This document shows positions 1-58,102 of a stretch of 58,102 bases of DNA, piece by piece. The translations under genes and the position numbers were made by a program. Source of the DNA: a virus. Taxonomy: Duplodnaviria; Caudoviricetes. Position 1 is the first letter of the stretch. Every line of letters starts with the position of its first letter. The stretch is taken from IMG/VR virus record IMGVR_UViG_3300046787_000172, positions 1 through 58,102 of that record. One strand, given 5' to 3'. The notes below the pieces were generated by a model that was not told where the DNA came from, made no database searches, and saw only the letters and a program-made list of their open reading frames with translations.

Positions 1-127
1 GACCAAGTTGCAAAAGCTTTTGGTATTACTGCTGGCCGTGTGCGCCAGATCGGAAACCCAGAAAAACTCGCAGACATCGCTGTGTCCATGGGGTTTAACC
101 GCAACCAAGTGTTCACTGAGCTGGGCA
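1..127. repeat. Terminal direct repeat, copy 1 (identical to 57976-58102); marks circular closure of the contig
   Basis: The first 127 nt match the last 127 nt, and the reading frame continues across the junction. Confidence 0.95.
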
Positions 128-3100
128 TTGAGTCGATCAATGAAGAGGCTGTTAACCTGACACAGGACAAAGAGTCTGTTGGCGGAGATGCTGATACCGA
201 GGGGGTGGTGGACGCTGCTGAGGTAGTGGTAGACGACACCGCTGAACGTGATGTTGAAGCTAACGCAGATGACTCTAGGTACTGGCAAAAGTCCAGTACT
301 GCTGGCAGTAAGTTGGCTGTGCAGATGGTACAAATTGCTGATGCCATTGATGCTTTGAGAGCTGCCGCCGCTGAGCTGAAGCAACTTGGCGTATCTGAAG
401 CTGCTGAATCTGTGCAGGCTCGTATTGACGAGCTGACAGCCAAGTCCGACACCCTGATAGCCACAGCGACTGAGAAGGCTGCGCCCAAAGCTGCCCCAGT
501 ATCCAAGGCCACAGCCACTGTCAAAGAAGCCCAGCAGCGTTGGAAAGACGCTGGCCGGGACATCACCAAGCTCTCGTCGGAGGACTTGGGCCTGCTGTTG
601 CCTTACGTGCGTGACACCATCAAAAACACAGAGCTCGCAGGCAAGATCACTGCTGAGCTGCAAAGCCGTGGAGAAGCCAATGCCGTTCAAGTCGAAAGCC
701 CAGCAGGGGTACCTGTTCAGCCAAAAGCCGAAACTGGCAAAGAAGTGGGCCGACAAGTACGGCGTGCCCCAAAGCCTGCCGCAGAAGGCAAAGCCCAAGT
801 CCCAGCCGTCATCCTCACCCAAGCAGAACAAGCCGCTCAAGCGTGGGATGTAGTCGCTGCTGACTTCCCAGAAGCTCCCAAGTTTGCGGACTTGACCAAG
901 GCCCAGCAGAACACCTTCATTGGCTTCGGCCCTGACAACTGGGAGCGCGGTGACGTTGAGCTTGAGTTGACCAAGCTGGCACGCGCTGCTGCGCCTACCC
1001 AGCGAGCCATACGATTGCGCCACGGTACAACCGCAGCCAACAAGGCCATGATAGAGAAGCTCGGACACATGGACCCGGAAGGTGGAGAGCGCCAGTACAC
1101 GTACTCAGAGTTTGGCCGTAAAGCTGTGTATCTAACCCGCCCTGAAGGCTGGTGGCTTGACAAAGAACAAGCCGCTGCTGGGCGTGCCGTTGTTTACGAC
1201 TCTTTTGTGGACGTTGAACTGCCAAGCGATGTAAACGTAGTCACAATAAATAACATGGCTGACTTTGAAGCGCTAGCTAAACGAGTCGGCGAACCAAGCG
1301 CACAGTCAATGGCTAACAAACTTGCCGTAGATGGGCTTGACTGGCTATCAACAGCCAAAGAATTGCGCTCTATCACATTAGACCAAGCAGTTCAAAAGTA
1401 CATTCGTGAGCAGAAACAGAGCGCCGCCAAGTATGGTGGGTTTGATACCGAGGGCGTTAACACCTTAGGCGAGCTGGCTGACTTTTTGAACGCCAATGTA
1501 AACAATCAGTACACTCAAACAACAGAAGCTGAACTGCGTACACGCATTCGCGACAACTGGCTTGACGCAAAGTCTTACGAGCTAAACACGTTTGGCGAAT
1601 CTGATGCAATGACGCAGAAGCTGATTGACGCTGGCGTGGACGTTATTGACATAGCCCCAGACGCAGACGTTGGAGTTGCTGCGGATCAGGTTGTGGTGTT
1701 GCGCCCTGAACTGGTCAAGCTTACCTCGACTGTAAAACAGCAAGAAGCTTTCTTACGTAAGTCGCGCCGCAGCGTCCGCACTGCTGACCAAAGCGGGACT
1801 GAGTTTGAGTCTGTTGAGGCTTCGCTGGACGACTTGTCCGGCTACTCTGAGGGTATCGCCGCTGGTATCCGTAGCCTGCGCAGCTCTGGCATGGGCAACG
1901 CTGTTGACGCCATTGACTCGTGGATGGTTACGTTCTCCCCAGTGTCGTGGGACGCCATCTACACCATGATCGACGGCAAGCGCACCATCATTTACAACGG
2001 TGTGATCCTCAAGGACAAGGTTCTGGCTACCACTGCCACGCTGCACGAAGTCGGCCATGGTATTGATGAGGTACAGGGCGGCGCTGGTAAGTTCTCCGGC
2101 GGTTCTGAGTTCAGAATGTCCCGCGTAAACGGCGAGCTGATGTCTATGCGTCCCGGCACGGTTGCAGACGAACTCTTGAACCACTGGGAAGACAGCAGTG
2201 AGACGTCTGCTTTGGGCGGCATGCTCAACTACCCACTGGACATGACAGACCCGGAAAACCGCTCGCTGACAATGCAAGAACTCCGTGAGGAAGTCTTCGC
2301 ACAGGTGTGGGCTTTTTCCAACATGAATGGCGGCATGGATTACCTCCGTGATAACCTGCCAACGACCTACGCTTTTATGGAGAAGGCACATGAACAAGTC
2401 AAAGCCACAAACTACCAACGCACCCAAGGTGCCCAGCAAGGTGCTCAGTCAGGACAAGTTCAAGCTGAACAGCAAAACGCGCAGCCTGCTGGAGCAATTC
2501 TTAGAGCCAGCCGCCAAGCCAAACAAGGACTGATCGACCGCAACATCGCTAAGCTGCCGAAGATGTCTCAGCAGCCGGTGAAGCGTGTAACCGAAGCCAT
2601 CGGTGATTTGGGTGGCAAGTACCTTGACTACGCCGTCTTTACCAGCGACTTGGTCAAGCGTGCTGTTGCTGCTGGCCTGCCTGCTGCTCAGACTTTCTCC
2701 GACCGCCTTGCTTCACGTAACGCCAAGGTCAGTGAAGAGGAACGCAAGATCGAAAAGATCGCCGACCGCTATGCGTCCATCGAAGATGAGAACAAGGGCT
2801 CCGGTCCCGGCTCGGTCAACGAGTTCTTATTTGAGTCCACCCGCACAGGCAAGTGGGGCTACGGAAAATACCGTGATGCCAAGATGGGCGCTGCGTTCGA
2901 TAAGCTGAAACCCAAGGCTCAGCAGTTCGTCAAAGACGTGTTTGCCCATGGTGATGCCACGCTGTCCAACAAGAAGAAGATTGTCTTGGAGGCAACCAAC
3001 TCCGAGTACGACGCCATGATTAAGGCAGCTCAGGACGCCGGTGACACCAAGACAGAGGCCACCCTCAAGGCTGAGAAAGCCGCCACGCTCAAGCGCTTCC

Positions 3101-5280
3101 AGACACTGTTCCGCATCCGCGATGGTGTACCCTACGCGCCCATCAAGCGCACTGGTTCGTACGTGGTAATTGGCGAGTCCGCTGAGTACCAAAAAGCCAA
3201 GGCCAACAACGACACTGCTACGCTCAAGAAGCTGGAGTCTGACCCAGACCACTACCATGTGTCGTTCACAGACACTAAGTGGCAAGCCCGTAGCCTGCGT
3301 GACAGACTGGCAGAGCAAGGCGTGTTCGCCGACCCGCAAGTTGTTTCGCGCTCTGAGTCGTTTGACGAGGCGTTCAGTGGCGAGGCCATGTTGCCAGCCC
3401 TGACAAAGATGCGTGCCGCTGTGGATCGTCGTGCTCAGGACTCTACTGGCAAGAAAGACCCAACTGCGGGCAAGCTGCTCAACATCATCAACCAGTTGTA
3501 CTTGGAGGCGTTGGCTGAGGGTAGTGCTCGCAAGTCTGAGATGCGTCGTCGTGGTGTGGCCGGTGAAGTGGACATGCTTCAGTCGTTTACCCAGCAGGGT
3601 CGTGCCGATGCCAACTTCTTGGCCAGCGTTGAGTTCGAGCCCAAGATTCAGGACGCCCTGCAGCAGATGCGCAACCAGTCACGCAAGGGTGACCGCGAAC
3701 GCAAGTCGGAAATCTTTGACGAGTTGACCCAACGCTACGCAGGTACGCTGGACCCACAGCCAAGCCCATTTATCAGTGGCTTGACCAACATGGCATCCAA
3801 GTTCTTCTTGGCCTCCAGCCCTGCGTACTACCTGCAGAACTTGACACAGCCGTTCATGATGTCGCTGCCTGCCATGGCAGGTCGCCATGACTACACCAAG
3901 GCCGCTGCAGAGCTGGCTAAAGCGTACGCTGAGCTTGGCCCACTGTTCAAGGATGTGAAGCTGTTTGACGAGCAGTTTGACTTCTCCGCAGTGCCTGCTG
4001 ATGTGCGTAAAGCCATCAACGAGTTGGTCAACCAAGGCAAGATCGACATCGGTCTGGCCACTGAGATCAACGAGTACAAGGTAGAAGCCGACAACAAACT
4101 CAGCAAGTTCGCGCAGCGCCTGAACAAGGGTATGCGTATGGCTGTCCAGAAGGTGGAAGCTACCAACCGCTTGTCTACAGCCATTGCAGCTTACCGACTG
4201 GAGTACGCCAAGACCAAGGACGCTGACAAAGCAACCCAGTACGCTGCTGACATCCTGACTGACACCCATGGCGACTACACCGCCTTTAACGCTCCTCGTG
4301 CGTTTAACACCCAGTGGGGTAAGGTGGCTTTGCAGTTCCGCAAGTTCCAGTTGATCCAGATCGCGTTCTACGCCAAGCTGATTCGTGATGCGTTCACTAA
4401 GCCGGACGAGCGTGCAGCCGCCATGAAGACACTGGCCTACTCGTTGGGTCACACTGGGGTGTTTGCTGGCCTCATGGGCTTGCCCGGCTACGCAGCTATC
4501 TCCGCCATCTTGGGTGCTTTTGGTGACGAGGACGAGCCGTACGATCTGACTGCTGAGATGCGCAAGGCGCTTGGCCCTGAGTGGGCTGACATGATTATGC
4601 GCGGCGCTCCGACCATTGTTGGTATGGACTTGTCCGGCAAGATCGGTGCAGGCAACATGCTGTCCATCATGCCATTCAGTGACGCTGACTTGAGCACCAA
4701 CGCAGGCCGCGCCGAAGCGTTTGGCACCTTGATGGGCGGTGCTGCTCTTGGCATGGCATCTCGCGTGGTAGACGGTCTTGGCTTGATCGCCAGTGGTGAC
4801 TACTACAAGGGTGTTGAGCGTGTGATGCCCAAGGGTGTGTCTGATGCGCTCAAAGCTGGTCGTCAAGCCACTGAGGGTATGACCCGCCGTAATGGTGATG
4901 TGGTCTTGCCTGAGAGCGAAATTGGCGCTATCTCGTCGGTGCTGACAGGTCTGGGCGTGCCATCTGTCCAACAGGCAGTGACTTACGAGCGTCAGAACCG
5001 CATGCGCGATATTACGCAGAACTTCCAAGACCGCACCACGCGTATCAAGAACGACTACGCCCAAGCAGTTCGCCAGAAGGACACTGCCGCCATGCAGCAA
5101 GCTCGTGAGGCATGGACTAAACTCCAGCAAGCACGTCAGCGTAACGGCTTGACACCACAACCAGTATCCAACCTGCTGAAAGCACCGCAGGAACAAGCGC
5201 AGCGTGAGAAGCGTACGATTGGTGGAGTACAGTATCGCGAAGGTCAGCGTAAACTGGCTGAAGATGTAGCAGCCAACTAA
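1..5280 (+). CDS. C-terminal part of the giant polyvalent (ejected/internal virion) protein that starts at 55954; ART-like, zincin metallopeptidase and PLxRFG-like regions
   Basis: Frame is open from base 1. Motifs: RHGT...AVYLT...DQVVVLRP (ART-like), LHEVGH...EEVFA (zincin), YAPIKRTGSY (PLxRFG-like). It follows two smaller ejection-protein genes. Confidence 0.85.
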   Translation, partial: DQVAKAFGITAGRVRQIGNPEKLADIAVSMGFNRNQVFTELGIESINEEAVNLTQDKESVGGDADTEGVVDAAEVVVDDTAERDVEANADDSRYWQKSSTAGSKLAVQMVQIADAIDALRAAAAELKQLGVSEAAESVQARIDELTAKSDTLIATATEKAAPKAAPVSKATATVKEAQQRWKDAGRDITKLSSEDLGLLLPYVRDTIKNTELAGKITAELQSRGEANAVQVESPAGVPVQPKAETGKEVGRQVRRAPKPAAEGKAQVPAVILTQAEQAAQAWDVVAADFPEAPKFADLTKAQQNTFIGFGPDNWERGDVELELTKLARAAAPTQRAIRLRHGTTAANKAMIEKLGHMDPEGGERQYTYSEFGRKAVYLTRPEGWWLDKEQAAAGRAVVYDSFVDVELPSDVNVVTINNMADFEALAKRVGEPSAQSMANKLAVDGLDWLSTAKELRSITLDQAVQKYIREQKQSAAKYGGFDTEGVNTLGELADFLNANVNNQYTQTTEAELRTRIRDNWLDAKSYELNTFGESDAMTQKLIDAGVDVIDIAPDADVGVAADQVVVLRPELVKLTSTVKQQEAFLRKSRRSVRTADQSGTEFESVEASLDDLSGYSEGIAAGIRSLRSSGMGNAVDAIDSWMVTFSPVSWDAIYTMIDGKRTIIYNGVILKDKVLATTATLHEVGHGIDEVQGGAGKFSGGSEFRMSRVNGELMSMRPGTVADELLNHWEDSSETSALGGMLNYPLDMTDPENRSLTMQELREEVFAQVWAFSNMNGGMDYLRDNLPTTYAFMEKAHEQVKATNYQRTQGAQQGAQSGQVQAEQQNAQPAGAILRASRQAKQGLIDRNIAKLPKMSQQPVKRVTEAIGDLGGKYLDYAVFTSDLVKRAVAAGLPAAQTFSDRLASRNAKVSEEERKIEKIADRYASIEDENKGSGPGSVNEFLFESTRTGKWGYGKYRDAKMGAAFDKLKPKAQQFVKDVFAHGDATLSNKKKIVLEATNSEYDAMIKAAQDAGDTKTEATLKAEKAATLKRFQTLFRIRDGVPYAPIKRTGSYVVIGESAEYQKAKANNDTATLKKLESDPDHYHVSFTDTKWQARSLRDRLAEQGVFADPQVVSRSESFDEAFSGEAMLPALTKMRAAVDRRAQDSTGKKDPTAGKLLNIINQLYLEALAEGSARKSEMRRRGVAGEVDMLQSFTQQGRADANFLASVEFEPKIQDALQQMRNQSRKGDRERKSEIFDELTQRYAGTLDPQPSPFISGLTNMASKFFLASSPAYYLQNLTQPFMMSLPAMAGRHDYTKAAAELAKAYAELGPLFKDVKLFDEQFDFSAVPADVRKAINELVNQGKIDIGLATEINEYKVEADNKLSKFAQRLNKGMRMAVQKVEATNRLSTAIAAYRLEYAKTKDADKATQYAADILTDTHGDYTAFNAPRAFNTQWGKVALQFRKFQLIQIAFYAKLIRDAFTKPDERAAAMKTLAYSLGHTGVFAGLMGLPGYAAISAILGAFGDEDEPYDLTAEMRKALGPEWADMIMRGAPTIVGMDLSGKIGAGNMLSIMPFSDADLSTNAGRAEAFGTLMGGAALGMASRVVDGLGLIASGDYYKGVERVMPKGVSDALKAGRQATEGMTRRNGDVVLPESEIGAISSVLTGLGVPSVQQAVTYERQNRMRDITQNFQDRTTRIKNDYAQAVRQKDTAAMQQAREAWTKLQQARQRNGLTPQPVSNLLKAPQEQAQREKRTIGGVQYREGQRKLAEDVAAN
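680..853 (+). CDS. Nested +1-frame small basic protein MPFKSKAQQGYLFSQKPKLAKKWADKY... (57 aa)
   Basis: GGAG at 670-673, 6 nt before ATG; genome-typical codons (TTC, AAG, TAC, CTG, GCC); resembles small phage proteins starting MPFKS. Confidence 0.7.
   Translation: MPFKSKAQQGYLFSQKPKLAKKWADKYGVPQSLPQKAKPKSQPSSSPKQNKPLKRGM
2390..2533 (+). CDS. Possible nested +1-frame peptide MNKSKPQ...LLEQFLEPAAKPNKD (47 aa)
   Basis: GGAG at 2379-2382, 7 nt before ATG; lies in the Gln-rich linker of the giant protein. Confidence 0.45.
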   Translation: MNKSKPQTTNAPKVPSKVLSQDKFKLNSKTRSLLEQFLEPAAKPNKD

Positions 5281-5291
5281 GGAGAAACACC

Positions 5292-5552
5292 ATGGCCAAA
5301 ACACCTGCGTGGACACGCAAAGAAGGCAAAGACCCCAAAGGCGGGCTTAATGCCAAAGGGCGTGCCTCCTACAACAAGGCGAACCCCGGCAAGCCGGGGC
5401 TTAAGCCGCCAGCACCTAACCCCAAGAACGCCAAGGATGAGGCGCGTCGAGACAGTTTTTGCGCTCGGATGGGCGGTATGCCCGGCCATATGAAAGACGA
5501 CAAAGGACGCCCAACACGCAAGGCGCTGTCGCTCAAAGCATGGAACTGCTGA
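5292..5552 (+). CDS. Small basic phage protein (DUF6321-like)
   Basis: AAGGAG RBS; motifs GGLNAKGRASY, RRDSFCARM, SLKAWNC. Confidence 0.8.
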   Translation: MAKTPAWTRKEGKDPKGGLNAKGRASYNKANPGKPGLKPPAPNPKNAKDEARRDSFCARMGGMPGHMKDDKGRPTRKALSLKAWNC

Positions 5553-5553
5553 C

Positions 5554-5742
5554 ATGGCTACCAAGTCCAAATCTACAGTCAATGCTGCTGGCAACTACAC
5601 TAAGCCTGAGCTGCGCAAGCGGATCGTCAGCCAAGTGAAAGCCGCAGCTACCCAAGGCACTGGTGCTGGCCAGTGGTCAGCTCGCAAGGCGCAACTCGTG
5701 GCCAAGAAGTACAAAGCCGCTGGCGGGGGGTACAGAAATTGA
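5554..5742 (+). CDS. Small basic phage protein (resembles N-terminal half of DUF5872-like proteins)
   Basis: YTKPELRKRI...GQWSARKAQL...YKAAGGGY. Confidence 0.75.
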   Translation: MATKSKSTVNAAGNYTKPELRKRIVSQVKAAATQGTGAGQWSARKAQLVAKKYKAAGGGYRN

Positions 5743-5972
5743 AAGCCCCTCAGAAGTCCCTCAAAGAGTGGACAGACCAAAACTGGAAGACCAAAAGTGG
5801 AAAACGATCATCTGACACTGGCGAAAGGTATCTACCTGAGTCTGCAATTAAAAGTCTTAGCCCTGCTGAATATGCTGCAACAACGCGTGCGAAACGCGCT
5901 GGCAAAGCTGCGGGGAAACAGTTTGTAGCGCAACCCAAAAAGATCGCTGCGAAAACCGCGAAGTACCGTTAA
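5739..5972 (+). CDS. Small basic phage protein (resembles C-terminal half of DUF5872-like proteins)
   Basis: TTG start overlaps the previous stop (TTGA); QKSLKEW..QNWKTKSG..GERYLP..GKQFV. Confidence 0.75.
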   Translation: MKAPQKSLKEWTDQNWKTKSGKRSSDTGERYLPESAIKSLSPAEYAATTRAKRAGKAAGKQFVAQPKKIAAKTAKYR

Positions 5973-5990
5973 CCTCAACTGGAGAATCTC

Positions 5991-6173
5991 ATGAAGTCAA
6001 TGCCAATGCGCGGTCAACGCACCGCAACAAACAAAGCCAAGGCCAACCCATTTGGCAAGGGCGAGTCCAAGATGATGGAAGCCAAAGAGAAGAAGATGGC
6101 TGGTGGTGCCAAAGCCTACGCCGCCATGGAGAAGAAGTATGAAGGCAAGAAATCAACCTCGAAAATGAAGTGA
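5991..6173 (+). CDS. Small Lys/Met-rich protein
   Basis: GGAG RBS; 60-aa ORF within the basic-protein cluster. Confidence 0.7.
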   Translation: MKSMPMRGQRTATNKAKANPFGKGESKMMEAKEKKMAGGAKAYAAMEKKYEGKKSTSKMK

Positions 6174-6180
6174 GGCCATC

Positions 6181-6279
6181 ATGAAAAAGACCATTATGTT
6201 CAAGCCCTGCAAGGGCTGCCCTACCCCCGCCAAGTGCGCCAAGATGGGCGCTTGCATGATGAAGTCCAAAGCCAAGTGA
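6181..6279 (+). CDS. 32-aa basic Cys4 peptide MKKTIMFKPCKGCPTPAKCAKMGACMMKSKAK
   Basis: GAGG RBS; CxxC-x5-C-x5-C; too short for the ORF track. Confidence 0.65.
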   Translation: MKKTIMFKPCKGCPTPAKCAKMGACMMKSKAK

Positions 6280-6281
6280 CG

Positions 6282-6313
6282 AAAAAAAGCCCCCGGGCCT
6301 TTCAGCTCGGGGG
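6282..6313 (-). terminator. Intrinsic terminator where the two genome arms converge
   Basis: GC stem ccccgggc/gctcgggg next to an A7 tract (U-tract on minus strand). Confidence 0.75.
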
Positions 6314-6362
6314 TCAAAGTTTCTCAACACAACAGGAACCGACATGACAGTCGGCGGGCAAA

Positions 6363-9300
6363 TCATATATCGCTGGCAGCATCTCCGTCAAGTCTGTTGC
6401 TAACCAAGGTCAACACAGGTGCGGTTGACTCAGCGTTCAGGCGCTTGGTATCCACCACAATGCAGCGCTGCTGCTGCGACGTGCAGTCAGTCCCACGGGT
6501 GATGAGAAACTTCTCGCCATGGCTAACCAAGGCCTTAGCTTCCTTCAAGCTGGTCACTATGGACTGGTAGTCCATGCGGTTGGCCATACACCATTCCCGC
6601 ACCTCCTTCTGGCTCAAGATCAGGCGACCAGCAAACTCTTTGTGGTTCACGGTGCCGAGGATGTACCGTCCTGCGATTGGCCCATTGACTCGGTTGCGTG
6701 GGGTCTCAGGCCCACGGGCGTCACGCCCATCACGACACTCTGTGGTCACGATGATGCGGGGGCTTAGCTGGCCAACCATGCGCTGGAAGGCGTCTTCCGA
6801 TGTCACGGTGTTGTTCTCTTCCACGGACTCAGCCAGCTCGTGCAGCAGGCCAACGGTGAACTTGTACATCTCACGGATATCGAAATCCACAATGCCCAGC
6901 TTCTTGGCGATCTTGGCAATCACGATTGTGCATGCACTGTGTGCCCTGTAAAACCTGAACTTGGGGTTGGACAGCACGTCGGTGAACTTGGACAGCATGG
7001 TTTGCATGTCCTTGTGAACTTCAGCTTCGTTGGCCAAGATGTACTTGACCATGGCAGCACCTGCATGCCCGGAGTTGATCGTCATCTGCTTGATGTTCTC
7101 GGCAGCCACCATGGCAGAAGCTGACCTCCATGCGTCTTCGCCCTCTTCGGTGTTGGGGAACTCAGCCCGGTCCACGAGCATCAGCGGGTCGTAGCGATCC
7201 ACGTTGAGCTGAATCAGACGCACAGCCTCAGCCTGAGAGTTGGCTTGGTTGGCCGCAAGCAGTCCATAGAAGTCCCGGTTGCCAGTCACGTACACGTTCA
7301 GACGCCACTCGGATGACTTGGCGAATACCACAGTACCACCCTTGGATGTCATGCGGATACGGTCTTGGCCGTTGGATACGCCGTAGGCCACATCACTGAA
7401 CACTGGGGCTTCCATGTTGGTCAGCTCGTCCGCCAGCACAGGGATGTTGTTAAACACACCCAGCGTAGCCCACAGCGCGTTGGTGGTGAAGCCCTCCTTG
7501 GAGTTGAGGGTCATGCGCTCAGGGTTGCCGAACGCAGCCAGCGCAGCGTGACATGCAGTGGTCTTACCGCGACCGGACTTGCCGCCTTGCAGTGCCAGAA
7601 TCAAGCCCTTGTACAGGTCTTCGCAGTGATGTGACAGCAGTGAGCCCCATCCAGCGCACACGGTGTACTGCCAGTGGACAGCCTCGGGACGGTTGTACAT
7701 GAAGTTCAGGGCGTCGGCGTAGCCCTTGAGACTGCCGCGATTGTTACGGAACGTGGCCACACGCTCCTTGGCGTTGCCGCCCACCAGCACCGGGCGCTCA
7801 GAGCCGTCAGCAGAATGGAGGGTTTCGCCGAGCAGGAACGCCTTGTGGTCGTCCTTCCAGCCAAACGAGGTCAGGGTGTTGGTCTCAGAGATGTTGCGTT
7901 TGAGGGATTGGAGCTGGTCCAACAGGTATGCGGCCATGTGCTCTCCTGCATTTTTGTGGTTGCTCTTGGTAAGTTCGTACCGGGCCAAGGCCCGCAGCAT
8001 GTCGGTTGGGGACGCCACTGACTCGCCGGGGATTTCAAATTCACGGATGCGCTTGTCCGGCAGATGGAACCGGATGCCATAACGGAACGTGCCGTCTTCG
8101 CCGCGTATGCGTGTGATGGGGTAGAACAAGTTCTCACAGAAGGGGAAAACCTGCATGACGCCCTCTCTGTCGGGAATCAACCGGCTAAGCAAACTGCCAT
8201 CCCACTGGTAGCCCCTTGGCACAGCAGGAACCGTGGCTTGCTCGACAGTACCCGCCTCAGTCACGACCTCTTCGACAGTCTCCTCTGGCTCAGAGGCGAT
8301 GCGACCTAACACCAGCGGCGTCTTGATCTTGTCCTTGAACTGGCACCCGGTGCAGCCGTTGGGGTTGCACTTGCTGAAGAACTCGCATGTCGTTGGGCCA
8401 GCACCCCATGTGTCGTATCGGATGTCCCAGTCGATCTGGCCATGGCCAGTGGCCTCGCGCTCGGCGCTCCAGTCACGGGCAAACTCACGACCGCTCTCAC
8501 AGTGCGTCAGAAGGCCGATTACACCGCGCCAAGTCTCGTAGTCCACGTCACCCTTGCTGTCGCGCATAGCGCCCGCCTGAAGGCACTTGCTGGCCATGAG
8601 GTCGGCATCTACTGGCAGTTCGGCGTATTGGTGGAGGTGACCAGTCAGGTCGGAATTAAGGTCAGTCGGCTGATACTGTTTCTTAGGCGCTTCGCGGATC
8701 AACTTAACGTCATGCTCTTTGGCGTAGTCAAACAGCGGCGTAGCAAATTCTTTGGGGTCAATGGCCTCGCAGGTGGCCAGCACCTTGACGTTCTTGGCAT
8801 CACCGTTCTTGCGGTTGGTCGAACCCACGGGTCTGAGAATAGAGCTGAAGTCCGCCGTGCGTGTCGGGTCTGCGATTACCTTGCAGTGGGCCAACGTGGA
8901 CTTGAGGACGACGGCTATCTTGCGCCATAACTCCGGCCCGATGTCTTTGGTCAGTGGCCAGTAGGCATGGATGCCATTGCCAGAATCAACCATCAGCGGC
9001 CTTGGAACGCCCACATCCTTGGCGAACTTGGCCATGGCAACAACAGCGTCCTTCTTGGTCAGGTAGCCCTGCCCCTTGTCGAACTTCTCTTGGCCGCAGT
9101 CAACGTCCACCCAGAATGATTTGGCCTTGTCCCAGTTCTCCGGGACTCGGTACTTGCGTTTGTTGTTGCCGTTCTTGTCCAGCTCGTCCAACTCGATGAC
9201 GGCCTTCTGGTACGAAGCACACGCGTGGTACACCGACAGCTGCTTGCTGTCAGCCATACCTTCAATGGCATCAGCCATGGTCTCAAGGTCCGTGTAAACC

Positions 9301-9395
9301 TTGTGCGCAGGAAATTTGTAGCCCTCGTTGAACAGGGCCAAGTAATGAATGCCATGTTCGGGCAGGATTGCTTTGAGAAACTCAAGGGTGTTCAC
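6363..9395 (-). CDS. Primase-helicase fusion (AEP-type primase, PriCT-like, Cys cluster, DUF927-like helicase)
   Basis: WVDVDC, DSGNGIHAYW, DYETWRGV, C..C/CTGC cluster, Walker A GKSGRGKTT, ADELT. Confidence 0.85.
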   Translation of the reverse strand: MNTLEFLKAILPEHGIHYLALFNEGYKFPAHKVYTDLETMADAIEGMADSKQLSVYHACASYQKAVIELDELDKNGNNKRKYRVPENWDKAKSFWVDVDCGQEKFDKGQGYLTKKDAVVAMAKFAKDVGVPRPLMVDSGNGIHAYWPLTKDIGPELWRKIAVVLKSTLAHCKVIADPTRTADFSSILRPVGSTNRKNGDAKNVKVLATCEAIDPKEFATPLFDYAKEHDVKLIREAPKKQYQPTDLNSDLTGHLHQYAELPVDADLMASKCLQAGAMRDSKGDVDYETWRGVIGLLTHCESGREFARDWSAEREATGHGQIDWDIRYDTWGAGPTTCEFFSKCNPNGCTGCQFKDKIKTPLVLGRIASEPEETVEEVVTEAGTVEQATVPAVPRGYQWDGSLLSRLIPDREGVMQVFPFCENLFYPITRIRGEDGTFRYGIRFHLPDKRIREFEIPGESVASPTDMLRALARYELTKSNHKNAGEHMAAYLLDQLQSLKRNISETNTLTSFGWKDDHKAFLLGETLHSADGSERPVLVGGNAKERVATFRNNRGSLKGYADALNFMYNRPEAVHWQYTVCAGWGSLLSHHCEDLYKGLILALQGGKSGRGKTTACHAALAAFGNPERMTLNSKEGFTTNALWATLGVFNNIPVLADELTNMEAPVFSDVAYGVSNGQDRIRMTSKGGTVVFAKSSEWRLNVYVTGNRDFYGLLAANQANSQAEAVRLIQLNVDRYDPLMLVDRAEFPNTEEGEDAWRSASAMVAAENIKQMTINSGHAGAAMVKYILANEAEVHKDMQTMLSKFTDVLSNPKFRFYRAHSACTIVIAKIAKKLGIVDFDIREMYKFTVGLLHELAESVEENNTVTSEDAFQRMVGQLSPRIIVTTECRDGRDARGPETPRNRVNGPIAGRYILGTVNHKEFAGRLILSQKEVREWCMANRMDYQSIVTSLKEAKALVSHGEKFLITRGTDCTSQQQRCIVVDTKRLNAESTAPVLTLVSNRLDGDAASDI

Positions 9396-9449
9396 GGCAC
9401 ACCCCACTAACTGTTGTATTTATGCAACTCATGACGACTCCAAAAAAGG

Positions 9450-9469
9450 AAAAAGCCCGCAAGCGGGCT
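9450..9469 (-). terminator. Intrinsic terminator upstream of the primase gene
   Basis: agcccgc-aa-gcgggct stem with an adjacent A tract on the + strand. Confidence 0.6.
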
Positions 9470-9489
9470 CCCTAGGGTAAACCCTCAGA

Positions 9490-9696
9490 TCAGTCTGTGA
9501 GTCCGGCTTCTGTGGTCTGCTCAGTAACTTCTGCTGGCTGTTCTGCTCGGGCAGCTTCTTCCTGCTCTTTGGCTTGTTGCAGGATGTTGTCGATGATTGG
9601 GCGAACAAAGTTGTGCGGGCCGCTGCCTAACGTACCCAACAAGGTGTTGAGGGAGTTGGCGTCCATGTTCATATCGAGTTTGATTTGGTATTGCAT
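9490..9696 (-). CDS. Hypothetical protein
   Basis: 68-aa ORF with RBS, in line with the replication operon. Confidence 0.7.
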   Translation of the reverse strand: MQYQIKLDMNMDANSLNTLLGTLGSGPHNFVRPIIDNILQQAKEQEEAARAEQPAEVTEQTTEAGLTD

Positions 9697-9741
9697 GATG
9701 TTCTTTCAGGTTTGTGCGGGGGCCGAAGCCCCCTAGTTTAA

Positions 9742-10686
9742 TCAGTCGTCGAAGCTAATGCCATCGAGGTCGAGGTCCATATCGTCAACCACTGGGGCTG
9801 GCTTGGCCTTGGGTTTGGCCGCTGGCTTGGGTGCCGGGGCTTCCTCTTCAGCTTCCTCAACTGCTGGCTTGGGTGTAGCTTTGGGCTTGGCAGCCGGTTT
9901 TGGCGCGGGGGCTTCCTCCTCAGTTTCTTCAGCGGGCGCAGCAGCTTCAGCGGCAACAGCAGCCATGATGGACGAGCCGAGGATGTTGGACACAACGTCG
10001 GATGCAGCGATCTCCTGCACCTCAGCGAAGCCTTCGTCATCCAACAGGCCGACAGCAGAGAACGTCAGCTTGGGAGATTCAGCTTGCAGGTCGAAGCCGA
10101 CCTTGGTCACGACCATGTTGTAGCCGACACCGCGCTTGGCCAGCATCTGACCATACTCACCCAGAGCCTTGATGGACGCAGGTGGTACACGCAGCAGCAT
10201 GGCGTCGTTGATCTGACCAGCAGGAGCCACGGCCATACGAACAGCGTCAGCGCAAGCCTTACCCTTGGTAGCGCCCTTCTCGGAGACACGTGAGCCCCAC
10301 TGGTTGTGAGGGCATGTGGCGCACTTCTTGGCCTGCTTGTTCTGTGCATCAGCCGCTGGCTCAACGCCATCGTTGGAGTAGCAGTCAGGCTTCTGGCCTT
10401 CGCTGGAATCTTTGTCGTAGCCCTTGATGTAGAACACCTTGCTGGTGCCTTTGTTGGCTTTTAGCAACACTACGTTCAGGCTGGTAGCTGCGCTGTCAGG
10501 GTCTTTGGGGTTCATCTGAATCTCGCGTTCGCCATCACGGACGACTGCGAAGACCTTGCCCTTGATCGAGATCACAGGGAAGCCACCGCCAGCGTGGGCG
10601 GTCAGGTCAGAGTTCAAAGCCGCGATGTCGACTTTTTTCAGGAATGCTGGCAGGTTGCTGCCGGAGTCAAATGGAATGATGTTCAT
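9742..10686 (-). CDS. Probable ssDNA-binding protein
   Basis: PDCYS...CATCP..QWGS...KAC core, P/A/E-rich linker, acidic tail DDMDLDLDGISFDD; replication context. Confidence 0.65.
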   Translation of the reverse strand: MNIIPFDSGSNLPAFLKKVDIAALNSDLTAHAGGGFPVISIKGKVFAVVRDGEREIQMNPKDPDSAATSLNVVLLKANKGTSKVFYIKGYDKDSSEGQKPDCYSNDGVEPAADAQNKQAKKCATCPHNQWGSRVSEKGATKGKACADAVRMAVAPAGQINDAMLLRVPPASIKALGEYGQMLAKRGVGYNMVVTKVGFDLQAESPKLTFSAVGLLDDEGFAEVQEIAASDVVSNILGSSIMAAVAAEAAAPAEETEEEAPAPKPAAKPKATPKPAVEEAEEEAPAPKPAAKPKAKPAPVVDDMDLDLDGISFDD

Positions 10687-10713
10687 GATCTTCGGTTGAT
10701 TGAGGTTGAGAGT

Positions 10714-11100
10714 TTATGCCGAGCGGCGGATGTTGACAACGCGTTCCGACCGAATATTTACACCCGGTGGTAGTTCGTCGTTGTTGGAGTCACGGAACTG
10801 CTCGATGGCGGTCTTTGAGGCACGCACTTCAAGCAAGCTCCATTCTTCGTTGGCCTTCACAAAATCCATGAAAGCCTCACGATCTGCAATGCTGGCGGTT
10901 GTACGCACAGCGGTATAAGCCGTACCGTTCTCAGTCTTGACTGAGTCCATGCCGGTCTTGTTGAACACGTCCAGAAGTTTGGCTTCCAGCTTGTCCATCT
11001 TTTCGTTCAAAGGTGCGATGGTGGCGTCGAACTCTGCCTTCATCTCTGCCTTCTTGTCACGGAGCTGTATATACAGACTCACTGCTTCTGATAATTTCAT
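10714..11100 (-). CDS. Conserved phage replication-module protein
   Basis: N-terminal coiled coil, SVKTENGTAY, LPPGV motifs. Confidence 0.7.
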   Translation of the reverse strand: MKLSEAVSLYIQLRDKKAEMKAEFDATIAPLNEKMDKLEAKLLDVFNKTGMDSVKTENGTAYTAVRTTASIADREAFMDFVKANEEWSLLEVRASKTAIEQFRDSNNDELPPGVNIRSERVVNIRRSA

Positions 11101-12668
11101 TGGTCTATCCGTTCCTTCATCATGTCGAGTAACACACCCTGCATAGACTGCTTGTCCTGCAGTCTCTTGTACACACGCCGCTCAACATCCGTACCTGCGA
11201 TGTGAACGATCACTGTGGTCCTTGTCTGGCCCGGGCGTCTTACACGCGCACAAGCCTGTTCGTAAGTCTCATTCGAGTGAACCGGGGCGTACCACACGAT
11301 GGTGGTTGCTGCCGTCAGTGTCAGGCCATGGCTCATGGTTGAGGCGTTAGCCACCAAAACCCTTGGGTCCAGCCCTCGTTGAAACTCACCAAAAATACGA
11401 TCGCGGTCAGTCTTACTGGTGCCGCCATGCACCGTTTCTACCGTGAAATCCTTACGCAGTTCTGACGCTACGCTCTCAAGGGCTCCTGTCAGCGGCACGA
11501 ACACGATGACCTTGCCCTCAGATTCCTCGATGACTTCCTTGAGCACGTCCATGCGTGGCTTGGATGGGATGATGACGTGTTCACCATCTGTCCCGTAGGC
11601 GACACCACACGCAATTTGGATGAGCTTGTTGGCCTTCACAGCCTCATTGACAGCCAGAATCTGACCACCTGCATACTCGGTAGACAGCTTGTTGAGCATG
11701 TCCTTGTAGGCTTTGTTCTGCTCAGGTGTGAGCGCAACATCACGGGTGATGAACGTCTGCTCTGGCAAGTCCACACAGTCATCCAGCGAGAACCGGATAG
11801 CTGGCTGCATCATCTGATACACAGCTTCGTTGGCGTCCTGCCGCGCCGCCCATTTGAACGGAGTGATCTGACGCATCACGCGGTCACGGAACGCGCTGAA
11901 GTACTTGGGCATGGTCGGGTTGTCAGGAGTCACCAGTTTGCACTGAGCCCATGCGTCGGTAGGTGCGTTAGGTGTTGGCGATCCTGTCATGCCCCACACA
12001 CGGCGCGGAGCCTGCTTGTTGCAGATGGCATTGAGAATCTTCCAGCGGTCGGTGCCTGAGTTGCGTGCAAGTGCAAGCTCGTCGATGACGATCAGGTCGA
12101 TGTCAGGTCGCTTGGCCAGCGCGTCCTTGATGGTAGATAGCCCGTCGATGTTGATGACGTAGATGTCCACGTCTTGTGCAAGCAGTTTGTTACGGCGCTC
12201 TCGCGTGCCGTGCAGTACAACACAGTCCAGATGCGGGAACGTCTGAAATGCTGAGTCCGCCCATGTGCGCTCCATGGTAGACAGTGGGCACACCACAAGC
12301 ACCTTGTTCACGGTCTTGGTGCGGCGCAGATAGTCATACGCCCACAGTGCGCTGTTGGTCTTGCCAGTGCCCATACCGTTGAGACAGAACGCACGGCTGT
12401 TCATAGAGAGGAACGATGCTGTGTCGAGTTGTGCAGAGAATGGCGAATGCTTGCCGCTGACCTTGGGCCAGTCGTAGTGAATGGGCATGGGTTCAGGAAC
12501 CTCAAAGCCCAAGTTACGCAGCACCCGAGTTTCGTCGGGCCTGTGTGGTATCGCAACCAGTGTCGATCCTTTGTGTTCTACCAACTTCGCGGTTGGTATG
12601 ACTGTCGTTACTCGTGATGGGTTGCGGAGCTTGAGTACTACAGCCTTTTTTTCTTTGTGAATTAGCAT
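11097..12668 (-). CDS. SNF2-family (SF2) helicase
   Basis: MGTGKT, VIDE, MTGSP, HGLTLTAA, QACARVRRPGQ. Confidence 0.9.
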   Translation of the reverse strand: MLIHKEKKAVVLKLRNPSRVTTVIPTAKLVEHKGSTLVAIPHRPDETRVLRNLGFEVPEPMPIHYDWPKVSGKHSPFSAQLDTASFLSMNSRAFCLNGMGTGKTNSALWAYDYLRRTKTVNKVLVVCPLSTMERTWADSAFQTFPHLDCVVLHGTRERRNKLLAQDVDIYVINIDGLSTIKDALAKRPDIDLIVIDELALARNSGTDRWKILNAICNKQAPRRVWGMTGSPTPNAPTDAWAQCKLVTPDNPTMPKYFSAFRDRVMRQITPFKWAARQDANEAVYQMMQPAIRFSLDDCVDLPEQTFITRDVALTPEQNKAYKDMLNKLSTEYAGGQILAVNEAVKANKLIQIACGVAYGTDGEHVIIPSKPRMDVLKEVIEESEGKVIVFVPLTGALESVASELRKDFTVETVHGGTSKTDRDRIFGEFQRGLDPRVLVANASTMSHGLTLTAATTIVWYAPVHSNETYEQACARVRRPGQTRTTVIVHIAGTDVERRVYKRLQDKQSMQGVLLDMMKERIDQ

Positions 12669-12922
12669 GTGAGTTTCATTGCAACAAGTGCAGCCATGAC
12701 TCCTTCGTCGGTTTGTTCAAATGGCATCTCGTGGATGTCTTGGTCCCCCTTGATTCGCCAGCGAACCATCAGTTGGTCGTCGATGTAACCGCGCATCATG
12801 GAGATAGCAGTGACGCCATCCGGTACTTGCTGGCCAAACCACATCTCTGCGGGAACAATGGATCGCGGTGATGGCCTGCGCCAGTAGCCAGCGTCTTTAC
12901 TTATCTGGGTTGTAACTGCCAC
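12662..12922 (-). CDS. Hypothetical protein ending AALVAMKLTC
   Basis: GGAGG upstream of GTG; coupled to its neighbours. Confidence 0.6.
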   Translation of the reverse strand: MAVTTQISKDAGYWRRPSPRSIVPAEMWFGQQVPDGVTAISMMRGYIDDQLMVRWRIKGDQDIHEMPFEQTDEGVMAALVAMKLTC

Positions 12923-13163
12923 TGCCCTTCCTCCATCCACGGTTGGTTGATCGGTCTTGAACTGCTACGTTGGCCTTGTGGTTGCCGCCGCCGTTCTCGA
13001 GTGACTTCTTGTGCGCTACGTCTTTGCCATCGCCGACCTTGGCCTTGCCATCTTTGATGGCTTCGCGCCGTGCAGCGTTGTTCTTCACACGCTTGGCCAC
13101 TTCTTCAGGGCGAGCGTTATAGGACTTCTGGTATTCCAGTTTGCGGGGGGTTGACTTGGTCAT
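12897..13163 (-). CDS. Small HNH-like protein
   Basis: GKDVAHKKSLENGG.N..N......NR pattern. Confidence 0.7.
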   Translation of the reverse strand: MTKSTPRKLEYQKSYNARPEEVAKRVKNNAARREAIKDGKAKVGDGKDVAHKKSLENGGGNHKANVAVQDRSTNRGWRKGSGSYNPDK

Positions 13164-13479
13164 GTGCGTTCTCCAAAATTTGAAAGATTTTGATGGTGGT
13201 AATGAACTCTTTGAGCTGGTCTACATTGTCCACTACGATGGCCCACCCATCAGCGTTTTGAATCTCTTGTATCACTCGGTCTTGGTTGGGCGTGGTGTTC
13301 ATGCGTTTGCCCGGAGCCTTGGTCTCTACGGCCAAGAACATCCCGTTGTAGCAACAGATGATGTCAGGGATGCCGACCTGCCCCATGCCATTGGACACTG
13401 GCATAAAGAACCAAGCGCCGATGGACTTGAGGTATTTCTTGCAGTCGTCTTTGACCTTGCCCTCTGGTGTTTTAGCCAT
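13117..13479 (-). CDS. VRR-NUC domain nuclease (resolvase-like)
   Basis: TPEGKVK, GIPDII, AVETK, TPNQ. Confidence 0.85.
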   Translation of the reverse strand: MAKTPEGKVKDDCKKYLKSIGAWFFMPVSNGMGQVGIPDIICCYNGMFLAVETKAPGKRMNTTPNQDRVIQEIQNADGWAIVVDNVDQLKEFITTIKIFQILENAHDQVNPPQTGIPEVL

Positions 13480-13978
13480 TTGTTGTCACCTCCAGTGTGC
13501 GGCCTTGCTTACCTATGCGAACAAGCGTTGTGTTAACCAATCCTGCGGAGCGGAGCTCTCGAATAAATTTCTTGGTTGGTTCTGGGTGCAGCCCAAGTGC
13601 GTCGGCAATTTGGGCGGTGGTTTTTGGTTTCTTGCACATCTTAAGAATTTTTTCCTTGTGCTTGACGCATGCAAAGACTTTGTTTTTTGCTTGTTCTTGC
13701 TTGGTAGCCCAGCGGCAATTCTTGGGTGTGTAGTTGCCGTCGTTGTTTTTGCGATCCAAGGTTGTGCCTTCAGGTCGTTCGCCCATGTCTGCCAAGAAGT
13801 TGTCAAAGGACATCCACCGTTTGCATACTGTTATGCCGCGACCACCGTATCGGTGGTAGTAGAAGCGTTTGGGGTTGGTACACCGCTGAATCATGGATGC
13901 CCACGAATGGTATGTTGGTGAAAATTTCCCAGTGGTGTGCCCGTGTGTGTATGCTGGGTTACTTGTTCCTGCAGACAT
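13472..13978 (-). mobile_element. Free-standing HNH homing endonuclease with C-terminal HTH
   Basis: SWASMIQRC, YGGRGITVC, TLDRKNNDGNY.P.NCRWAT; AT-richer than its neighbours. Confidence 0.8.
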
Positions 13979-13979
13979 G

Positions 13980-14636
13980 CTAGCGTTCCCTTCGTCCGTT
14001 GAACTCACATGATAGCACGGCGCAATAATTTTTGCACAGCCCTGACGTTTTGGCTGGCCAGCGGTCACGTTCGTATGCAGACTCCAGCTTGTTTACACGT
14101 GGCACGAAGTTCTGCCAAATGACAGGAACCTCCGAGCGTTCGCGTGGCGTCCAGTCAATCTTCTTTTCCTTGAGCCAGATGAAGCCCGTGATAACTTTGT
14201 TGATCTCTGGGTGATGGGCAAACACGTAGTTGGCGTACAGGTCGAGCTGCTCTGTGGGCTTGCGCTTTCCGGTCTTGTAATCTGCAACGATGGCCTTGTC
14301 GCCATGGAGTACAACCAAGTCAGCGATGCCGCGAGTCCATGCGCCTTTCCATGCTGTCGGCTGGAAGTTCCGGTCGAGTGCGTATGCCTGTTCGCACAGC
14401 TTTGCACCGGGCAGTTTGGCCAGCTTGAACGCCAGCGTCTGCCACTGCTCCATACCTTCGGGCAGCATTACGCCGTCCTTGATGAAGTCCTCGAACGCGG
14501 TGTGAACCCGTGTACCCCACTCAGTGTGTACGGTAGGCGGCTCAACGATGTCGCGCTTGACCTTGAGGTGGAAGAATTTCCTCGGGCACGTCTCGAATGT
14601 GTCGAGCTGGCTGTACGTCCAAGCCGGGTTTGTCAT
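13980..14636 (-). CDS. PD-(D/E)xK (Cas4/RecB-like) exonuclease
   Basis: YSQL..FETCP, GTRVH, GIAD, DYKTGK, QLDLY, C-terminal Cys cluster. Confidence 0.85.
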   Translation of the reverse strand: MTNPAWTYSQLDTFETCPRKFFHLKVKRDIVEPPTVHTEWGTRVHTAFEDFIKDGVMLPEGMEQWQTLAFKLAKLPGAKLCEQAYALDRNFQPTAWKGAWTRGIADLVVLHGDKAIVADYKTGKRKPTEQLDLYANYVFAHHPEINKVITGFIWLKEKKIDWTPRERSEVPVIWQNFVPRVNKLESAYERDRWPAKTSGLCKNYCAVLSCEFNGRRER

Positions 14637-14701
14637 GTTGTTCCAATGCGGTTGTGCCCCAATGCGTCATTCGACGGTTGGGGCTTTTTGTTCGTGGCTC
14701 T

Positions 14702-14729
14702 ATGGTAGCAGCATGGTGAGTGCTGTCAA
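14702..14729 (-). promoter_or_regulatory. Sigma70-like promoter
   Basis: TTGACA-N16-TACCAT with extended TGn, intergenic. Confidence 0.6.
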
Positions 14730-14731
14730 CA

Positions 14732-16687
14732 TTATTTTACGGCTCCATACGTGTCGCCTACGTCACCCTCAGACCACGTCACAAGCTCTGGCCACCACGA
14801 CACGCCTTGGCGCATGATGCCCTGCAAATGATCGAGTTGTTGCTGCGCCTCTTTCTCTGGCACAACGTAAACCAGCTCGTCATGGACAGCCAGCGATGGG
14901 CGCAAGCCAGTGTCCTTGTAGAACCGCACAGCATGCTCAGCGATGACATCACGAGCCAGTGCCTGTACCAAATTCTCAACGCCCTTCCCGGCGTAGATGC
15001 GAGCCTTAGACCTGCCGTTGCCGTACCACCATTCGTGCTTACCGTTCTCGTTCTGTTTGACCAGTGACGGGTAGTAGATGCGACGGCCAGACGGCAAGCG
15101 CACAGCTTCGTGCTCCACTTGGCACATACCCCACGGGTCGATGGATGCCTCGATGCCTTGTCGGATGTTGGTCAGGTTGTTCTGGAACTGCTTCCAGCCG
15201 TTGACGATCTCGCCGTGAGCGTCGCGGTACTTGTTGACCACATCAGTGGCTTCTTCCAGCGACAGGTCGATGCCGCCCATCAGCTTGGCTACCTTCTGGA
15301 ACGTAGCGCCGCCAGCGCCAAAGCCTAGACCCAAGTGAGCCACCTTGCCCACCTGACGCTGGTTCTTCGTGACCTCGTCTTCGGTGATGTTGTACAGGTC
15401 ATGCGCTGCAAAGTATCGGTACAGGTCGGCCTTGTCAGGGCTCGACGCGAACAGCTCCATGGCGTACGGGACTTTCCACAGAAACATATTGACCCGCAAC
15501 TCAATACCAGAAAGGTCAGCCACGATGATCTTGTGTCCCTTGGGTGCCTTGAGCGACATACGCAGGGCGTCGGACGGCTTGGGGTTCTTGGGGTCAATGC
15601 GCGGTAGGTTCTGCATGTTGTACTGCTCACCAGACCAGCGACCTGTTGTATCCGCGCCACAGTATTTCAGCGGCACAGGCAGTCGGCCATCACAGGCGTC
15701 GGCGGCTCTCAGGAACGCTTGCAGTCGTGTCTCCAGCAACGTGGACTTGACCTCGAGTCTTGCACGGGCAGCAGCGGCCACCACAGGGTTCTCATGGTTC
15801 TGCAAGGCGATGAACGCATCGTCTGTTTTGGCCAGCGCAGGCACACGCTTCTCGGGGTTGGTCGGCGACTGCTTCATGGGCGCTTCAACACCAAGGCGCT
15901 CCAGCAGTGCGGAGAACTTGGCAGCCGAGGCCAACTCAGTACGAACCTGTTCTTCGATATCTGTGCCACTGTCAAGGCGCTCAGCCACGAACTGATCTAT
16001 GCCAAGGGTGTGAGCCAGCTCAAGCAGGGAGCGGCGCTTTTCTTCCTTCACATCTTCCAAGGCCTTATCCACCATGGAGTAGTTGAGCAAGAACTTGGGC
16101 TCGACCAGCATGCGGGTAGTCATGTCGATCTGCAGCAGCTCCTGCTTGGGGAAAGATGGGGCGAGCTTCTTGAAGATAGCTGCACACAAGTCGGTGTCCA
16201 CCTTGTTGTAGTCCTCCATCTGAGCCAGCTCATCTTCGCTGAAGTCACATAGGTGCTTGCCCTTGGTGTTAGTAGCCTCTAGGTCCAGCTTAAGGCCTAC
16301 ACCCAGCTCAACAGCCAGCTTCTTAAGCGATACACCAGTCAACGATTTGCCGTTTACGAACGCACTGGTCTTGGAATACTTGGGCCTTGCCATAGCAGCA
16401 GTGCAGCCGTACATCTTGGGGTTCACGCCCATGCGCCACGCGAGGATCATCGCATCGAAGCCGGACATGTTGTGGCCGATAGCCATAGCGTCTGACCAGT
16501 CAAGCGACTGCAGGTGCTCTCTGATCTTCTGCTCACCGAACAAAACGTAGGTCGGTGCGTTGCCCACCTTGATGGCCACAGAGATGATCTCAGTGTCTGG
16601 GTGCATCACGTACTCGGTTGGAGACATGCGGCTGAGCGTGTGCTCGGTGCTCCAGAACGACTCGAAGTCGATGTAGATGGGGGTCAT
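14732..16687 (-). CDS. polA: Family A DNA polymerase with 3'-5' exonuclease
   Basis: IDFES, HNMSGFD, motif A DLSGIELR, motif B RQVGKVAHLGLGFG, motif C VHDE. Confidence 0.92.
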   Translation of the reverse strand: MTPIYIDFESFWSTEHTLSRMSPTEYVMHPDTEIISVAIKVGNAPTYVLFGEQKIREHLQSLDWSDAMAIGHNMSGFDAMILAWRMGVNPKMYGCTAAMARPKYSKTSAFVNGKSLTGVSLKKLAVELGVGLKLDLEATNTKGKHLCDFSEDELAQMEDYNKVDTDLCAAIFKKLAPSFPKQELLQIDMTTRMLVEPKFLLNYSMVDKALEDVKEEKRRSLLELAHTLGIDQFVAERLDSGTDIEEQVRTELASAAKFSALLERLGVEAPMKQSPTNPEKRVPALAKTDDAFIALQNHENPVVAAAARARLEVKSTLLETRLQAFLRAADACDGRLPVPLKYCGADTTGRWSGEQYNMQNLPRIDPKNPKPSDALRMSLKAPKGHKIIVADLSGIELRVNMFLWKVPYAMELFASSPDKADLYRYFAAHDLYNITEDEVTKNQRQVGKVAHLGLGFGAGGATFQKVAKLMGGIDLSLEEATDVVNKYRDAHGEIVNGWKQFQNNLTNIRQGIEASIDPWGMCQVEHEAVRLPSGRRIYYPSLVKQNENGKHEWWYGNGRSKARIYAGKGVENLVQALARDVIAEHAVRFYKDTGLRPSLAVHDELVYVVPEKEAQQQLDHLQGIMRQGVSWWPELVTWSEGDVGDTYGAVK

Positions 16688-17016
16688 TATTTTTCCAGTT
16701 TGTTTGCGACGTTGAATGCAGTCCAGAGCTCAGCGAACTTAGGGTCAGTGATGGTGTCAGCTATGTACGTCTCGTACTCGTAGCCCTCTTTGCGCCCGAT
16801 GTTGACGATGTAGCCATTGGCTACCTGCAACACTTCGACAGTGCCGTGAAATAGCTTTCTGGATTTGGGTGCTTGTTCGTGTTTCAAGATTTGATTGATT
16901 TGTGATGCGGATATCGAGCCTTGGTACATAGCGCCGGGCAGCGCTTGCGCAGCGTTGGCGATGTTGTTGGATACACCAGTGGTGCCAAACAGTGCGTGGG
17001 TTAAAGAGTCGAACAT
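16687..17016 (-). CDS. Hypothetical protein ending FNVANKLEK
   Basis: GGAGG RBS; VANGYIV motif. Confidence 0.65.
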   Translation of the reverse strand: MFDSLTHALFGTTGVSNNIANAAQALPGAMYQGSISASQINQILKHEQAPKSRKLFHGTVEVLQVANGYIVNIGRKEGYEYETYIADTITDPKFAELWTAFNVANKLEK

Positions 17017-17225
17017 GCGCGGCCCTCCAGTTCGATCAGCAACTCGATGTAGTGCTTGGCTTTCTCAAGGTCAGCCATGCCGTTCTTGTTGCGCCAGCGA
17101 CTGATGTACTTGATGACGTTGCCCTCCAAGTATGGGATGCCGTTGGCGTGGATGTACTCTACTGGCTGTATCTTCATGTGCTTGTAATGGTTGCCATCAA
17201 CTTGCACGTCTAACGGATTTGTCAT
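17001..17225 (-). CDS. DUF3310 / T7 gp1.7-like nucleotide kinase domain protein
   Basis: GNHYK...GNVIKYISRW..KNG..DLEKAKHY. Confidence 0.85.
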   Translation of the reverse strand: MTNPLDVQVDGNHYKHMKIQPVEYIHANGIPYLEGNVIKYISRWRNKNGMADLEKAKHYIELLIELEGRACSTL

Positions 17226-17410
17226 TCGATCTCCTCTATGCGTACTCTGACGCGGATTGGTTTGGCTTTGGTATTGCGAAATAGCTTGACTGTGGTCGAC
17301 GCCTCAAACGCAGGTGTTCTGACTTTCCACAGCAGTGGGATGCCGTCGTCACTGAGCATGAAGCTCCTGCCGCCTGTCTTGACGGCCCATGCTTTGATGT
17401 CGCGTTTCAC
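17222..17410 (-). CDS. Hypothetical protein
   Basis: Coupled to both neighbours by overlapping start/stop. Confidence 0.6.
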   Translation of the reverse strand: MKRDIKAWAVKTGGRSFMLSDDGIPLLWKVRTPAFEASTTVKLFRNTKAKPIRVRVRIEEIE

Positions 17411-17622
17411 TCTCTGCTCCTGTCAAACGTAGGCAGTGGTGCCCAGTGAGTCCATCTGTCACCGTCACGCCATGTACCAAGAACTGCAACGCCTAGCTTC
17501 TTGTCGATCATCAACATCTTTGCGCTCAGCGGCGGTGGGAATTCTTTGGCATCGCGCCAGTGGTTATTGACGTCGACCACAGCAAAGCGGTCGTGTGTGA
17601 GCTTATGCTCCGTTACTGCCAT
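17407..17622 (-). CDS. DUF551-like protein
   Basis: W...FPP and THWAPLP motifs. Confidence 0.65.
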   Translation of the reverse strand: MAVTEHKLTHDRFAVVDVNNHWRDAKEFPPPLSAKMLMIDKKLGVAVLGTWRDGDRWTHWAPLPTFDRSRE

Positions 17623-17954
17623 AGTGATTTTCCTCCTACGAATGTGGTTCTTATGTTCGCTTGCTTTTGCGCTGCAACTTTGCGCACGTAGCTCCTGCGG
17701 CTACGCACTTGCTGCGGCTGTGAGCTCTTCGGCATTGCGTCTTCGCCTTGCCCAAGCGCATATATCTTGACGCGGTTGCGCCCATCAGTGTGGTTCGAGT
17801 AGTCAACAATGTAGATCAGCTCTTGAGCTTTCATCTCGACAAGCATCTTACCGACAGCCTTGGGGTTGCACTGTGCTTTTTGCGCCAACTCAAGCCTACT
17901 GTGGGGCCCTTGCAACAGTGCTTTGAATACTTGCACTGCTTCTTCGATCTTCAT
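17613..17954 (-). CDS. Putative winged-HTH protein
   Basis: GPHSRLELAQ..wHTH-like pattern; AAGGAG RBS. Confidence 0.6.
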   Translation of the reverse strand: MKIEEAVQVFKALLQGPHSRLELAQKAQCNPKAVGKMLVEMKAQELIYIVDYSNHTDGRNRVKIYALGQGEDAMPKSSQPQQVRSRRSYVRKVAAQKQANIRTTFVGGKSLWQ

Positions 17955-18076
17955 GTGTTCTCCTTGCATTGATGCTTCAGCATAGGGATGCGCAGCACTG
18001 TGAATAGCCAGCCAAGGTAGCCAACAACTTCCCCACAATGTTTGCAGGTGTAGCGCACTTCGTATTCGGGTTTCAT
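17951..18076 (-). CDS. Small CxxC protein
   Basis: GAGGAG RBS; CKHC; ATGA overlaps. Confidence 0.55.
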   Translation of the reverse strand: MKPEYEVRYTCKHCGEVVGYLGWLFTVLRIPMLKHQCKENT

Positions 18077-18258
18077 AAACAACTCCTCAATGTCAACAGG
18101 CCCAGCATCAACACGATGAAGGCCCACAGTGCCCAAGTTACCTGCTTGCTTGCAGGTGGTTTGCCGTCAAGCAACTCCTTGGCTTGGCGGATACGCTCTT
18201 TACGGATAGGGCAGTCACGCCCCTGATTGCAGTTACCGTACTCGTCACAGCAGTTCAT
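18073..18258 (-). CDS. Small membrane protein with Cys-rich N-terminus
   Basis: CC...CNQGRDCP plus C-terminal hydrophobic helix. Confidence 0.65.
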   Translation of the reverse strand: MNCCDEYGNCNQGRDCPIRKERIRQAKELLDGKPPASKQVTWALWAFIVLMLGLLTLRSCL

Positions 18259-18725
18259 GTCTTCTCCAAGATAGGTGTCATCTTCTTTAAGCGGAACTCT
18301 TCACGGACAAGCGCAATGGCAGCGTCCATGTCTTTGAGAGTCACCACCTCCATCTGTGCATCGTGCAGTTCCATGAACTCGTTGAGCGCAGTCATCTCAG
18401 CGGCCTTCAGGATGAACCGGCCAGACTCAACACCACGCGCACCCACAGCACGCAAAGCCAGCAGACCTTGCTTGACCACATCGCTGTAGTCCTTGCCGAA
18501 CCCCATACGTGCGAAGGCTTCGGTGATGTTGCCCATGGCGATGAGCGTGTCGATGTCAGTGCGTGTTGCCACGCCCTTGGTCAGTGAGTCTAGTGCTGCG
18601 TGGTTCTTGATCTTGAGGTCAACCATGAACGATGTGTGAGACCGCACAGGAGACAGGCTCTCCATGACATACCCCACTGGGTTAAGCAGTACATGCTTGG
18701 GTCTGTATTTGCTGCGTTTGCGCAT
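18255..18725 (-). CDS. Hypothetical protein
   Basis: 156-aa ORF with typical codon usage. Confidence 0.75.
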   Translation of the reverse strand: MRKRSKYRPKHVLLNPVGYVMESLSPVRSHTSFMVDLKIKNHAALDSLTKGVATRTDIDTLIAMGNITEAFARMGFGKDYSDVVKQGLLALRAVGARGVESGRFILKAAEMTALNEFMELHDAQMEVVTLKDMDAAIALVREEFRLKKMTPILEKT

Positions 18726-18726
18726 G

Positions 18727-18921
18727 TCACTTCCGGTTCAACATTTTCATCCAGCATCTAGCGCACACGAAGCGGCCATTGATTTCCACTCCAGAAAGCG
18801 GCTCTGCTGTTTGGTTGCTGCACTTGGTACACGTCCTAAGCTGCTGACTGCGGGACTGCGAACTCGCTTGGCTCTCTCGGAACGAGTTTGTCGAAGGCAT
18901 GCGCGGTGGTTTGGAATTCAT
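18727..18921 (-). CDS. Possible zinc-ribbon protein (start uncertain)
   Basis: CTKC...CARCW; fills the gap and overlaps the upstream gene. Confidence 0.5.
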   Translation of the reverse strand: MNSKPPRMPSTNSFRESQASSQSRSQQLRTCTKCSNQTAEPLSGVEINGRFVCARCWMKMLNRK

Positions 18922-19147
18922 CGAGGACTTGCGGGTTGGTTACTGCGATCCAGTTGAGGAGCTGGACGAGTTGCTTGTTGATGTCGCGGGCTGCGTTAAG
19001 GCGAATCATTGTGCGGTCTAGCTCGGTATGCAATGACGAGAAGTTGGCGTTGGTTGCCATACAAAACTCTTGCAGTCTGCGGATGTTGAGCGTGTCGCCG
19101 CCGCCATAGCCTTGCTCGACGGGCATTGGCAGGTGTATCAAGTTCAT
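18836..19147 (-). CDS. Hypothetical protein
   Basis: GGAG RBS; 103 aa. Confidence 0.65.
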   Translation of the reverse strand: MNLIHLPMPVEQGYGGGDTLNIRRLQEFCMATNANFSSLHTELDRTMIRLNAARDINKQLVQLLNWIAVTNPQVLDEFQTTAHAFDKLVPREPSEFAVPQSAA

Positions 19148-19149
19148 GC

Positions 19150-19629
19150 TCAGGCTCCAAAGATTTTCTTGAGTGCGTCGTACAGCTCTCGGGCTTGCAC
19201 GATAGACAGTGCGTTCAGAAGCTCTGGCACGGTACCTATGACACGTACAGGATTATCAGGCACTGGTGTTGGCTTCGGTGTCGCCTTTGCAACAGGCTTG
19301 GCCTTTTTAGGTTTGTCTTTGGGTATATATCCTTTTGTGTAGCTATTACCCACGGCTGTGTACGTCGACACACTGCCATTCTTTTGTGCTCTGACGATGC
19401 CGCGTCTGACGAACTGCACAACCAGCGATGACGATGAAGAGTCTTTGATACCTGCCTTGAGAGCTAACGCAACCAGCGCTGCTCTTGTACTGCCGGGGTT
19501 GTCTCGGATGATATTGAAGAACGTCTCTGATACGCCCAAGTTGGATGCTGTTGGTTCTGTCATGGTGTCTCCATCGTCGTCAAATTTAAGGTCTGCGAGT
19601 TTCTGCAGTTCTGATCTCAAGTCAGGCAT
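19150..19629 (-). CDS. Putative winged-helix DNA-binding protein
   Basis: IRDNPG.TR..L pattern followed by a K/P-rich linker. Confidence 0.6.
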   Translation of the reverse strand: MPDLRSELQKLADLKFDDDGDTMTEPTASNLGVSETFFNIIRDNPGSTRAALVALALKAGIKDSSSSSLVVQFVRRGIVRAQKNGSVSTYTAVGNSYTKGYIPKDKPKKAKPVAKATPKPTPVPDNPVRVIGTVPELLNALSIVQARELYDALKKIFGA

Positions 19630-20269
19630 ATTCGTTCTCCAGTTCATCAATGATTTCGTCGAGCATGTCGTTGGCATGCAGGGCTTCTAGTACGGACTCA
19701 TCTGAGGTCAGCGAGTCGTACTCAACTTCGAGTCTGTTGTACAGGTCACGCATGTGGCTCTTGAACTCTTGCTCGAACTCTTCATGCAGTTTGTCGTAGT
19801 CGTACCCTTTGAGGATGGCCACGAACGCGGCGTTCTGAATGTCTGTCTTGTATGGGCTGTTCTCGTCAACGAAGTCACCCAGCACGTCGTCGGTGTAGTC
19901 GTCCGGGCTAACCATGTCAGAGGTGAATGACGTACAGTTCTCATGGTAGTAGTGGCCTCGATGTTCTACTCGAAACTTCCAAGACTCTACAGCCAGTGCA
20001 GTGAGTGCTGGGCACGTATATCCCACCGACTCGAGAAACTTGGGCCAGTCGTCGACACGCCCCTCGAAGCATGCACCGTCACCCTGCGAGTAGAAGCCGC
20101 TGAAGTACATCTTGTCTACGTCAATGCCAGTGGCGAGCATGTCAGCTTTGAAGTCGTCATAGACTGCGTCCCACCAGTCGAGGTGCTCTGTGTTGTAGTG
20201 GCGATGCTTGTCGAGTATCTCGTCTTGCTGACGCTTGGTCAGCGCCTCGAATCTTTCTATTGGTGTCAT
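19622..20269 (-). CDS. Acidic hypothetical protein
   Basis: FSGFYSQGDGACF and LE.EYDSLTSDE motifs. Confidence 0.75.
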   Translation of the reverse strand: MTPIERFEALTKRQQDEILDKHRHYNTEHLDWWDAVYDDFKADMLATGIDVDKMYFSGFYSQGDGACFEGRVDDWPKFLESVGYTCPALTALAVESWKFRVEHRGHYYHENCTSFTSDMVSPDDYTDDVLGDFVDENSPYKTDIQNAAFVAILKGYDYDKLHEEFEQEFKSHMRDLYNRLEVEYDSLTSDESVLEALHANDMLDEIIDELENEYA

Positions 20270-20361
20270 AGCGGTGCGTCCTCGTGGTTGTCTGGGTTGA
20301 ACTTAGGGACTCGATTGCCGGTGTCTTTGGGGTTTGGGAATGATGGGAAGGGCCATGTCAT
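20266..20361 (-). CDS. 31-aa peptide MTWPFPSFPNPKDTGNRVPKFNPDNHEDAPL
   Basis: GGAG RBS; ATGA overlaps at both ends and fills the gap exactly. Confidence 0.65.
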   Translation of the reverse strand: MTWPFPSFPNPKDTGNRVPKFNPDNHEDAPL

Positions 20362-20543
20362 TTGACTCTCCAATACTTACGTGTTTCTTGCACGACCTGC
20401 GGTTCCTTGGGTGGTATGGGCTCGTACTTGTTGCCGAACGGAGGTGTCCAGCCGAAACGTCTCCATGTAGTCTGCACATCAGCGCCACTCGTCCACTTGT
20501 AGTCGGGGTGGCCCACGGGGATGGTTGGTAATGTCTTCTTCAT
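20358..20543 (-). CDS. Hypothetical protein
   Basis: AAGGAG RBS; DVQTTWRRFGW.PP motif. Confidence 0.7.
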   Translation of the reverse strand: MKKTLPTIPVGHPDYKWTSGADVQTTWRRFGWTPPFGNKYEPIPPKEPQVVQETRKYWRVK

Positions 20544-20764
20544 GGTTTGTCTCCTTTAAGAATTTTTGCGGCTTCGTAGGCGGTGCGCAGCTCGGGGTGG
20601 GTGGCGTCGACGTACTCGATGAACTTGCCCATCTCCTCGCAGTCATACTCTAGGTCTGCGATCCTGTTGTCTGCTGCGTCGACAGCGTCGCTGAGTTCAC
20701 TGGCTTTGCGCTGGTAGTGATAGAGCTCTTCTTCGAGCTCCTCTATCTGGTCGGACAGGCTCAT
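20540..20764 (-). CDS. Acidic coiled-coil protein
   Basis: Heptad pattern; ATGA overlaps. Confidence 0.65.
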   Translation of the reverse strand: MSLSDQIEELEEELYHYQRKASELSDAVDAADNRIADLEYDCEEMGKFIEYVDATHPELRTAYEAAKILKGDKP

Positions 20765-21429
20765 GATGCCGCTGCCAACTTAGCCGCAATTGCTGCAGCT
20801 GTAAGTCCCTCGGTGTCCATGTCTTCAACGATCTTGGCACGCTGTGTGGGGCGCTCGAGCTTGCGCTCAAGGCGCTGGATATCTTCGTAGTGGATGTACA
20901 TACGCACACCGGGGAACAGCTTAACTGCCTCGTTAAGTGTCTTGCACTTGTTGAGGAACTCGGTGATGTCGGTCTTGACCTTGTTCCATCGGGCGTCGAT
21001 GGCTTTCTCAATGACTGCGTCATCCCAGCGTTGCAGCAGCTCGGCGCGGCCCGGAGTCTCCTCGGGGAATGCACGCACCTGATCGAGCGTAAGCTCGCTG
21101 TCGGCTCGGTTGTAGTAGTTGTCCCTTGGGCGCTGGTACATGATCGTGCCGGTGAAGCGCACGCTGGTCTTGAGTTGTACGGCTTCGTCAGTCCAGCCGT
21201 GGATGGTGATGCTTGCGTCGGAAGACTTGGTCAGCCAATCCTTGGGGATGGACTCAACGAGGTGGACGTGGTCCGCGCCCCAGCAGCCGATGTTGTAGAG
21301 CTTGCTTGCGTCGATGCTGTAGCTCTTGTCGATGTCGGGCAGGTCGTTTGCGCGTTCGGCCTTGCGCATGCCGTTGATCTTGGTCTCGACGCGGTTGATA
21401 AGCTCTTTGGTAATACCAACTGTTGCCAT
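20761..21429 (-). CDS. Nmad5-like protein
   Basis: FLNKCKTLNEAVKLFP..RMYI resembles the Nmad5 C-terminal motif (recalled, not searched). Confidence 0.55.
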   Translation of the reverse strand: MATVGITKELINRVETKINGMRKAERANDLPDIDKSYSIDASKLYNIGCWGADHVHLVESIPKDWLTKSSDASITIHGWTDEAVQLKTSVRFTGTIMYQRPRDNYYNRADSELTLDQVRAFPEETPGRAELLQRWDDAVIEKAIDARWNKVKTDITEFLNKCKTLNEAVKLFPGVRMYIHYEDIQRLERKLERPTQRAKIVEDMDTEGLTAAAIAAKLAAAS

Positions 21430-21431
21430 GA

Positions 21432-21674
21432 TTAGATTCCTTCTTCAAGTTTGATTAGTGTTGAGACGTAGACCATTGCTTCTGTGAGCGTTATTGGTTC
21501 TTTGAAAGGGCCGTAGTGTGTATGCGGCACCTTGTTGATGGATACGTTGACGTGCCAGCCTTGCTGGTTGCGCACTACCTGCACGCCAACGGTGTTGCTC
21601 CGCTCTACGCGGATGCGCTCACTCTTCTGTATCGAATGTGTCGATGAACTCTTCGATGGCTGATCTGAGAGCAT
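21432..21674 (-). CDS. Small hypothetical protein ending VSTLIKLEEGI (true start probably downstream of 21674)
   Basis: Fills the gap; C-terminus resembles those of neighbouring early proteins. Confidence 0.5.
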   Translation of the reverse strand: MLSDQPSKSSSTHSIQKSERIRVERSNTVGVQVVRNQQGWHVNVSINKVPHTHYGPFKEPITLTEAMVYVSTLIKLEEGI

Positions 21675-21783
21675 CGCGTGTCTCCTGTGGTGCGTCAGCA
21701 GCTAGTGCGTCGTAGCACTGCTTGAGGACTTTGTCGTATGCAGCTTCGAGTGCATTGATCGAATCGTCGAGGGATTTAGCCAT
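21619..21783 (-). CDS. Small acidic helical protein
   Basis: GGAG RBS; 54 aa. Confidence 0.6.
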   Translation of the reverse strand: MAKSLDDSINALEAAYDKVLKQCYDALAADAPQETRDALRSAIEEFIDTFDTEE

Positions 21784-21784
21784 T

Positions 21785-22891
21785 TCATTGCTCCAAGGTA
21801 AAAGGGATATTGTCGCCGTACGGGGCACGAATGTCACTAGAGATGCACCACACGACTGGATAGTCAGGCGCATTGGACTCGTTGAAGTCTGTGTAACCGT
21901 CGGTCAGGCACACGAACACCTCGGGCTTGATGCCTTCCTTGGCGATGTAGTTGAAGCCCTCTTCCATGTCAGTGCCGCCGCCACAGTAGAACGTCAGAGC
22001 CACCTCCTCGCCCTGCTCGAACACCTCGTGCTTGGCTACCGCAGTGTCGACATACAAGACATGGACACGGGATGGGTTGCACTGCGACACGATGCGTTGC
22101 AAGTGGCCGTTGTAGTGGTCGAGCTCGAGCTTGCTGATGGAGCCGGACACGTCGACTTGGATGACAACCTCACCCATCTCGGCAGTCTTGCCTGTGCTTG
22201 GCAGGTAGCAGTCAGCGAAGCGGCGGTTAGGGCGTGACCATGTGTAGTCACCTCGAGTGAACGAGGTCATGTAACGCTCGAGGATATCGTGCCATGGAGT
22301 CTGCACGTCGATGAGGTCAGCAACGATCTTGGCCAGACCACCGGGCATCTTGCCCTGAGCCTTGGCTGCTTGGGCTGCTTGGGCGATCTCTACGCGAGTC
22401 TCAGCGTCGATGCGGTCAGCCTCCTCCTGAGTGAGTGGTGAGCCGCGCTCGATCAGGTCGTCACCAGTACCACCGGGGCCACCGCCATTGGGGTCGTCGG
22501 GCAGCTTGTTGTAAATGACGTCTACTGTCTCGTCCTTGGAGCCGGGCATATTGACACAGCCTTGAATCTGCTGGCCGATGCCTGCGTCCTTGAGCATGTC
22601 GTTAATCCATGCGTCACCTGCGATGTTCCAGCGTTTGGCTTGACGTGTGCCACGGCGCAGTGCATGCTGACCGATGACATGGCCGACCTCATGACACAGC
22701 AGGAACACAAGCTCGTCAACAGACAGCTTCTCGACGAACGACTTGTTGTAGTAAATCTGGCCGCGCTGATCGACAGCTGCGGTGGGGATGGTGTTGTCCT
22801 CGATGAGCTTGCGCTTCATGAGGATGGATGCAAAGAACGGATGCTGGGTAACGATTGATACCTTGGCCCGGTCGAGTGTGGTAACTGCCAT
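21785..22891 (-). CDS. Metallopeptidase plus vWA-like domain protein (DUF2201-like)
   Basis: HEVGH zincin motif, WNIAGD, MIDAS DVSGS, GGGT, LTDG. Confidence 0.88.
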   Translation of the reverse strand: MAVTTLDRAKVSIVTQHPFFASILMKRKLIEDNTIPTAAVDQRGQIYYNKSFVEKLSVDELVFLLCHEVGHVIGQHALRRGTRQAKRWNIAGDAWINDMLKDAGIGQQIQGCVNMPGSKDETVDVIYNKLPDDPNGGGPGGTGDDLIERGSPLTQEEADRIDAETRVEIAQAAQAAKAQGKMPGGLAKIVADLIDVQTPWHDILERYMTSFTRGDYTWSRPNRRFADCYLPSTGKTAEMGEVVIQVDVSGSISKLELDHYNGHLQRIVSQCNPSRVHVLYVDTAVAKHEVFEQGEEVALTFYCGGGTDMEEGFNYIAKEGIKPEVFVCLTDGYTDFNESNAPDYPVVWCISSDIRAPYGDNIPFTLEQ

Positions 22892-22946
22892 GATTACTCC
22901 TTGCTGTGAATGGGTTGTGTGCTGTCTAGCGTAGCGTCTGCCATGA

Positions 22947-23489
22947 TTACTCCTGAAAAGTGATGATCTCTATTGGCTCAGTGCCTCTGAGCAGATTGGC
23001 TACTTGCATTGATTTGTCTCTGAGCTCCTGTGAAGTATGGTCTGTCAAGATTGCTATAACCTTACGGATTGACTCTTTGTCGTGCATGGTGATGTAGAAG
23101 TTCTGGTCGTTTGCATCGAGGCTTGCCATCGCATTGACATACCGCTCCTTGTAGTAACCCTGACGGTACGTCGGCTCCTCCAGCGTCCACGCTGTCCAGT
23201 CTGCATGGACGATTTCCTTTATCGGCGGTGCTGCTTGTGGAGTTAGACCCAGTACACGCAAGCCGTTCCAGTTGTTGCTGCCAACCTGAAGCCCGTACTT
23301 GACAGCCAGTGCTTGCGCTATCTTCCTTGAGTTGGACGACCACCCGCCTTCTAGGACACGGTTCTCAAGCATGCGGATGATGCTGTTACGCATCCTCACA
23401 CCTAGTCGTTGTGGGTATAGTGTCACTCTTGTTTCTGTACCGGGCATGCCAGTGATACGCCCTCGTTCGTTGTTGTTCATATTGCTCAT
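22947..23489 (-). CDS. Hypothetical protein
   Basis: GAGGAG RBS; 180 aa. Confidence 0.7.
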   Translation of the reverse strand: MSNMNNNERGRITGMPGTETRVTLYPQRLGVRMRNSIIRMLENRVLEGGWSSNSRKIAQALAVKYGLQVGSNNWNGLRVLGLTPQAAPPIKEIVHADWTAWTLEEPTYRQGYYKERYVNAMASLDANDQNFYITMHDKESIRKVIAILTDHTSQELRDKSMQVANLLRGTEPIEIITFQE

Positions 23490-23683
23490 TTGGACTCCTC
23501 GAAAAAGTATCCATCATCTCGTTGCACAATCTTTCCTTTCTTCTCATACACATCAACTAACCAGTTGGCGTACTTGTTGGCTCTGCGTTCTTCGTGCTCT
23601 GCCCACCGTCTGGTGTCTGCGCAACGCCACAGCAGCACAGCTACTGCGACCATCAGGATGTACTCGAGGTCAGTAAAGCTCAT
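23486..23683 (-). CDS. Small membrane-anchored protein
   Basis: N-terminal hydrophobic helix. Confidence 0.6.
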   Translation of the reverse strand: MSFTDLEYILMVAVAVLLWRCADTRRWAEHEERRANKYANWLVDVYEKKGKIVQRDDGYFFEESK

Positions 23684-24552
23684 GAGAACATCGCCATCTT
23701 TGACGCCACGTCTTGCAACTTCTTCTTAGCCTCGACACGCTTGTTGGCTGAGCCCTTAATCATCTCCACATCTTTGAGGTAACCCTGCGCTGCTTCTTCC
23801 AACTCAGTGATATCTGCGAGCAGCTCAGGTGTCGGGCTGATTGCCAGCTTGCGAGCCAGTGTGCATCCATCGATGACGTTCTCGACAAGGCTGTTGTGGA
23901 AGCGTTCACCCTTGAGGCCTTGGTACTCGCCCAGCTTAGTCACCAGTGCTTGTATGGGCTTGAGCATGCGCTGCACAGTGTCAGCGTTGGCAGCTTGCGC
24001 GGCTTCTTCCTCGGCACGTTTGAACGATGCAACGTCGTCTTCACTGAGGTCGAACAGAAAGTGCGAGGCGTCAGGCATGGGCTGGAAGCGCAACTCAGCA
24101 GACATGGACATGCGGAAGTCATCTGCACTGGGGTACTCGGACACGTTGGCGCGTCCTGCTGCATGGCCGCTGTTGCGGTACATCACATCATCCAACACTA
24201 GCTGGTCATACATGGGCATGTAAGTGTCGAGCAGGTTGTCCACCTGAGCGATGCGGTGCTTCATCTCTTGCGTGTACTCCATGTACATATCGTTGGGGAG
24301 AATGCGTGGGCCAGCGTCCATGTAAGGCAGCGTGTGCTTCTTGTGGTACTGGTAGACCTCACCGTACTTGGCCATGATCTGGTTGATGGCTGAGTCCTTG
24401 TCCTTGAACAGCTTGGTGAGCACAGTGAGGCTGTTGTCTTTCTCCTGCGCTTGTAAGTTAGCCGTAAGCACAGCGTCACGCTTGGTCAGTGCTGCGCGAC
24501 GAATAGTCAGCTTGACGAGGACTACCTTGTCCGAGAGTTTTGTAGGTGTCAT
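23680..24552 (-). CDS. DUF3150-like helical protein accompanying the AAA/vWA module
   Basis: HTLPY...GPRILP, YPS motifs; genomic context. Confidence 0.6.
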   Translation of the reverse strand: MTPTKLSDKVVLVKLTIRRAALTKRDAVLTANLQAQEKDNSLTVLTKLFKDKDSAINQIMAKYGEVYQYHKKHTLPYMDAGPRILPNDMYMEYTQEMKHRIAQVDNLLDTYMPMYDQLVLDDVMYRNSGHAAGRANVSEYPSADDFRMSMSAELRFQPMPDASHFLFDLSEDDVASFKRAEEEAAQAANADTVQRMLKPIQALVTKLGEYQGLKGERFHNSLVENVIDGCTLARKLAISPTPELLADITELEEAAQGYLKDVEMIKGSANKRVEAKKKLQDVASKMAMFS

Positions 24553-24553
24553 G

Positions 24554-24832
24554 TTAGTTCTCCAGTGTGATGATTGCCACGGCGTATGCCTTGGCTGCTT
24601 TCAGAGAGCGGAACGTCCGGCTCTCGTTGTGATTGACGAATTGGCAGTCCCACTTGCGGTCGCCGATCTTGGTGACGTAGGCCACGGTGGCTTTCCATTG
24701 GCCGAGCATTGGTTTGTCGAAACGATTCTCGAGCGGGTCTTTGTCCCAGACCTTCTTGAGGTGGTGCTGTATCCGCCAAACCGTGGGCACGCCGTTGTTG
24801 GACATCAACTCTTCTTCCCAGACGTATCTCAT
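24554..24832 (-). CDS. Early protein, paralog family A
   Basis: Ends FRSLKAAKAYAVAIITLEN. Confidence 0.7.
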   Translation of the reverse strand: MRYVWEEELMSNNGVPTVWRIQHHLKKVWDKDPLENRFDKPMLGQWKATVAYVTKIGDRKWDCQFVNHNESRTFRSLKAAKAYAVAIITLEN

Positions 24833-25104
24833 GGGTCTAACCTAACTACAGCCTCTACCCAAGCCTTGGCCTCATGGACGTGCTTGAACTCGGGTATGTC
24901 CGCTGGGGCGTCAACCCAGTAGCGGCGGTCGTAGACCTTCCACCGTTCGTGTCCACCACCGAAGGCGACTCTCGTGCGCCCAAGGTATTGGAGTTCAAAC
25001 AGCCTGCGGAGAGCCCTTGTCCGTTCTGTCGTGGTGACGTACCCGCTCAGGCTCCACGTCGCACCGTCGTCGCGGGTGTGCCATTTAAGGTCAGTGACTT
25101 TCAT
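24829..25104 (-). CDS. Early protein, paralog family A
   Basis: Ends FKHVHEAKAWVEAVVRLDP. Confidence 0.7.
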   Translation of the reverse strand: MKVTDLKWHTRDDGATWSLSGYVTTTERTRALRRLFELQYLGRTRVAFGGGHERWKVYDRRYWVDAPADIPEFKHVHEAKAWVEAVVRLDP

Positions 25105-25406
25105 ATGCTTAGCCTTATCATTGCTGTTGCCCACGCCATCGCGTCGTTCTTGTTGGTGAACTTGGGTATGTCCGACATGCGCAGTGCGAAGAGCTCAGGT
25201 GTCTGCGCACCGATGGTGACGTGCCACTTGCCCCAGTGCGGTGACTTGGCGTCTGCGTCGTAGGTGACGGTAGCTACTACTTGCTCTTCAGGTTTGCGTG
25301 ACTGCATTCCGGGGAATACATACAACATGTCGCGCTTGTAGTAGTACCGATCACCCTTGCGGACGTTCGATGGCACCCATCTGTAGTTGGTATAGGTGCG
25401 AGCCAT
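25101..25406 (-). CDS. Early protein, paralog family A
   Basis: Ends FTNKNDAMAWATAMIRLSI. Confidence 0.7.
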   Translation of the reverse strand: MARTYTNYRWVPSNVRKGDRYYYKRDMLYVFPGMQSRKPEEQVVATVTYDADAKSPHWGKWHVTIGAQTPELFALRMSDIPKFTNKNDAMAWATAMIRLSI

Positions 25407-25409
25407 GGG

Positions 25410-25982
25410 TTACGGAAGAAATACCGAGCCGTGTTTCCGCAGTCGGTAGCTAAGCGTGTCGTACTTGATGCCAAGCTCTTCAGACCATTCGGTCAGGGTC
25501 TTGCCCTCGAACTTGACTGATCGTGTGGTGTTGTTCATCTGTTCTTTCTGTGTGGCCCAACGACAGTTGGATGGTTCGTAATCCCCCTTGGGGTCTTTGC
25601 GGTCGAGGGTCATACCCTCAGGGCGTTCGCCCATGTCGGCCAAGAAGTTCTCGAAGCTGTCTTGCCAGCGTTCGCACACCTTGATACCCGCACCACCGTA
25701 ATACTTGTACTGATCGTGTGTTGGTTCGTTGCAGCGTCGCCGCATTGAAATCCACGAGCGATGGGTTGGCGTCTTGGTCATGCCGTGCTTGGTCATGCGC
25801 TTGCTAGTCTCAGCGGCTCGAAGGCACCCACACGATTGGGTGTGGCCGTTCCTCAAGTCGAGCGATGCAACCACTGCTGTGTTGCCGCAGTCACAAGAGC
25901 ACTGCCACCGTATACCTTTGACGTGTGAGACAACAGTAAGCAAGCCGAAGCACTGGCCGGATATGTCGATGCGTTGTGTCAT
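25410..25982 (-). mobile_element. Free-standing HNH homing endonuclease
   Basis: G.CFG.LTV, CSCDCG, SCGC, YGGAGIKVC, TLDR.D..GDYEPSNCRWAT; own TATAAT at 26009-26014. Confidence 0.85.
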
Positions 25983-26028
25983 GATGGTCCTTTCAAATAC
26001 GCAGCATCATTATACCCTAAAGTACTTC

Positions 26029-27033
26029 TTACATTAAAACTTCCGCGTTGCGGGAGGCCCACTCTACGAAGCTGCGTGTGTGTTTGATGGTAGGTTGCAG
26101 CTTGATCGCGTCCTTGGTAGCCATGACGTTGAACTCAGGAGACAGGCGGGACAGGTACTTGGACACACGATCGAAGTTATCTTTCGTTGACTTACGAGCC
26201 AGCGCACCAGTCAAGGCGTACAGAGTCGCAGGGTCTTGAGGTACGTCAGCGTCGGATGGAGACAGAAGTATTGAGTCGATATCAGGAAGTGACTCGTAGA
26301 TACGCTTGAAGCCAGTGTACTCAGCAGCAGCGCCATCGCCTACCTCACCAGCGCAGTTGTCGAAGAACAGGCCAGAGTCGAGCGATGATGGGATGAGGTT
26401 GACACGCTCCCACGAACGAGGCGTTGGATTGGCGAAGCGGTTGGCATCGAAGTCAGACAGCAAGCCGGGACGGAAGCGCAGGAACTGAATCAACACAGGG
26501 TCGATATCGTTCTCAAGCGCCCATGCAGTCCAGTCCTCGATGGTCTCTTGGAAGTCGAAGCGGCGTGTACGGTTGGCCAGCTTGGATGTGATGCGATTGG
26601 CACCAGACTTGTCTTCGGTACGGTTGCCAGTGGCGATGATGAACAGCTCGTCAGACAGCATGAGGTTGCCAGCACGACGGTCGTAGATAACACCGCACAG
26701 TGCGTTCTGCATGGGGACAGGCGCATCGGACAGCTCCTCCAGAATGAGTGCTGCGCGACCGACACCTTGGCGCAGGTTGTAGAACTCTTGGGGTGGAACC
26801 CAGCGTGTGTACTCGCCAGTGTTGTCAGGTACGCCGAGCACGTCAACAGGGTCACGCAGGGATGCAGTGAACTCCACGATCTTGTCGGACTCGATGCCAA
26901 GCTCAGAGATAACCTCACGAGCACAGGCTGACTTGCCACCACCGGGAGCGCCGAGGATGAATGGGACAACGGCATTGCCGCCATCGACACGGAACTGCTC
27001 GAGAACGGATGTTTTGATATTGCTGTAACGCAT
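26029..27033 (-). CDS. MoxR-like AAA+ ATPase
   Basis: Walker A GAPGGGKS, Walker B ILEEL, ATGNR, LANR, TPRSWE. Confidence 0.88.
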   Translation of the reverse strand: MRYSNIKTSVLEQFRVDGGNAVVPFILGAPGGGKSACAREVISELGIESDKIVEFTASLRDPVDVLGVPDNTGEYTRWVPPQEFYNLRQGVGRAALILEELSDAPVPMQNALCGVIYDRRAGNLMLSDELFIIATGNRTEDKSGANRITSKLANRTRRFDFQETIEDWTAWALENDIDPVLIQFLRFRPGLLSDFDANRFANPTPRSWERVNLIPSSLDSGLFFDNCAGEVGDGAAAEYTGFKRIYESLPDIDSILLSPSDADVPQDPATLYALTGALARKSTKDNFDRVSKYLSRLSPEFNVMATKDAIKLQPTIKHTRSFVEWASRNAEVLM

Positions 27034-27155
27034 GATGATTCCTTGTGTGTTGAGAGATAGTTATGGAGCGTCTGGATGCCTGCCCCCATGCGTGACGCTT
27101 GAACGATGGGGTAGCCCGAATTCTGAGTTGTTCGTCTTACACAAACCTTACACAG

Positions 27156-27452
27156 TCACACATCAACGTGTAACTTCTTGAGCACCAGCCCTGTGGTGGC
27201 ATGGGCTTCTACGTATGCCTTGGCCTCGTCCAATGATGTGAACGATGCTGGTGGTTGTTTGGATATGCTGCCATACACGTTTGCATGGAAGGTGCCATGT
27301 TCTGTGACTTTGATGTAGCCCACTTGGTTGACTACTACGGACTGCTTGCTGCCATTCCAGCCCTTCATGTGGACTCGTGTGGATTTGGTCAGGTGGCATC
27401 GGTAGTAACCACTGTGTGGCGTACTCGCACCGTCCTCCCATATGAAGTTCAT
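27156..27452 (-). CDS. Early protein, paralog family A
   Basis: VGYI...FTSLDEAKAY...LVLKKL. Confidence 0.7.
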   Translation of the reverse strand: MNFIWEDGASTPHSGYYRCHLTKSTRVHMKGWNGSKQSVVVNQVGYIKVTEHGTFHANVYGSISKQPPASFTSLDEAKAYVEAHATTGLVLKKLHVDV

Positions 27453-27688
27453 GTGCCCTCCAGCTTCTGTGTCACGTAGTAGGTGACGATGTGTGCCTTG
27501 GCGTCTTCGAGGTTGTCGAACTTCGCAGTGGGCTGGAGCCTGTCGTTGATGATCGCCATGAACTCGCCGTTGTCTAGGGTGTGTCTTATGTATCCAAGCA
27601 GCTCATCGGTCTCAGTGCCCTCACCAGCCAGCAGGTCGTACCATTCGTAGCACCCTCTTGAGCCTTTGAATGCGTCGTCCCATTTCAT
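27449..27688 (-). CDS. Early protein, paralog family A
   Basis: LGYI...FDNLEDAKAH...TQKLEGT. Confidence 0.7.
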   Translation of the reverse strand: MKWDDAFKGSRGCYEWYDLLAGEGTETDELLGYIRHTLDNGEFMAIINDRLQPTAKFDNLEDAKAHIVTYYVTQKLEGT

Positions 27689-27900
27689 GTGCCCTCCAGT
27701 TTCTTGGCCGCGTACTCGGCCAGTGCCTCCGGCGTGTCTCGGATGAAGATGACGTCGCCGCCGACGTTACATGCAACGTCTGTGTCGTCAGATGTGTGTG
27801 GGCATTCGTTGGGCCCATCGAACAGGCAGCCCGTGCATCGACCTCCTTGGATCGGCGGCACGATGAGGCAGTCGATGCCCCTCCATGTGTACTTGGTCAT
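27685..27900 (-). CDS. Early Cys-rich protein, paralog family B
   Basis: CTGCLF..C..C..VIF; ends KKLEGT. Confidence 0.7.
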   Translation of the reverse strand: MTKYTWRGIDCLIVPPIQGGRCTGCLFDGPNECPHTSDDTDVACNVGGDVIFIRDTPEALAEYAAKKLEGT

Positions 27901-27986
27901 CCCGGTCTCCACCAAAGCAGGTCCATGAGTAGGACGCCAATGAGGAATACCAGTACGGCTATGCGTACTGCTCGATGTGTAATCAT
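27897..27986 (-). CDS. 29-aa membrane peptide MITHRAVRIAVLVFLIGVLLMDLLWWRPG
   Basis: GGAGG RBS; ATGA overlaps at both ends. Confidence 0.6.
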   Translation of the reverse strand: MITHRAVRIAVLVFLIGVLLMDLLWWRPG

Positions 27987-28108
27987 AGTTCCCTCCAACC
28001 CGATTCGATACGGGCAATCAGTTGTTGAAATGTGATGCGGTGCAGTTGCCCGAACCCATCGTCCTGCCATACGGATGGGATACTGCCATGTTGGGTGTGT
28101 CTAGTCAT
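27983..28108 (-). CDS. 41-aa hypothetical peptide
   Basis: Fills the gap; ATGA coupling to the next gene. Confidence 0.5.
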   Translation of the reverse strand: MTRHTQHGSIPSVWQDDGFGQLHRITFQQLIARIESGWREL

Positions 28109-28340
28109 AGATGGTCTTGCCTTCCAGTTTGAGTGTGACGACCATGAGGCATGCCGTGTCGTTGAGTGGGGCCCATATGATCTCGTCTTCGTTGCACCCG
28201 CCGGGCAGGGCGTCGCATATGTCGGTGTGGAGTTTGCCTATGCAGTGATCGCACCCGTTGTCGTTGTCATGCCGGGCCACGACCTCGTACGCATCCCATC
28301 GGAAGGTGTCGCCGGGTTTGTACTCGAGGCGCTCGGTCAT
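28101..28340 (-). CDS. Early Cys-rich protein, paralog family B
   Basis: CDHC..C..C..IIW; ends TLKLEGKTIYD. Confidence 0.7.
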   Translation of the reverse strand: MTERLEYKPGDTFRWDAYEVVARHDNDNGCDHCIGKLHTDICDALPGGCNEDEIIWAPLNDTACLMVVTLKLEGKTIYD

Positions 28341-28663
28341 GTCTTACCCTCCAGCTTCTCAGCCACGAGGTGTGCTCGGTACTCAGGGAACTTGGACGGT
28401 GCGACGAAGATGGTGTTGGTGTCCCCGCAGTCATGGCGCTTGAACTCTGGCGATCCAAACCCGTTGCCTAGGCGTTTGTATGCTTCAGACATGAGCTTGC
28501 AATGCTCGAAGTCGTTATCGTTCATCTCGGGACGGTAGAACGCGCACCCGTGGTGCGGACTGTCAACCCCCTCCATCTCAGGCACGATCATGTACCAGCG
28601 CCCACGCAGCTTTATCTGTGGGTAGTAGTCGGGGTCCAGCTTGGTCGGCTCGGGCGTCTTCAT
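28337..28663 (-). CDS. Early Cys-rich protein, paralog family B
   Basis: HGCAF..C..C..TIF; ends AEKLEGKT. Confidence 0.7.
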   Translation of the reverse strand: MKTPEPTKLDPDYYPQIKLRGRWYMIVPEMEGVDSPHHGCAFYRPEMNDNDFEHCKLMSEAYKRLGNGFGSPEFKRHDCGDTNTIFVAPSKFPEYRAHLVAEKLEGKT

Positions 28664-28881
28664 ATCGCAGTCCCCAGTCTGTTGCGGATGTACTCGTACA
28701 TGCGTTTGTATGCCTCCTTGGATTTGTGGTTGAGCACGAGCTGGCGTATGGCCATGAGCTCCTCACGGTCTTCTGACTTGGTGGGCTGGTCGCCAAGCCC
28801 TCGCTCGTTGTACTCAGCCTCTATGTCGCTGTCGTTGAACTCGGACAGGTCGACGTCTACCTCAACGGATATCCATGTCAT
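28660..28881 (-). CDS. Hypothetical protein
   Basis: VEVDVDLSEF.D..I..E...RG motif. Confidence 0.7.
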   Translation of the reverse strand: MTWISVEVDVDLSEFNDSDIEAEYNERGLGDQPTKSEDREELMAIRQLVLNHKSKEAYKRMYEYIRNRLGTAI

Positions 28882-29045
28882 GGCTTACCCTCCGCATGCA
28901 GTTGGGCGATGTACCCATCGAGGGCTTTGCGTCCATGCTTCTTGAGCATGTACAGGACTGATCGTACGTAGTCCGGGTTCGTAATTGCTTGGGTTCGGGT
29001 TGACGCCTTCAGTAGGCGCAGGATGATCCAATCTTCTTTGGTCAT
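28878..29045 (-). CDS. 55-aa hypothetical protein
   Basis: GGAG RBS; ATGA overlaps; not in the ORF track. Confidence 0.6.
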   Translation of the reverse strand: MTKEDWIILRLLKASTRTQAITNPDYVRSVLYMLKKHGRKALDGYIAQLHAEGKP

Positions 29046-29239
29046 TTCAGCTCCCTCGGTTTAATCACCATGGTGTACCCCAATGAGTTGATACGCATCA
29101 GGGCGAGGTCAGTCAGGGTCTTGCAGCCGGTGAGTGCTGCGAATGTGTGTGCCGTGTCGCACACTGGGTATATGGTTTGCTTGCCATACACGTCACGGAT
29201 TTCCACCGTATATGTTTTGTCTGGTGTGGTGTCTGTCAT
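29042..29239 (-). CDS. Hypothetical protein
   Basis: DVYG...IYP.C..A..FA.L.G.KTLT motif. Confidence 0.75.
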   Translation of the reverse strand: MTDTTPDKTYTVEIRDVYGKQTIYPVCDTAHTFAALTGCKTLTDLALMRINSLGYTMVIKPRELK

Positions 29240-29283
29240 GATGTGCCCTTTCTTTGCGTATACACAACGTGTGTATGTTGATG

Positions 29284-29442
29284 TTATCGGCTGAATCGCT
29301 CAGCCAAGTATTCCCGATATGCTGTCTCGGGGTCATCCATGTCCAAGGGGTTTGTGCCCATGTCAGCCTCGAAGATGAACGGCTCGCACTCTTCTTGGTC
29401 TTCGTTGATGTATACATACATTAGCTGTTGACGTTGGGACAT
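29284..29442 (-). CDS. 52-aa acidic early protein MSQRQQLMYVYINEDQEECEPFIFEADMGTNPLDMDDPETAYREYLAERFSR
   Basis: AGGAG RBS; not in the ORF track. Confidence 0.6.
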   Translation of the reverse strand: MSQRQQLMYVYINEDQEECEPFIFEADMGTNPLDMDDPETAYREYLAERFSR

Positions 29443-29451
29443 GATGACTCC

Positions 29452-29854
29452 TGATGTATACACACGTTGTGTATACGTACGTTGATGGGGTAATTATCCA
29501 AGGTGATATCCAAGGTTTGATGGGCTTGGATAGTCGATGTTAGTGGGTACTGATGCTGGAACCCGCATGGATATTGGGCTGCGAGAGGGCATAAGGGTTT
29601 ACCCGGGGGTAATTATCCAATTATCCAAAAAAGCTGGAGGGTCAGCGAGGATTTTAGGGTCGTTGTGATTGTGTGCGCTTTGCGCACCTTCACGTAAAAA
29701 CACACACGCATCGTCTGTGTGTACCTAAATACTTGGATAATTGTCTAATTGTCTAATTGCACGTCTAACCCCTTGATTTTAAAGGGAAACCTAATTATCC
29801 AAGGTAAAACACCCCTTGGATAATTGGATAATTAGATGTGATGTATACACACGT
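29452..29854. repeat. Iteron-like repeat region, probable replication origin
   Basis: Several direct and inverted TAATTATCCAA copies; IHF consensus at 29766-29778; bracketed by a 16-bp direct repeat. Confidence 0.65.
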
Positions 29855-30348
29855 CAGGCAGTGATGGCACTGCGTGCGGCCTTGGCTTCTGCGGTGAACG
29901 CCTCAGCATGGGCGATCATGTCAACTGCGACTGCCTTGAGTTCCATGAGCTTGGCCAGTGTTGCACCAGCCTTGAGTGCGCCGGTCTTCTTGTCTGTGAC
30001 ATAGCCGCCAGTCTTGGACATTTTGGCCTTCATGATACGTGCCTCGAATTGGTCAGGCAGTGACTCGAAGCCGGCACGATTGGAGATAACGATTGGCTCA
30101 CCCAATTGGGCGGCAAAGTACTCGCCAGCGGGTTTGTAGTTGCATGATGGGAATGCGGCTTGCTTGGCAATGGCTTGAACACCGCCGTTGGCGATACCAT
30201 TGCGGGCGGCTTGGCCCACTTTGCCCTTGGCATTGGCGAGCGCCATCTTGGTGTATGGGCTGGCGTCTTGCACGACAGACAGTTGACGTTCAGTCTTGGT
30301 TTTGCCGTAGACGTTGACCATTGCGGGAGTGAATTGTGCGAGTTCCAT
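29854..30348 (-). CDS. First early gene, basic Ala-rich hypothetical protein
   Basis: AAGGA RBS; 164 aa. Confidence 0.75.
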   Translation of the reverse strand: MELAQFTPAMVNVYGKTKTERQLSVVQDASPYTKMALANAKGKVGQAARNGIANGGVQAIAKQAAFPSCNYKPAGEYFAAQLGEPIVISNRAGFESLPDQFEARIMKAKMSKTGGYVTDKKTGALKAGATLAKLMELKAVAVDMIAHAEAFTAEAKAARSAITA

Positions 30349-30374
30349 GATGATTCCTTGTGTTGAATGGTTGA

Positions 30375-30935
30375 TCGGTGCAATGCACCACATAGCCCAC
30401 TGGTAACAATGAGCTATAGGTTGAATTGGTTTTGTGGCTTTCTGTTCTTGGTGCCACCCGTGACCTCAATGACCCTCGTGCATAGGTGGCCATTACCTGC
30501 GACCGTGATTCAACGGTGCGTCTAACTCCGGGGTTCTTGCCCGGTCCGTCCTGCAGATGCTCAGATACTCGATTTTGTGGGTGGCCTAGTGATTCGATCA
30601 CGGGTTGTCTCGCGACAATGCGTTCGCCCTGTGTGTTGCCCGCCAATGGACAGCGCACACTCAAGCGTTATCGGGTTTACTCGCCCCTTACCACAAACTC
30701 ACTGAAGTGAGATGCAATTGCGTGCCTTCGACTATTCACACGCACCTTGTCGCGCCACTGACAAGGGAGTCCAATATAAATTTTTAATGATCGGTTTCTC
30801 ATCAAAAGCCCCCTACCATGTGACCGCGTCAACCCGTAGGTATCCACACGCACCATTCCCGTAGGTCCGGCACTAGTCGGTAAAGAACAATCTCACATGA
30901 GGCGAACGGTGCGATCACCGTCCTACTGTAGGCAA
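30375..30935 (-). ncRNA. Candidate structured RNA or early leader with boxA-like sites
   Basis: No credible ORF; more than ten stems, a GNRA-capped hairpin, and boxA-like sites at 30778-30792 and 30880-30890. Confidence 0.45.
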
Positions 30936-30985
30936 CCTTGATAACCCAAGGCCCCTACACTCTAGGCAGGCTTGATAGTCGGCCA

Positions 30986-31024
30986 CCCCCTACAGGCCCC
31001 CCACGCCCCCACCCCGCCCCGCCC
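30986..31024 (-). other. G-run cluster (potential G-quadruplex) at the divergence point
   Basis: Six runs of 3-6 C on the + strand. Confidence 0.5.
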
Positions 31025-31066
31025 TCTGCTTACGACGCAGTCTTACAGCACATCAAACCCACGACA

Positions 31067-31162
31067 TGTATGTATACATACACCCCTAAAAACACCCTGC
31101 CCCCTTGTAAAAAAGCCCCAAAAAATTAAAAAACGTATGTACAATACGTGTGTATACATACA
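31067..31162. promoter_or_regulatory. Palindromic operators upstream of the RHH gene
   Basis: Perfect 16-bp palindrome TGTATGTATACATACA at 31067-31082 and a related copy at 31147-31162. Confidence 0.6.
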
Positions 31163-31175
31163 TTTGGAGCTCAAA

Positions 31176-31346
31176 ATGAAGCGTTGGAACCTGTATTTGC
31201 CTGAAGAATTGATCGAAAAATACCGTGTTTTGGCCACCCAAAAGGGCGTTTCTTCGGCTGAAATGGCCAGAATTGCCATGGAAAAGTACTACCAAGCCCT
31301 CGAAAAAGCCAAAAAACAGGCGTCGGAGACCGAAAATGCTGCCTGA
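31176..31346 (+). CDS. Ribbon-helix-helix (Arc/CopG-like) DNA-binding protein
   Basis: KRWNLYLPEELIEKY..LA.QKGVS.AEMAR.AM pattern; GGAG RBS. Confidence 0.8.
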   Translation: MKRWNLYLPEELIEKYRVLATQKGVSSAEMARIAMEKYYQALEKAKKQASETENAA

Positions 31347-31854
31347 AGACACCCCCATGGACGATTCGCCTCTGGAATACAAGCCAAAAACGGTGTCTTT
31401 TCCCCAAATCAGCGAAGAAATGGTCGCTTCCATTGCCTTGGGCATGGAGGATGAGCTGATTGTGGCCAGTCGCCACGGCATGTCAGTAGAGGAGTACACG
31501 GACTTGGCTGCGCAGCCGTGGTTTCAGTTGCAAGTTCAGGTAAAACGGTCCGAGTACGAGAAAAACGGCGTTACGTTCAAGGCAAAGGCCGCATGGATGG
31601 CCGGGGAGTTGCTCGATCAGGTATACGTCACTGCGGCGTCCGGCGATGCCAGCCTAAGTCAGAAGCACGAAGTCCTTAAGACGCTCATCAAAGCCGCAGG
31701 TCTGGAGCCAAAAGAGGAGAAAGTCAAAGATGTCGGCCCGGGGTTCAGCATTTCCATCGACTTGGGCGGTGGCCAGTCCGTCAGCCTGACAAACCAGCAG
31801 AGCTTCACACCCGTTACACTGGACGCTGAGGTCAAGGAGATCAAGAATGCCTAA
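31336..31854 (+). CDS. Probable terminase small subunit
   Basis: Position upstream of TerL; helical with an FSISIDL tail. Confidence 0.5.
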   Translation: MLPEDTPMDDSPLEYKPKTVSFPQISEEMVASIALGMEDELIVASRHGMSVEEYTDLAAQPWFQLQVQVKRSEYEKNGVTFKAKAAWMAGELLDQVYVTAASGDASLSQKHEVLKTLIKAAGLEPKEEKVKDVGPGFSISIDLGGGQSVSLTNQQSFTPVTLDAEVKEIKNA

Positions 31855-32113
31855 ATCAAAGCTCGAGACGAGACTGACACGCCAGATCGCCGCACGCGGG
31901 GAAGATAACGCTAGTGGCATCGCTCACGGGCTGCTAGTTAAACGTGGGCACATCAAGCCTGATGGCAGCCTGACCGCTGAAGGTAAGAAGCGCCAAGACT
32001 TGGGTAACGCTGGCAGAGCCAAGGACCGTGAATCGAAGTACTCGGGCGGTAAGAACAAGCCGAGCGACTACAAGTACAACGCCAAAACCAACGCGGCGAC
32101 GCTGAAAAAATGA
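31847..32113 (+). CDS. Small basic protein
   Basis: AAGGAG RBS; G.LT.EG..R...RAKDR motif. Confidence 0.7.
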   Translation: MPKSKLETRLTRQIAARGEDNASGIAHGLLVKRGHIKPDGSLTAEGKKRQDLGNAGRAKDRESKYSGGKNKPSDYKYNAKTNAATLKK

Positions 32114-33585
32114 GCAGCACCTACAAACCGACCGAGACACAACGCAACTTCATGCTTGACGAGGCGTACGTCCGCGTGCTGGCGGGGCCAGTCGGCGGTG
32201 GCAAGTCTGTCACGTGTGTGCACGAGCTGGTGCGTATGGCCTGTGGGCAGGCACCGAACGCCAAGAAAATACGCAAGACACGTGCTGTGATCGTGCGTAA
32301 CACGGCGGACCAGTTGGCCCTGACGACCCGAAAGACTGTATTTGACTGGCTGCCCCCGGGCGAGGCTGGTATCTGGAAGGCCGTGGAGAAGACGTTCATC
32401 CTCATGGCGAACATGCCGGACGGCACGAAGGTAGAGTCGGAGTGGCTGTTCATCGCGCTGGATACGCCGGACGACGTGCGGAAGGCGCTGTCGCTGGAGA
32501 CCACGTTCCTGTGGGGTAACGAGAGCCGAGAGCTGCACCCTGACGTTGTGGACGGTCTGCTGGGTCGTCTGAACCGATATCCGTCGATGAAGGACGGTGG
32601 GCCCACCCGGTCGTGTGCGCTGTTTGATACCAACATGCCAGACGAGGACACGTGGTGGCACAACAAGATGGAAGAGCCGCCATCGAACTGGGCGGTGTAC
32701 AAGCAGCCAGCTGCGATAATCAAGCCAGAGGTGTATCTTGAGAAGTTCGGTGAAGAGGCCGAAGAGGTGCTGCTGGATAAGGATGGCGCTGAGTGGGTCG
32801 TGAACCCGGAGTGCGACAACTACAACAACCTGCCCAAGCAGTACTACCCGAACATCATCCCGGGCAAGACTGAGGACTGGCTGCGTGTGTATCTGCGCTC
32901 GGAGTATGGCCGCAGCCTGTCAGGCACGCCGGTGTACGAGAAGACGTTCACATACGACTTCCACGTCGCCAAAGAGAAAATTAAAGCGATCCGCAGCGAA
33001 GACTACCCGGTCATTATCGGTCTGGACTTCGGGCGCACGCCAGCAGCAGTGTTTAAGCAGCGCGACCCACGCGGGCGCGTCGTGACGCTGGCCGAGCTGA
33101 CCTCGGAGAACATGGGCATCGAGACGTTCTTGCGGACGAAACTCAATCCGTTCATTGCGAACAACATGCAGGGCTGCTCTTTCGTCGTGGCCCCGGACCC
33201 AGCAGGGTACGCCAAACAGCAACAAGGCGAGGTGTCGCTGGTGGATATCGTTAAACAGGCCGGGTTCAAGTGCCAGCGGCCACCGACAAACGACCCGGAG
33301 AAACGGATTCAAGCCGTTGAGCGCTTGCTTGTACAACAGTTGGAAGGTAAAGCGCTCTACCTGATCGACCCGGGGTGCACCACGCTGATTAAGGGATTCC
33401 GGTATGGATACCGGTACAAAATCAAGAAGTCCGGTGAGATGGAGGACAAGCCAGACAAGAACGGCTTCTCGCACGTCCATGACGCCAACCAGTACGCAGA
33501 TTCCGTGATCGACATGAACATCCGGGGCGCTGCGTTGAGCACTGGCAGACGCGAGGTGAAGAAGTCCACATATGCCTACACTTGA
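32110..33585 (+). CDS. terL: Terminase large subunit
   Basis: GPVGGGKS, VRNT, WGNE, DTN.P, nuclease GLDFG, DPAG, HVHDANQY. Confidence 0.92.
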   Translation: MSSTYKPTETQRNFMLDEAYVRVLAGPVGGGKSVTCVHELVRMACGQAPNAKKIRKTRAVIVRNTADQLALTTRKTVFDWLPPGEAGIWKAVEKTFILMANMPDGTKVESEWLFIALDTPDDVRKALSLETTFLWGNESRELHPDVVDGLLGRLNRYPSMKDGGPTRSCALFDTNMPDEDTWWHNKMEEPPSNWAVYKQPAAIIKPEVYLEKFGEEAEEVLLDKDGAEWVVNPECDNYNNLPKQYYPNIIPGKTEDWLRVYLRSEYGRSLSGTPVYEKTFTYDFHVAKEKIKAIRSEDYPVIIGLDFGRTPAAVFKQRDPRGRVVTLAELTSENMGIETFLRTKLNPFIANNMQGCSFVVAPDPAGYAKQQQGEVSLVDIVKQAGFKCQRPPTNDPEKRIQAVERLLVQQLEGKALYLIDPGCTTLIKGFRYGYRYKIKKSGEMEDKPDKNGFSHVHDANQYADSVIDMNIRGAALSTGRREVKKSTYAYT

Positions 33586-33609
33586 CCCCTTGACATGTCG
33601 GCGTACAAT
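33582..33609 (+). promoter_or_regulatory. Possible sigma70 promoter
   Basis: TTGACC-N16-TACAAT. Confidence 0.4.
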
Positions 33610-33641
33610 CGGGTAATCGCCCTCACAGACAGGATCACCCC

Positions 33642-34205
33642 ATGAGTCAAATGACTACGAACGCGCTCAACGCCAAGACAGGTTGGTTTGAGCAGATTCA
33701 CAGCTCGTCGGGTCGGCTGTTTGTCGAAGACGGCAACTCAGCGTTCTACGAAGGCCGTCAGTATTTCACGTTCCACGAGTTCAGCATAGCTCAGGCTGCG
33801 ACAGGTGTGTATAAAGTGGTGATCACGGAAGACGTGATCATGCGCGATTTCTTCGTTGTGCTGGATGTGTCTGCTGCACGAGTACAGATCGTATCGGGTG
33901 GCACTGAGGGCGGGTCGTTTAGCACAGCGCTTCCAATCAGCAGAACTAACAACATGCTGCGCACCCCGGCACGAGCTACCACATCAACAATGTCCTACGG
34001 CGGCACGCACACAGGCGGCACGGTGCTTGACATGTTCATCCTGAACTCAGGTAATAATCTGAATCAAGCCGTTGGAGCACAGGGTGGTGAGCAGTTTCCG
34101 ACAGGATTTCCGCCCGGTACGTACTACGTACGTATTACTAACACCGGCAACAGCACGGCGACAGGCATCTTCAAAGCCCGCTGGACAGAAAACCCGAACT
34201 TCTAA
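33642..34205 (+). CDS. Hypothetical beta-rich protein between terL and portal
   Basis: 187-aa ORF with RBS. Confidence 0.7.
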   Translation: MSQMTTNALNAKTGWFEQIHSSSGRLFVEDGNSAFYEGRQYFTFHEFSIAQAATGVYKVVITEDVIMRDFFVVLDVSAARVQIVSGGTEGGSFSTALPISRTNNMLRTPARATTSTMSYGGTHTGGTVLDMFILNSGNNLNQAVGAQGGEQFPTGFPPGTYYVRITNTGNSTATGIFKARWTENPNF

Positions 34206-34214
34206 GGCAGACTC

Positions 34215-36296
34215 ATGGCCACAGGTATCGCACTCATCCCCGTAGCTCGCAGCTCCGATCTGGAGCGGGAGTCGCAAAAACGCAACACGGACATGCAGGC
34301 TCAGCCTGTGATCCAAGGGCTGGCCGCTCACGCACGCAAGCGCTGGGAGTCTGCTCGTGAAGCCAAACGGACCATCGAAGAGCGCATGCTGCAGTGTCTG
34401 CGCCAGCGCAACGGTGAGTATGACCCAGACAAACTGGCCGACATCAAGCGCCAAGGCGGCTCTGAGATTTACATCCAGCTGACATCGGTCAAGTGCCGCG
34501 CCGCCACGAGCTGGTTGCGTGATACCTTGCTGGGCACAGGCACAGACAAGCCGTGGAGCCTTGAGGCTACACCCGAGCCGACACTCCCTCCAGAGCTCAT
34601 CCAAGAGCTGATGGCCAGTATGCAGCAGCAGTTGCAGGTCATGATGGAGCAGGGCTTGGCCATGCCGGACCCCACACAGTTGCGCGAAGCCGCCAGTCAG
34701 ATGAAAGACGCAGCGATGCGCAAGCTGCGGGAAGAGGCCAACGAGCGCGTTGACCGCATGGAACTGAAGATGGAAGACCAGCTCATCGAGGGTGGCTGGA
34801 CCGACGCGCTCAACGCGTTCCTCGACGACGTGGTGACATTCCCCTACGCCGTGCTCAAGGGCCCGGTCAAGCGCAAGCGCAAGACCATGATGTGGCAAAA
34901 CGGCGAGCTGGTGCCGTCAGAAGAGATTCGCAACGAGTGGGAGCGGGTTGATCCGTTCATGCTGTACTGGGCCCCATGGTCCTCGGACATCCAAGACGGC
35001 TTCATCGTCGAGCGCCACCGCATGACTCGTGAAGACCTGCAGGCCTTGATCGGCGTGCCCGGGTACAACGACGACGCCATCCGCTCAGTGCTCAACTCAT
35101 TCGAGGCGGGCAACCTCAACGAGTGGCTGTGGACCGACAGCGCTCAGGCGACAGCCGAGGGCAAGGACACCACCCAGACCATCTTCACGACTGACCTGAT
35201 CGACGCGCTCCAGATGTGGGACAGCGTGCAGGGTAAGGACTTGCTGACTTGGGGCCTGTCCGCCAAGGAGATTCCTGACCCAGACCTGAACTACCCCTGC
35301 GAAGTGTGGTTGGTGGGCTCCACGGTGATCCGTGCTGTGCTGAACTACGACCCGCTGGGCCGCAAGCCGTACTACGTGACGTCTTACGAGAAAGTCCCCG
35401 GCGCTGTGGCCGGTAAGGGTGTGGCCGACTTGTGCCGCGACTCTCAGAACATGGTGAACGCCGCTGCCCGCAGCTTGGCCAACAACATGGGCATCAGCTC
35501 TGGCCCGCAGGTGGGTGTGAACGTGTCGCGCCTGCCCCCGGGCGAGGACATCACCGAGATGTACCCTTGGAAAATCTGGCAGTTCCAGAGCTCTGAGTTT
35601 AACGACGGCTCGCAGCCTCTGCAGTTCTTCCAGCCAAACAGCAACGCCAATGAGCTGATGGCCGTGTTCGAGAAGTTCAGCGCCCGCGCTGACGAAGACA
35701 CCATGATCCCGCGCTACATGACTGGCGAGAGCTCACCCGGCGCTGGCCGTACGTCGTCAGGCCTGTCCATGCTCATCAGCAACGCTGGCAAGGGTATCAA
35801 GCAGGTGATCAGCAACATTGACCGCGCTGTCATCGTGCCGTCGATCGAGCGCCTGTACCAAGACAACCTGCGATACAGCAAAGACCCAGACCTCATCGGT
35901 GACGTCAAGGCTGTGGCCAAGGGCGCAACCAGCTTGGTGGTCAAAGAAGCTGAGGCAGTCCGCCGCAACGAGTTCCTCCAGATCGTGCTCAACAGCCCAG
36001 TGGCCCAGCAGATCGTGGGTATGGACGGCGCGGCGGAGCTCCTGCGCGAGCAGGCCCGCAACCTGAGCGGCAACGTCAACCGGATTGTCCCAGACCGTCC
36101 GACACTGACAGCCATGCAGAATCTGCAGCAGCAAAACGCACAGCTCCAAGAGCAGTTGGCCATGATCGCTGGCGAGCTCCAAGGCGGCGCTCCGGGCATG
36201 ACTCAGGGACCGGCTCCAAAGAATATGCTGCCTGACGGCAGCCAAGTCGGTGGTCGTGAGGGAAATATGATTTCCGCTCGACCCAACGGAGTTTGA
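34215..36296 (+). CDS. Portal protein
   Basis: 693 aa after TerL; ERVDPF, G.GVADL..D.Q, RT.SG.SML motifs; Gln-rich C-terminal barrel. Confidence 0.85.
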   Translation: MATGIALIPVARSSDLERESQKRNTDMQAQPVIQGLAAHARKRWESAREAKRTIEERMLQCLRQRNGEYDPDKLADIKRQGGSEIYIQLTSVKCRAATSWLRDTLLGTGTDKPWSLEATPEPTLPPELIQELMASMQQQLQVMMEQGLAMPDPTQLREAASQMKDAAMRKLREEANERVDRMELKMEDQLIEGGWTDALNAFLDDVVTFPYAVLKGPVKRKRKTMMWQNGELVPSEEIRNEWERVDPFMLYWAPWSSDIQDGFIVERHRMTREDLQALIGVPGYNDDAIRSVLNSFEAGNLNEWLWTDSAQATAEGKDTTQTIFTTDLIDALQMWDSVQGKDLLTWGLSAKEIPDPDLNYPCEVWLVGSTVIRAVLNYDPLGRKPYYVTSYEKVPGAVAGKGVADLCRDSQNMVNAAARSLANNMGISSGPQVGVNVSRLPPGEDITEMYPWKIWQFQSSEFNDGSQPLQFFQPNSNANELMAVFEKFSARADEDTMIPRYMTGESSPGAGRTSSGLSMLISNAGKGIKQVISNIDRAVIVPSIERLYQDNLRYSKDPDLIGDVKAVAKGATSLVVKEAEAVRRNEFLQIVLNSPVAQQIVGMDGAAELLREQARNLSGNVNRIVPDRPTLTAMQNLQQQNAQLQEQLAMIAGELQGGAPGMTQGPAPKNMLPDGSQVGGREGNMISARPNGV

Positions 36297-36322
36297 CTTT
36301 TTCTGAATTTGTTGTATAGAAT
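36293..36322 (+). promoter_or_regulatory. Possible sigma70 promoter for head genes
   Basis: TTGACT-N18-TAGAAT in an AT-rich gap. Confidence 0.45.
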
Positions 36323-36328
36323 CCACAC

Positions 36329-36571
36329 ATGAAGATTTTTGTAGGCCAAAAGCCTGATCGGCAGCACATGCAAGCGTTGATTCGCTGCAAGCTGCAAGAA
36401 AACGAAGCGCTACTGGCGCTGTTCCGAACCAAGCTAGAGGAGACCAAGGTCTCCTTGATGCAGGCAGAAGAACCGCACCGCTTGTACCGCCTCCAAGGTC
36501 AGGCTCAGGTCTTATCAGATTTCCTCGAAGCGGTTGAAAAATCGTCCGAGGTCTTCGACCGGATCAAGTGA
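36329..36571 (+). CDS. Small head-module protein
   Basis: LYRLQG.AQ.L motif; lies between portal and scaffold. Confidence 0.7.
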   Translation: MKIFVGQKPDRQHMQALIRCKLQENEALLALFRTKLEETKVSLMQAEEPHRLYRLQGQAQVLSDFLEAVEKSSEVFDRIK

Positions 36572-36660
36572 TCCGAATTTTGTAAATCCGAGCAAACCAT
36601 TATGTGAACGGCAGACCGCAGTAGGAGCCTGAAGCAGAGTTGGAGCCCAAGGAGAATTGA

Positions 36661-37620
36661 ATGGCATTGCCAAGACAAGTAGAAGCGCAGTTACGAGAAC
36701 TGGAAGCACTGGAAAAGCAGCTCGCAGAGGGTAACAATCCTGCACCCGCAGACCCCAACCCACAGCCAGCAGAGCCTCCCCAAGACCCACAGCCTCAGCC
36801 AGCTGAGCCCAAACCTGTTGAGCCAACGCCGACGCCGACCGAGCCAGTAGTCGCGGAAGAGAAATGGGAGCAAAAGTACAAAACCCTCAAGGGCATGTAC
36901 GACGCCGAAGTTCCTCGCTTACATGCAGACTTGCGTGAGCTCAAGGCCCAAGTGGATAGCCTCCGCAAAGCCTCTGAGACCAAGCCAGTTGAGCCTGCTA
37001 AGCCCGCAGCTCCGACAAAGTTGGTGACTGATGCTGATGTTGAAGCATTTGGTCAGGACTTGATTGAAGTCCAACGCAAAGTTGCCCGCGAAGTGGCAGC
37101 AGAGTTTCGAGGCGAGCTGGACGCCATGAGAGCCGAGAATGAGAAGTTGCGCGAGCAGCTGACCAGCACCGGCACCCAAGTGTCTGAAGCAAGTTTTGAG
37201 CAGCGCCTGTACCGTATGGTGCCGGACTTTGAAGCAGTCAATGCTGATCCCAAGTGGATCGCTTGGCTCAACGAAGTGGACCCGCTGCTGCGAGCCCCCC
37301 GTTCTTCTGTTGCACAACAAGCGTTCAACCGAGGCGATGCTGAAGGTGTTGCACACTACGTGGCGATGTTCAAACAGACCATCACGCCCGTGGAGCAAAA
37401 AGCCGACAAGACCGAAGAGCTTGAGCGTCAACTTCAGCCAAATCGTGGTGCTCCCAGCACCCCCACTGCCTCTCCAAAAGGCAAGGTCTACACCAACGCG
37501 GACATCGAAAAAATGTTCCGTAAGGCAGCAGACTTGGGGACCAAAGGGCAAACCGACGCGGCAAAGAAACTTGAAGCTGAAATTGATGCTGCGTTCATGG
37601 AAGGTCGCGTAACCGCGTGA
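36661..37620 (+). CDS. Capsid scaffolding protein
   Basis: P/E-rich N-terminus, coiled coils, C-terminal EIDAAFMEGRV; directly before the capsid gene. Confidence 0.75.
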   Translation: MALPRQVEAQLRELEALEKQLAEGNNPAPADPNPQPAEPPQDPQPQPAEPKPVEPTPTPTEPVVAEEKWEQKYKTLKGMYDAEVPRLHADLRELKAQVDSLRKASETKPVEPAKPAAPTKLVTDADVEAFGQDLIEVQRKVAREVAAEFRGELDAMRAENEKLREQLTSTGTQVSEASFEQRLYRMVPDFEAVNADPKWIAWLNEVDPLLRAPRSSVAQQAFNRGDAEGVAHYVAMFKQTITPVEQKADKTEELERQLQPNRGAPSTPTASPKGKVYTNADIEKMFRKAADLGTKGQTDAAKKLEAEIDAAFMEGRVTA

Positions 37621-37668
37621 CCAGTGACACAGCGTTGAACCCCAACCTGTACTTTTTAGGAGACCATC

Positions 37669-38670
37669 ATGTCTGCTGTTTACCCTGTCCAATCGCCGTT
37701 CAACACGAACCCTTCGTACTCCGGCGCTTTCATCCCCACCCTGTGGTCCGGCAAATTGCTGGCCAAGTTCTACCAGAACACCATGTTGTCGGAAATCGCC
37801 AACACTGACTATGAAGGTGAACTGAAGAACCAAGGCGATACCATCCGTATCCGTTTGGCTCCTTCCATCAGCATCTCTGACTACACCGTTGGCCAGAACC
37901 TGTCGTACGAAGTCCCCACTCCTATCTTCCAAGATATGCAAGTGAACAAGGGCAAGTACTTCGGCGTGCAAGTCAACGACGTGCTGGCCTATCAGTCCGA
38001 CATGAACTTGATGAACATGTTCACCGAAGACGCCGCCAAGCAGTTGAAGATCGCTATCGAAAACGAAGTGTTCTTCAACAACATGGTCACTGAAGGCCCT
38101 GCCGCTGCCAACGAAGGCGCTACCGCTGGTGCTATCTCTGCTGCCTACAACTTGGGCACAGACACAGCTCCTATCGACCAAGCCACTCCTGAGAACGTGT
38201 TGAAGGGTATCCTGCGCATGTCCACAGTGCTGGACGAGCAGAACGTGCCTGAAGATGGTCGCTGGTTGGTGATCAGCCCCTTCGACCGTCACCTGTTGAT
38301 GCAATCCAACATCGCTCAAGCCTACTTCACTGGCGACGCTCAGTCGACCATCCGTAGCGGCAAGATCGGTATGTTGGACCGCTTCACTGTGTACGTGTCC
38401 AACTTGCTGCCAAAAGGCGCTGCTGGCAAGGCACTGGTTGCTGGTTTGACTGACCCTGCCACTGGTGGTTCTGTGTCCAACGCCAAGGCCCGTCGTGTGA
38501 TGGTTGCTGGTACAAAGGCCGCAATGTCTTTCGCCATGACCGTGAACAAGACTGAGCCCCTGCGTAACCAGACTGACTTCGGCGACATCGTCCGTGGTTT
38601 GGCTGTGTATGGTCGCAAGACTGTCAAGCCAGAAGCTCTGGTCGTGGCTCAAGTCGGCTCCGCCAGCTGA
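37669..38670 (+). CDS. Major capsid protein
   Basis: FIPTLWS, YEGEL..QGDTIRI, VPEDGRWLV, VYG.K..KPEAL; strong codon bias. Confidence 0.88.
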   Translation: MSAVYPVQSPFNTNPSYSGAFIPTLWSGKLLAKFYQNTMLSEIANTDYEGELKNQGDTIRIRLAPSISISDYTVGQNLSYEVPTPIFQDMQVNKGKYFGVQVNDVLAYQSDMNLMNMFTEDAAKQLKIAIENEVFFNNMVTEGPAAANEGATAGAISAAYNLGTDTAPIDQATPENVLKGILRMSTVLDEQNVPEDGRWLVISPFDRHLLMQSNIAQAYFTGDAQSTIRSGKIGMLDRFTVYVSNLLPKGAAGKALVAGLTDPATGGSVSNAKARRVMVAGTKAAMSFAMTVNKTEPLRNQTDFGDIVRGLAVYGRKTVKPEALVVAQVGSAS

Positions 38671-38676
38671 TGAACT

Positions 38677-38702
38677 GGGCCCCTTCGGGGGCCCTTTCTT
38701 TT
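38677..38702 (+). terminator. Intrinsic terminator after the capsid gene
   Basis: gggcccc-TTCG-ggggccc followed by a U-rich tail. Confidence 0.85.
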
Positions 38703-38724
38703 CCCTCATTCTTTGGAGATTCTC

Positions 38725-39057
38725 ATGTCTACTCAATTTGCTCGCAGCATCGGCGGCTACCAAACAGCCACCGCTGGCACAACCCAAACTCAAGCCGGTG
38801 CTACTGCACTGACCGGCGCTGTTAACGTGGTCACCACTGGCAACGCCAGCGACGGCGTGAAGCTGCCCGCTGAGCGTCCTGTCGGCGACATCGTTCACAT
38901 CGTGAACATTTCTGCTGCTGCCCTGAACGTGTACCCAGCTACTGGTGGCGCTATCAACGGCGGTTCTGCCAACGCAGCCAAGGCTTTGGCCGCTAACATG
39001 TCTGGTGCTTACATCAGCTTGGGCAGCGAAAACTGGGGTGCTGTTCTCAGCGCCTAA
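38725..39057 (+). CDS. Probable capsid decoration protein
   Basis: Ala/Gly/Thr-rich 110 aa; GVKLP, VYPATGG.ING. Confidence 0.6.
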   Translation: MSTQFARSIGGYQTATAGTTQTQAGATALTGAVNVVTTGNASDGVKLPAERPVGDIVHIVNISAAALNVYPATGGAINGGSANAAKALAANMSGAYISLGSENWGAVLSA

Positions 39058-39071
39058 TTGCTGGCACAATA

Positions 39072-39100
39072 AAGGGGCTCTTCGGAGCCCCTTTTTACTT
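39072..39100 (+). terminator. Intrinsic (possibly bidirectional) terminator
   Basis: aaaggggctc-TTCG-gagcccctttt. Confidence 0.85.
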
Positions 39101-39113
39101 TATGGAGCATTGA

Positions 39114-39401
39114 ATGAACGTACTCGACCTTCTGGCCCGCCTCGGCGGCGAAATTCTGTCCAACAAAGCCCGTGCTGTTGTAGACGGCAAAATCGTGATC
39201 CTTGCCCGCATGAATGGCAACGACTGGGAGTACACCCCCGAAGGTCAAGCGTTGGCTGACGCGCACTCCAACGCCGCTGTAGAAGAAGCTGCAGCCAAAC
39301 CAAAACGCGCCAAGAAGCCAGCAGAGCCTGTTGCTGAAGTCGAAACTACCCCTGAAGCCCCTGCTGCGGTAGAATTGGCTGATGTAGAGCCTGAACTGTG
39401 A
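39114..39401 (+). CDS. Hypothetical virion-module protein
   Basis: 95 aa with RBS. Confidence 0.65.
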   Translation: MNVLDLLARLGGEILSNKARAVVDGKIVILARMNGNDWEYTPEGQALADAHSNAAVEEAAAKPKRAKKPAEPVAEVETTPEAPAAVELADVEPEL

Positions 39402-39409
39402 GGTAGACC

Positions 39410-40087
39410 ATGGCCACCGTGAAAGTTGTTGACCTGATTACTCGGGCCAGAACAATTCTTCAAGACACCACGTCTGTACGGTGGGCATTGTCTGAATTGC
39501 AGCTGTGGCTCAATGACAGCTATCGCGAAACGCTGATAGCTCGTCCAGACTCCAACACATTGACCGGGGAGTTTGTCTGCGTGGCAGGCCCCCGTCAGGT
39601 GCTCACAAGCACCTTTGCCAACGCATCGCGATTGATCTCTGTGGTGCGCAACACTGCCACCACGTCCAACAAATACGCAGTGCGTTTGGTAGACCGACGC
39701 TCTTTGGACGACCAGCGCAAAGGCTGGTATGGCGAGACTCAGACAGTCAACATCGAAGAATACATGTTCGATGCCCGCCAGCCACGCGACTTTTTTGTCT
39801 ACCCTCCAGCAACGACAGCAGCTCGCCTCGAAGTAACCTACGCGCAGGTGCCGTCACCTCACACGCTGACAGACGAGCAGCTTGGCAACGCCGCCACAAC
39901 TGAAGTGATTCGCATCGACGACATGTTCGCCAATGCACTGCTGGACTACGTGTTGTATCGTGCATACACCAAAGACGCAGAGCAGCCAGCAAATGCTCAA
40001 CGAGCTGTAGCTCACTTCCAAGCGTTCCAAAATAGCCTTGGCGTATCTGCTCAAACCAATGCTGCGTCGCAGCCGGGAGTTGCCTAA
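39410..40087 (+). CDS. Head-tail adaptor-like protein
   Basis: LQD...RW...EL..WLND, FFVYPP, ALLDYVLYRAYTKD. Confidence 0.7.
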   Translation: MATVKVVDLITRARTILQDTTSVRWALSELQLWLNDSYRETLIARPDSNTLTGEFVCVAGPRQVLTSTFANASRLISVVRNTATTSNKYAVRLVDRRSLDDQRKGWYGETQTVNIEEYMFDARQPRDFFVYPPATTAARLEVTYAQVPSPHTLTDEQLGNAATTEVIRIDDMFANALLDYVLYRAYTKDAEQPANAQRAVAHFQAFQNSLGVSAQTNAASQPGVA

Positions 40088-40695
40088 TGGCCAAAATCTG
40101 GGACGATTTCCTCCCCCTCATTTCCCCACATCTGCCGTCGTGCCCAAACGCGTCTATCCGCACGTACCTCGGCATTGTCGCTTCGGACTTTTTCGCCCGC
40201 ACATACCTGTGGCGCGACCAGATTGACACCATCTACGCTACCACGGGCACTGTGGAGTACGACCTTGACGGTGAGGCCGTTATCGAGGACGTGATCTCTG
40301 TGGTGCTCAACGAGTCTACGCTGGACCGCACTGACTTGCGCCTTGTGGCGACGCAGAACCTCGGTCAGGTGGGTGAGCCACGCGAGTTCTGGGTAAAAGC
40401 TGATCGCAGCATTGTGATCTTCCCCACGCCAGAGGCAAACGTGCAGCTCAAGGTGTACGCCGTGCTCAAGCCCAGCCGCACCGCAACGGGCGTCGAAGAC
40501 TGGATTTACGAGACGTGGGCTGACACACTGGTTAGCGGTGCTATTGCGCACTTGGCGGCCATCCCCGGCAAAGAGTGGTCTGACGCCGCCATGGCTATGA
40601 CCCACAAAATGCAGTACGAGCGAGCCATCACCAACGCACGCATCCGTGATTTCAGAGGCATCAACTTGCAGGTGCGTCAGCGCCCAGCAGCGTAA
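40087..40695 (+). CDS. Second adaptor / tail tubular A-like protein
   Basis: Position; IFPTP and GAIA.L..IPGKEW motifs. Confidence 0.6.
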   Translation: MAKIWDDFLPLISPHLPSCPNASIRTYLGIVASDFFARTYLWRDQIDTIYATTGTVEYDLDGEAVIEDVISVVLNESTLDRTDLRLVATQNLGQVGEPREFWVKADRSIVIFPTPEANVQLKVYAVLKPSRTATGVEDWIYETWADTLVSGAIAHLAAIPGKEWSDAAMAMTHKMQYERAITNARIRDFRGINLQVRQRPAA

Positions 40696-40705
40696 GGAGT
40701 TTGGC

Positions 40706-41038
40706 ATGGCCGAAAAGATTCGACTGGTTCAGGGCGACACCCGCCCAAGCCTCGTTACCACCCTCACGGACTCTACGACTGGTTCTGCGATCAACATCAC
40801 TGGGGCTACGGTTCGTCTGAAGTTTCGGGCTGCTGGAGCTACCACGCTGCAGGCTACGATTGTCGGTACAGTGACTGATGGTGCTGGTGGTGTTGTGGTG
40901 TTTGACTGGGCCGATGAGCCCACATCGCTTGATGGAGCCCCCGGTGACTACGAAGGTGAGATTGAAATCACGTTCGCGGACAGCACCATCCAGACTGTGT
41001 ACGACTTGCTCAAGTTCAAACTGCGTCAGGACTTCTGA
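40706..41038 (+). CDS. BppU-like virion domain protein
   Basis: LVQGDT, ITGATV, G.Y.GEIEITF.D...QT. Confidence 0.65.
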   Translation: MAEKIRLVQGDTRPSLVTTLTDSTTGSAINITGATVRLKFRAAGATTLQATIVGTVTDGAGGVVVFDWADEPTSLDGAPGDYEGEIEITFADSTIQTVYDLLKFKLRQDF

Positions 41039-42003
41039 TGACCAGCGCTAATATCAGCGTAAGTCTGGTTGGCGCTTCTACTTCTTTGGTGGAGGCCGCA
41101 TCTGGCATATCCGCCGTCTCTGTATCAGCCGCAGTAGCCTACGACGCGCTGGCAGCCTCTACAACGTCCGCAGTAGCTCAGGCCAGTGTCTCGGCCTCGG
41201 TAGCTGGATTTACGCTGTCCTACGTGGCTCTGGCGGCTTCTGCTACCCTTGACGAGCTTGGGTTCAACAAGAAAGTCAGGGACGTTGTATCTGCGGCGGA
41301 CGCCAAAGCAATTACATTGAGCAGCCCCAAGGCTGATGCTGTAGCGACATCCGATAGCGTTCGGTCAGACGTAACGAAGCGTTTGGCTCATTCGGTGACT
41401 GTGGTGGATGTCATCAGCATCGTCAAGACAACGCTGCGAACTGTGAATGACACAGTAGCCGTGGCTTCTGCCGCAGCAAAACACGTTTCCAAGAACCTGC
41501 AGCATGAAGTAGTGTCGTCTGATGCAGCCTCTTTGGCTGTCAGCAAGTTGATAGCTGACGTTTTTGCCATGAACGACGGGGCGGATGTCGGTGACGGGTC
41601 CACATATTCATTCCAAAAGTACGTCAACAACGTAGCATCCATCGAAGACGCCCGGTTCTTTGACATCGCCAAGACCCTCACTGACGAGCTCGGGGTGGCA
41701 GATGACATAGCCCTTGAGGCTGTAAAAGCCCTTGCCGACGCGTTTGGCGCAAGCTCTGCCACATTCACTAGCTTTAGTAAGGCACTTGCGGATACACTAA
41801 CGGCTGCAGACGTTGCGGCTGTAGCGTCCACCAAAATTCTCTCCGACACGGCAGGTACAGCGGATTCAGCGGTACGGTCCACTACCAAAGCGGTCGCAGA
41901 TTCATTTGGGTTCACAGAGTCGGGTTCGGTAATCTCACAGGGGTACTGTGACCTGACATATTTTGAAGCTGATTACGTCGGTGAGTACCGCACGTTTGCA
42001 TAG
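41038..42003 (+). CDS. Ala/Ser/Val-rich repetitive virion protein
   Basis: Loose ~19-aa K.L.D repeats; C-terminal YCDLTYFEADYVG. Confidence 0.6.
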   Translation: MTSANISVSLVGASTSLVEAASGISAVSVSAAVAYDALAASTTSAVAQASVSASVAGFTLSYVALAASATLDELGFNKKVRDVVSAADAKAITLSSPKADAVATSDSVRSDVTKRLAHSVTVVDVISIVKTTLRTVNDTVAVASAAAKHVSKNLQHEVVSSDAASLAVSKLIADVFAMNDGADVGDGSTYSFQKYVNNVASIEDARFFDIAKTLTDELGVADDIALEAVKALADAFGASSATFTSFSKALADTLTAADVAAVASTKILSDTAGTADSAVRSTTKAVADSFGFTESGSVISQGYCDLTYFEADYVGEYRTFA

Positions 42004-42012
42004 GAGATTGTC

Positions 42013-42450
42013 ATGATCCAAGAAACCATCAAAGCCAAAGGCGAGTTGAGCATCAAACTGTTCGGCCCAGACGGCAAACTCAAGGCTGAGCAAAACGTCC
42101 CCAACTTGGTCGTGACGACTGGTAAGACGTTTATCGCAGCTCGCATGGTGGGCACCCCCACAGCTATGAGCCACATGGCCATTGGCTCTGGCACCACTGA
42201 TCCCGCTGTCGGCGACACCGCACTGCAGACTGAACTGGGCCGTGTGGCTTTGACCTCCAGCGCGTCTTCGGGTGCAGTGGTGACATACGTTGCCTCTTTT
42301 GGCGCAGGTACCGGCACTGGCGCGGTTACAGAAGCTGGCATTTTGAACGCTTCCAGCGGCGGAACCTTGCTGTGCCGCACAGAATTTGCGGTCTTGAACA
42401 AAGGCGCAGATGATTCGCTTAGCATTACGTGGACCATCACAGTTTCGTGA
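42013..42450 (+). CDS. Tail-fibre base/collar-like protein
   Basis: NLVVTTG, HMAIGSGT, DTAL.TE, TEAGI. Confidence 0.65.
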   Translation: MIQETIKAKGELSIKLFGPDGKLKAEQNVPNLVVTTGKTFIAARMVGTPTAMSHMAIGSGTTDPAVGDTALQTELGRVALTSSASSGAVVTYVASFGAGTGTGAVTEAGILNASSGGTLLCRTEFAVLNKGADDSLSITWTITVS

Positions 42451-42485
42451 TTTGACGCCCTGAGCCGAGTACCAGAGAGGAATAT

Positions 42486-44291
42486 ATGAGCACCATCGTT
42501 TTGCGCAGCGTCAAGGGCTCGCCCTTAAGTAATACGGAAGTTGACGCGAACTTCACAAATCTGAACAACGACAAGACTCAGCTCGGCGGTACTTACTCGT
42601 CCGGGACGGCAAATGGTGTGTTATTTCTCTCTTCTTCCAAAGTACTGACCACTAGTAGTGCGCTGACGTTTGATGGGACTACGTTTGCAGCAAGAACTTC
42701 TACTGGTGGCAATGTGCTTCTTGATAGCACAACAACAGGTACTAGTAACTTAATTACCAGCACTTTAAATAACGGCAACTCTTATGCCGATTTGAAATAT
42801 AACGCCCTCACGCATCAATGGCTGATTGGCTCCGAACAAATGCGCCTGACCAGCACAGGGTTGGGTATTGGGACGAGTTCGCCTACACGGAAGCTCTCGA
42901 TTGGCGGTGCATCTAGCGCCATCATGGACTTTTATGCCACGTCCTATCGCCGTTACGCCGTTGGCTCTGAGGCTCGCGGCTTCGTTGTGTACGATGACAC
43001 AGCGTCTGCATACCGTATGGAAATTGACTCCTCCGGCAACCTCGGCTTGGGGGTTACTCCGAGTGCTTGGGCATCTTCTTACAGGGCGTTTGACGTTAGC
43101 AGCACCGCCTCGTTGACCGGGAATACTGGCGGCTCTGCGTTCTTGGTAAACAACGCCTATAACGATGGTTCTTGGAAATACAAGACCAGCACAGCAAGTA
43201 TTGGCACTCAGTTGTTTGGCGCAAACCCGAACGGCTCGGGCGGCTTTGCGTGGTTTCAAGCAGCCTCCGGCACAGCAGGTAACGCTATTAGCTTTACTCA
43301 GGCGATGACGCTGGATGCGAGTGGGAATTTGGGGGTGGGGACGACTTCGCCTGTAAGCAAGCTGCACATTGAGTCAACAAGTGCCGAATCGTTCCAGATT
43401 GGTTATTCGTCCACCAAGCGTGCACGATTTGGCACGACAAGCTCTGGCGATCTCCAAATATACGCTTACGATAGTGCTGGCGTTTACAGAAACATCCTGT
43501 TAGCAATTGACGTTGGCACTTCTGGCGGCAACGTGGGGATTGGGACGAATTCGCCTACTGCAAAACTTACGGTGGCCGGGAACATTGCATCGACCGCAGC
43601 CATCCAAATAAACGCCCCTTCTGGAAATGACTTTCTAAACAGCAGTTCTTCTGGAAACGTCCGCTTAGGCTGGGGAACTTATGGTTTGTCTGGAGGCCCT
43701 ATCTTGGGCACGGACGGCGCTTACCCGCTGATTTTCGCGCCAAACCAAACTGAACGCGCCCGTATCGACTCCAGCGGTAACTTGCTGGTGGGGACTACGA
43801 GCGGTTCGGGGCGGGCAACCATCACCGCAGGTTCAACGCAAAACGGACTTGCTGTTATTGTTCCAACTGTCGATTATTTTGGCGCAGTAATCCATAACCA
43901 AGCCACCAGCGGGACCAACTGCTTTATAGCGTTTGGTACCGAAGCCTCGTTTAGCACTCGTGGGACAATCACGTACAACCGTGGCGCAGGTCTGACGGCC
44001 TACAACACAACCTCTGACTACCGGGCAAAAGACATCATTGGCCCCGTGGTTGACAGCGGTGCGCTGATTGACTCTGTGCCTGTTTACATGGGCAAAATGA
44101 AAGGCGCTACGCAAGAGCGACCAATGTTTATCGCTCACGAAACACCTGACTACGCCCACACTGGTGAGAAAGACGCTGTTGATGCTGATGGCAACCCTGT
44201 GTATCAGCAGATGGATGCAAGCGCCCTTATCCCTGTGATGTGGGCTGAAATCCAATCCCTCCGTGCTCGACTTGCAGCCGCAAACATTTAA
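42486..44291 (+). CDS. Tail fibre with C-terminal intramolecular chaperone (peptidase S74-like)
   Basis: Repeats of the M.IDSSGNLG.GT..P type; TSDYRAKD; FIAHE. Confidence 0.85.
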   Translation: MSTIVLRSVKGSPLSNTEVDANFTNLNNDKTQLGGTYSSGTANGVLFLSSSKVLTTSSALTFDGTTFAARTSTGGNVLLDSTTTGTSNLITSTLNNGNSYADLKYNALTHQWLIGSEQMRLTSTGLGIGTSSPTRKLSIGGASSAIMDFYATSYRRYAVGSEARGFVVYDDTASAYRMEIDSSGNLGLGVTPSAWASSYRAFDVSSTASLTGNTGGSAFLVNNAYNDGSWKYKTSTASIGTQLFGANPNGSGGFAWFQAASGTAGNAISFTQAMTLDASGNLGVGTTSPVSKLHIESTSAESFQIGYSSTKRARFGTTSSGDLQIYAYDSAGVYRNILLAIDVGTSGGNVGIGTNSPTAKLTVAGNIASTAAIQINAPSGNDFLNSSSSGNVRLGWGTYGLSGGPILGTDGAYPLIFAPNQTERARIDSSGNLLVGTTSGSGRATITAGSTQNGLAVIVPTVDYFGAVIHNQATSGTNCFIAFGTEASFSTRGTITYNRGAGLTAYNTTSDYRAKDIIGPVVDSGALIDSVPVYMGKMKGATQERPMFIAHETPDYAHTGEKDAVDADGNPVYQQMDASALIPVMWAEIQSLRARLAAANI

Positions 44292-44309
44292 CCCCCGAAA
44301 GGACTCATC

Positions 44310-44615
44310 ATGACAAACTGGACAATCACCAACATGGACCGCCTGACCGCTGATGGCTTTGTGGTCACCGTTCACTGGACCGCATCACAGACCGATGGCG
44401 ACTACAGCGCCTCGACTTACTCCACAGTGGGCTTCACAGAGCAACCCGGAGAGAGCTACGTCCCCTACGACCAACTGACAGAGGCTCAAGTGGTTGAGTG
44501 GGTCAAAGCCTCCTTGGGCGAGGAAGGTGTGGCTGCTGTTGATGCTGCTTTGGCCGCAAACATTGCCGAACAGAAAGCCCCTAAAAATGCTACCGGCACA
44601 CCTTGGTCAGCATAA
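44310..44615 (+). CDS. Fibre-associated small protein
   Basis: W.I..M, VHW, PYDQLTEAQVV.WV, C-terminal PW. Confidence 0.65.
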   Translation: MTNWTITNMDRLTADGFVVTVHWTASQTDGDYSASTYSTVGFTEQPGESYVPYDQLTEAQVVEWVKASLGEEGVAAVDAALAANIAEQKAPKNATGTPWSA

Positions 44616-44646
44616 AATAAACCACCTTTTCTAGCCGAGTTTTGAC

Positions 44647-44871
44647 ATGGACAATCAACAGCTTTTCAACTTAGTCGTATCAGTTGCAGGGGGCTTGGCG
44701 GTCTATGTCATCAACAACTTGACCCGCACAATTCAAAAGCTAGAAGACAAGGTTAGCGACTTGCCGCATGTTTATGTTGCCAAGGATGACTATCGATCAG
44801 ACATTGCAGAGGTCAAATCAATCCTCAAGCAAATCTTTGACAAGCTAGACGGTAAAGCCGACAAGACATGA
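44647..44871 (+). CDS. Membrane-anchored coiled-coil protein (lysis region)
   Basis: N-terminal TM; YVAKDDY; KLDGKADK. Confidence 0.7.
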   Translation: MDNQQLFNLVVSVAGGLAVYVINNLTRTIQKLEDKVSDLPHVYVAKDDYRSDIAEVKSILKQIFDKLDGKADKT

Positions 44872-44969
44872 AAGATTGGGCCGTTAGCTTTGTTGCAGCG
44901 GCCCTTCTTGTTGGCCTTATCGTTTGGTGTGCCAAAGTATTTATTGAGGTTTTGCGTGGAGTATTCTGA
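44868..44969 (+). CDS. 33-aa transmembrane peptide
   Basis: ATGA and TGATG coupling; hydrophobic. Confidence 0.55.
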   Translation: MKDWAVSFVAAALLVGLIVWCAKVFIEVLRGVF

Positions 44970-45451
44970 TGGAACCGATCACAATGGCCCTGACAGCAAT
45001 GGCCGCTGTCCAGAAAACGGTTTCTCTGATAAAGCAAGCCTCTAAAACAGCGGACGATGTTCGCAGCCTTGGCCCACTACTCGGCAAGTACTTTGAGCAA
45101 AAGCATGAAGTCACCAAAGCCCTGAAGGTCGCCAAGAAAAAGGGTGGCTCTAACATGGGCCAAGCTGTTCAAATCGAGCTTGACCTGAAGGCGCAGCGAG
45201 ACTTTGAAGAGCAAGTTAAGGGATTGTTCTTCCCGAACAACATGGATGTTTGGAACTCCATCATGGTCCGAGTGGCTGAGATGGACAAGCAAGACAAGAT
45301 TGACGCACAGCTTGCCCGTGACCGTGCTTTACGAGCCAAGCAAGATCGTGAAGAGCTTGTTGAAATCCTGATTGTTGTTGGTGGCATTGTTGTCATCTTT
45401 GTGCTTGTTGGCTTTGGTGTCTACCTCGTCATGTATGGGATGAAGCAATGA
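44969..45451 (+). CDS. Membrane protein with C-terminal TM
   Basis: MEPITMAL start, coiled coil, hydrophobic C-terminus. Confidence 0.7.
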   Translation: MEPITMALTAMAAVQKTVSLIKQASKTADDVRSLGPLLGKYFEQKHEVTKALKVAKKKGGSNMGQAVQIELDLKAQRDFEEQVKGLFFPNNMDVWNSIMVRVAEMDKQDKIDAQLARDRALRAKQDREELVEILIVVGGIVVIFVLVGFGVYLVMYGMKQ

Positions 45452-45663
45452 AATACCTTGCCGCAGCCGCCCTTCTACTTCTTGCTGGATGCGAGGAGCA
45501 GTACCGCTACTTCTGCCAAAACCCAGATAATTTTCATGCTGAACGCTGCCAAAAACCTCGTTGCCAGTTCACGCAGACTTGTCCCGAGTACCTTGTTGCC
45601 CCCATACTGGAGAAGCAAATTGAGCAAACCAAACCAGCCGCCGAGCCCACCCCGGTCCGTTGA
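45448..45663 (+). CDS. Cys-rich lipoprotein
   Basis: Lipobox LAGC; YRYFCQNP..C..P.C....CP. Confidence 0.75.
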   Translation: MKYLAAAALLLLAGCEEQYRYFCQNPDNFHAERCQKPRCQFTQTCPEYLVAPILEKQIEQTKPAAEPTPVR

Positions 45664-46162
45664 GGAAGAAACAGCACTGCTGGAGGTCCGCATCTGGGCT
45701 TTTGTTGTCGTGGCAGTGACGATCATCTTGTTTGGCATCGTGACGGCTTTGCTGTATTCGGTGACGTTCGTGACGCAGCCGATCAAGTCGATGGCACCCA
45801 TTGACCAAGCCTACACCAAGATGCTCAACGACATCGTGCTGCTGATTGTTGGCGGCATTGGCGGTGTCATTGGTAAGCGGGCGGTATCAACAGCAGCCAA
45901 GGCGTTTACGCCGCAGCCCCCACAGCAGCCGCAGCAGCCGACATGCCAGCCTATGGCGGGCGGGTACAACCACAACAGCTACGCTCCCCCGCAGTCCGCG
46001 TATGGCCTGCCAAGCCAGCCCTTTGGCGCTATGCCAGTGTGGAAGAACCCAGAGCTGGATGAGAGCTGGACACCCGGCCCACCCCCTACGACGCCACCAG
46101 AGCACCTTGAAGACGACGAGGACCGCGCTGAGATCGCTGCAGCTCGCAAGGAAACAGAATGA
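45620..46162 (+). CDS. Two-TM membrane protein (holin candidate), start uncertain
   Basis: GGAG before TTG at 45620; two hydrophobic helices; Pro-rich tail. Confidence 0.6.
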   Translation: MSKPNQPPSPPRSVEEETALLEVRIWAFVVVAVTIILFGIVTALLYSVTFVTQPIKSMAPIDQAYTKMLNDIVLLIVGGIGGVIGKRAVSTAAKAFTPQPPQQPQQPTCQPMAGGYNHNSYAPPQSAYGLPSQPFGAMPVWKNPELDESWTPGPPPTTPPEHLEDDEDRAEIAAARKETE

Positions 46163-46671
46163 ACCCGATGACCCTATACCCCACGCTGGCGCTCGTAGCT
46201 TTGCTGGCCATGGGCGGGTTCTACAAGTACGGGTACAGCAACGGCTGGGATGACCGTGACGCAGAAATGCAAATCGAGATTGCCAGAAAGAACGAAGAGG
46301 CGCGAGCCAAAGAGCAGGAGATGGCCAAGGCTGTCGCTGACAAAGAAACCGAACTCAGAAAGGCCAACGATGTCATCAGCAAAAAGCAAATGGACCTTAA
46401 TTCTGCCATTCGTGCTGGCAGGGTGCGCTTCCCCACCGCCAGTTGTCCACAAGCCCCCGCAAGTGCCCCCGTTGCCGCAGGAGATAGCAATCAAGCGCGA
46501 AGCCAACCTGACCCAACGCCTGACGCAGATACTGGTCCCAGCGAATCCGAGCGCCAAACCCTCGAACTGATCGCGCAGATTGCGGCTGACGGGGACAGGG
46601 CGATCAACCAATTGAACGCGTGCATCGACGCGTATGACAACATGAGGAACATCATCAATGCTCAACGCTGA
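46159..46671 (+). CDS. Rz-like inner-membrane spanin
   Basis: N-terminal TM, coiled coils, C-terminal QLNACIDAY; nested lipoprotein gene. Confidence 0.8.
   Translation: MNPMTLYPTLALVALLAMGGFYKYGYSNGWDDRDAEMQIEIARKNEEARAKEQEMAKAVADKETELRKANDVISKKQMDLNSAIRAGRVRFPTASCPQAPASAPVAAGDSNQARSQPDPTPDADTGPSESERQTLELIAQIAADGDRAINQLNACIDAYDNMRNIINAQR
46370..46570 (+). CDS. Rz1-like outer-membrane spanin nested in Rz
   Basis: +1 frame; lipobox LAGC; Pro-rich. Confidence 0.8.
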   Translation: MSSAKSKWTLILPFVLAGCASPPPVVHKPPQVPPLPQEIAIKREANLTQRLTQILVPANPSAKPSN

Positions 46672-47290
46672 CCAACTCAAAAAGCTGCACATCGGCCCCC
46701 AGTGGGTCGATGCACTGAATGCCACATTCGAGCGGTTCAACATCTTGACACCCCGACAGCAGGCTGCCTTCATAGGTCAATGTGGCCACGAGAGCGGAAA
46801 CTTCCGTGTGCTGGAGGAGAACCTCAACTACAGAGCGGCGACGCTGCTCAAGCTGTTTCCGCGCACGCCTAAGCGCTCGTGGGGCTTTACGCCTGAAGAG
46901 GCCGCTGCCTACGAGAAGCAGCCTAAACGCATCGCCAATCGCATTTACGGCAACCGCATGGGCAATCGGGACGAGGCTTCTGGTGATGGGTATCGTTTTC
47001 GCGGTCGTGGTTGCATCCAGCTGACGGGCTCTGCAAATTATTTTCACGCTGGCAAGGCGCTGGGCGTGGACTTCATCATGGAGCCGGACCTTGTGGCAAC
47101 ACCTCAGTACGCTGCCATGACTGCTGGGTGGTTCTGGGACACTCAGAAACTGAACGCCTTGGCTGAGTCTGGCAACACTTTGGCCCTTACCAAGAAGATC
47201 AACGGCGGCACCATCGGGTTGGATGACCGCATCGCCCACACAAATCACGCCTTGGCGGTGCTGGGTGATCCCAATTACAATCTGGCCTAG
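46658..47290 (+). CDS. Endolysin, glycoside hydrolase family 19
   Basis: AAFIGQCGHES, FRGRGCIQLTG..NY, KINGG..GL.DR. Confidence 0.9.
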   Translation: MLNADQLKKLHIGPQWVDALNATFERFNILTPRQQAAFIGQCGHESGNFRVLEENLNYRAATLLKLFPRTPKRSWGFTPEEAAAYEKQPKRIANRIYGNRMGNRDEASGDGYRFRGRGCIQLTGSANYFHAGKALGVDFIMEPDLVATPQYAAMTAGWFWDTQKLNALAESGNTLALTKKINGGTIGLDDRIAHTNHALAVLGDPNYNLA

Positions 47291-47303
47291 TGAGGAAATC
47301 ATC

Positions 47304-48923
47304 ATGGCCGTTATCCCGATCAAGTCTTTTGGTGGCATCGCGCCCAAGGTGCCCCCGCGCTTTCTCCCTGACACTTCTGCTCAGGTGGCAAGCAACTGTG
47401 TGGTGTTTAACGGCTCCTTGCAACCTCTGACTGGCGTCGGTAGTGCAGTTGCCACGTTGACCAAGTCAGGTACACCCCTGACTATTTATCGCTTCGGTCA
47501 AGACATCATCTCGAACTCTGAGTACTGGTTCCACTGGACCACCGATGTGGATGTGTGCCGAAGTCAGATCGCCGGGGACACCTCCGAGTGGACTTTCTAC
47601 ACAGACGGCACGCTGCCCAAGGCCACGTACTCCACACTGGCGCTGTCTGGCTCCAACTACCCCACGGTATCTCGCCCGCTGGGTATCCCAGCGCCGACAA
47701 CTGCGCTCACCCTTACGCTCGGCGGCACGCCGACTGATGCTACGGCCATACCTGAGACACGTGTGTACACATACACGCTGGTCAACAAAGAGTCTGGGTA
47801 TGACTTCGAGTCCGCACCTGCTCCTGCTTCACTGAGCATTGATGTGAAGGTTGGTGAAACCGTCGCAGTGTCCAACTTCGACGCCGTACCTTCTGGGTAC
47901 ACGGCCACCCACAGACGCATCTACCGCTCGGTGTCGGGCACGTACCTGTTCGTTGCTGAAGTCACTGCGGCTACCACCAGCTACACGGACTCCGTGTTGG
48001 CCGAAGACCTTGGCGAAGAACTCCCAAGCCTGACATGGCTGCCACCCCCAGCAACGATGCGCGGTCTGATCAACTTGCCAAACGGCATCATGGCTGGTTT
48101 CGTGGGCCGGGACATCTACTTCTGTGACCCCTACCACCCGCACGCGTGGCCCATCGCGTACAACCAGACTGTGGACTACCCAGTGGTCGGCCTTGGCCGC
48201 ATGGACACCACGCTCGCAGTACTGACAACCGGCACGCCGTACTTCCTGCAGGGCAGCCACCCAGACTCCATGGTGGTGGTCAAGTCCGATTTGGACCAAG
48301 CCTGCGCCTCCAAGCGCAGCATCGTGAGCGCCAACGGCGTGGTGATGTATGCCAGCCCTGACGGCCTTGTGATGTTGTCCCCGGGCGGCTCCAAGCTCGT
48401 GTCTGAGGCGGCGTTCACGTACGCCCAATGGCAAGCGTTCTTCAACCCGTCGTCGATCCATGCCTACATGCACGACCGCAAATACGTGGCGTTCTATGAC
48501 AACGGTGTCACGACAGGCGGGTTTATCTACGACCTGTTGTCAGGCCAGTTCACACTGCACGGTGTCTATGCCACTGCGGGCTACACGGACCTTGTCAACG
48601 ACAAGCTGTTCTTGGCCTTCTCTGATCGCTCAGTCAAAATCTGGCAAGCTGGCTCTGCGCTCAGCTACATCTGGACTTCCAAGAAGTTCACCATGCCCTA
48701 CGAGATGTCTTACTCGTGCTCACAGGTCGAAGCCGAGGCGTACCCTGTCACTGCCAAGTATTACGTGGATGGCACGCTGGTGCACACTCAGACCGTCGCA
48801 AACCGCAGGCCGTTCAAATTGCCGGTGGCCGTTGGCCGCGATTGGGAGTTCCGCATTGAGGGCAATACTGAGGTATTCTCGGTAGCTACAGCGCAATCCG
48901 TGCAGGAGCTTGTCGGTGTCTAA
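47304..48923 (+). CDS. Tail nozzle / tubular protein B-like
   Basis: FGGIAP..PP..LP, beta-propeller-like content, YASPDGL, W.SKKF; position. Confidence 0.7.
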   Translation: MAVIPIKSFGGIAPKVPPRFLPDTSAQVASNCVVFNGSLQPLTGVGSAVATLTKSGTPLTIYRFGQDIISNSEYWFHWTTDVDVCRSQIAGDTSEWTFYTDGTLPKATYSTLALSGSNYPTVSRPLGIPAPTTALTLTLGGTPTDATAIPETRVYTYTLVNKESGYDFESAPAPASLSIDVKVGETVAVSNFDAVPSGYTATHRRIYRSVSGTYLFVAEVTAATTSYTDSVLAEDLGEELPSLTWLPPPATMRGLINLPNGIMAGFVGRDIYFCDPYHPHAWPIAYNQTVDYPVVGLGRMDTTLAVLTTGTPYFLQGSHPDSMVVVKSDLDQACASKRSIVSANGVVMYASPDGLVMLSPGGSKLVSEAAFTYAQWQAFFNPSSIHAYMHDRKYVAFYDNGVTTGGFIYDLLSGQFTLHGVYATAGYTDLVNDKLFLAFSDRSVKIWQAGSALSYIWTSKKFTMPYEMSYSCSQVEAEAYPVTAKYYVDGTLVHTQTVANRRPFKLPVAVGRDWEFRIEGNTEVFSVATAQSVQELVGV

Positions 48924-51909
48924 AAAACTGCCCTTCGTTACGTCTGACATTCCCCGCGACCTGCGGTCGTTCCTCGACCGTTTGCGTGAGCTCGTGGCTG
49001 GCTCTGGCGGTGATCGTTTGCTGTCTGCCAATGACTTAGTTGGCTCTGGGCTGGCCACAGTGGATGCGAACGGGAACATCAAAGGCCCATCTAATTTTGT
49101 CGCTACGCCACCAGCGCCTACGAACGTAGAAGCCACTGCAGCCATCCGCAACATCATCGTCACATGGGATAACCCAGCGTACGTAGGCCACGCCCACGCA
49201 GAGGTGTGGGGCTCAAGCACCAGCTCGCAGTCCGCGTCGGTTCTTCTGGGCATGTCGCCCGGAGCCATCTACGTCGATGAGGTTGGGCCCAGCGTCACTC
49301 GGTACTACTGGGTGCGGTTCGTCAACACCAACAACACTCCGGGCCCATACAACGCACTGGTGGGCACATCTGCCACGACAGGTTCTGACGTTGCCTACAC
49401 ACTCGGTCTTCTGGCTGGGCAGATCACTGAGACTGAGCTGGCCACAGAACTCAACAGCCGCATCGACCTGATTGACGGCCCAGCTACAACAACCGGCACC
49501 ATCCCCAACCAGCTGGCGTTGATTCAAGGGCAGCTTGACGCGATCAACGCGTACCCTGACTACGACAACGGCACCACATACGCCGCAGACGACATCGTCA
49601 AGTATGACGGCGGGCTGTACAAAGCGCTGAGTTCTACGACTGGCAACCTGCCAACAAACGCTACGTACTGGCTGAAGATCGGCGACTACTCGTCGCTGGC
49701 TGACATTGTGGCTGCGCACTCCGAGGACATCAGCACGCTCAACACTGGCCTTGCTGGCGAGGTCACTGCACGCGAGACTCTGGCTACCCAGATGCGTGGC
49801 TCGTATGGCGGCACGGACATCACGTCTGTCACCTCGGGGTTGATCTACTCTGAGCGCACAGCGCGTGCAGCTGCTGATACAAGCCTTGCAGGGTCGATTG
49901 ATGTTGTCGCTGCCACAGCTGCAAGCAAGAACAGGATTTTTCGTCAGATCGACGCACCGTCGAGCCCAGAGACCAACGATGTGTGGGTTGACCTGAAGTC
50001 GAGCTATGACCCAGATTACTTCAGCGAAGACTATTCTGCGCCACGTTACAAGCAGTACCAATGGACTGGCACTGAATGGGTGGACATCACAAACACAGAA
50101 ATCACAGACAACTTCGCGTTGATTACCGTCGAGCAGCTTGCTCGTGCGTCTGCGGATGAAGCGTTTGCGCAGCAGATCACTACGCTTGAGACCTCGGTCA
50201 ACGATCCGACTACGGGCTTGGCGGCTACACGTGCCACGCTGATTAACGACTACTCCACAACGTCGACTGTCAACAGTGCCATTGCCAGCAGCAAGACTGC
50301 TTTGCGGGCATACACAGACGTGTCGGCTTCCCGCACGTTTAGGCAAGTCTCAGCCCCCACAAAGCGCGGCGTTGATGCAGATACTTCACTGGACATCCCG
50401 CTGCAGACTGGCGACGTTTGGATTGACTTAGACGACCATAACAAGCTGTACCAGTGGTCCGGCTCTGCTTGGGTGTACTCACCGGATGGAGCCATCACAG
50501 GCGCGGTGTCTGCACTGTCTGCCACGCTCACCAACGACTATCTGACTGAGACGGATACTGAGAACGCCATTGCCCAAAGCGCTACGTTTTTGCGTGCGTA
50601 TGCTGACATCCAGTCCAAGGTGTTCCGCACAGCTGATACACCGACAAAGCGTGGCGTTGACCCAGAGACTGCAGCGGACATACCGCTTGAAGTCGGCGAC
50701 GTTTGGTACGACACGAATGATAGTAACAAGCTGTACCTCTGGTCTGGCTCGGCTTGGGTGTACTCGCCTGACGCTGTTATCACAGGTTCTGTGACGGCTG
50801 TGGATGCCCGTGTAACGTCGGTCGAGAACACTCGAATTGGCTACTGCACCATTGGCGGCGTCGCCTCAGACAACACGACCAAGGCAGCTTGCGAAGCCGC
50901 AGGCGGCACGTGGAACGTCGGTATCCCCATAGCCACAGCGGTCAAGCAAGTCACTGTCAGCGACGGCGCAGACTCTGCAACTTTGGAGCAGCGGTTCACA
51001 GCCCAGAAGACGCTCAACGACGGCCTGAAGGCTCAGTACACCATCAAGCTCGACGTCAATGGGTATTACTCAGGTTTCGGCGTGTATGCAGACGCCACTG
51101 GCACCTCAGAGTTCATTGCGAACGTGAACCGCTTCGCGGTGACGACACCGCAGACGTCCATCGCTCTCAGGGCTACAAGCACCACGTACAGCCAAGGGGC
51201 TATCGTTCGCGTGTCTGGCCAAGACAGCAAAACTCTGGTGTGCAAGATCGGCGGCTCGACAGGCTCTGGTAGCATCACGGTAGGCAACATCGGCACGCTG
51301 ATCGTTGATGGCTCTGTCACATGGCAGGTAGCCAGTCGTGTCCCATTCGCTGTGCAGGCAGTACCCACGCAGATCAATGGCCAAGACGTCCCAGCTGGTG
51401 TGTACATTGACGCGGCTTACGTTTTGAATGCCACGATCCAGAATGCACAGATTGCTGACTTGGCTGTGGACGACCAGAAGATCGCAAGCCTCAACGTGGG
51501 TAAGCTCACTGCCGGGTCACTGCAGACGGACTCGCACGTCCAGTCTTCCAACTACGTAGCGGGTGCGCAGGGCTTTCGCATCAGCGCCAACGGCAATGCT
51601 GAGTTTCAGAACGCTGTGGTTCGCGGGGCTGTGTTTGCTACGTCCGGCACGTTTGCCGGTTCACTGTCTGCGGCTACCGGTACGTTCTCTGGCGCGTTGT
51701 CTGCGGCTACCGGTACGTTCTCTGGCGCGTTGTCTGCGGCTACAGGTACGTTCTCAGGTGATCTGTCTGCTGCTACAGGCACGTTCACTGGCGGGCTCGA
51801 CGTCAAAAGCGCTTCCTCCGGCGCTCGCATGGAAATCAAGAACAACGTCATCAAGGTGTTTGACGCCAGCGGCACACTTCGCGTGCAGATTGGAGACCTG
51901 TCAGCATGA
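48916..51909 (+). CDS. Tail tip / host-specificity fibre (DUF1983-like)
   Basis: YYWVRFVN, AQYTIKLDVNG..SGFG, PFAV, GVYID.A, C-terminal LRVQIGDL. Confidence 0.75.
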   Translation: MSKKLPFVTSDIPRDLRSFLDRLRELVAGSGGDRLLSANDLVGSGLATVDANGNIKGPSNFVATPPAPTNVEATAAIRNIIVTWDNPAYVGHAHAEVWGSSTSSQSASVLLGMSPGAIYVDEVGPSVTRYYWVRFVNTNNTPGPYNALVGTSATTGSDVAYTLGLLAGQITETELATELNSRIDLIDGPATTTGTIPNQLALIQGQLDAINAYPDYDNGTTYAADDIVKYDGGLYKALSSTTGNLPTNATYWLKIGDYSSLADIVAAHSEDISTLNTGLAGEVTARETLATQMRGSYGGTDITSVTSGLIYSERTARAAADTSLAGSIDVVAATAASKNRIFRQIDAPSSPETNDVWVDLKSSYDPDYFSEDYSAPRYKQYQWTGTEWVDITNTEITDNFALITVEQLARASADEAFAQQITTLETSVNDPTTGLAATRATLINDYSTTSTVNSAIASSKTALRAYTDVSASRTFRQVSAPTKRGVDADTSLDIPLQTGDVWIDLDDHNKLYQWSGSAWVYSPDGAITGAVSALSATLTNDYLTETDTENAIAQSATFLRAYADIQSKVFRTADTPTKRGVDPETAADIPLEVGDVWYDTNDSNKLYLWSGSAWVYSPDAVITGSVTAVDARVTSVENTRIGYCTIGGVASDNTTKAACEAAGGTWNVGIPIATAVKQVTVSDGADSATLEQRFTAQKTLNDGLKAQYTIKLDVNGYYSGFGVYADATGTSEFIANVNRFAVTTPQTSIALRATSTTYSQGAIVRVSGQDSKTLVCKIGGSTGSGSITVGNIGTLIVDGSVTWQVASRVPFAVQAVPTQINGQDVPAGVYIDAAYVLNATIQNAQIADLAVDDQKIASLNVGKLTAGSLQTDSHVQSSNYVAGAQGFRISANGNAEFQNAVVRGAVFATSGTFAGSLSAATGTFSGALSAATGTFSGALSAATGTFSGDLSAATGTFTGGLDVKSASSGARMEIKNNVIKVFDASGTLRVQIGDLSA
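51646..51792 (+). repeat. 33-bp tandem repeat encoding GTFSGALSAAT (about 4.5 copies)
   Basis: Directly visible; two copies are nearly identical. Confidence 0.9.
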
Positions 51910-52199
51910 GCTTCGGCGCTAGAATCGTACTCAACAACGGAAGAGTAATCGACTCTAGCAAGTTGACTGGTTTAGTGCATGACGTTTTTGTGGTTGGTGG
52001 TGCAACTTCTGGCACAAAGGGATACCCAGAACTTGCTGGCTATGTAATTTACGCTGCGGTTCAAAAGTTTATCGCCTCGCCAGCCGGAGTCATTACTGCC
52101 AGTGTTTCTTACGCTGCTGGATACCCCGCTGTTAATTGGTCTCCTACCGGAAGCGGGGATGGGGTCGCAGATGCAACTATTTTGGTTTTTGTAAAATGA
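51906..52199 (+). CDS. Tail-tip associated small protein
   Basis: ATGA coupling; AT-richer. Confidence 0.65.
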   Translation: MSFGARIVLNNGRVIDSSKLTGLVHDVFVVGGATSGTKGYPELAGYVIYAAVQKFIASPAGVITASVSYAAGYPAVNWSPTGSGDGVADATILVFVK

Positions 52200-53023
52200 G
52201 CGATGGATTATTTTTGTCGGGGGACAACTCTAGCTTGTTGGTGACGACAGAGTCGGAGTCCTTGGTATTTATTGGGAAAGCAACTTTTGTAAGCCGACAA
52301 GGTATAACTGGGGCTGGGTTTGGTCCGCTGTACAACAGCACTACGGGTATCACTTTATACAACTGGCCGCAAGCATCTATATACAATTTTACGTTTGCTT
52401 CCGCAGGCAAAGACGCGGTGTATTTTGTATACGCCCCATATCCATACAAAGCCTCTATAAGTGGGGTGGAGCGAGTTAGCGGTACAGACACCATATATGT
52501 AACATCTCAGCCTGCAGGCTCGACCACGTTTGTTCCCACAGTCTACGCTTTTGCAGCTGCCAGTGTCGCGCAAACTTCAGGTTACGGCGTTAACGTATTT
52601 AAGTCTGACGGTACGCCTGCGTTTACGACGGCAGATAACATCATGTTTGCAAATAAAATATACAGTTCTACTGCACAAGCTAGCAACATCCAACCTTTAT
52701 ACGCGCCTAACGGGATAACGTATGTAGGCAATGGTCCTAATTACAATTCAGCAACGATAAGTTATATCGCGCCGACAGCTTCGGATGGCGCGGCAATCGC
52801 TAAGCCAATTATCTATTTCCCAGCTCCACAAACTGCTGTTGCTAGAAACTTTGGTAGCCAAAGATATTTTTATGAGTTGGCCGCAGCATACAACCCAACG
52901 TCTTCAGACTTGGAGCTGGAGTGGGTAAACAGTTTTTTTGGGTTTTCGTCATCTACGGCTACGTTTAACGTACCAAGTCTGCCGTTTTTTGCAATGGTGG
53001 CTGATGGTGCGCTGTACGACTAG
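52196..53023 (+). CDS. Tail-tip associated protein (receptor-binding candidate)
   Basis: VYAF....SGYG..VF..DG...F motif; AT-richer. Confidence 0.65.
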   Translation: MSDGLFLSGDNSSLLVTTESESLVFIGKATFVSRQGITGAGFGPLYNSTTGITLYNWPQASIYNFTFASAGKDAVYFVYAPYPYKASISGVERVSGTDTIYVTSQPAGSTTFVPTVYAFAAASVAQTSGYGVNVFKSDGTPAFTTADNIMFANKIYSSTAQASNIQPLYAPNGITYVGNGPNYNSATISYIAPTASDGAAIAKPIIYFPAPQTAVARNFGSQRYFYELAAAYNPTSSDLELEWVNSFFGFSSSTATFNVPSLPFFAMVADGALYD

Positions 53024-53070
53024 CCGTAACCACACTACCCAACTCCACCGCAGTGAGCCATAATCCACCC

Positions 53071-53484
53071 ATGCCACACCTTGTATACGACCAAAAAGAA
53101 CGCATCGGTGCGTGGGTTGCCGAGCGGGTCGGGCAGGGTGCTGACTGGGGCAGCTTCTACGCCATTGGCGTTGTGAGTGGTGACGAAGTGCTGGCTGGTG
53201 TGGTCATCAACAACTACAACGGCTCCAATGCCACGTGCCACATTGCCATCGCTCGGCAGACCAAACAGATCGTCCCGCTGTTCCGTGCAGTGTGCGACTA
53301 TGCGTTCAGGCACTGCGGCCTGAAAAGATTGACTGGCATGGTTCCGTCAAATGAGCCTAAAATACTGGCATTCGACAAACACCTCGGGTTCGAGGAAGAG
53401 TTTGTGATGAAGGACGGCGCACCGGGTGCCGACATGCACGTTTTGGTAATGTGGCCCGACACCTGTCGCTGGCTGAAGGAGTAA
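53071..53484 (+). CDS. GNAT-fold acetyltransferase-like virion protein
   Basis: YAF...LKRLTG.V...E......HLGF.EE; precedes the ejection genes. Confidence 0.75.
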   Translation: MPHLVYDQKERIGAWVAERVGQGADWGSFYAIGVVSGDEVLAGVVINNYNGSNATCHIAIARQTKQIVPLFRAVCDYAFRHCGLKRLTGMVPSNEPKILAFDKHLGFEEEFVMKDGAPGADMHVLVMWPDTCRWLKE

Positions 53485-53487
53485 ATC

Positions 53488-54249
53488 ATGGGCGGTAAAT
53501 CTAGTCCTCCACCACCAGACTATTCTGGCATGGAAGCTCTCGGCAGGGAGCAGTTGGCGTTTTCCAAGCAGCAGTATGCTGAGATGATGCCTCTAGCCCG
53601 TCAGGTCTATGGCCAGCAGATGGACGCACAGCGTCAGCAGATGCAGCAGGCTCAGGACTACTACGACTACCAGCAAAAGACGTTCCGCCCAGTGGAGCAA
53701 GGCCTTGTCCGAGACGCTGAGCGTTTCAGCACTGAGGGGTACCGTGAGCAGTTGGCTGGCCAAGCCGCCGCTGCAGCCGGTCGCGCCTTTGGTGTTCAAC
53801 AAGAGATGGGTCAGCGGGCCATGGCCGCTCGTGGCGTGAATCCTAACTCCGGTGCAGCTATGGCGCTGCAGGCTCAGGGCAATCTGGGACTGGCCGCACA
53901 ACGCGCCAACGCCATGACAGGCGCACGCACACAGGCTGAACAGCTTGGCTTCGCTCGCCGGATGGACGTCACAGGCCTTGGCCGTGGCCTCGCAGGCGCT
54001 TCGACCGCTGCGTATCAGGGCGCTAATACCGCCGGTAGTTCGAGCATGAACACAGCCATGGCCCCGGGCGGTCAGTACATGCAAGGTTTGCAGCAGGCTG
54101 GCGGTACTATGGGCAGCGTTTTGAATTCACAGACCAGCGCATATAACGCAGGTATGGCACAGGCCGATCCATTCGCAACCATTGTTGGTACAGGCCTTGG
54201 CATTTATGCTGGCGGCGGCTTTGGTGGCGCAGGTAAAAAAGGACCCTAA
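53488..54249 (+). CDS. Ejection (DNA pilot) protein
   Basis: MGGKSSPPPPDY start; A/G/Q-rich; RGVNPNSG; hydrophobic Gly-rich C-terminus. Confidence 0.7.
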   Translation: MGGKSSPPPPDYSGMEALGREQLAFSKQQYAEMMPLARQVYGQQMDAQRQQMQQAQDYYDYQQKTFRPVEQGLVRDAERFSTEGYREQLAGQAAAAAGRAFGVQQEMGQRAMAARGVNPNSGAAMALQAQGNLGLAAQRANAMTGARTQAEQLGFARRMDVTGLGRGLAGASTAAYQGANTAGSSSMNTAMAPGGQYMQGLQQAGGTMGSVLNSQTSAYNAGMAQADPFATIVGTGLGIYAGGGFGGAGKKGP

Positions 54250-54251
54250 TC

Positions 54252-55922
54252 ATGGCAGATTTCTTCAGAGGCCTCGCCGGTGGCATGCAAACCGGCCTTC
54301 AGTTTGGGCGAGCCATGCAAGAGCGTCAAGAGCGCGAACGTCTGCGTGAAGCCATGGGGCTTACCCCACAAGAGATGCAGCAGCGTCAGGCATCGCCAGA
54401 AGAACTGGGCCGCGCACAGGCGGAGACCCAAGCACTTGCTGCTGAAGACGCAAGAATGTTTGGACTTGGCCCACAAGAGCAGGCTGCATACGCCCCCCAG
54501 ATGCCCGTCGAAGGCCAGCGTGTCGGACTGCCACGATACCAGCTTGCCGGTCAGACATACGACCGCGCACCCACACAGCAGGAAATCCAGCAAGCTCGAT
54601 ACGGAGCCATGGCCGATGTGATCGCTGAGCGTGATCCTGCGCGTGCAATGGAAATGCGCCAGCGTCTGGAAGATCAGTTGTATCAAGCTAAAGAGCGCCC
54701 GCTTCGGTTGCAACAACTGGAAGGTCAAATCGCTGGACAGAAAACACAGCAGCGGCTTGCTGACGTTGGCTTAACCAAAGCTGAACGCGACCTTCAACAA
54801 ACACTGAGTTTCGATAGCGCGTTCGCAAAGATTAACGAAACCAAGTACGAAAAGCCAGAAGACCGAGACGCTGCTGTTTTAGCTGCTGTTGAGCAATTTA
54901 AAGGTCCAGAAGCCAAAGCAGCGTTGCAAAAAGATTACAGCGCCCTAGAACGTGACAAAATTGCGAAAGATGGTTTGAAGTTTGACCAAACTATCAAGCA
55001 GGCCCGCCTCAAAGGGCCAGCCGCAGCGCTCAAAGCCATTGACGACCTGAACGACAGTTTTAAGCTGGAGATTGACGGCTTTAACGTAACGCAGGTCAAC
55101 AACGATGGTACTCGGGTTCCGTTTCTGTCAGCAAAAACAGCTGACGAGTTTGCACTTAGCGTGGACTCGAGGATCAAAGAAGGTGGCGCTTTTGAGTTGG
55201 CCAAGTTCCGTCAAGATGAGCAGACAAAAGCTGCACAGATTGGCTACTACAACGCATTGGCAAAGAAGGCTGCTTCCGAAGGTGGGGCTGCTGCCAACCA
55301 ACTGTCTGGCGTACAAGTGGGTTATGCACGAGACCCAAAGACAGGTCAGCCAGTTCAAATTATGAGCGCCCTTCGTTTTAACAAGCGAACAGGTGATCTG
55401 GAGAGCGTGCAGGTTCCGCTTGAGCAGAACGTCGTCCCCGCAGCTGCGCTGGACCCAAAAAAGATTTCTGAAGCTGCTGAGCTGATGGTTGGCACACCAG
55501 TAGACCCGACAAACAAAAAGGGTCCGCAACACACTTTCCAAACAGCGCGGCAAGCTGTTACGGATCAGATTTTCAACCAATACTTGGGCACTGGAGATAC
55601 TGCGGCTGACCTCGATCCAAAAGGATTGGCGGCAAAGATTCTGGCTGGGCAACAACCAGCTGCTGCAACGCCTGCACAAAAACCCGCAAGAACTCCAGCC
55701 GCTGTTGGCATTGATCCAAACAGACCGCAGGCAGCGATAAACCCCGTTACGGGTCTTCCACGTGAAACGCCTGTAGGCGCACCAAACTTGGTTGCTGCTG
55801 TGGGTCAGGGGCTAGATGCAGGTCAGGCTCGCTACAAAGCCTATTTAGAGTCTAAAATAGCCAACAGACAACCGCTGACGGCAGACGAAAAAATTCGAGC
55901 GCAGAGGTTTGGCTTACAGTAA
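54252..55922 (+). CDS. Second ejection / internal virion protein
   Basis: FFRGLAGGMQTG start; helical; position. Confidence 0.65.
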   Translation: MADFFRGLAGGMQTGLQFGRAMQERQERERLREAMGLTPQEMQQRQASPEELGRAQAETQALAAEDARMFGLGPQEQAAYAPQMPVEGQRVGLPRYQLAGQTYDRAPTQQEIQQARYGAMADVIAERDPARAMEMRQRLEDQLYQAKERPLRLQQLEGQIAGQKTQQRLADVGLTKAERDLQQTLSFDSAFAKINETKYEKPEDRDAAVLAAVEQFKGPEAKAALQKDYSALERDKIAKDGLKFDQTIKQARLKGPAAALKAIDDLNDSFKLEIDGFNVTQVNNDGTRVPFLSAKTADEFALSVDSRIKEGGAFELAKFRQDEQTKAAQIGYYNALAKKAASEGGAAANQLSGVQVGYARDPKTGQPVQIMSALRFNKRTGDLESVQVPLEQNVVPAAALDPKKISEAAELMVGTPVDPTNKKGPQHTFQTARQAVTDQIFNQYLGTGDTAADLDPKGLAAKILAGQQPAAATPAQKPARTPAAVGIDPNRPQAAINPVTGLPRETPVGAPNLVAAVGQGLDAGQARYKAYLESKIANRQPLTADEKIRAQRFGLQ

Positions 55923-55953
55923 CGTGTAGTTCAAGCGAAGTAAAGGTGCCCCC

Positions 55954-58102
55954 ATGCCGTCTATTGCAGACCTGCGATCCGCCCTTGGGGCGTTTGCCAA
56001 CGACAAAAGCGATGAGCAGCTTCTGCAACTAGCTTCCACTGCGGCGGGGGTTTCCCCGGGCCGTATTGCTTCTGAGTATGGCTACAAGCCAACGGAATCC
56101 GGCGTTGCAGGGCTTCGCACTGGCGCTGCCATTGACCGCTATCAGGCAGGTCTGTATGGGCTGGGCGAGGCTGTTACCGGCGCTGACTTCTTTCGTCGCG
56201 GTCGCGAAGCCAATGAGTTTGAAGCCAACGTAGCATCTGAACGTGCTCGCGCTCAAGGCGCAATTGAGAGCTTTGAAGACGTCCAAGGTATTTCTGACCT
56301 GCCAAGCTATGTTGGTGGTTTGGCCATTGGCTCTGCCCCTTACATGGTTGAAGCCCTTGGCGGCGGTTTGGCTGCTCGCGGGTTGATGTCTGGCACTCGT
56401 GCCGCTCTGGGTACTGCCCGGGCTGCCGGTGACGTTGGTGCTGCTGCACAAGCCACTCGAGCGTTGCGTGCTGGCCAAACTGTTGGCGGTGTAGCTGCTG
56501 GTTATCCATCAGCAGTTGGTGACATTTTGCAATCGCAACGAGAGCAAGCCGACGGTCAGATTGACTTGGGTGCTGCGGCAGCGCTCGGCGTGCCGTACTC
56601 GGCGCTCAACGCTTTGGGCATTGAAGGTGCGCTGGCACGGCAGCAAGGTATTCGCTCGGGCATTGCCGCTTTGGATAGTATTCAAGGTCTGCGTGGCGGT
56701 CTTGCACGTGCTGGGGCTTCTGGTGTACGTACCGCTGGTATAGAAGGCGGCACCGAGACTCTGCAGGAGATGACCAGCCAGCTTGGTCGCATGGCCGTTG
56801 ACCCAAATGAAGCGTTTTTGTCCGATGCTGCGCTGGGTCGTTACAAAGAATCCGCCATCGGTGGCGCATTGCTCGGCGGTACTATTGGTGGCGCTACAGG
56901 CTTTGGCCGCAGTGAAGGTTACCGAGCTCCCATGCAGGAGCGCGACCTGACTCAGGAAGACACAAGTACCGAGCAAAAACCAGTTCTTGGTTTGCAGTAC
57001 AACCCACTTGCAGGCACTCCAATTGTTTTCCCGGATGGCACTGTTGCCTTGGGTAGTGAGCAGGAAATGCTGGCCCGCACTGGTATCAAAATGCCTGCCG
57101 CTGGCGAAACAGACCTGACTGCGCCTGCAGCTACAACTGCTGCACCTGCCGGTGAAACTAAACCGACAGTGCCGTCCATCTTCAGCGAAACAGATACTGC
57201 ACTGAACAAACTTGGTGTCAAGCCTACAAAGAATTCTCGCGGCATCTACGACTACTTGGTGGCCGAGGGCATCGACCCTGCTTCACCAGAAGCTGAACCA
57301 GTACTGAACGCTTTGGCCAGTAGCAAACTTGGCGAAGCCCGCAAGGCCGTTGGCGAAATCATTCGAGCAAGGAGTCCCCGTGGCACAGGAGTTTCTACTG
57401 TACAGCAGCCTGCAGGAGGCGTGGGAGTCGGGGGCGCTGTCGTTCAAGGAAGCGTGGGAAATGCAAGACCAGCTACTCCTGTCGCGGGAGCAGTGGTCGG
57501 AGGTACCCCAGTCACTGGAGCCCCACTTCAACAAGCTGGCATTCTTCCAGTCGCCAGCGGCCAACCATCTACCACTGTAACTACCGGAGCACCAAGTGGC
57601 ACTCAAGCCCCTCAAACCATCCAAGCAGCGCCGCAAGGACAAACAACCACCAGAGGTGCCGCTGGTACCACTACGGTAAAGCCAAACACGACCCTGCGTC
57701 TGACTAAGCAAGAAGACATTAAAGACCCAGACGCCGCGCTGGCTGACTTCGTTGAGATCGCTCGTGAGACCGGCAACACCGCTGGCATTGACGCAGCCTT
57801 GGCCGATGCTGCCAACAAGCGTCAGGATCAAAGGGATTTCACGAAGGCTGACCTCGACGAGATCATTGAGGCCCAACTTGGCAAGGGCAAAAACAAAGAG
57901 CGAGACCGCCAAATCTTGCGTGCCTACGTGCTTGCGCGTAAATCCGTTCCAGACAAGGATAAGGGCAGAGTTGTTGACCAAGTTGCAAAAGCTTTTGGTA
58001 TTACTGCTGGCCGTGTGCGCCAGATCGGAAACCCAGAAAAACTCGCAGACATCGCTGTGTCCATGGGGTTTAACCGCAACCAAGTGTTCACTGAGCTGGG
58101 CA
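55954..58102 (+). CDS. N-terminal part of the giant polyvalent ejection protein (continues to 5280; ~2433 aa in total)
   Basis: ATG at 55954; frame open to the window end and in frame with base 1; Gly/Ala-rich helices with an EGGTETLQE motif; absent from the ORF track because it has no stop before the window end. Confidence 0.85.
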   Translation, partial: MPSIADLRSALGAFANDKSDEQLLQLASTAAGVSPGRIASEYGYKPTESGVAGLRTGAAIDRYQAGLYGLGEAVTGADFFRRGREANEFEANVASERARAQGAIESFEDVQGISDLPSYVGGLAIGSAPYMVEALGGGLAARGLMSGTRAALGTARAAGDVGAAAQATRALRAGQTVGGVAAGYPSAVGDILQSQREQADGQIDLGAAAALGVPYSALNALGIEGALARQQGIRSGIAALDSIQGLRGGLARAGASGVRTAGIEGGTETLQEMTSQLGRMAVDPNEAFLSDAALGRYKESAIGGALLGGTIGGATGFGRSEGYRAPMQERDLTQEDTSTEQKPVLGLQYNPLAGTPIVFPDGTVALGSEQEMLARTGIKMPAAGETDLTAPAATTAAPAGETKPTVPSIFSETDTALNKLGVKPTKNSRGIYDYLVAEGIDPASPEAEPVLNALASSKLGEARKAVGEIIRARSPRGTGVSTVQQPAGGVGVGGAVVQGSVGNARPATPVAGAVVGGTPVTGAPLQQAGILPVASGQPSTTVTTGAPSGTQAPQTIQAAPQGQTTTRGAAGTTTVKPNTTLRLTKQEDIKDPDAALADFVEIARETGNTAGIDAALADAANKRQDQRDFTKADLDEIIEAQLGKGKNKERDRQILRAYVLARKSVPDKDKGRVVDQVAKAFGITAGRVRQIGNPEKLADIAVSMGFNRNQVFTELG
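57380..57580 (+). CDS. Nested +1-frame acidic protein MAQEFLLYSSLQEAWESGALSFKEAWEMQDQLL... (66 aa)
   Basis: AAGGAG at 57369-57374, 5 nt before GTG; globular-looking sequence where the host frame is low complexity. Confidence 0.65.
   Translation: MAQEFLLYSSLQEAWESGALSFKEAWEMQDQLLLSREQWSEVPQSLEPHFNKLAFFQSPAANHLPL
57596..57679 (+). CDS. Possible nested +1-frame basic peptide MALKPLKPSKQRRKDKQPPEVPLVPLR (27 aa)
   Basis: GGAG at 57586-57589, 6 nt before GTG; follows the previous nested ORF. Confidence 0.4.
   Translation: MALKPLKPSKQRRKDKQPPEVPLVPLR
57976..58102. repeat. Terminal direct repeat, copy 2
   Basis: Identical to 1-127. Confidence 0.95.

Follow-up and report, generated by a model that had tools for sequence, protein, structure and literature searches.

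A conserved, covarying leader RNA of an undescribed family precedes the predicted early genes of a group of uncultivated phages

The untranslated leader that precedes the minus-strand genes of a 58,102-bp phage genome is a conserved, covarying, strand-specific multi-helix RNA belonging to an undescribed family, and it heads the predicted early genes in a group of uncultivated phages. A preliminary description, made from the letters of this genome, had proposed a large structured non-coding RNA of no recognised family at 30375-30775, ahead of the minus-strand early genes, and had listed ten stems, a possible switch and several candidate functions. Its central proposal is borne out by strong covariation in five alignments and by an excess of G.U pairs on the minus strand, and the region is very probably a genuine structured RNA. 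Its limits have to be redrawn: the region is indeed structured, but the RNA extends further 5' than was proposed, to at least position 30923.

The stretch of DNA that we analysed (the window) is a complete virus record of 58,102 bp with direct terminal repeats. The leader region is an 824-nt gap (30352-31175) between a minus-strand gene (29854-30351) and a plus-strand RHH gene that begins at 31176. Minus-strand genes run leftward from 30351 to about 5.3 kb and include those for a family-A DNA polymerase, a helicase, a primase-helicase and nucleases. The genes running rightward from 31176 encode the RHH protein, large terminase, portal, capsid, tail and internal virion proteins, together with a DarB-like giant protein that spans the ends of the record. 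A PHROGs scan of 48 proteins revealed no phage RNA polymerase, and the terminase shares just 35-39% identity with those of the nearest cultured phages. The phage resembles a lytic podovirus rather than a lambdoid phage. Two iterons and a G-rich tract (30926-31010) adjoin the leader on its upstream side, where two related contigs end. Beyond the first gene lies another non-coding region, packed with TTGGATAATT repeats.

The first early gene (29854-30351, minus strand) encodes 165 amino acids; its start codon lies at 30349-51, behind a Shine-Dalgarno sequence AAGGAA at 30354-59. Its product has 187 relatives, and among the best 120 listed, 119 are unnamed or called 'hypothetical protein', the remaining one bearing the source name nickel-dependent lactate racemase. 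Neither Pfam nor PHROGs yielded a family for it. An AlphaFold2 model (pLDDT 84.6) gave no match in the PDB at E 0.001 or better with Foldseek, and the best VIA-align Z of 5.2 was within background for helical models, with no clear fold match. The first gene thus offers no clue to the role of the leader RNA.

Relatives of the region were collected by protein, nucleotide and pattern searches. A search with the 165-aa protein yielded 20 viral loci (two of them cut by contig ends), all with a gap of 694-872 nt between the RHH gene and the first gene, and BLAST with the window's intergenic gap matched all 20. In several lineages the middle of the region (30455-30721) is swapped for unrelated sequence of similar length while the flanks are kept. 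An 18-letter pattern representing the most conserved block occurred in 29 viral stretches, 19 of which are relatives, some located before a different first gene. The same pattern recovered at least ten strong and at least two weak true relatives among the 118 stretches listed from metagenome contigs, and a single true relative among 99 stretches in genome contigs. The latter (L095) is a 1.1-kb contig binned in a metagenome-assembled genome, which is too little for us to assign a host. A gapped pattern added two further distinct sequences (L322 and L299/L306). The full 3' core of the leader (30432-30550) is present in 34 distinct related sequences from viral and metagenome contigs; L014, which lacks part of it, was excluded from the core counts. 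Neither blastn of the window's intergenic region, the leader of L028 and a shorter unit from L045 against 50,697 phage records, nor tblastn of the first gene against phage records, produced a match.

Folding energy alone does not set the leader above chance. The minimum free energy of the 401-nt minus strand is -134.6 kcal/mol, compared with -129.2 ± 6.4 kcal/mol for dinucleotide shuffles (z -0.84). An energy as low is reached by 22 of 100 shuffles, and the plus strand gives a z of -0.47. This was one of the checks named in the preliminary description, and on neither strand was the outcome better than shuffles. Support for the fold is instead comparative, and here another of those checks, covariation among homologous intergenic regions, returned abundant compensatory changes above both shuffled and slid controls.

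For the comparative analysis, segments were aligned with MAFFT, helices were written by hand, and paired cells were counted, with shuffled sequences and slid pairing partners as controls. In all six segment counts the observed paired share was reached by none of 500 shuffles. Across the five alignments 87-98% of cells were paired, versus 20-63% with slid partners. In the 3' core (32 sequences) 86.7% of cells were paired, compared with 69.0% after shuffling and 22-39% with slid partners; 16 of its 20 pairs change on both sides, with 118 such cells versus 38.8 in shuffles. Fitting the same 32 sequences to a model of the core (R1) raised these values to 92.1% paired (69.1% shuffled, 21-39% slid) and 143 cells with changes on both sides; since an alignment fitted in this way leans towards the structure, we rely on the MAFFT figures.

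The other segments behaved similarly. The P1 and P2 hairpins, counted together in 28 sequences, had 87.0% of cells paired (62.5% shuffled, 30-56% slid), and the P9 and P10 hairpins, counted in 24 sequences that omit the window's own lineage and its nearest sister, where P9 is built differently, had 89.3% (75.5% shuffled, 24-63% slid). In pseudoknot helix S1 (32 sequences) the share was 98.4% (90.8% shuffled, 20-51% slid), with one pair changing from AU in 24 sequences to GC in eight. The 5'-most hairpin, P0, reached 98.3% in 15 distinct sequences (94.5% shuffled, 28-61% slid), with changes on both sides in three of eight pairs and 14 G.U cells. G.U cells outnumber A.C cells by 32 to 9 in the core, an excess that identifies the minus strand as the RNA strand. 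Applied to the window's four closest relatives, RNAalifold gave 120 pairs, 21 of them with compensatory changes.

Read 5' to 3' on the minus strand, the whole untranslated leader occupies 30352-30944, with covarying helices from 30923 down to 30377. Its length is at least 440 nt when counted from the BoxA-like motif described below, and probably about 590 nt overall; the 5' end is uncertain, lying at least as far out as 30923 and possibly at about 30941-30944. The first helix is P0 (arms 30916-30923 and 30904-30911, loop AUCG), which covaries in the 15 sequences counted and sits 110-140 nt upstream of a conserved A/T-rich, BoxA-like motif. Fifteen nucleotides after P0 comes an upstream BoxA-like motif, GTTCTTTACCG (30878-30888), and further on the main one, GATCATTAAAA (30782-30792), which forms the most conserved unpaired block 5' of P1.

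P1 (arms 30760-66 and 30745-51) displays a conserved GUGGCG-type loop (30752-59) and occupies the place that boxB has in a nut site; all seven of its pairs change on both sides, and 88.9% of cells are paired. P2 (30720-30743) follows, a covarying hairpin with a conserved, A-rich, 14-nt loop, in which 84.4% of cells are paired and two of five pairs change on both sides. Both were among the ten stems of the preliminary description (P2 as 30719-24/30739-44), all of which can be drawn in the sequence. Seven of the ten are kept in relatives, four family-wide and three in the window's own lineage; two fail, and one (P10) sits at a place where other lineages have a strongly covarying hairpin. P1 and P2, together with P5 and P6 of the core, make up the four with compensatory changes family-wide.

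Between P2 and the core, RNAalifold of the four close relatives outlines a central multibranch domain (30574-30697), the sequence of which is lineage-specific and replaced in other lineages. It is closed by P3, in which 30691-97 pairs with 30574-80. The preliminary description had given 30691-97 a second complement, 30431-37, and had suggested a switch between the two. The first partner is upheld by L018, where both sides change; the second is unchanged there, and as 30431-37 does not follow the L018 change, the switch is unsupported. Two of the local hairpins proposed for this part of the leader, 30605-18 and 30698-30711, are kept in the four closest relatives, and the tetraloop of the former varies between GCGA, GUGA and GAGA among close relatives, all of the GNRA type. 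A third proposed hairpin, 30589-30601, is broken in two of the four, and its place is taken by a covarying long-range pairing of 30670-73 with 30595-98.

The conserved 3' core consists of P5, P6, an H-type pseudoknot, the unpaired sequence UGAGGU and P8. P5 (30528-30544) is a hairpin with a 7-nt AAGAA-type loop and a covarying stem in which 94-95% of cells are paired. P6 (30499-30519, of which 30502-17 had been described) has 87.5-91.7% of cells paired in the model-fitted alignment and changes on both sides in five of six pairs. In the pseudoknot (30469-30498), S1 links ARGU, directly 5' of P7, with ACYU in the P7 loop (in the window AGGU at 30495-98 and ACCU at 30484-87), and S2 is P7 itself (30488-93 with 30469-74), with changes on both sides in four of five pairs. 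UGAGGU (30463-30468) is near-invariant, its columns being invariant or at least 90% conserved in the 32 sequences. P8 (30434-30457) carries a near-invariant, A-rich loop of 14 nt, ACCAAGAACAGMAA (30439-30452), on a stem that changes on both sides in all five pairs, with 93.8% of cells paired. The stem 30453-58/30485-90, which had been proposed in this part of the leader, falls away: 43.2% of its cells are paired, versus 44.8% in shuffles.

Two hairpins separate the core from the gene. P9 (30392-30417) is kept in the four closest relatives. P10 (30377-30389), the final helix ahead of the ribosome site, is invariant in those relatives and so draws no support from the window's lineage, where RNAalifold pairs only its 3' arm (30377-30382), with 30546-30551. 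In other lineages, however, a strongly covarying hairpin stands at its place: in 24 sequences seven of nine pairs change on both sides and 95.8% of cells are paired.

That the region encodes a protein, in the frame 30290-30664 or another, or that its stems arose by chance, is hardly credible. In the window, L009 and L018 the frame has no stops, and the folding energy is, as stated, no better than that of shuffles. Chance is nonetheless excluded by the covariation controls, and coding in 30290-30664 is ruled out by two in-frame stops in L013, by the lack of a comparable ORF in the other 23 leaders listed (from other lineages), and by the distribution of changes, only 7-8 of 27-29 of which fall at third positions (no excess). 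Indels of 1, 2 and 16 nt occur in this frame's region among close relatives, and no Pfam or PHROG family was found for it. The absence of a credible ORF, which the preliminary description had also made a check on its proposal, is therefore confirmed.

The RNA itself appears to be new. In agreement with the preliminary description, which recognised no family, the whole window had no match in Rfam 15 at the gathering score; at E values up to 10, the interval 30200-31300 gave three weak matches to miRNA models, at 31055-31171, outside the leader finding. ARAGORN found no tRNA or tmRNA genes in the whole window. No description of the leader RNA was found in the literature searched, and the 15-nt loop sequence had no occurrence among the literature matches listed, which were unrelated to phages and for which only two shorter loop words were counted. 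With no Rfam family, no cultured-phage match and no published description found, we regard the fold as probably undescribed.

The conserved A/T-rich motif, present once in the window, was considered as a promoter and rejected in favour of a transcribed motif. A promoter scan yielded one weak sigma-70-like site (ATGAGA-18-TATATT at 30802-30773), the second hexamer of which is not conserved in relatives; because of this, and because P0 shows RNA-type covariation further upstream, we take the motif to be transcribed. It most likely lies in the transcript and not in a promoter. RNA-library contigs from two studies span it.

PMC5725501 gives GYTCTTTAANA, derived from rrn and suhB, as a gamma-proteobacterial BoxA consensus. 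Compared with that consensus, the aligned motif in 28 sequences agrees at 8 of 11 positions in two, 9 in 14, 10 in 11 and all 11 in one. Perfect matches to this consensus as quoted occur in L233 and in the upstream copy of L157; position 4 is A instead of C in five of the 28 sequences. Both of the window's motifs match at 9 of 11 positions, and matches with two mismatches occur in the window at chance frequency (68 versus 54 ± 7.6 expected). Two BoxA-like copies, separated by about 100-130 nt, occur at several loci, the window among them; visual inspection of the alignment shows the upstream copy GTTCTTTACCG conserved in 7 of the 17 distinct intergenic regions.

RNA libraries from four studies contain contigs, 85-99% identical in sequence, that overlap parts of the leader and first gene; they are short and of low depth, give no information on strand or level, and could stem from DNA carry-over. 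A 704-nt contig spans 30241-30944 (X4), and another library contributed contigs of 521 nt (30420-30941) and 172 nt (30770-30941; both X11). The ends at 30941 and 30944 in two studies are a weak hint of where the RNA begins; other contigs extend to 30981 (X1) and 31060 (X6). Word shares in RNA-library runs are small (0.05-0.18), so we claim no habitat. The interval 31068-31181 is without cover in four RNA-library runs, an observation that carries no weight.

A minimal form of the core occurs in three other phage lineages (the L045, L274 and L316 types). Model R1 scores 40 bits, with E about 1e-8, on L045, L244 and L231, which retain pseudoknot S1, UGAGGU and the P8 loop. In L045 the unit comes after a divergent pair of cI/cro-like HTH genes and is followed by a terminator-like site (1125-1144 plus a T run) and then by genes on the same strand. 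The order in the L274 lineage is module, second hairpin with a similar loop, terminator-like site and gene. In the L316 lineage, read directly in the sequence, promoter-like hexamers are followed by the module, an 8-bp stem with seven T, and the gene; neither the hexamers nor the stem was listed by the scan, the loop of the stem exceeding its limit. The minimal core thus sits between a putative early promoter or cro-like gene and a putative intrinsic terminator, as nut and put sites do.

Of the functions suggested in the preliminary description (RNA antiterminator, protein sponge or anti-defence decoy), the first fits best. Our preferred reading, held tentatively, is that the leader may be a nut- or put-like, cis-acting leader for processive antitermination, much larger than either model; we prefer it because of the BoxA-like motifs and the position of the minimal relatives ahead of terminators, and the lack of a recognisable phage RNA polymerase is in keeping with it. 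In such a mechanism, host RNA polymerase would transcribe the leader first; the BoxA-like motifs would load host NusB and NusE, and P1 and the pseudoknot/P8 core would bind either a partner protein or the elongation complex. This would let the polymerase resist Rho and the following terminator-like hairpin and read the early arm of about 25 kb. Without such resistance, an RNA that is long and untranslated would be exposed to Rho.

Several observations weigh against antitermination. The minus-strand early arm of the window has few terminator-like sites (5 versus 20.6 expected, one of them on the minus strand). P9 failed the terminator-like rule in the window, as it did in L021; that it passed in L028 and L023, two of the four members scanned, speaks for the reading. 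The two mismatches in each of the window's BoxA-like motifs and the A at position 4 in five sequences also count against it, as do the unlikeness of P1 to boxB, the N-like protein not seen among the small early ORFs and the failure of model R1 to match HK022, all treated below or above. A leader of 440-590 nt with a lineage-specific central domain also far exceeds the needs of known nut and put sites.

Comparison with known systems shows likenesses in placement and differences in form. As in a lambda-type nut site, an unpaired BoxA-like motif precedes, by about 13 nt, a hairpin whose loop is conserved, near the start of what would be the first phage transcript. Lambda boxB is a short hairpin with a GNRA-like pentaloop that is bound by N. 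P1, in contrast, has a 7-bp stem and a loop of 6-8 nt (GUGGCG, GUAGCG or GUGACG type), and the BoxA-like motif is only the start of a 440-590-nt fold. Nor was an arginine-rich, N-like protein seen by eye among the small early ORFs, which are without Pfam or PHROG family.

The put RNAs of HK022 are described in PMC9378689 as RNAs of about 70 nt with two stem-loops, located downstream of PL and PR, that act on the zinc-binding domain of the RNA polymerase beta' subunit and need no BoxA. Set beside that account, the minimal relatives (L045, L274 and L316) likewise offer what looks like a cis-acting folded RNA after early promoters or cro and before terminators, with no obvious protein partner; the leader RNA, unlike put, is 6-8 times larger by the sizes given there and has a pseudoknot core. 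A search of the HK022 genome (40,751 bp) with model R1 gave nothing at E values up to 10, so the likeness to put is one of position and presumed role, not of descent.

Leaders of rRNA operons also combine a hairpin (here P0) and then a BoxA-like motif within a long structured untranslated RNA, and some members of the family match the quoted consensus at 11 of 11 positions; here, however, no boxC was identified, no leader-trailer helix encloses a product RNA, and a protein-coding operon lies downstream. Large Rfam non-coding RNAs of bacteria and phages for which no function is known, such as GOLLD and ROOL, are similarly several hundred nucleotides long, rich in helices, phage-borne and found by comparison; they differ in that the present leader lies directly before an early gene, not beside tRNAs, and has no Rfam match.

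An extension of the antitermination reading, which we consider somewhat unlikely, is that the core could represent a new class of RNA that modifies RNA polymerase, put-like in working without dedicated phage proteins and unrelated in fold. It would be spread over lytic podovirus-like and temperate lambdoid-like environmental phages, and in the phages studied here it would have expanded to a leader of 440-590 nt able to recruit host Nus factors as well. To our knowledge, RNA-based processive antitermination has been well studied in just two phage systems, the nut sites with N and the put RNAs, and coliphages are the source of both. A third, unrelated fold at the same genomic position in many uncultivated phages would, if antitermination is the correct reading, imply that phages redirect host RNA polymerase through RNA in more ways, and more often, than those two models suggest. 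The leader also supplies a defined, testable module in its BoxA-like motif, P1 loop, pseudoknot and P8 loop. As far as we know, solid covariation support is rare for natural RNA structures several hundred nucleotides long, and each such RNA has opened new biology.

The order of fold, terminator-like hairpin, ribosome site and gene, which recurs both in the family and in the minimal relatives, would also suit a sensing leader, either a riboswitch or an attenuator. Binding of a ligand to the core, whether the first gene's product, a host protein or a small molecule, would decide whether P9 or a terminator forms, or whether the first gene is translated. UGAGGU and the P8 loop resemble binding surfaces, and ACYU in the P7 loop, which covaries in its pairing with the upstream ARGU, has by eye an alternative partner in an invariant AGGU just downstream. 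We nevertheless judge a sensing leader unlikely. No lineage-wide overlap of core helices with the 5' arm of P9 was found by eye, P10 leaves the ribosome site uncovered, and P9 fails the terminator-like rule in the window. In size, and in having a variable central domain, the leader does not resemble known riboswitches, and Rfam has no match.

The loop of P8 bears on a different proposal, that a trans-acting RNA might be cut or terminated from the leader and act as a decoy or sponge whose target is a host RNA-binding protein (for example Hfq, through this loop) or a defence system. A-R-N triplets bind the distal face of Hfq. As a feature of sequence, the loop reads four of them in most members (AAG AAC AGM AAG), in keeping with the rule of three or more consecutive unpaired triplets, and the second hairpin of the L274 lineage has a similar loop with five. 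The unit of the L045 type ends at a strong terminator-like site and could be a free RNA of about 330 nt, and many relatives of the first gene lie on contigs of just 1-1.4 kb or so. Yet the loop is far more fixed than the A-R-N rule requires, and L012 and L005 break one triplet; the main family is without a clear terminator between RNA and gene, and no partner was identified. A trans-acting role seems to us quite improbable. Even if antitermination should prove wrong, the 14-nt loop, near-invariant on a stem that covaries freely, indicates that there is a conserved partner to be found.

Antitermination also has to be weighed against a role in replication or packaging, either as a transcript that primes or activates an origin or as a structure in single-stranded DNA. 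Such a role could draw on the surroundings of the leader: the iterons and G-rich tract upstream, the TTGGATAATT-repeat region after the first gene, and the two related contigs that end in the iteron/G-tract region. We consider it very improbable. Nothing ties the core itself to replication, and the minimal relatives lie in immunity-region leaders before terminators. The covarying helices, moreover, are strand-specific, include many G.U pairs and extend up to the ribosome site of the first gene.

The non-coding DNA surrounding the divergent promoter zone contains five copies of the palindrome TGTATACA (window positions 29409, 29455, 29842, 31071 and 31151), against 0.35 expected. All five lie in non-coding DNA, either around the divergent promoter zone or adjoining the ribbon-helix-helix (RHH) gene, and relatives carry copies of a GTGTATACAC-type palindrome at positions matching those in the window. 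The palindromes are likely to be operators of the RHH protein or of another repressor.

Upstream of the leader RNA, at 30926-31010, the minus strand carries a G-rich tract of ~45 nt and, after it, two TATCAAGNNTGCCTA-type direct repeats. Relatives have a different repeat pair, GGTAGCGGNCNGACCAGTAGT, at this same place, which suggests that the repeat and its presumed binding protein change together. The related contigs L004 and L008 both terminate within this zone of G-tract and repeats.

A second non-coding stretch, of ~390 nt (29464-29853), lies directly downstream of the first early gene and is dense with TTGGATAATT-like words and CAATTAGACAATTAGACAATTATCC, in both direct and inverted copies; this repeat-rich stretch could be either an origin or an array of operators. 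The gene for the 165-aa protein (29854-30351) is thus isolated, being flanked on both sides by long non-coding regions. Among the matches listed (P0001-P0120), many clusters of relatives of this protein occur only on contigs of ~1.0-1.4 kb, a length roughly equal to that of leader plus gene; such contigs might be assembled transcripts.

Related leaders occur in other genomic arrangements. A minimal unit of ~330 nt, found in L045 and also in L244, L231 and L314, retains the pseudoknot, the UGAGGU motif and the P8 loop; here, divergent helix-turn-helix (HTH) genes are followed by the minimal unit, a terminator-like site and then further genes, an order that places the unit in a lambdoid-style immunity region. 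Another phage lineage (L274, L268, L304, L305, L309 and L317) possesses a long leader with two hairpins whose loops, AGCCAAGAACAGAA and CGCAAGAACAGCAGC, are related to each other, and in this lineage the two-hairpin leader precedes a terminator-like site and then the first gene.

Elsewhere in the window, a very large ORF exits the end of the record and resumes at its start (55954-58101 and 1-5280), comprising segments of 716 aa and 1,759 aa. Its C-terminal part has matches to families of DarB-like antirestriction proteins and of internal virion proteins.

Follow-up and report, generated by a model that had tools for sequence, protein, structure and literature searches.

In phage lambda, the Rz/Rz1 spanin genes are arranged with the small gene embedded in the larger one, in the +1 frame and with its own ribosome-binding site. 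Overprinted genes are also present in phiX174 and other small viruses, with B and K lying in A, and E in D; typically one frame of an overprinted pair is ordered and constrained while the other is disordered. At the other end of the size range are the polyvalent and DarB-like proteins, giant multi-domain late proteins as presented in the main text of Iyer et al. (2017; PMC5512222). That main text contains none of the words 'overlap', 'linker' and 'low-complexity', and nested genes stand outside its description. In openly available full texts, we found no report of nested genes within genes for giant or polyvalent phage proteins, nor of the protein families described below.

Here we describe two short open reading frames, ORF-A and ORF-B, that lie within a giant gene (the host gene) of a phage represented by a 58,102-nucleotide stretch of DNA, the whole of which was analysed and is referred to as the window. 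Comparison with related sequences makes it very probable that both are real protein-coding genes, read in the +1 frame of the same strand inside a low-complexity spacer of a gene for a giant virion protein. The arrangement resembles that of Rz and Rz1 in that ORF-A and ORF-B each lie entirely within a larger same-strand gene, are in the +1 frame and have their own ribosome-binding sites, and by analogy all the products would come from one late mRNA. The same genome has an apparent Rz1-like lipoprotein frame inside an Rz-like gene at 46159–46671. Unlike Rz1, however, neither ORF-A nor ORF-B encodes a lipoprotein: both lack Cys and a hydrophobic N-terminal segment, and thus an Rz1-type signal peptide or lipobox, and there is no sequence similarity to Rz1. 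The host gene also differs, being 2,433 codons long and having a virion protein, not a spanin, as its product, and there are three putative nested genes, each in a low-complexity linker, with the host frame being the relaxed one. As in phiX174, two proteins would be made from one stretch of DNA in different frames, but the genome here is 58 kb, with no obvious size pressure, and the disordered partner is the linker of the host protein rather than the short nested protein.

The host gene and its nested reading frames

The record corresponds to a circularly assembled 58.1-kb phage with a 127-bp terminal repeat (57976–58102 is identical to 1–127), and the host gene therefore runs on at position 1 and ends at 5280 (Table 1). 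The joined ORF is 7,302 nt long with a single stop codon, at its end. The product is likely a giant internal-virion, polyvalent-like protein, to judge from its sequence. Its C-terminal 600 residues match phrog_10089 ('DarB-like antirestriction'; E 8.5e-63), and tblastn aligns the C-terminus with giant proteins in 35 cultured-phage records at 25–29% identity, the genomes concerned being roughly 56–63 kb. Unlike the polyvalent proteins as they are presented in the main text of Iyer et al., the host protein has no methylase, helicase or other named domain that is found by Pfam.

Table 1. Positions in the 58,102-nt window of the host gene, the nested ORFs and their Shine-Dalgarno sequences.
Feature	Position	Strand	Description
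Host gene, 5′ part	55954..58102	+	ORF open from ATG 55954 to window end; continues at window 128
Host gene, 3′ part	1..5280	+	1–127 repeats 57976–58102
Shine-Dalgarno AAGGAG of ORF-A	57369..57374	+	5 nt before GTG
ORF-A	57380..57580	+	GTG start, TAA 57578–57580, 66 aa, +1 to host ORF
Shine-Dalgarno GGAG of ORF-B	57586..57589	+	5 nt after ORF-A stop, 6 nt before GTG
ORF-B	57596..57679	+	GTG start, 27 aa, +1 to host ORF
Shine-Dalgarno GGAG of ORF-C	670..673	+	6 nt before ATG
ORF-C	680..853	+	third nested +1 gene (putative), 57 aa, under host residues about 901–958

An earlier note, made from the sequence of the window, had described an AAGGAG-N5-GTG that opens a 66-residue acidic, Trp-containing ORF and, five nucleotides past its stop, a GGAG-N6-GTG that opens a 27-residue basic ORF in the same frame. 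Both descriptions are exact (57369–57580 and 57586–57679, respectively). The ORF-A product contains nine D/E and three K/R residues and three Trp (pI 4.5), and that of ORF-B eight K/R (pI 11.1). The low complexity that the note saw in the host frame is also evident, as the residues G/A/V/P/T/S/Q make up 91% of the host protein under ORF-A and 93% under ORF-B, compared with 52% of the whole. The host gene is for the most part fast-evolving, with the exception of its C-terminal third, which is about as conserved as the islands occupied by the nested genes; in its N-terminal domain the differences between relatives follow the host frame (25/17/58% at codon positions 1/2/3). There is no sigma-70-like promoter in 55700–58102.

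Conservation of ORF-A

There are several lines of evidence that ORF-A is maintained as a coding sequence. First, it is intact in all 46 unique related loci, with none of the +1-frame stops or frameshifts that the earlier note had named as evidence against a gene, and the host frame is likewise open in all 46, from 100 codons before ORF-A to 100 after it. The start codon is ATG in 21 of these loci, GTG in 22 and TTG in three; a core Shine-Dalgarno sequence (GGAG, GAGG or AGGA, 4–13 nt before the start) is present in 40, a weak one in four and none in two; the stop codon is TAA (31), TAG (6) or TGA (9); and the length is 65–68 residues in all but one locus, where it is 53. By route of retrieval, ORF-A is intact in all seven loci reached from the host N-terminus, in 18 of 29 reached from the host C-terminus, and in all 19 distant family members found by protein searches. 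No ORF-A relative was found in the eight most distant relatives of the host gene (L060–L067), the family profile included in the search.

Second, the pattern of substitution follows the nested frame and not the host frame, a distinction on which the earlier note had proposed that its reading be judged. Pairwise differences fall at positions 1/2/3 of the ORF-A codons in proportions of 26/23/51% (28/27/45% in the set found via the host gene), and a dN/dS of 0.24 for the ORF-A frame contrasts with 1.49 for the host frame and 1.31 for the third (18 sequences: 17 found via the host C-terminus, and the window). Third, when the window is aligned with 16 distant ORF-A members, similarity survives only in the ORF-A frame, with a median z against shuffles of 13.3 (minimum 7.1) compared with 0.7 in the host frame and 2.4 in the third. 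Fourth, ORF-A forms an island of 0.13–0.2 differences per site between flanks that have about 0.5, and is the best-conserved stretch in the N-terminal half of the host gene. The host sequence flanking ORF-A is mosaic.

Several of the comparison sets were gathered with the nested peptides and are biased towards in-frame conservation; the sets found through the host gene remove this retrieval bias for ORF-A, but only partly for ORF-B. The alignment of distant ORF-A members is too variable for a locus search, and of the single-protein queries used for loci, P0034 yielded one doubtful locus (L070) and P0063 none. Among cultured phages, nothing was recovered by DNA and protein searches for which the queries were the host N-terminus, ORF-C and two distant relatives of ORF-A, with ORF-A itself covered only within the DNA query. 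Contigs of relatives from two metatranscriptome runs span 57403–57553 and 57772–57922, which is silent on the frame used and is not proof of transcription; a third RNA run, which comes from the probable source study, has no such contigs over the region, which is no proof that transcription is absent.

The codon usage of ORF-A points in the same direction. Its log-odds score is 0.13, with −0.15 for the host frame over the same stretch, whereas the values for true genes are 0.37 ± 0.15 in frame and −0.56 ± 0.21 in the +1 frame. The GC content by codon position (.67/.36/.79) resembles that of true genes (.60/.45/.66). Codon usage thus suggests that the ORF-A frame is dominant and probably the older of the two, the host linker having been superimposed on it.

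The ORF-A protein family

The homology search that the earlier note had called for places the 66-residue peptide in a sizeable family: a profile search of 1.84 billion proteins recovers 45 ORF-A clusters, nearly all of 64–71 residues and matching end to end. The family is unnamed. Those members for which DNA was examined are all nested alike, and ORF-A is called as a gene only on short fragments in which the host gene is broken. Its members share an invariant EAW-x-LQD core and end in a conserved tail, N-x-L-P-(L/V/I/A), which we take to recall only loosely the QLxLxL-type motif that binds the sliding clamp by docking on DnaN.

The helical look that the note ascribed to the product is borne out by an AlphaFold model, in which three helices are predicted and pLDDT rises from 68.5 to 78.1 with a deeper alignment. 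No usable structural match was obtained with Foldseek against the PDB (best E 4.1), with VIA-align against 48,161 chains (best Z 4.1), or against BFVD, in which the best match is the unnamed A8HNW3 (E 0.085, TM 0.72). Likewise, for both ORF-A and ORF-B there is no match in PHROGs at E up to 1 and none in the ESM Atlas, and the best Pfam match (E 0.1) is far under the cut-off.

ORF-B

ORF-B as present in the window is a short form of a family of 24–79 residues. A 15-residue core, ALKPLKPSKQ(K/R)RKDK, is kept together with the start codon and the Shine-Dalgarno sequence in 33 unique sequences; the start (GTG, ATG or TTG) is at a fixed place in all 33, a set chosen by the peptide core, and in most a GGAG-like motif lies 6–8 nt before it. 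The synonymous changes within the core include a TCC/AGC serine switch. Across the 33 sequences amino-acid identity is 72% in the ORF-B frame, compared with 49% and 46% in the host and third frames, respectively, and 49% of the differences are at the third position of ORF-B codons. This reversal of phase in the core is visible only in ORF-B's own alignment; the alignment based on the host protein has the ordinary host pattern over ORF-B (30/24/46%) and is poor there.

Of the 17 loci retrieved via ORF-A alone, 15 contain ORF-B. The earlier note had described the pair as a two-gene mini-operon, and the two are indeed adjacent in the window, but this adjacency is specific to the lineage (in distant relatives ORF-B begins 381–1,842 nt after the ORF-A start), ORF-B here is truncated, and eight of 30 close loci either lack it or have a decayed copy, with its start and GGAG kept in the other 22.

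ORF-C and other +1 frames

A third nested frame, ORF-C, encodes a basic product (pI 10.6) and has the same conservation signature as ORF-A, namely a phase-flipped conserved island; its one database match, to phrog_1375 in PHROGs, is weak (E 0.0012). Open +1 frames as such carry little weight, as a stop-free +1 run of 83 codons or more turns up in 99.5% of 1,000 shuffles of the host gene's codons. Chance alone is thus expected to give frames this long, and the case rests on comparison with relatives. The real host gene contains 14 +1 ORFs of at least 40 residues, and we considered and rejected the proposal that each of them is a gene: among the 14 only ORF-A and ORF-C are on phase-flipped conserved islands, and eleven others have no reversed phase pattern. 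Over the whole host gene these two are the only islands with reversed codon phase. The hidden layer of genes that the earlier note envisaged therefore appears to be real, but small.

Alternative explanations

For ORF-B, the alternative to be weighed is that only ORF-A (and ORF-C) is functional here, and that the 27-residue frame is a truncated, inactive remnant of a longer nested gene. The long forms in distant relatives (37–79 residues) share a second, C-terminal motif that is absent from the window form, and the losses among close relatives, the decay of ORF-B in L050 (a locus found via the host C-terminus) and the host phase pattern over its stretch in the host-based alignment are all in keeping with this. 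Nonetheless, the close clade keeps the peptide of the first 16 codons identical despite synonymous codon changes, and the start and GGAG are retained in the 22 loci noted above even though GTG, ATG and TTG are all used. We consider a remnant unlikely on balance, and ORF-B is probably a real gene under selection.

Two further explanations bear mainly on ORF-A. Programmed ribosomal frameshifting into the +1 frame would yield a shortened N-terminal product that ends in a trans-frame tail of 66 residues, the Shine-Dalgarno-like motif serving as stimulator; internal motifs of this kind stimulate frameshifting in prfB and dnaX, and there is a CCC-C run just 5′ of the ORF-A GTG in the window. However, lineages share no common slippery sequence, and the 20–30 nt 5′ of the start differ wholly between them while a start codon is always there, switching among ATG, GTG and TTG. 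Moreover, a +1-frame stop lies nine codons upstream in L012, L018, L020 and L021, and directly before the ATG in L071, L074 and L075, and in these last three translation of ORF-A must therefore begin at the ATG. Frameshifting is thus very improbable. The remaining explanation is that the nucleic acid itself is what is conserved (as a packaging or recombination site, as a structured RNA, or because phages exchanged the segment recently) and that the open +1 frame is incidental, which would be consistent with an island far less diverged than its mosaic flanks. It does not account for the three-base periodicity of differences locked to the +1 frame, for the low dN/dS, or for protein similarity that lasts at 30–40% identity while the nucleotides have diverged and GC content varies between 56 and 69%; covariation receives no support from RNAalifold (term +0.25 kcal/mol), and neither ORF-A nor ORF-B has a match in Rfam. 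We find this explanation very improbable, and ORF-A is very probably a real gene under selection.

Proposed expression and roles

As judged by comparative analysis, ORF-A and ORF-B appear to have the attributes of same-strand nested overlapping genes: they lie inside the host ORF, keep their own start signals and seem to be under purifying selection. The proposal of the earlier note that they are real overlapped genes is thus supported by conservation in the nested frame, which for ORF-B takes the form of the start, the Shine-Dalgarno sequence and the 15-residue core. Because each nested gene has its own Shine-Dalgarno sequence and start codon, we propose that translation would initiate at internal sites on the host gene's late mRNA, necessarily in competition with ribosomes already engaged in the host frame. 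Those ribosomes would pass through, producing a Gly/Ala/Val/Pro/Thr/Gln linker that would need only to remain open and flexible, so that selection in these segments would act on the nested proteins. We infer that the ORF-A and ORF-B products may be small accessory proteins, co-produced with the giant ejected protein and acting via binding partners. The partner of ORF-A would be a protein, bound by the conserved face and tail, whereas the Lys/Arg-rich ORF-B peptide would bind nucleic acid or an acidic partner.

Significance

These nested genes are invisible in annotation because gene-calling programs do not allow long overlaps on one strand. They belong to three unnamed protein families, one of which comprises 45 clusters, and their standing as the best-conserved segments in the N-terminal half of a fast-evolving giant gene suggests that they are important to the phage. 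The opposite constraint on the two frames over ORF-A is unusually clean, making the locus useful for testing methods of overlapping-gene detection, and it offers a search rule: to look for low-complexity linkers of giant phage proteins with a flipped codon-phase pattern. We raise, tentatively, the broader possibility that, throughout a clade of freshwater podophages of approximately 58 kb, the linkers of the gene for the giant ejected protein contain two or three small genes that form an old and conserved set. The small genes would be the older and dominant frames, the giant gene would have arisen by read-through and fusion across them, and the acidic ORF-A and basic ORF-B and ORF-C products would act as partners of the giant protein during virion assembly, ejection of DNA or counter-defence. 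If this is true, the 'spacers' of polyvalent proteins in general would be places to seek unannotated genes.

The giant gene and its nested reading frames

In this complete IMG/VR virus record (58,102 bp), the terminal 127 bases are a copy of the first 127. The assembly is circularly permuted and broken within the giant virion-protein gene, which therefore shows as two open-ended ORFs. Given the end repeat, the ORF that runs from position 55954 off the window end resumes at the record's first base and ends at 5280; once joined, the host gene measures 7,302 nt (2,433 codons). The genome looks podovirus-like and encodes a portal, major head protein, internal virion protein, tail fibres, Rz-like spanin, endolysin, DNA polymerase and primase-helicase. 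Among PHROGs, the C-terminal 600 residues of the giant protein hit phrog_10089, 'DarB-like antirestriction' (E 8.5e-63), and by tblastn they align at about 25-29% identity with giant proteins of 35 cultured-phage records; among the matches listed (25 of 35) are Pseudomonas Skulduggery, Erwinia PEp14, Vibrio douglas 12A4 and Microcystis Mwe-JY07, whose genomes measure about 56-63 kb. Between relatives, the C-terminal 40% of the gene (residues 1500-2433) is well conserved, with 0.14-0.3 differences per site and a normal codon-phase pattern, and the N-terminal 60% (residues 1-1500) is a mosaic near saturation, at about 0.5 differences per site. The N-terminal part also contains a weak match to Sigma70_r4 (helix-turn-helix) at host residues 649-691 (E 0.001; 19 bits, below the Pfam cut-off of 24.1), and a 266-aa ORF lies antisense to it; long antisense ORFs are frequent at such GC content.

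Features of the giant gene, its nested ORFs and the Rz-like gene
Feature	Position	Strand	Description
Direct terminal repeat	1-127 and 57976-58102		127 bp
Shine-Dalgarno GGAG of ORF-C	670-673	+	6 nt upstream of ATG
ORF-C	ATG 680 to stop 853	+	57 aa, basic, pI 10.6, MPFKSKAQQGYLF...; host residues about 901-958
Putative Rz1-like ORF	46250-46570, internal ATG near 46370	+	+1 frame, lipobox-like ...LPFVLAGC...; inside Rz-like gene 46159-46671
Antisense ORF	57283-58083	-	266 aa
Shine-Dalgarno AAGGAG of ORF-A	57369-57374	+	5 nt before GTG 57380
ORF-A	GTG 57380, TAA 57578-57580	+	66 aa, pI 4.5, three Trp
Shine-Dalgarno GGAG of ORF-B		+	5 nt past ORF-A stop, 6 nt before GTG 57596
ORF-B	GTG 57596, end 57679	+	27 aa, pI 11.1
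Sigma70_r4 match (weak)	57898-58026	+	host residues 649-691

An earlier note had described ORF-A and ORF-B as a nested two-gene mini-operon. Both lie at +1 relative to the host frame, and their Shine-Dalgarno sequences, starts, stops and lengths are all as it described. The low-complexity G/V/A/P/T/Q character that it ascribed to the host frame is likewise evident, with G/A/V/P/T/S/Q making up 91-93% of the host residues beneath the two ORFs versus 52% across the whole protein. The openness of these frames is unremarkable by itself: when the codons of the host gene are shuffled 1,000 times, 99.5% of the shuffles contain a +1 run of 83 codons or longer, and the unshuffled gene contains 14 +1 ORFs of 40 aa or more. 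The question is therefore decidable only by comparing relatives.

ORF-A is conserved in its own frame

Relatives of ORF-A were collected in three independent ways, using the host N-terminus, the host C-terminal 606 residues, and the ORF-A peptide. In all seven loci found through the N-terminus (60-92% host identity) ORF-A is open with the same stop position and is preceded by a Shine-Dalgarno sequence and a start codon that alternates between GTG, ATG and TTG. Through the C-terminus it is present in 18 of 29 loci; two of the 11 loci lacking it begin within the C-terminal part, one begins at a contig end that falls slightly 3′ of the expected position, and in the eight most distant (23-58% C-terminal identity) no relative was found, the family profile included. 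The homology search that had been proposed for the 66-aa peptide returned 28 loci from viruses plus one contig from a genome bin, and a profile search of 1.84 billion proteins returned 45 clusters, nearly all of 64-71 aa and matching end to end, with the pattern MSA...L...L..AV..GALSL.EAW.LQD..LL...P..L.P...RL.L.....N.LPL. These members are gene-caller predictions, mostly from short contigs, and are unnamed or 'hypothetical protein' in their sources. All 19 distant members for which DNA is available lie at +1 inside an ORF open for 675 to 2,179 codons and rich in Gly/Ala/Val/Pro; each starts with ATG, usually with a GGAG-like motif 5-8 nt upstream, and the contigs are 6 to 63 kb (six of them 57-63 kb), with 56-69% GC in the fetched loci.

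Across 46 unique loci the host frame is open at ORF-A in every case. Starts are ATG (21), GTG (22) or TTG (3), stops are TAA (31), TAG (6) or TGA (9), and the Shine-Dalgarno core is present in 40, weak in four and absent in two. All but one of the loci encode 65-68 aa; the exception, a 53-aa form (L006, L035 and L042, which are one contig), reflects a natural 39-nt in-frame deletion that removes 13 residues, comprising part of predicted helix 2 and the following loop.

The pattern of substitution follows the ORF-A frame. Pairwise differences fall at ORF-A codon positions 1/2/3 in proportions of 26/23/51% (26 unique sequences), or 28/27/45% in the host-found set; the host N-terminal domain has a normal host-frame phase of 25/17/58%. 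Mean pairwise amino-acid identity over ORF-A is 81% in its own frame, against 66% and 65% in the host and third frames, and the Nei-Gojobori dN/dS values for the three frames, in the same order, are 0.24, 1.49 and 1.31 (18 sequences: the window and 17 loci found via the host C-terminus). When the window is aligned with 16 distant members, z over shuffles has a median of 13.3 (minimum 7.1) for the ORF-A frame, versus 0.7 for host-frame peptides and 2.4 for the third frame. In a sliding analysis of 19 full-length host genes, host codon position 3 is the most variable everywhere except at host residues 468-545 (ORF-A) and 893-953 (ORF-C), and both stretches are islands of low divergence (about 0.15-0.2 differences per site versus about 0.5 in the surrounding N-terminal half). 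The codon-usage score is 0.13 for ORF-A and -0.15 for the host frame over it (for true genes the values are 0.37 +/- 0.15 in frame and -0.56 +/- 0.21 at +1), and GC by codon position follows the genome's pattern in ORF-A and is inverted in the host frame there. Frame-specific conservation, a check suggested at the outset, thus favors ORF-A, and its conservation and selection in its own frame support the reading of it as a real overlapped gene.

An RNA or DNA element could in principle account for this conservation, but RNAalifold gives a prediction without covariation (term +0.25 kcal/mol), there is no Rfam match, and the differences show a three-base periodicity tied to the +1 frame. Nor does it appear that the frame is reached by frameshifting from the host gene, as no slippery site is common to the upstream sequences, and at three of the ORF-A loci (L071, L074 and L075) the codon just before the ATG is a stop in the +1 frame. 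From these comparisons, ORF-A is almost certainly a real gene.

The predicted ORF-A fold has helices at residues 9-17, 22-34 and 44-57 and a free tail (pLDDT 78.1, pTM 0.59; 61 sequences). Leu7, Leu11, Ala14, Trp26, Gln29, Asp30 and Pro43 are invariant or nearly so, and a C-terminal N-x-L-P-(L/V/I/A) is likewise conserved. Fold searches with the model gave no usable match; the best BFVD structural neighbor is A8HNW3, an unnamed viral protein of 110 residues (E 0.085; query TM 0.72; rmsd 1.9 across 58 columns). We infer that ORF-A is a small protein that would work through partner binding and be made late, alongside the giant protein; the basic ORF-B or ORF-C product is a possible partner.

ORF-B and ORF-C

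ORF-B is present in 22 of 30 close loci, at 24-28 aa, with a start (GTG in 13, ATG in eight, TTG in one) and GGAG or GGAAG 6 nt upstream; the other eight have lost it to a deletion or to decay, or have a different segment downstream. Its core is also in the +1 frame in 15 of 17 metagenome loci found via ORF-A alone, 381-1,842 nt past the ORF-A start and within proteins 37-79 aa long (one locus has a truncated end), as well as in four distant host-gene relatives without ORF-A (L060-L063). Many of the long forms (L071-L086) share a second motif, ending ...C-(L/R/K)-(I/V)-(L/F/V)-(N/D/E)-(V/L/F)-(P/K/R)-D, and two (L074/L075 and L076) have instead a long Arg/Trp-rich, helical-looking tail. The core, (V/M/L)-A-L-K-P-L-K-P-S-K-Q-(K/R)-R-K-D-K, is 72% identical when read in its own frame, versus 49% and 46% in the host and third frames, with 49% of differences at its own third codon position, serine codons alternating between TCC/TCG and AGC, and a constant start position; these figures are inflated, since the 33 unique sequences were chosen by the peptide core, and the near-complete presence of ORF-B in sets collected otherwise is fairer evidence. 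ORF-B is probably a real gene: we consider it quite likely that it represents a genuine family of nested genes, with a short form in the window. Alternatively, the window copy could be a remnant, conserved now only at its 5′ end. As for the proposed mini-operon, the tight spacing of ORF-A and ORF-B characterizes this lineage rather than the family.

ORF-C, in the same +1 frame, appears to be a third nested gene, with a phase flip and low divergence like those of ORF-A. It is found in 20 of 30 host-C-terminus sources and in the distant L065 and L066; 57% of differences fall at its own third codon position, and identity is 85% in its own frame versus 69% in the host frame. Its one database match is weak (phrog_1375, E 0.0012).

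Relationship to known overlapping genes

Full-text literature searches found no description of nested genes in giant or polyvalent phage protein genes, and the words overlap, linker and low-complexity are absent from the main text of a 2017 survey of polyvalent proteins (PMC5512222). The host gene with its nested ORFs has the same architecture as lambda Rz/Rz1; overprinted genes in small viruses are a further parallel. Rz and Rz1 are an embedded spanin gene pair, and the window has what looks like a classical embedded Rz1-type o-spanin within its Rz-like gene. The present arrangement differs from both in that three apparent nested genes occupy linkers of one giant virion-protein gene, that they are kept over a broad, diverged phage clade, and that the relaxed partner is the host frame.
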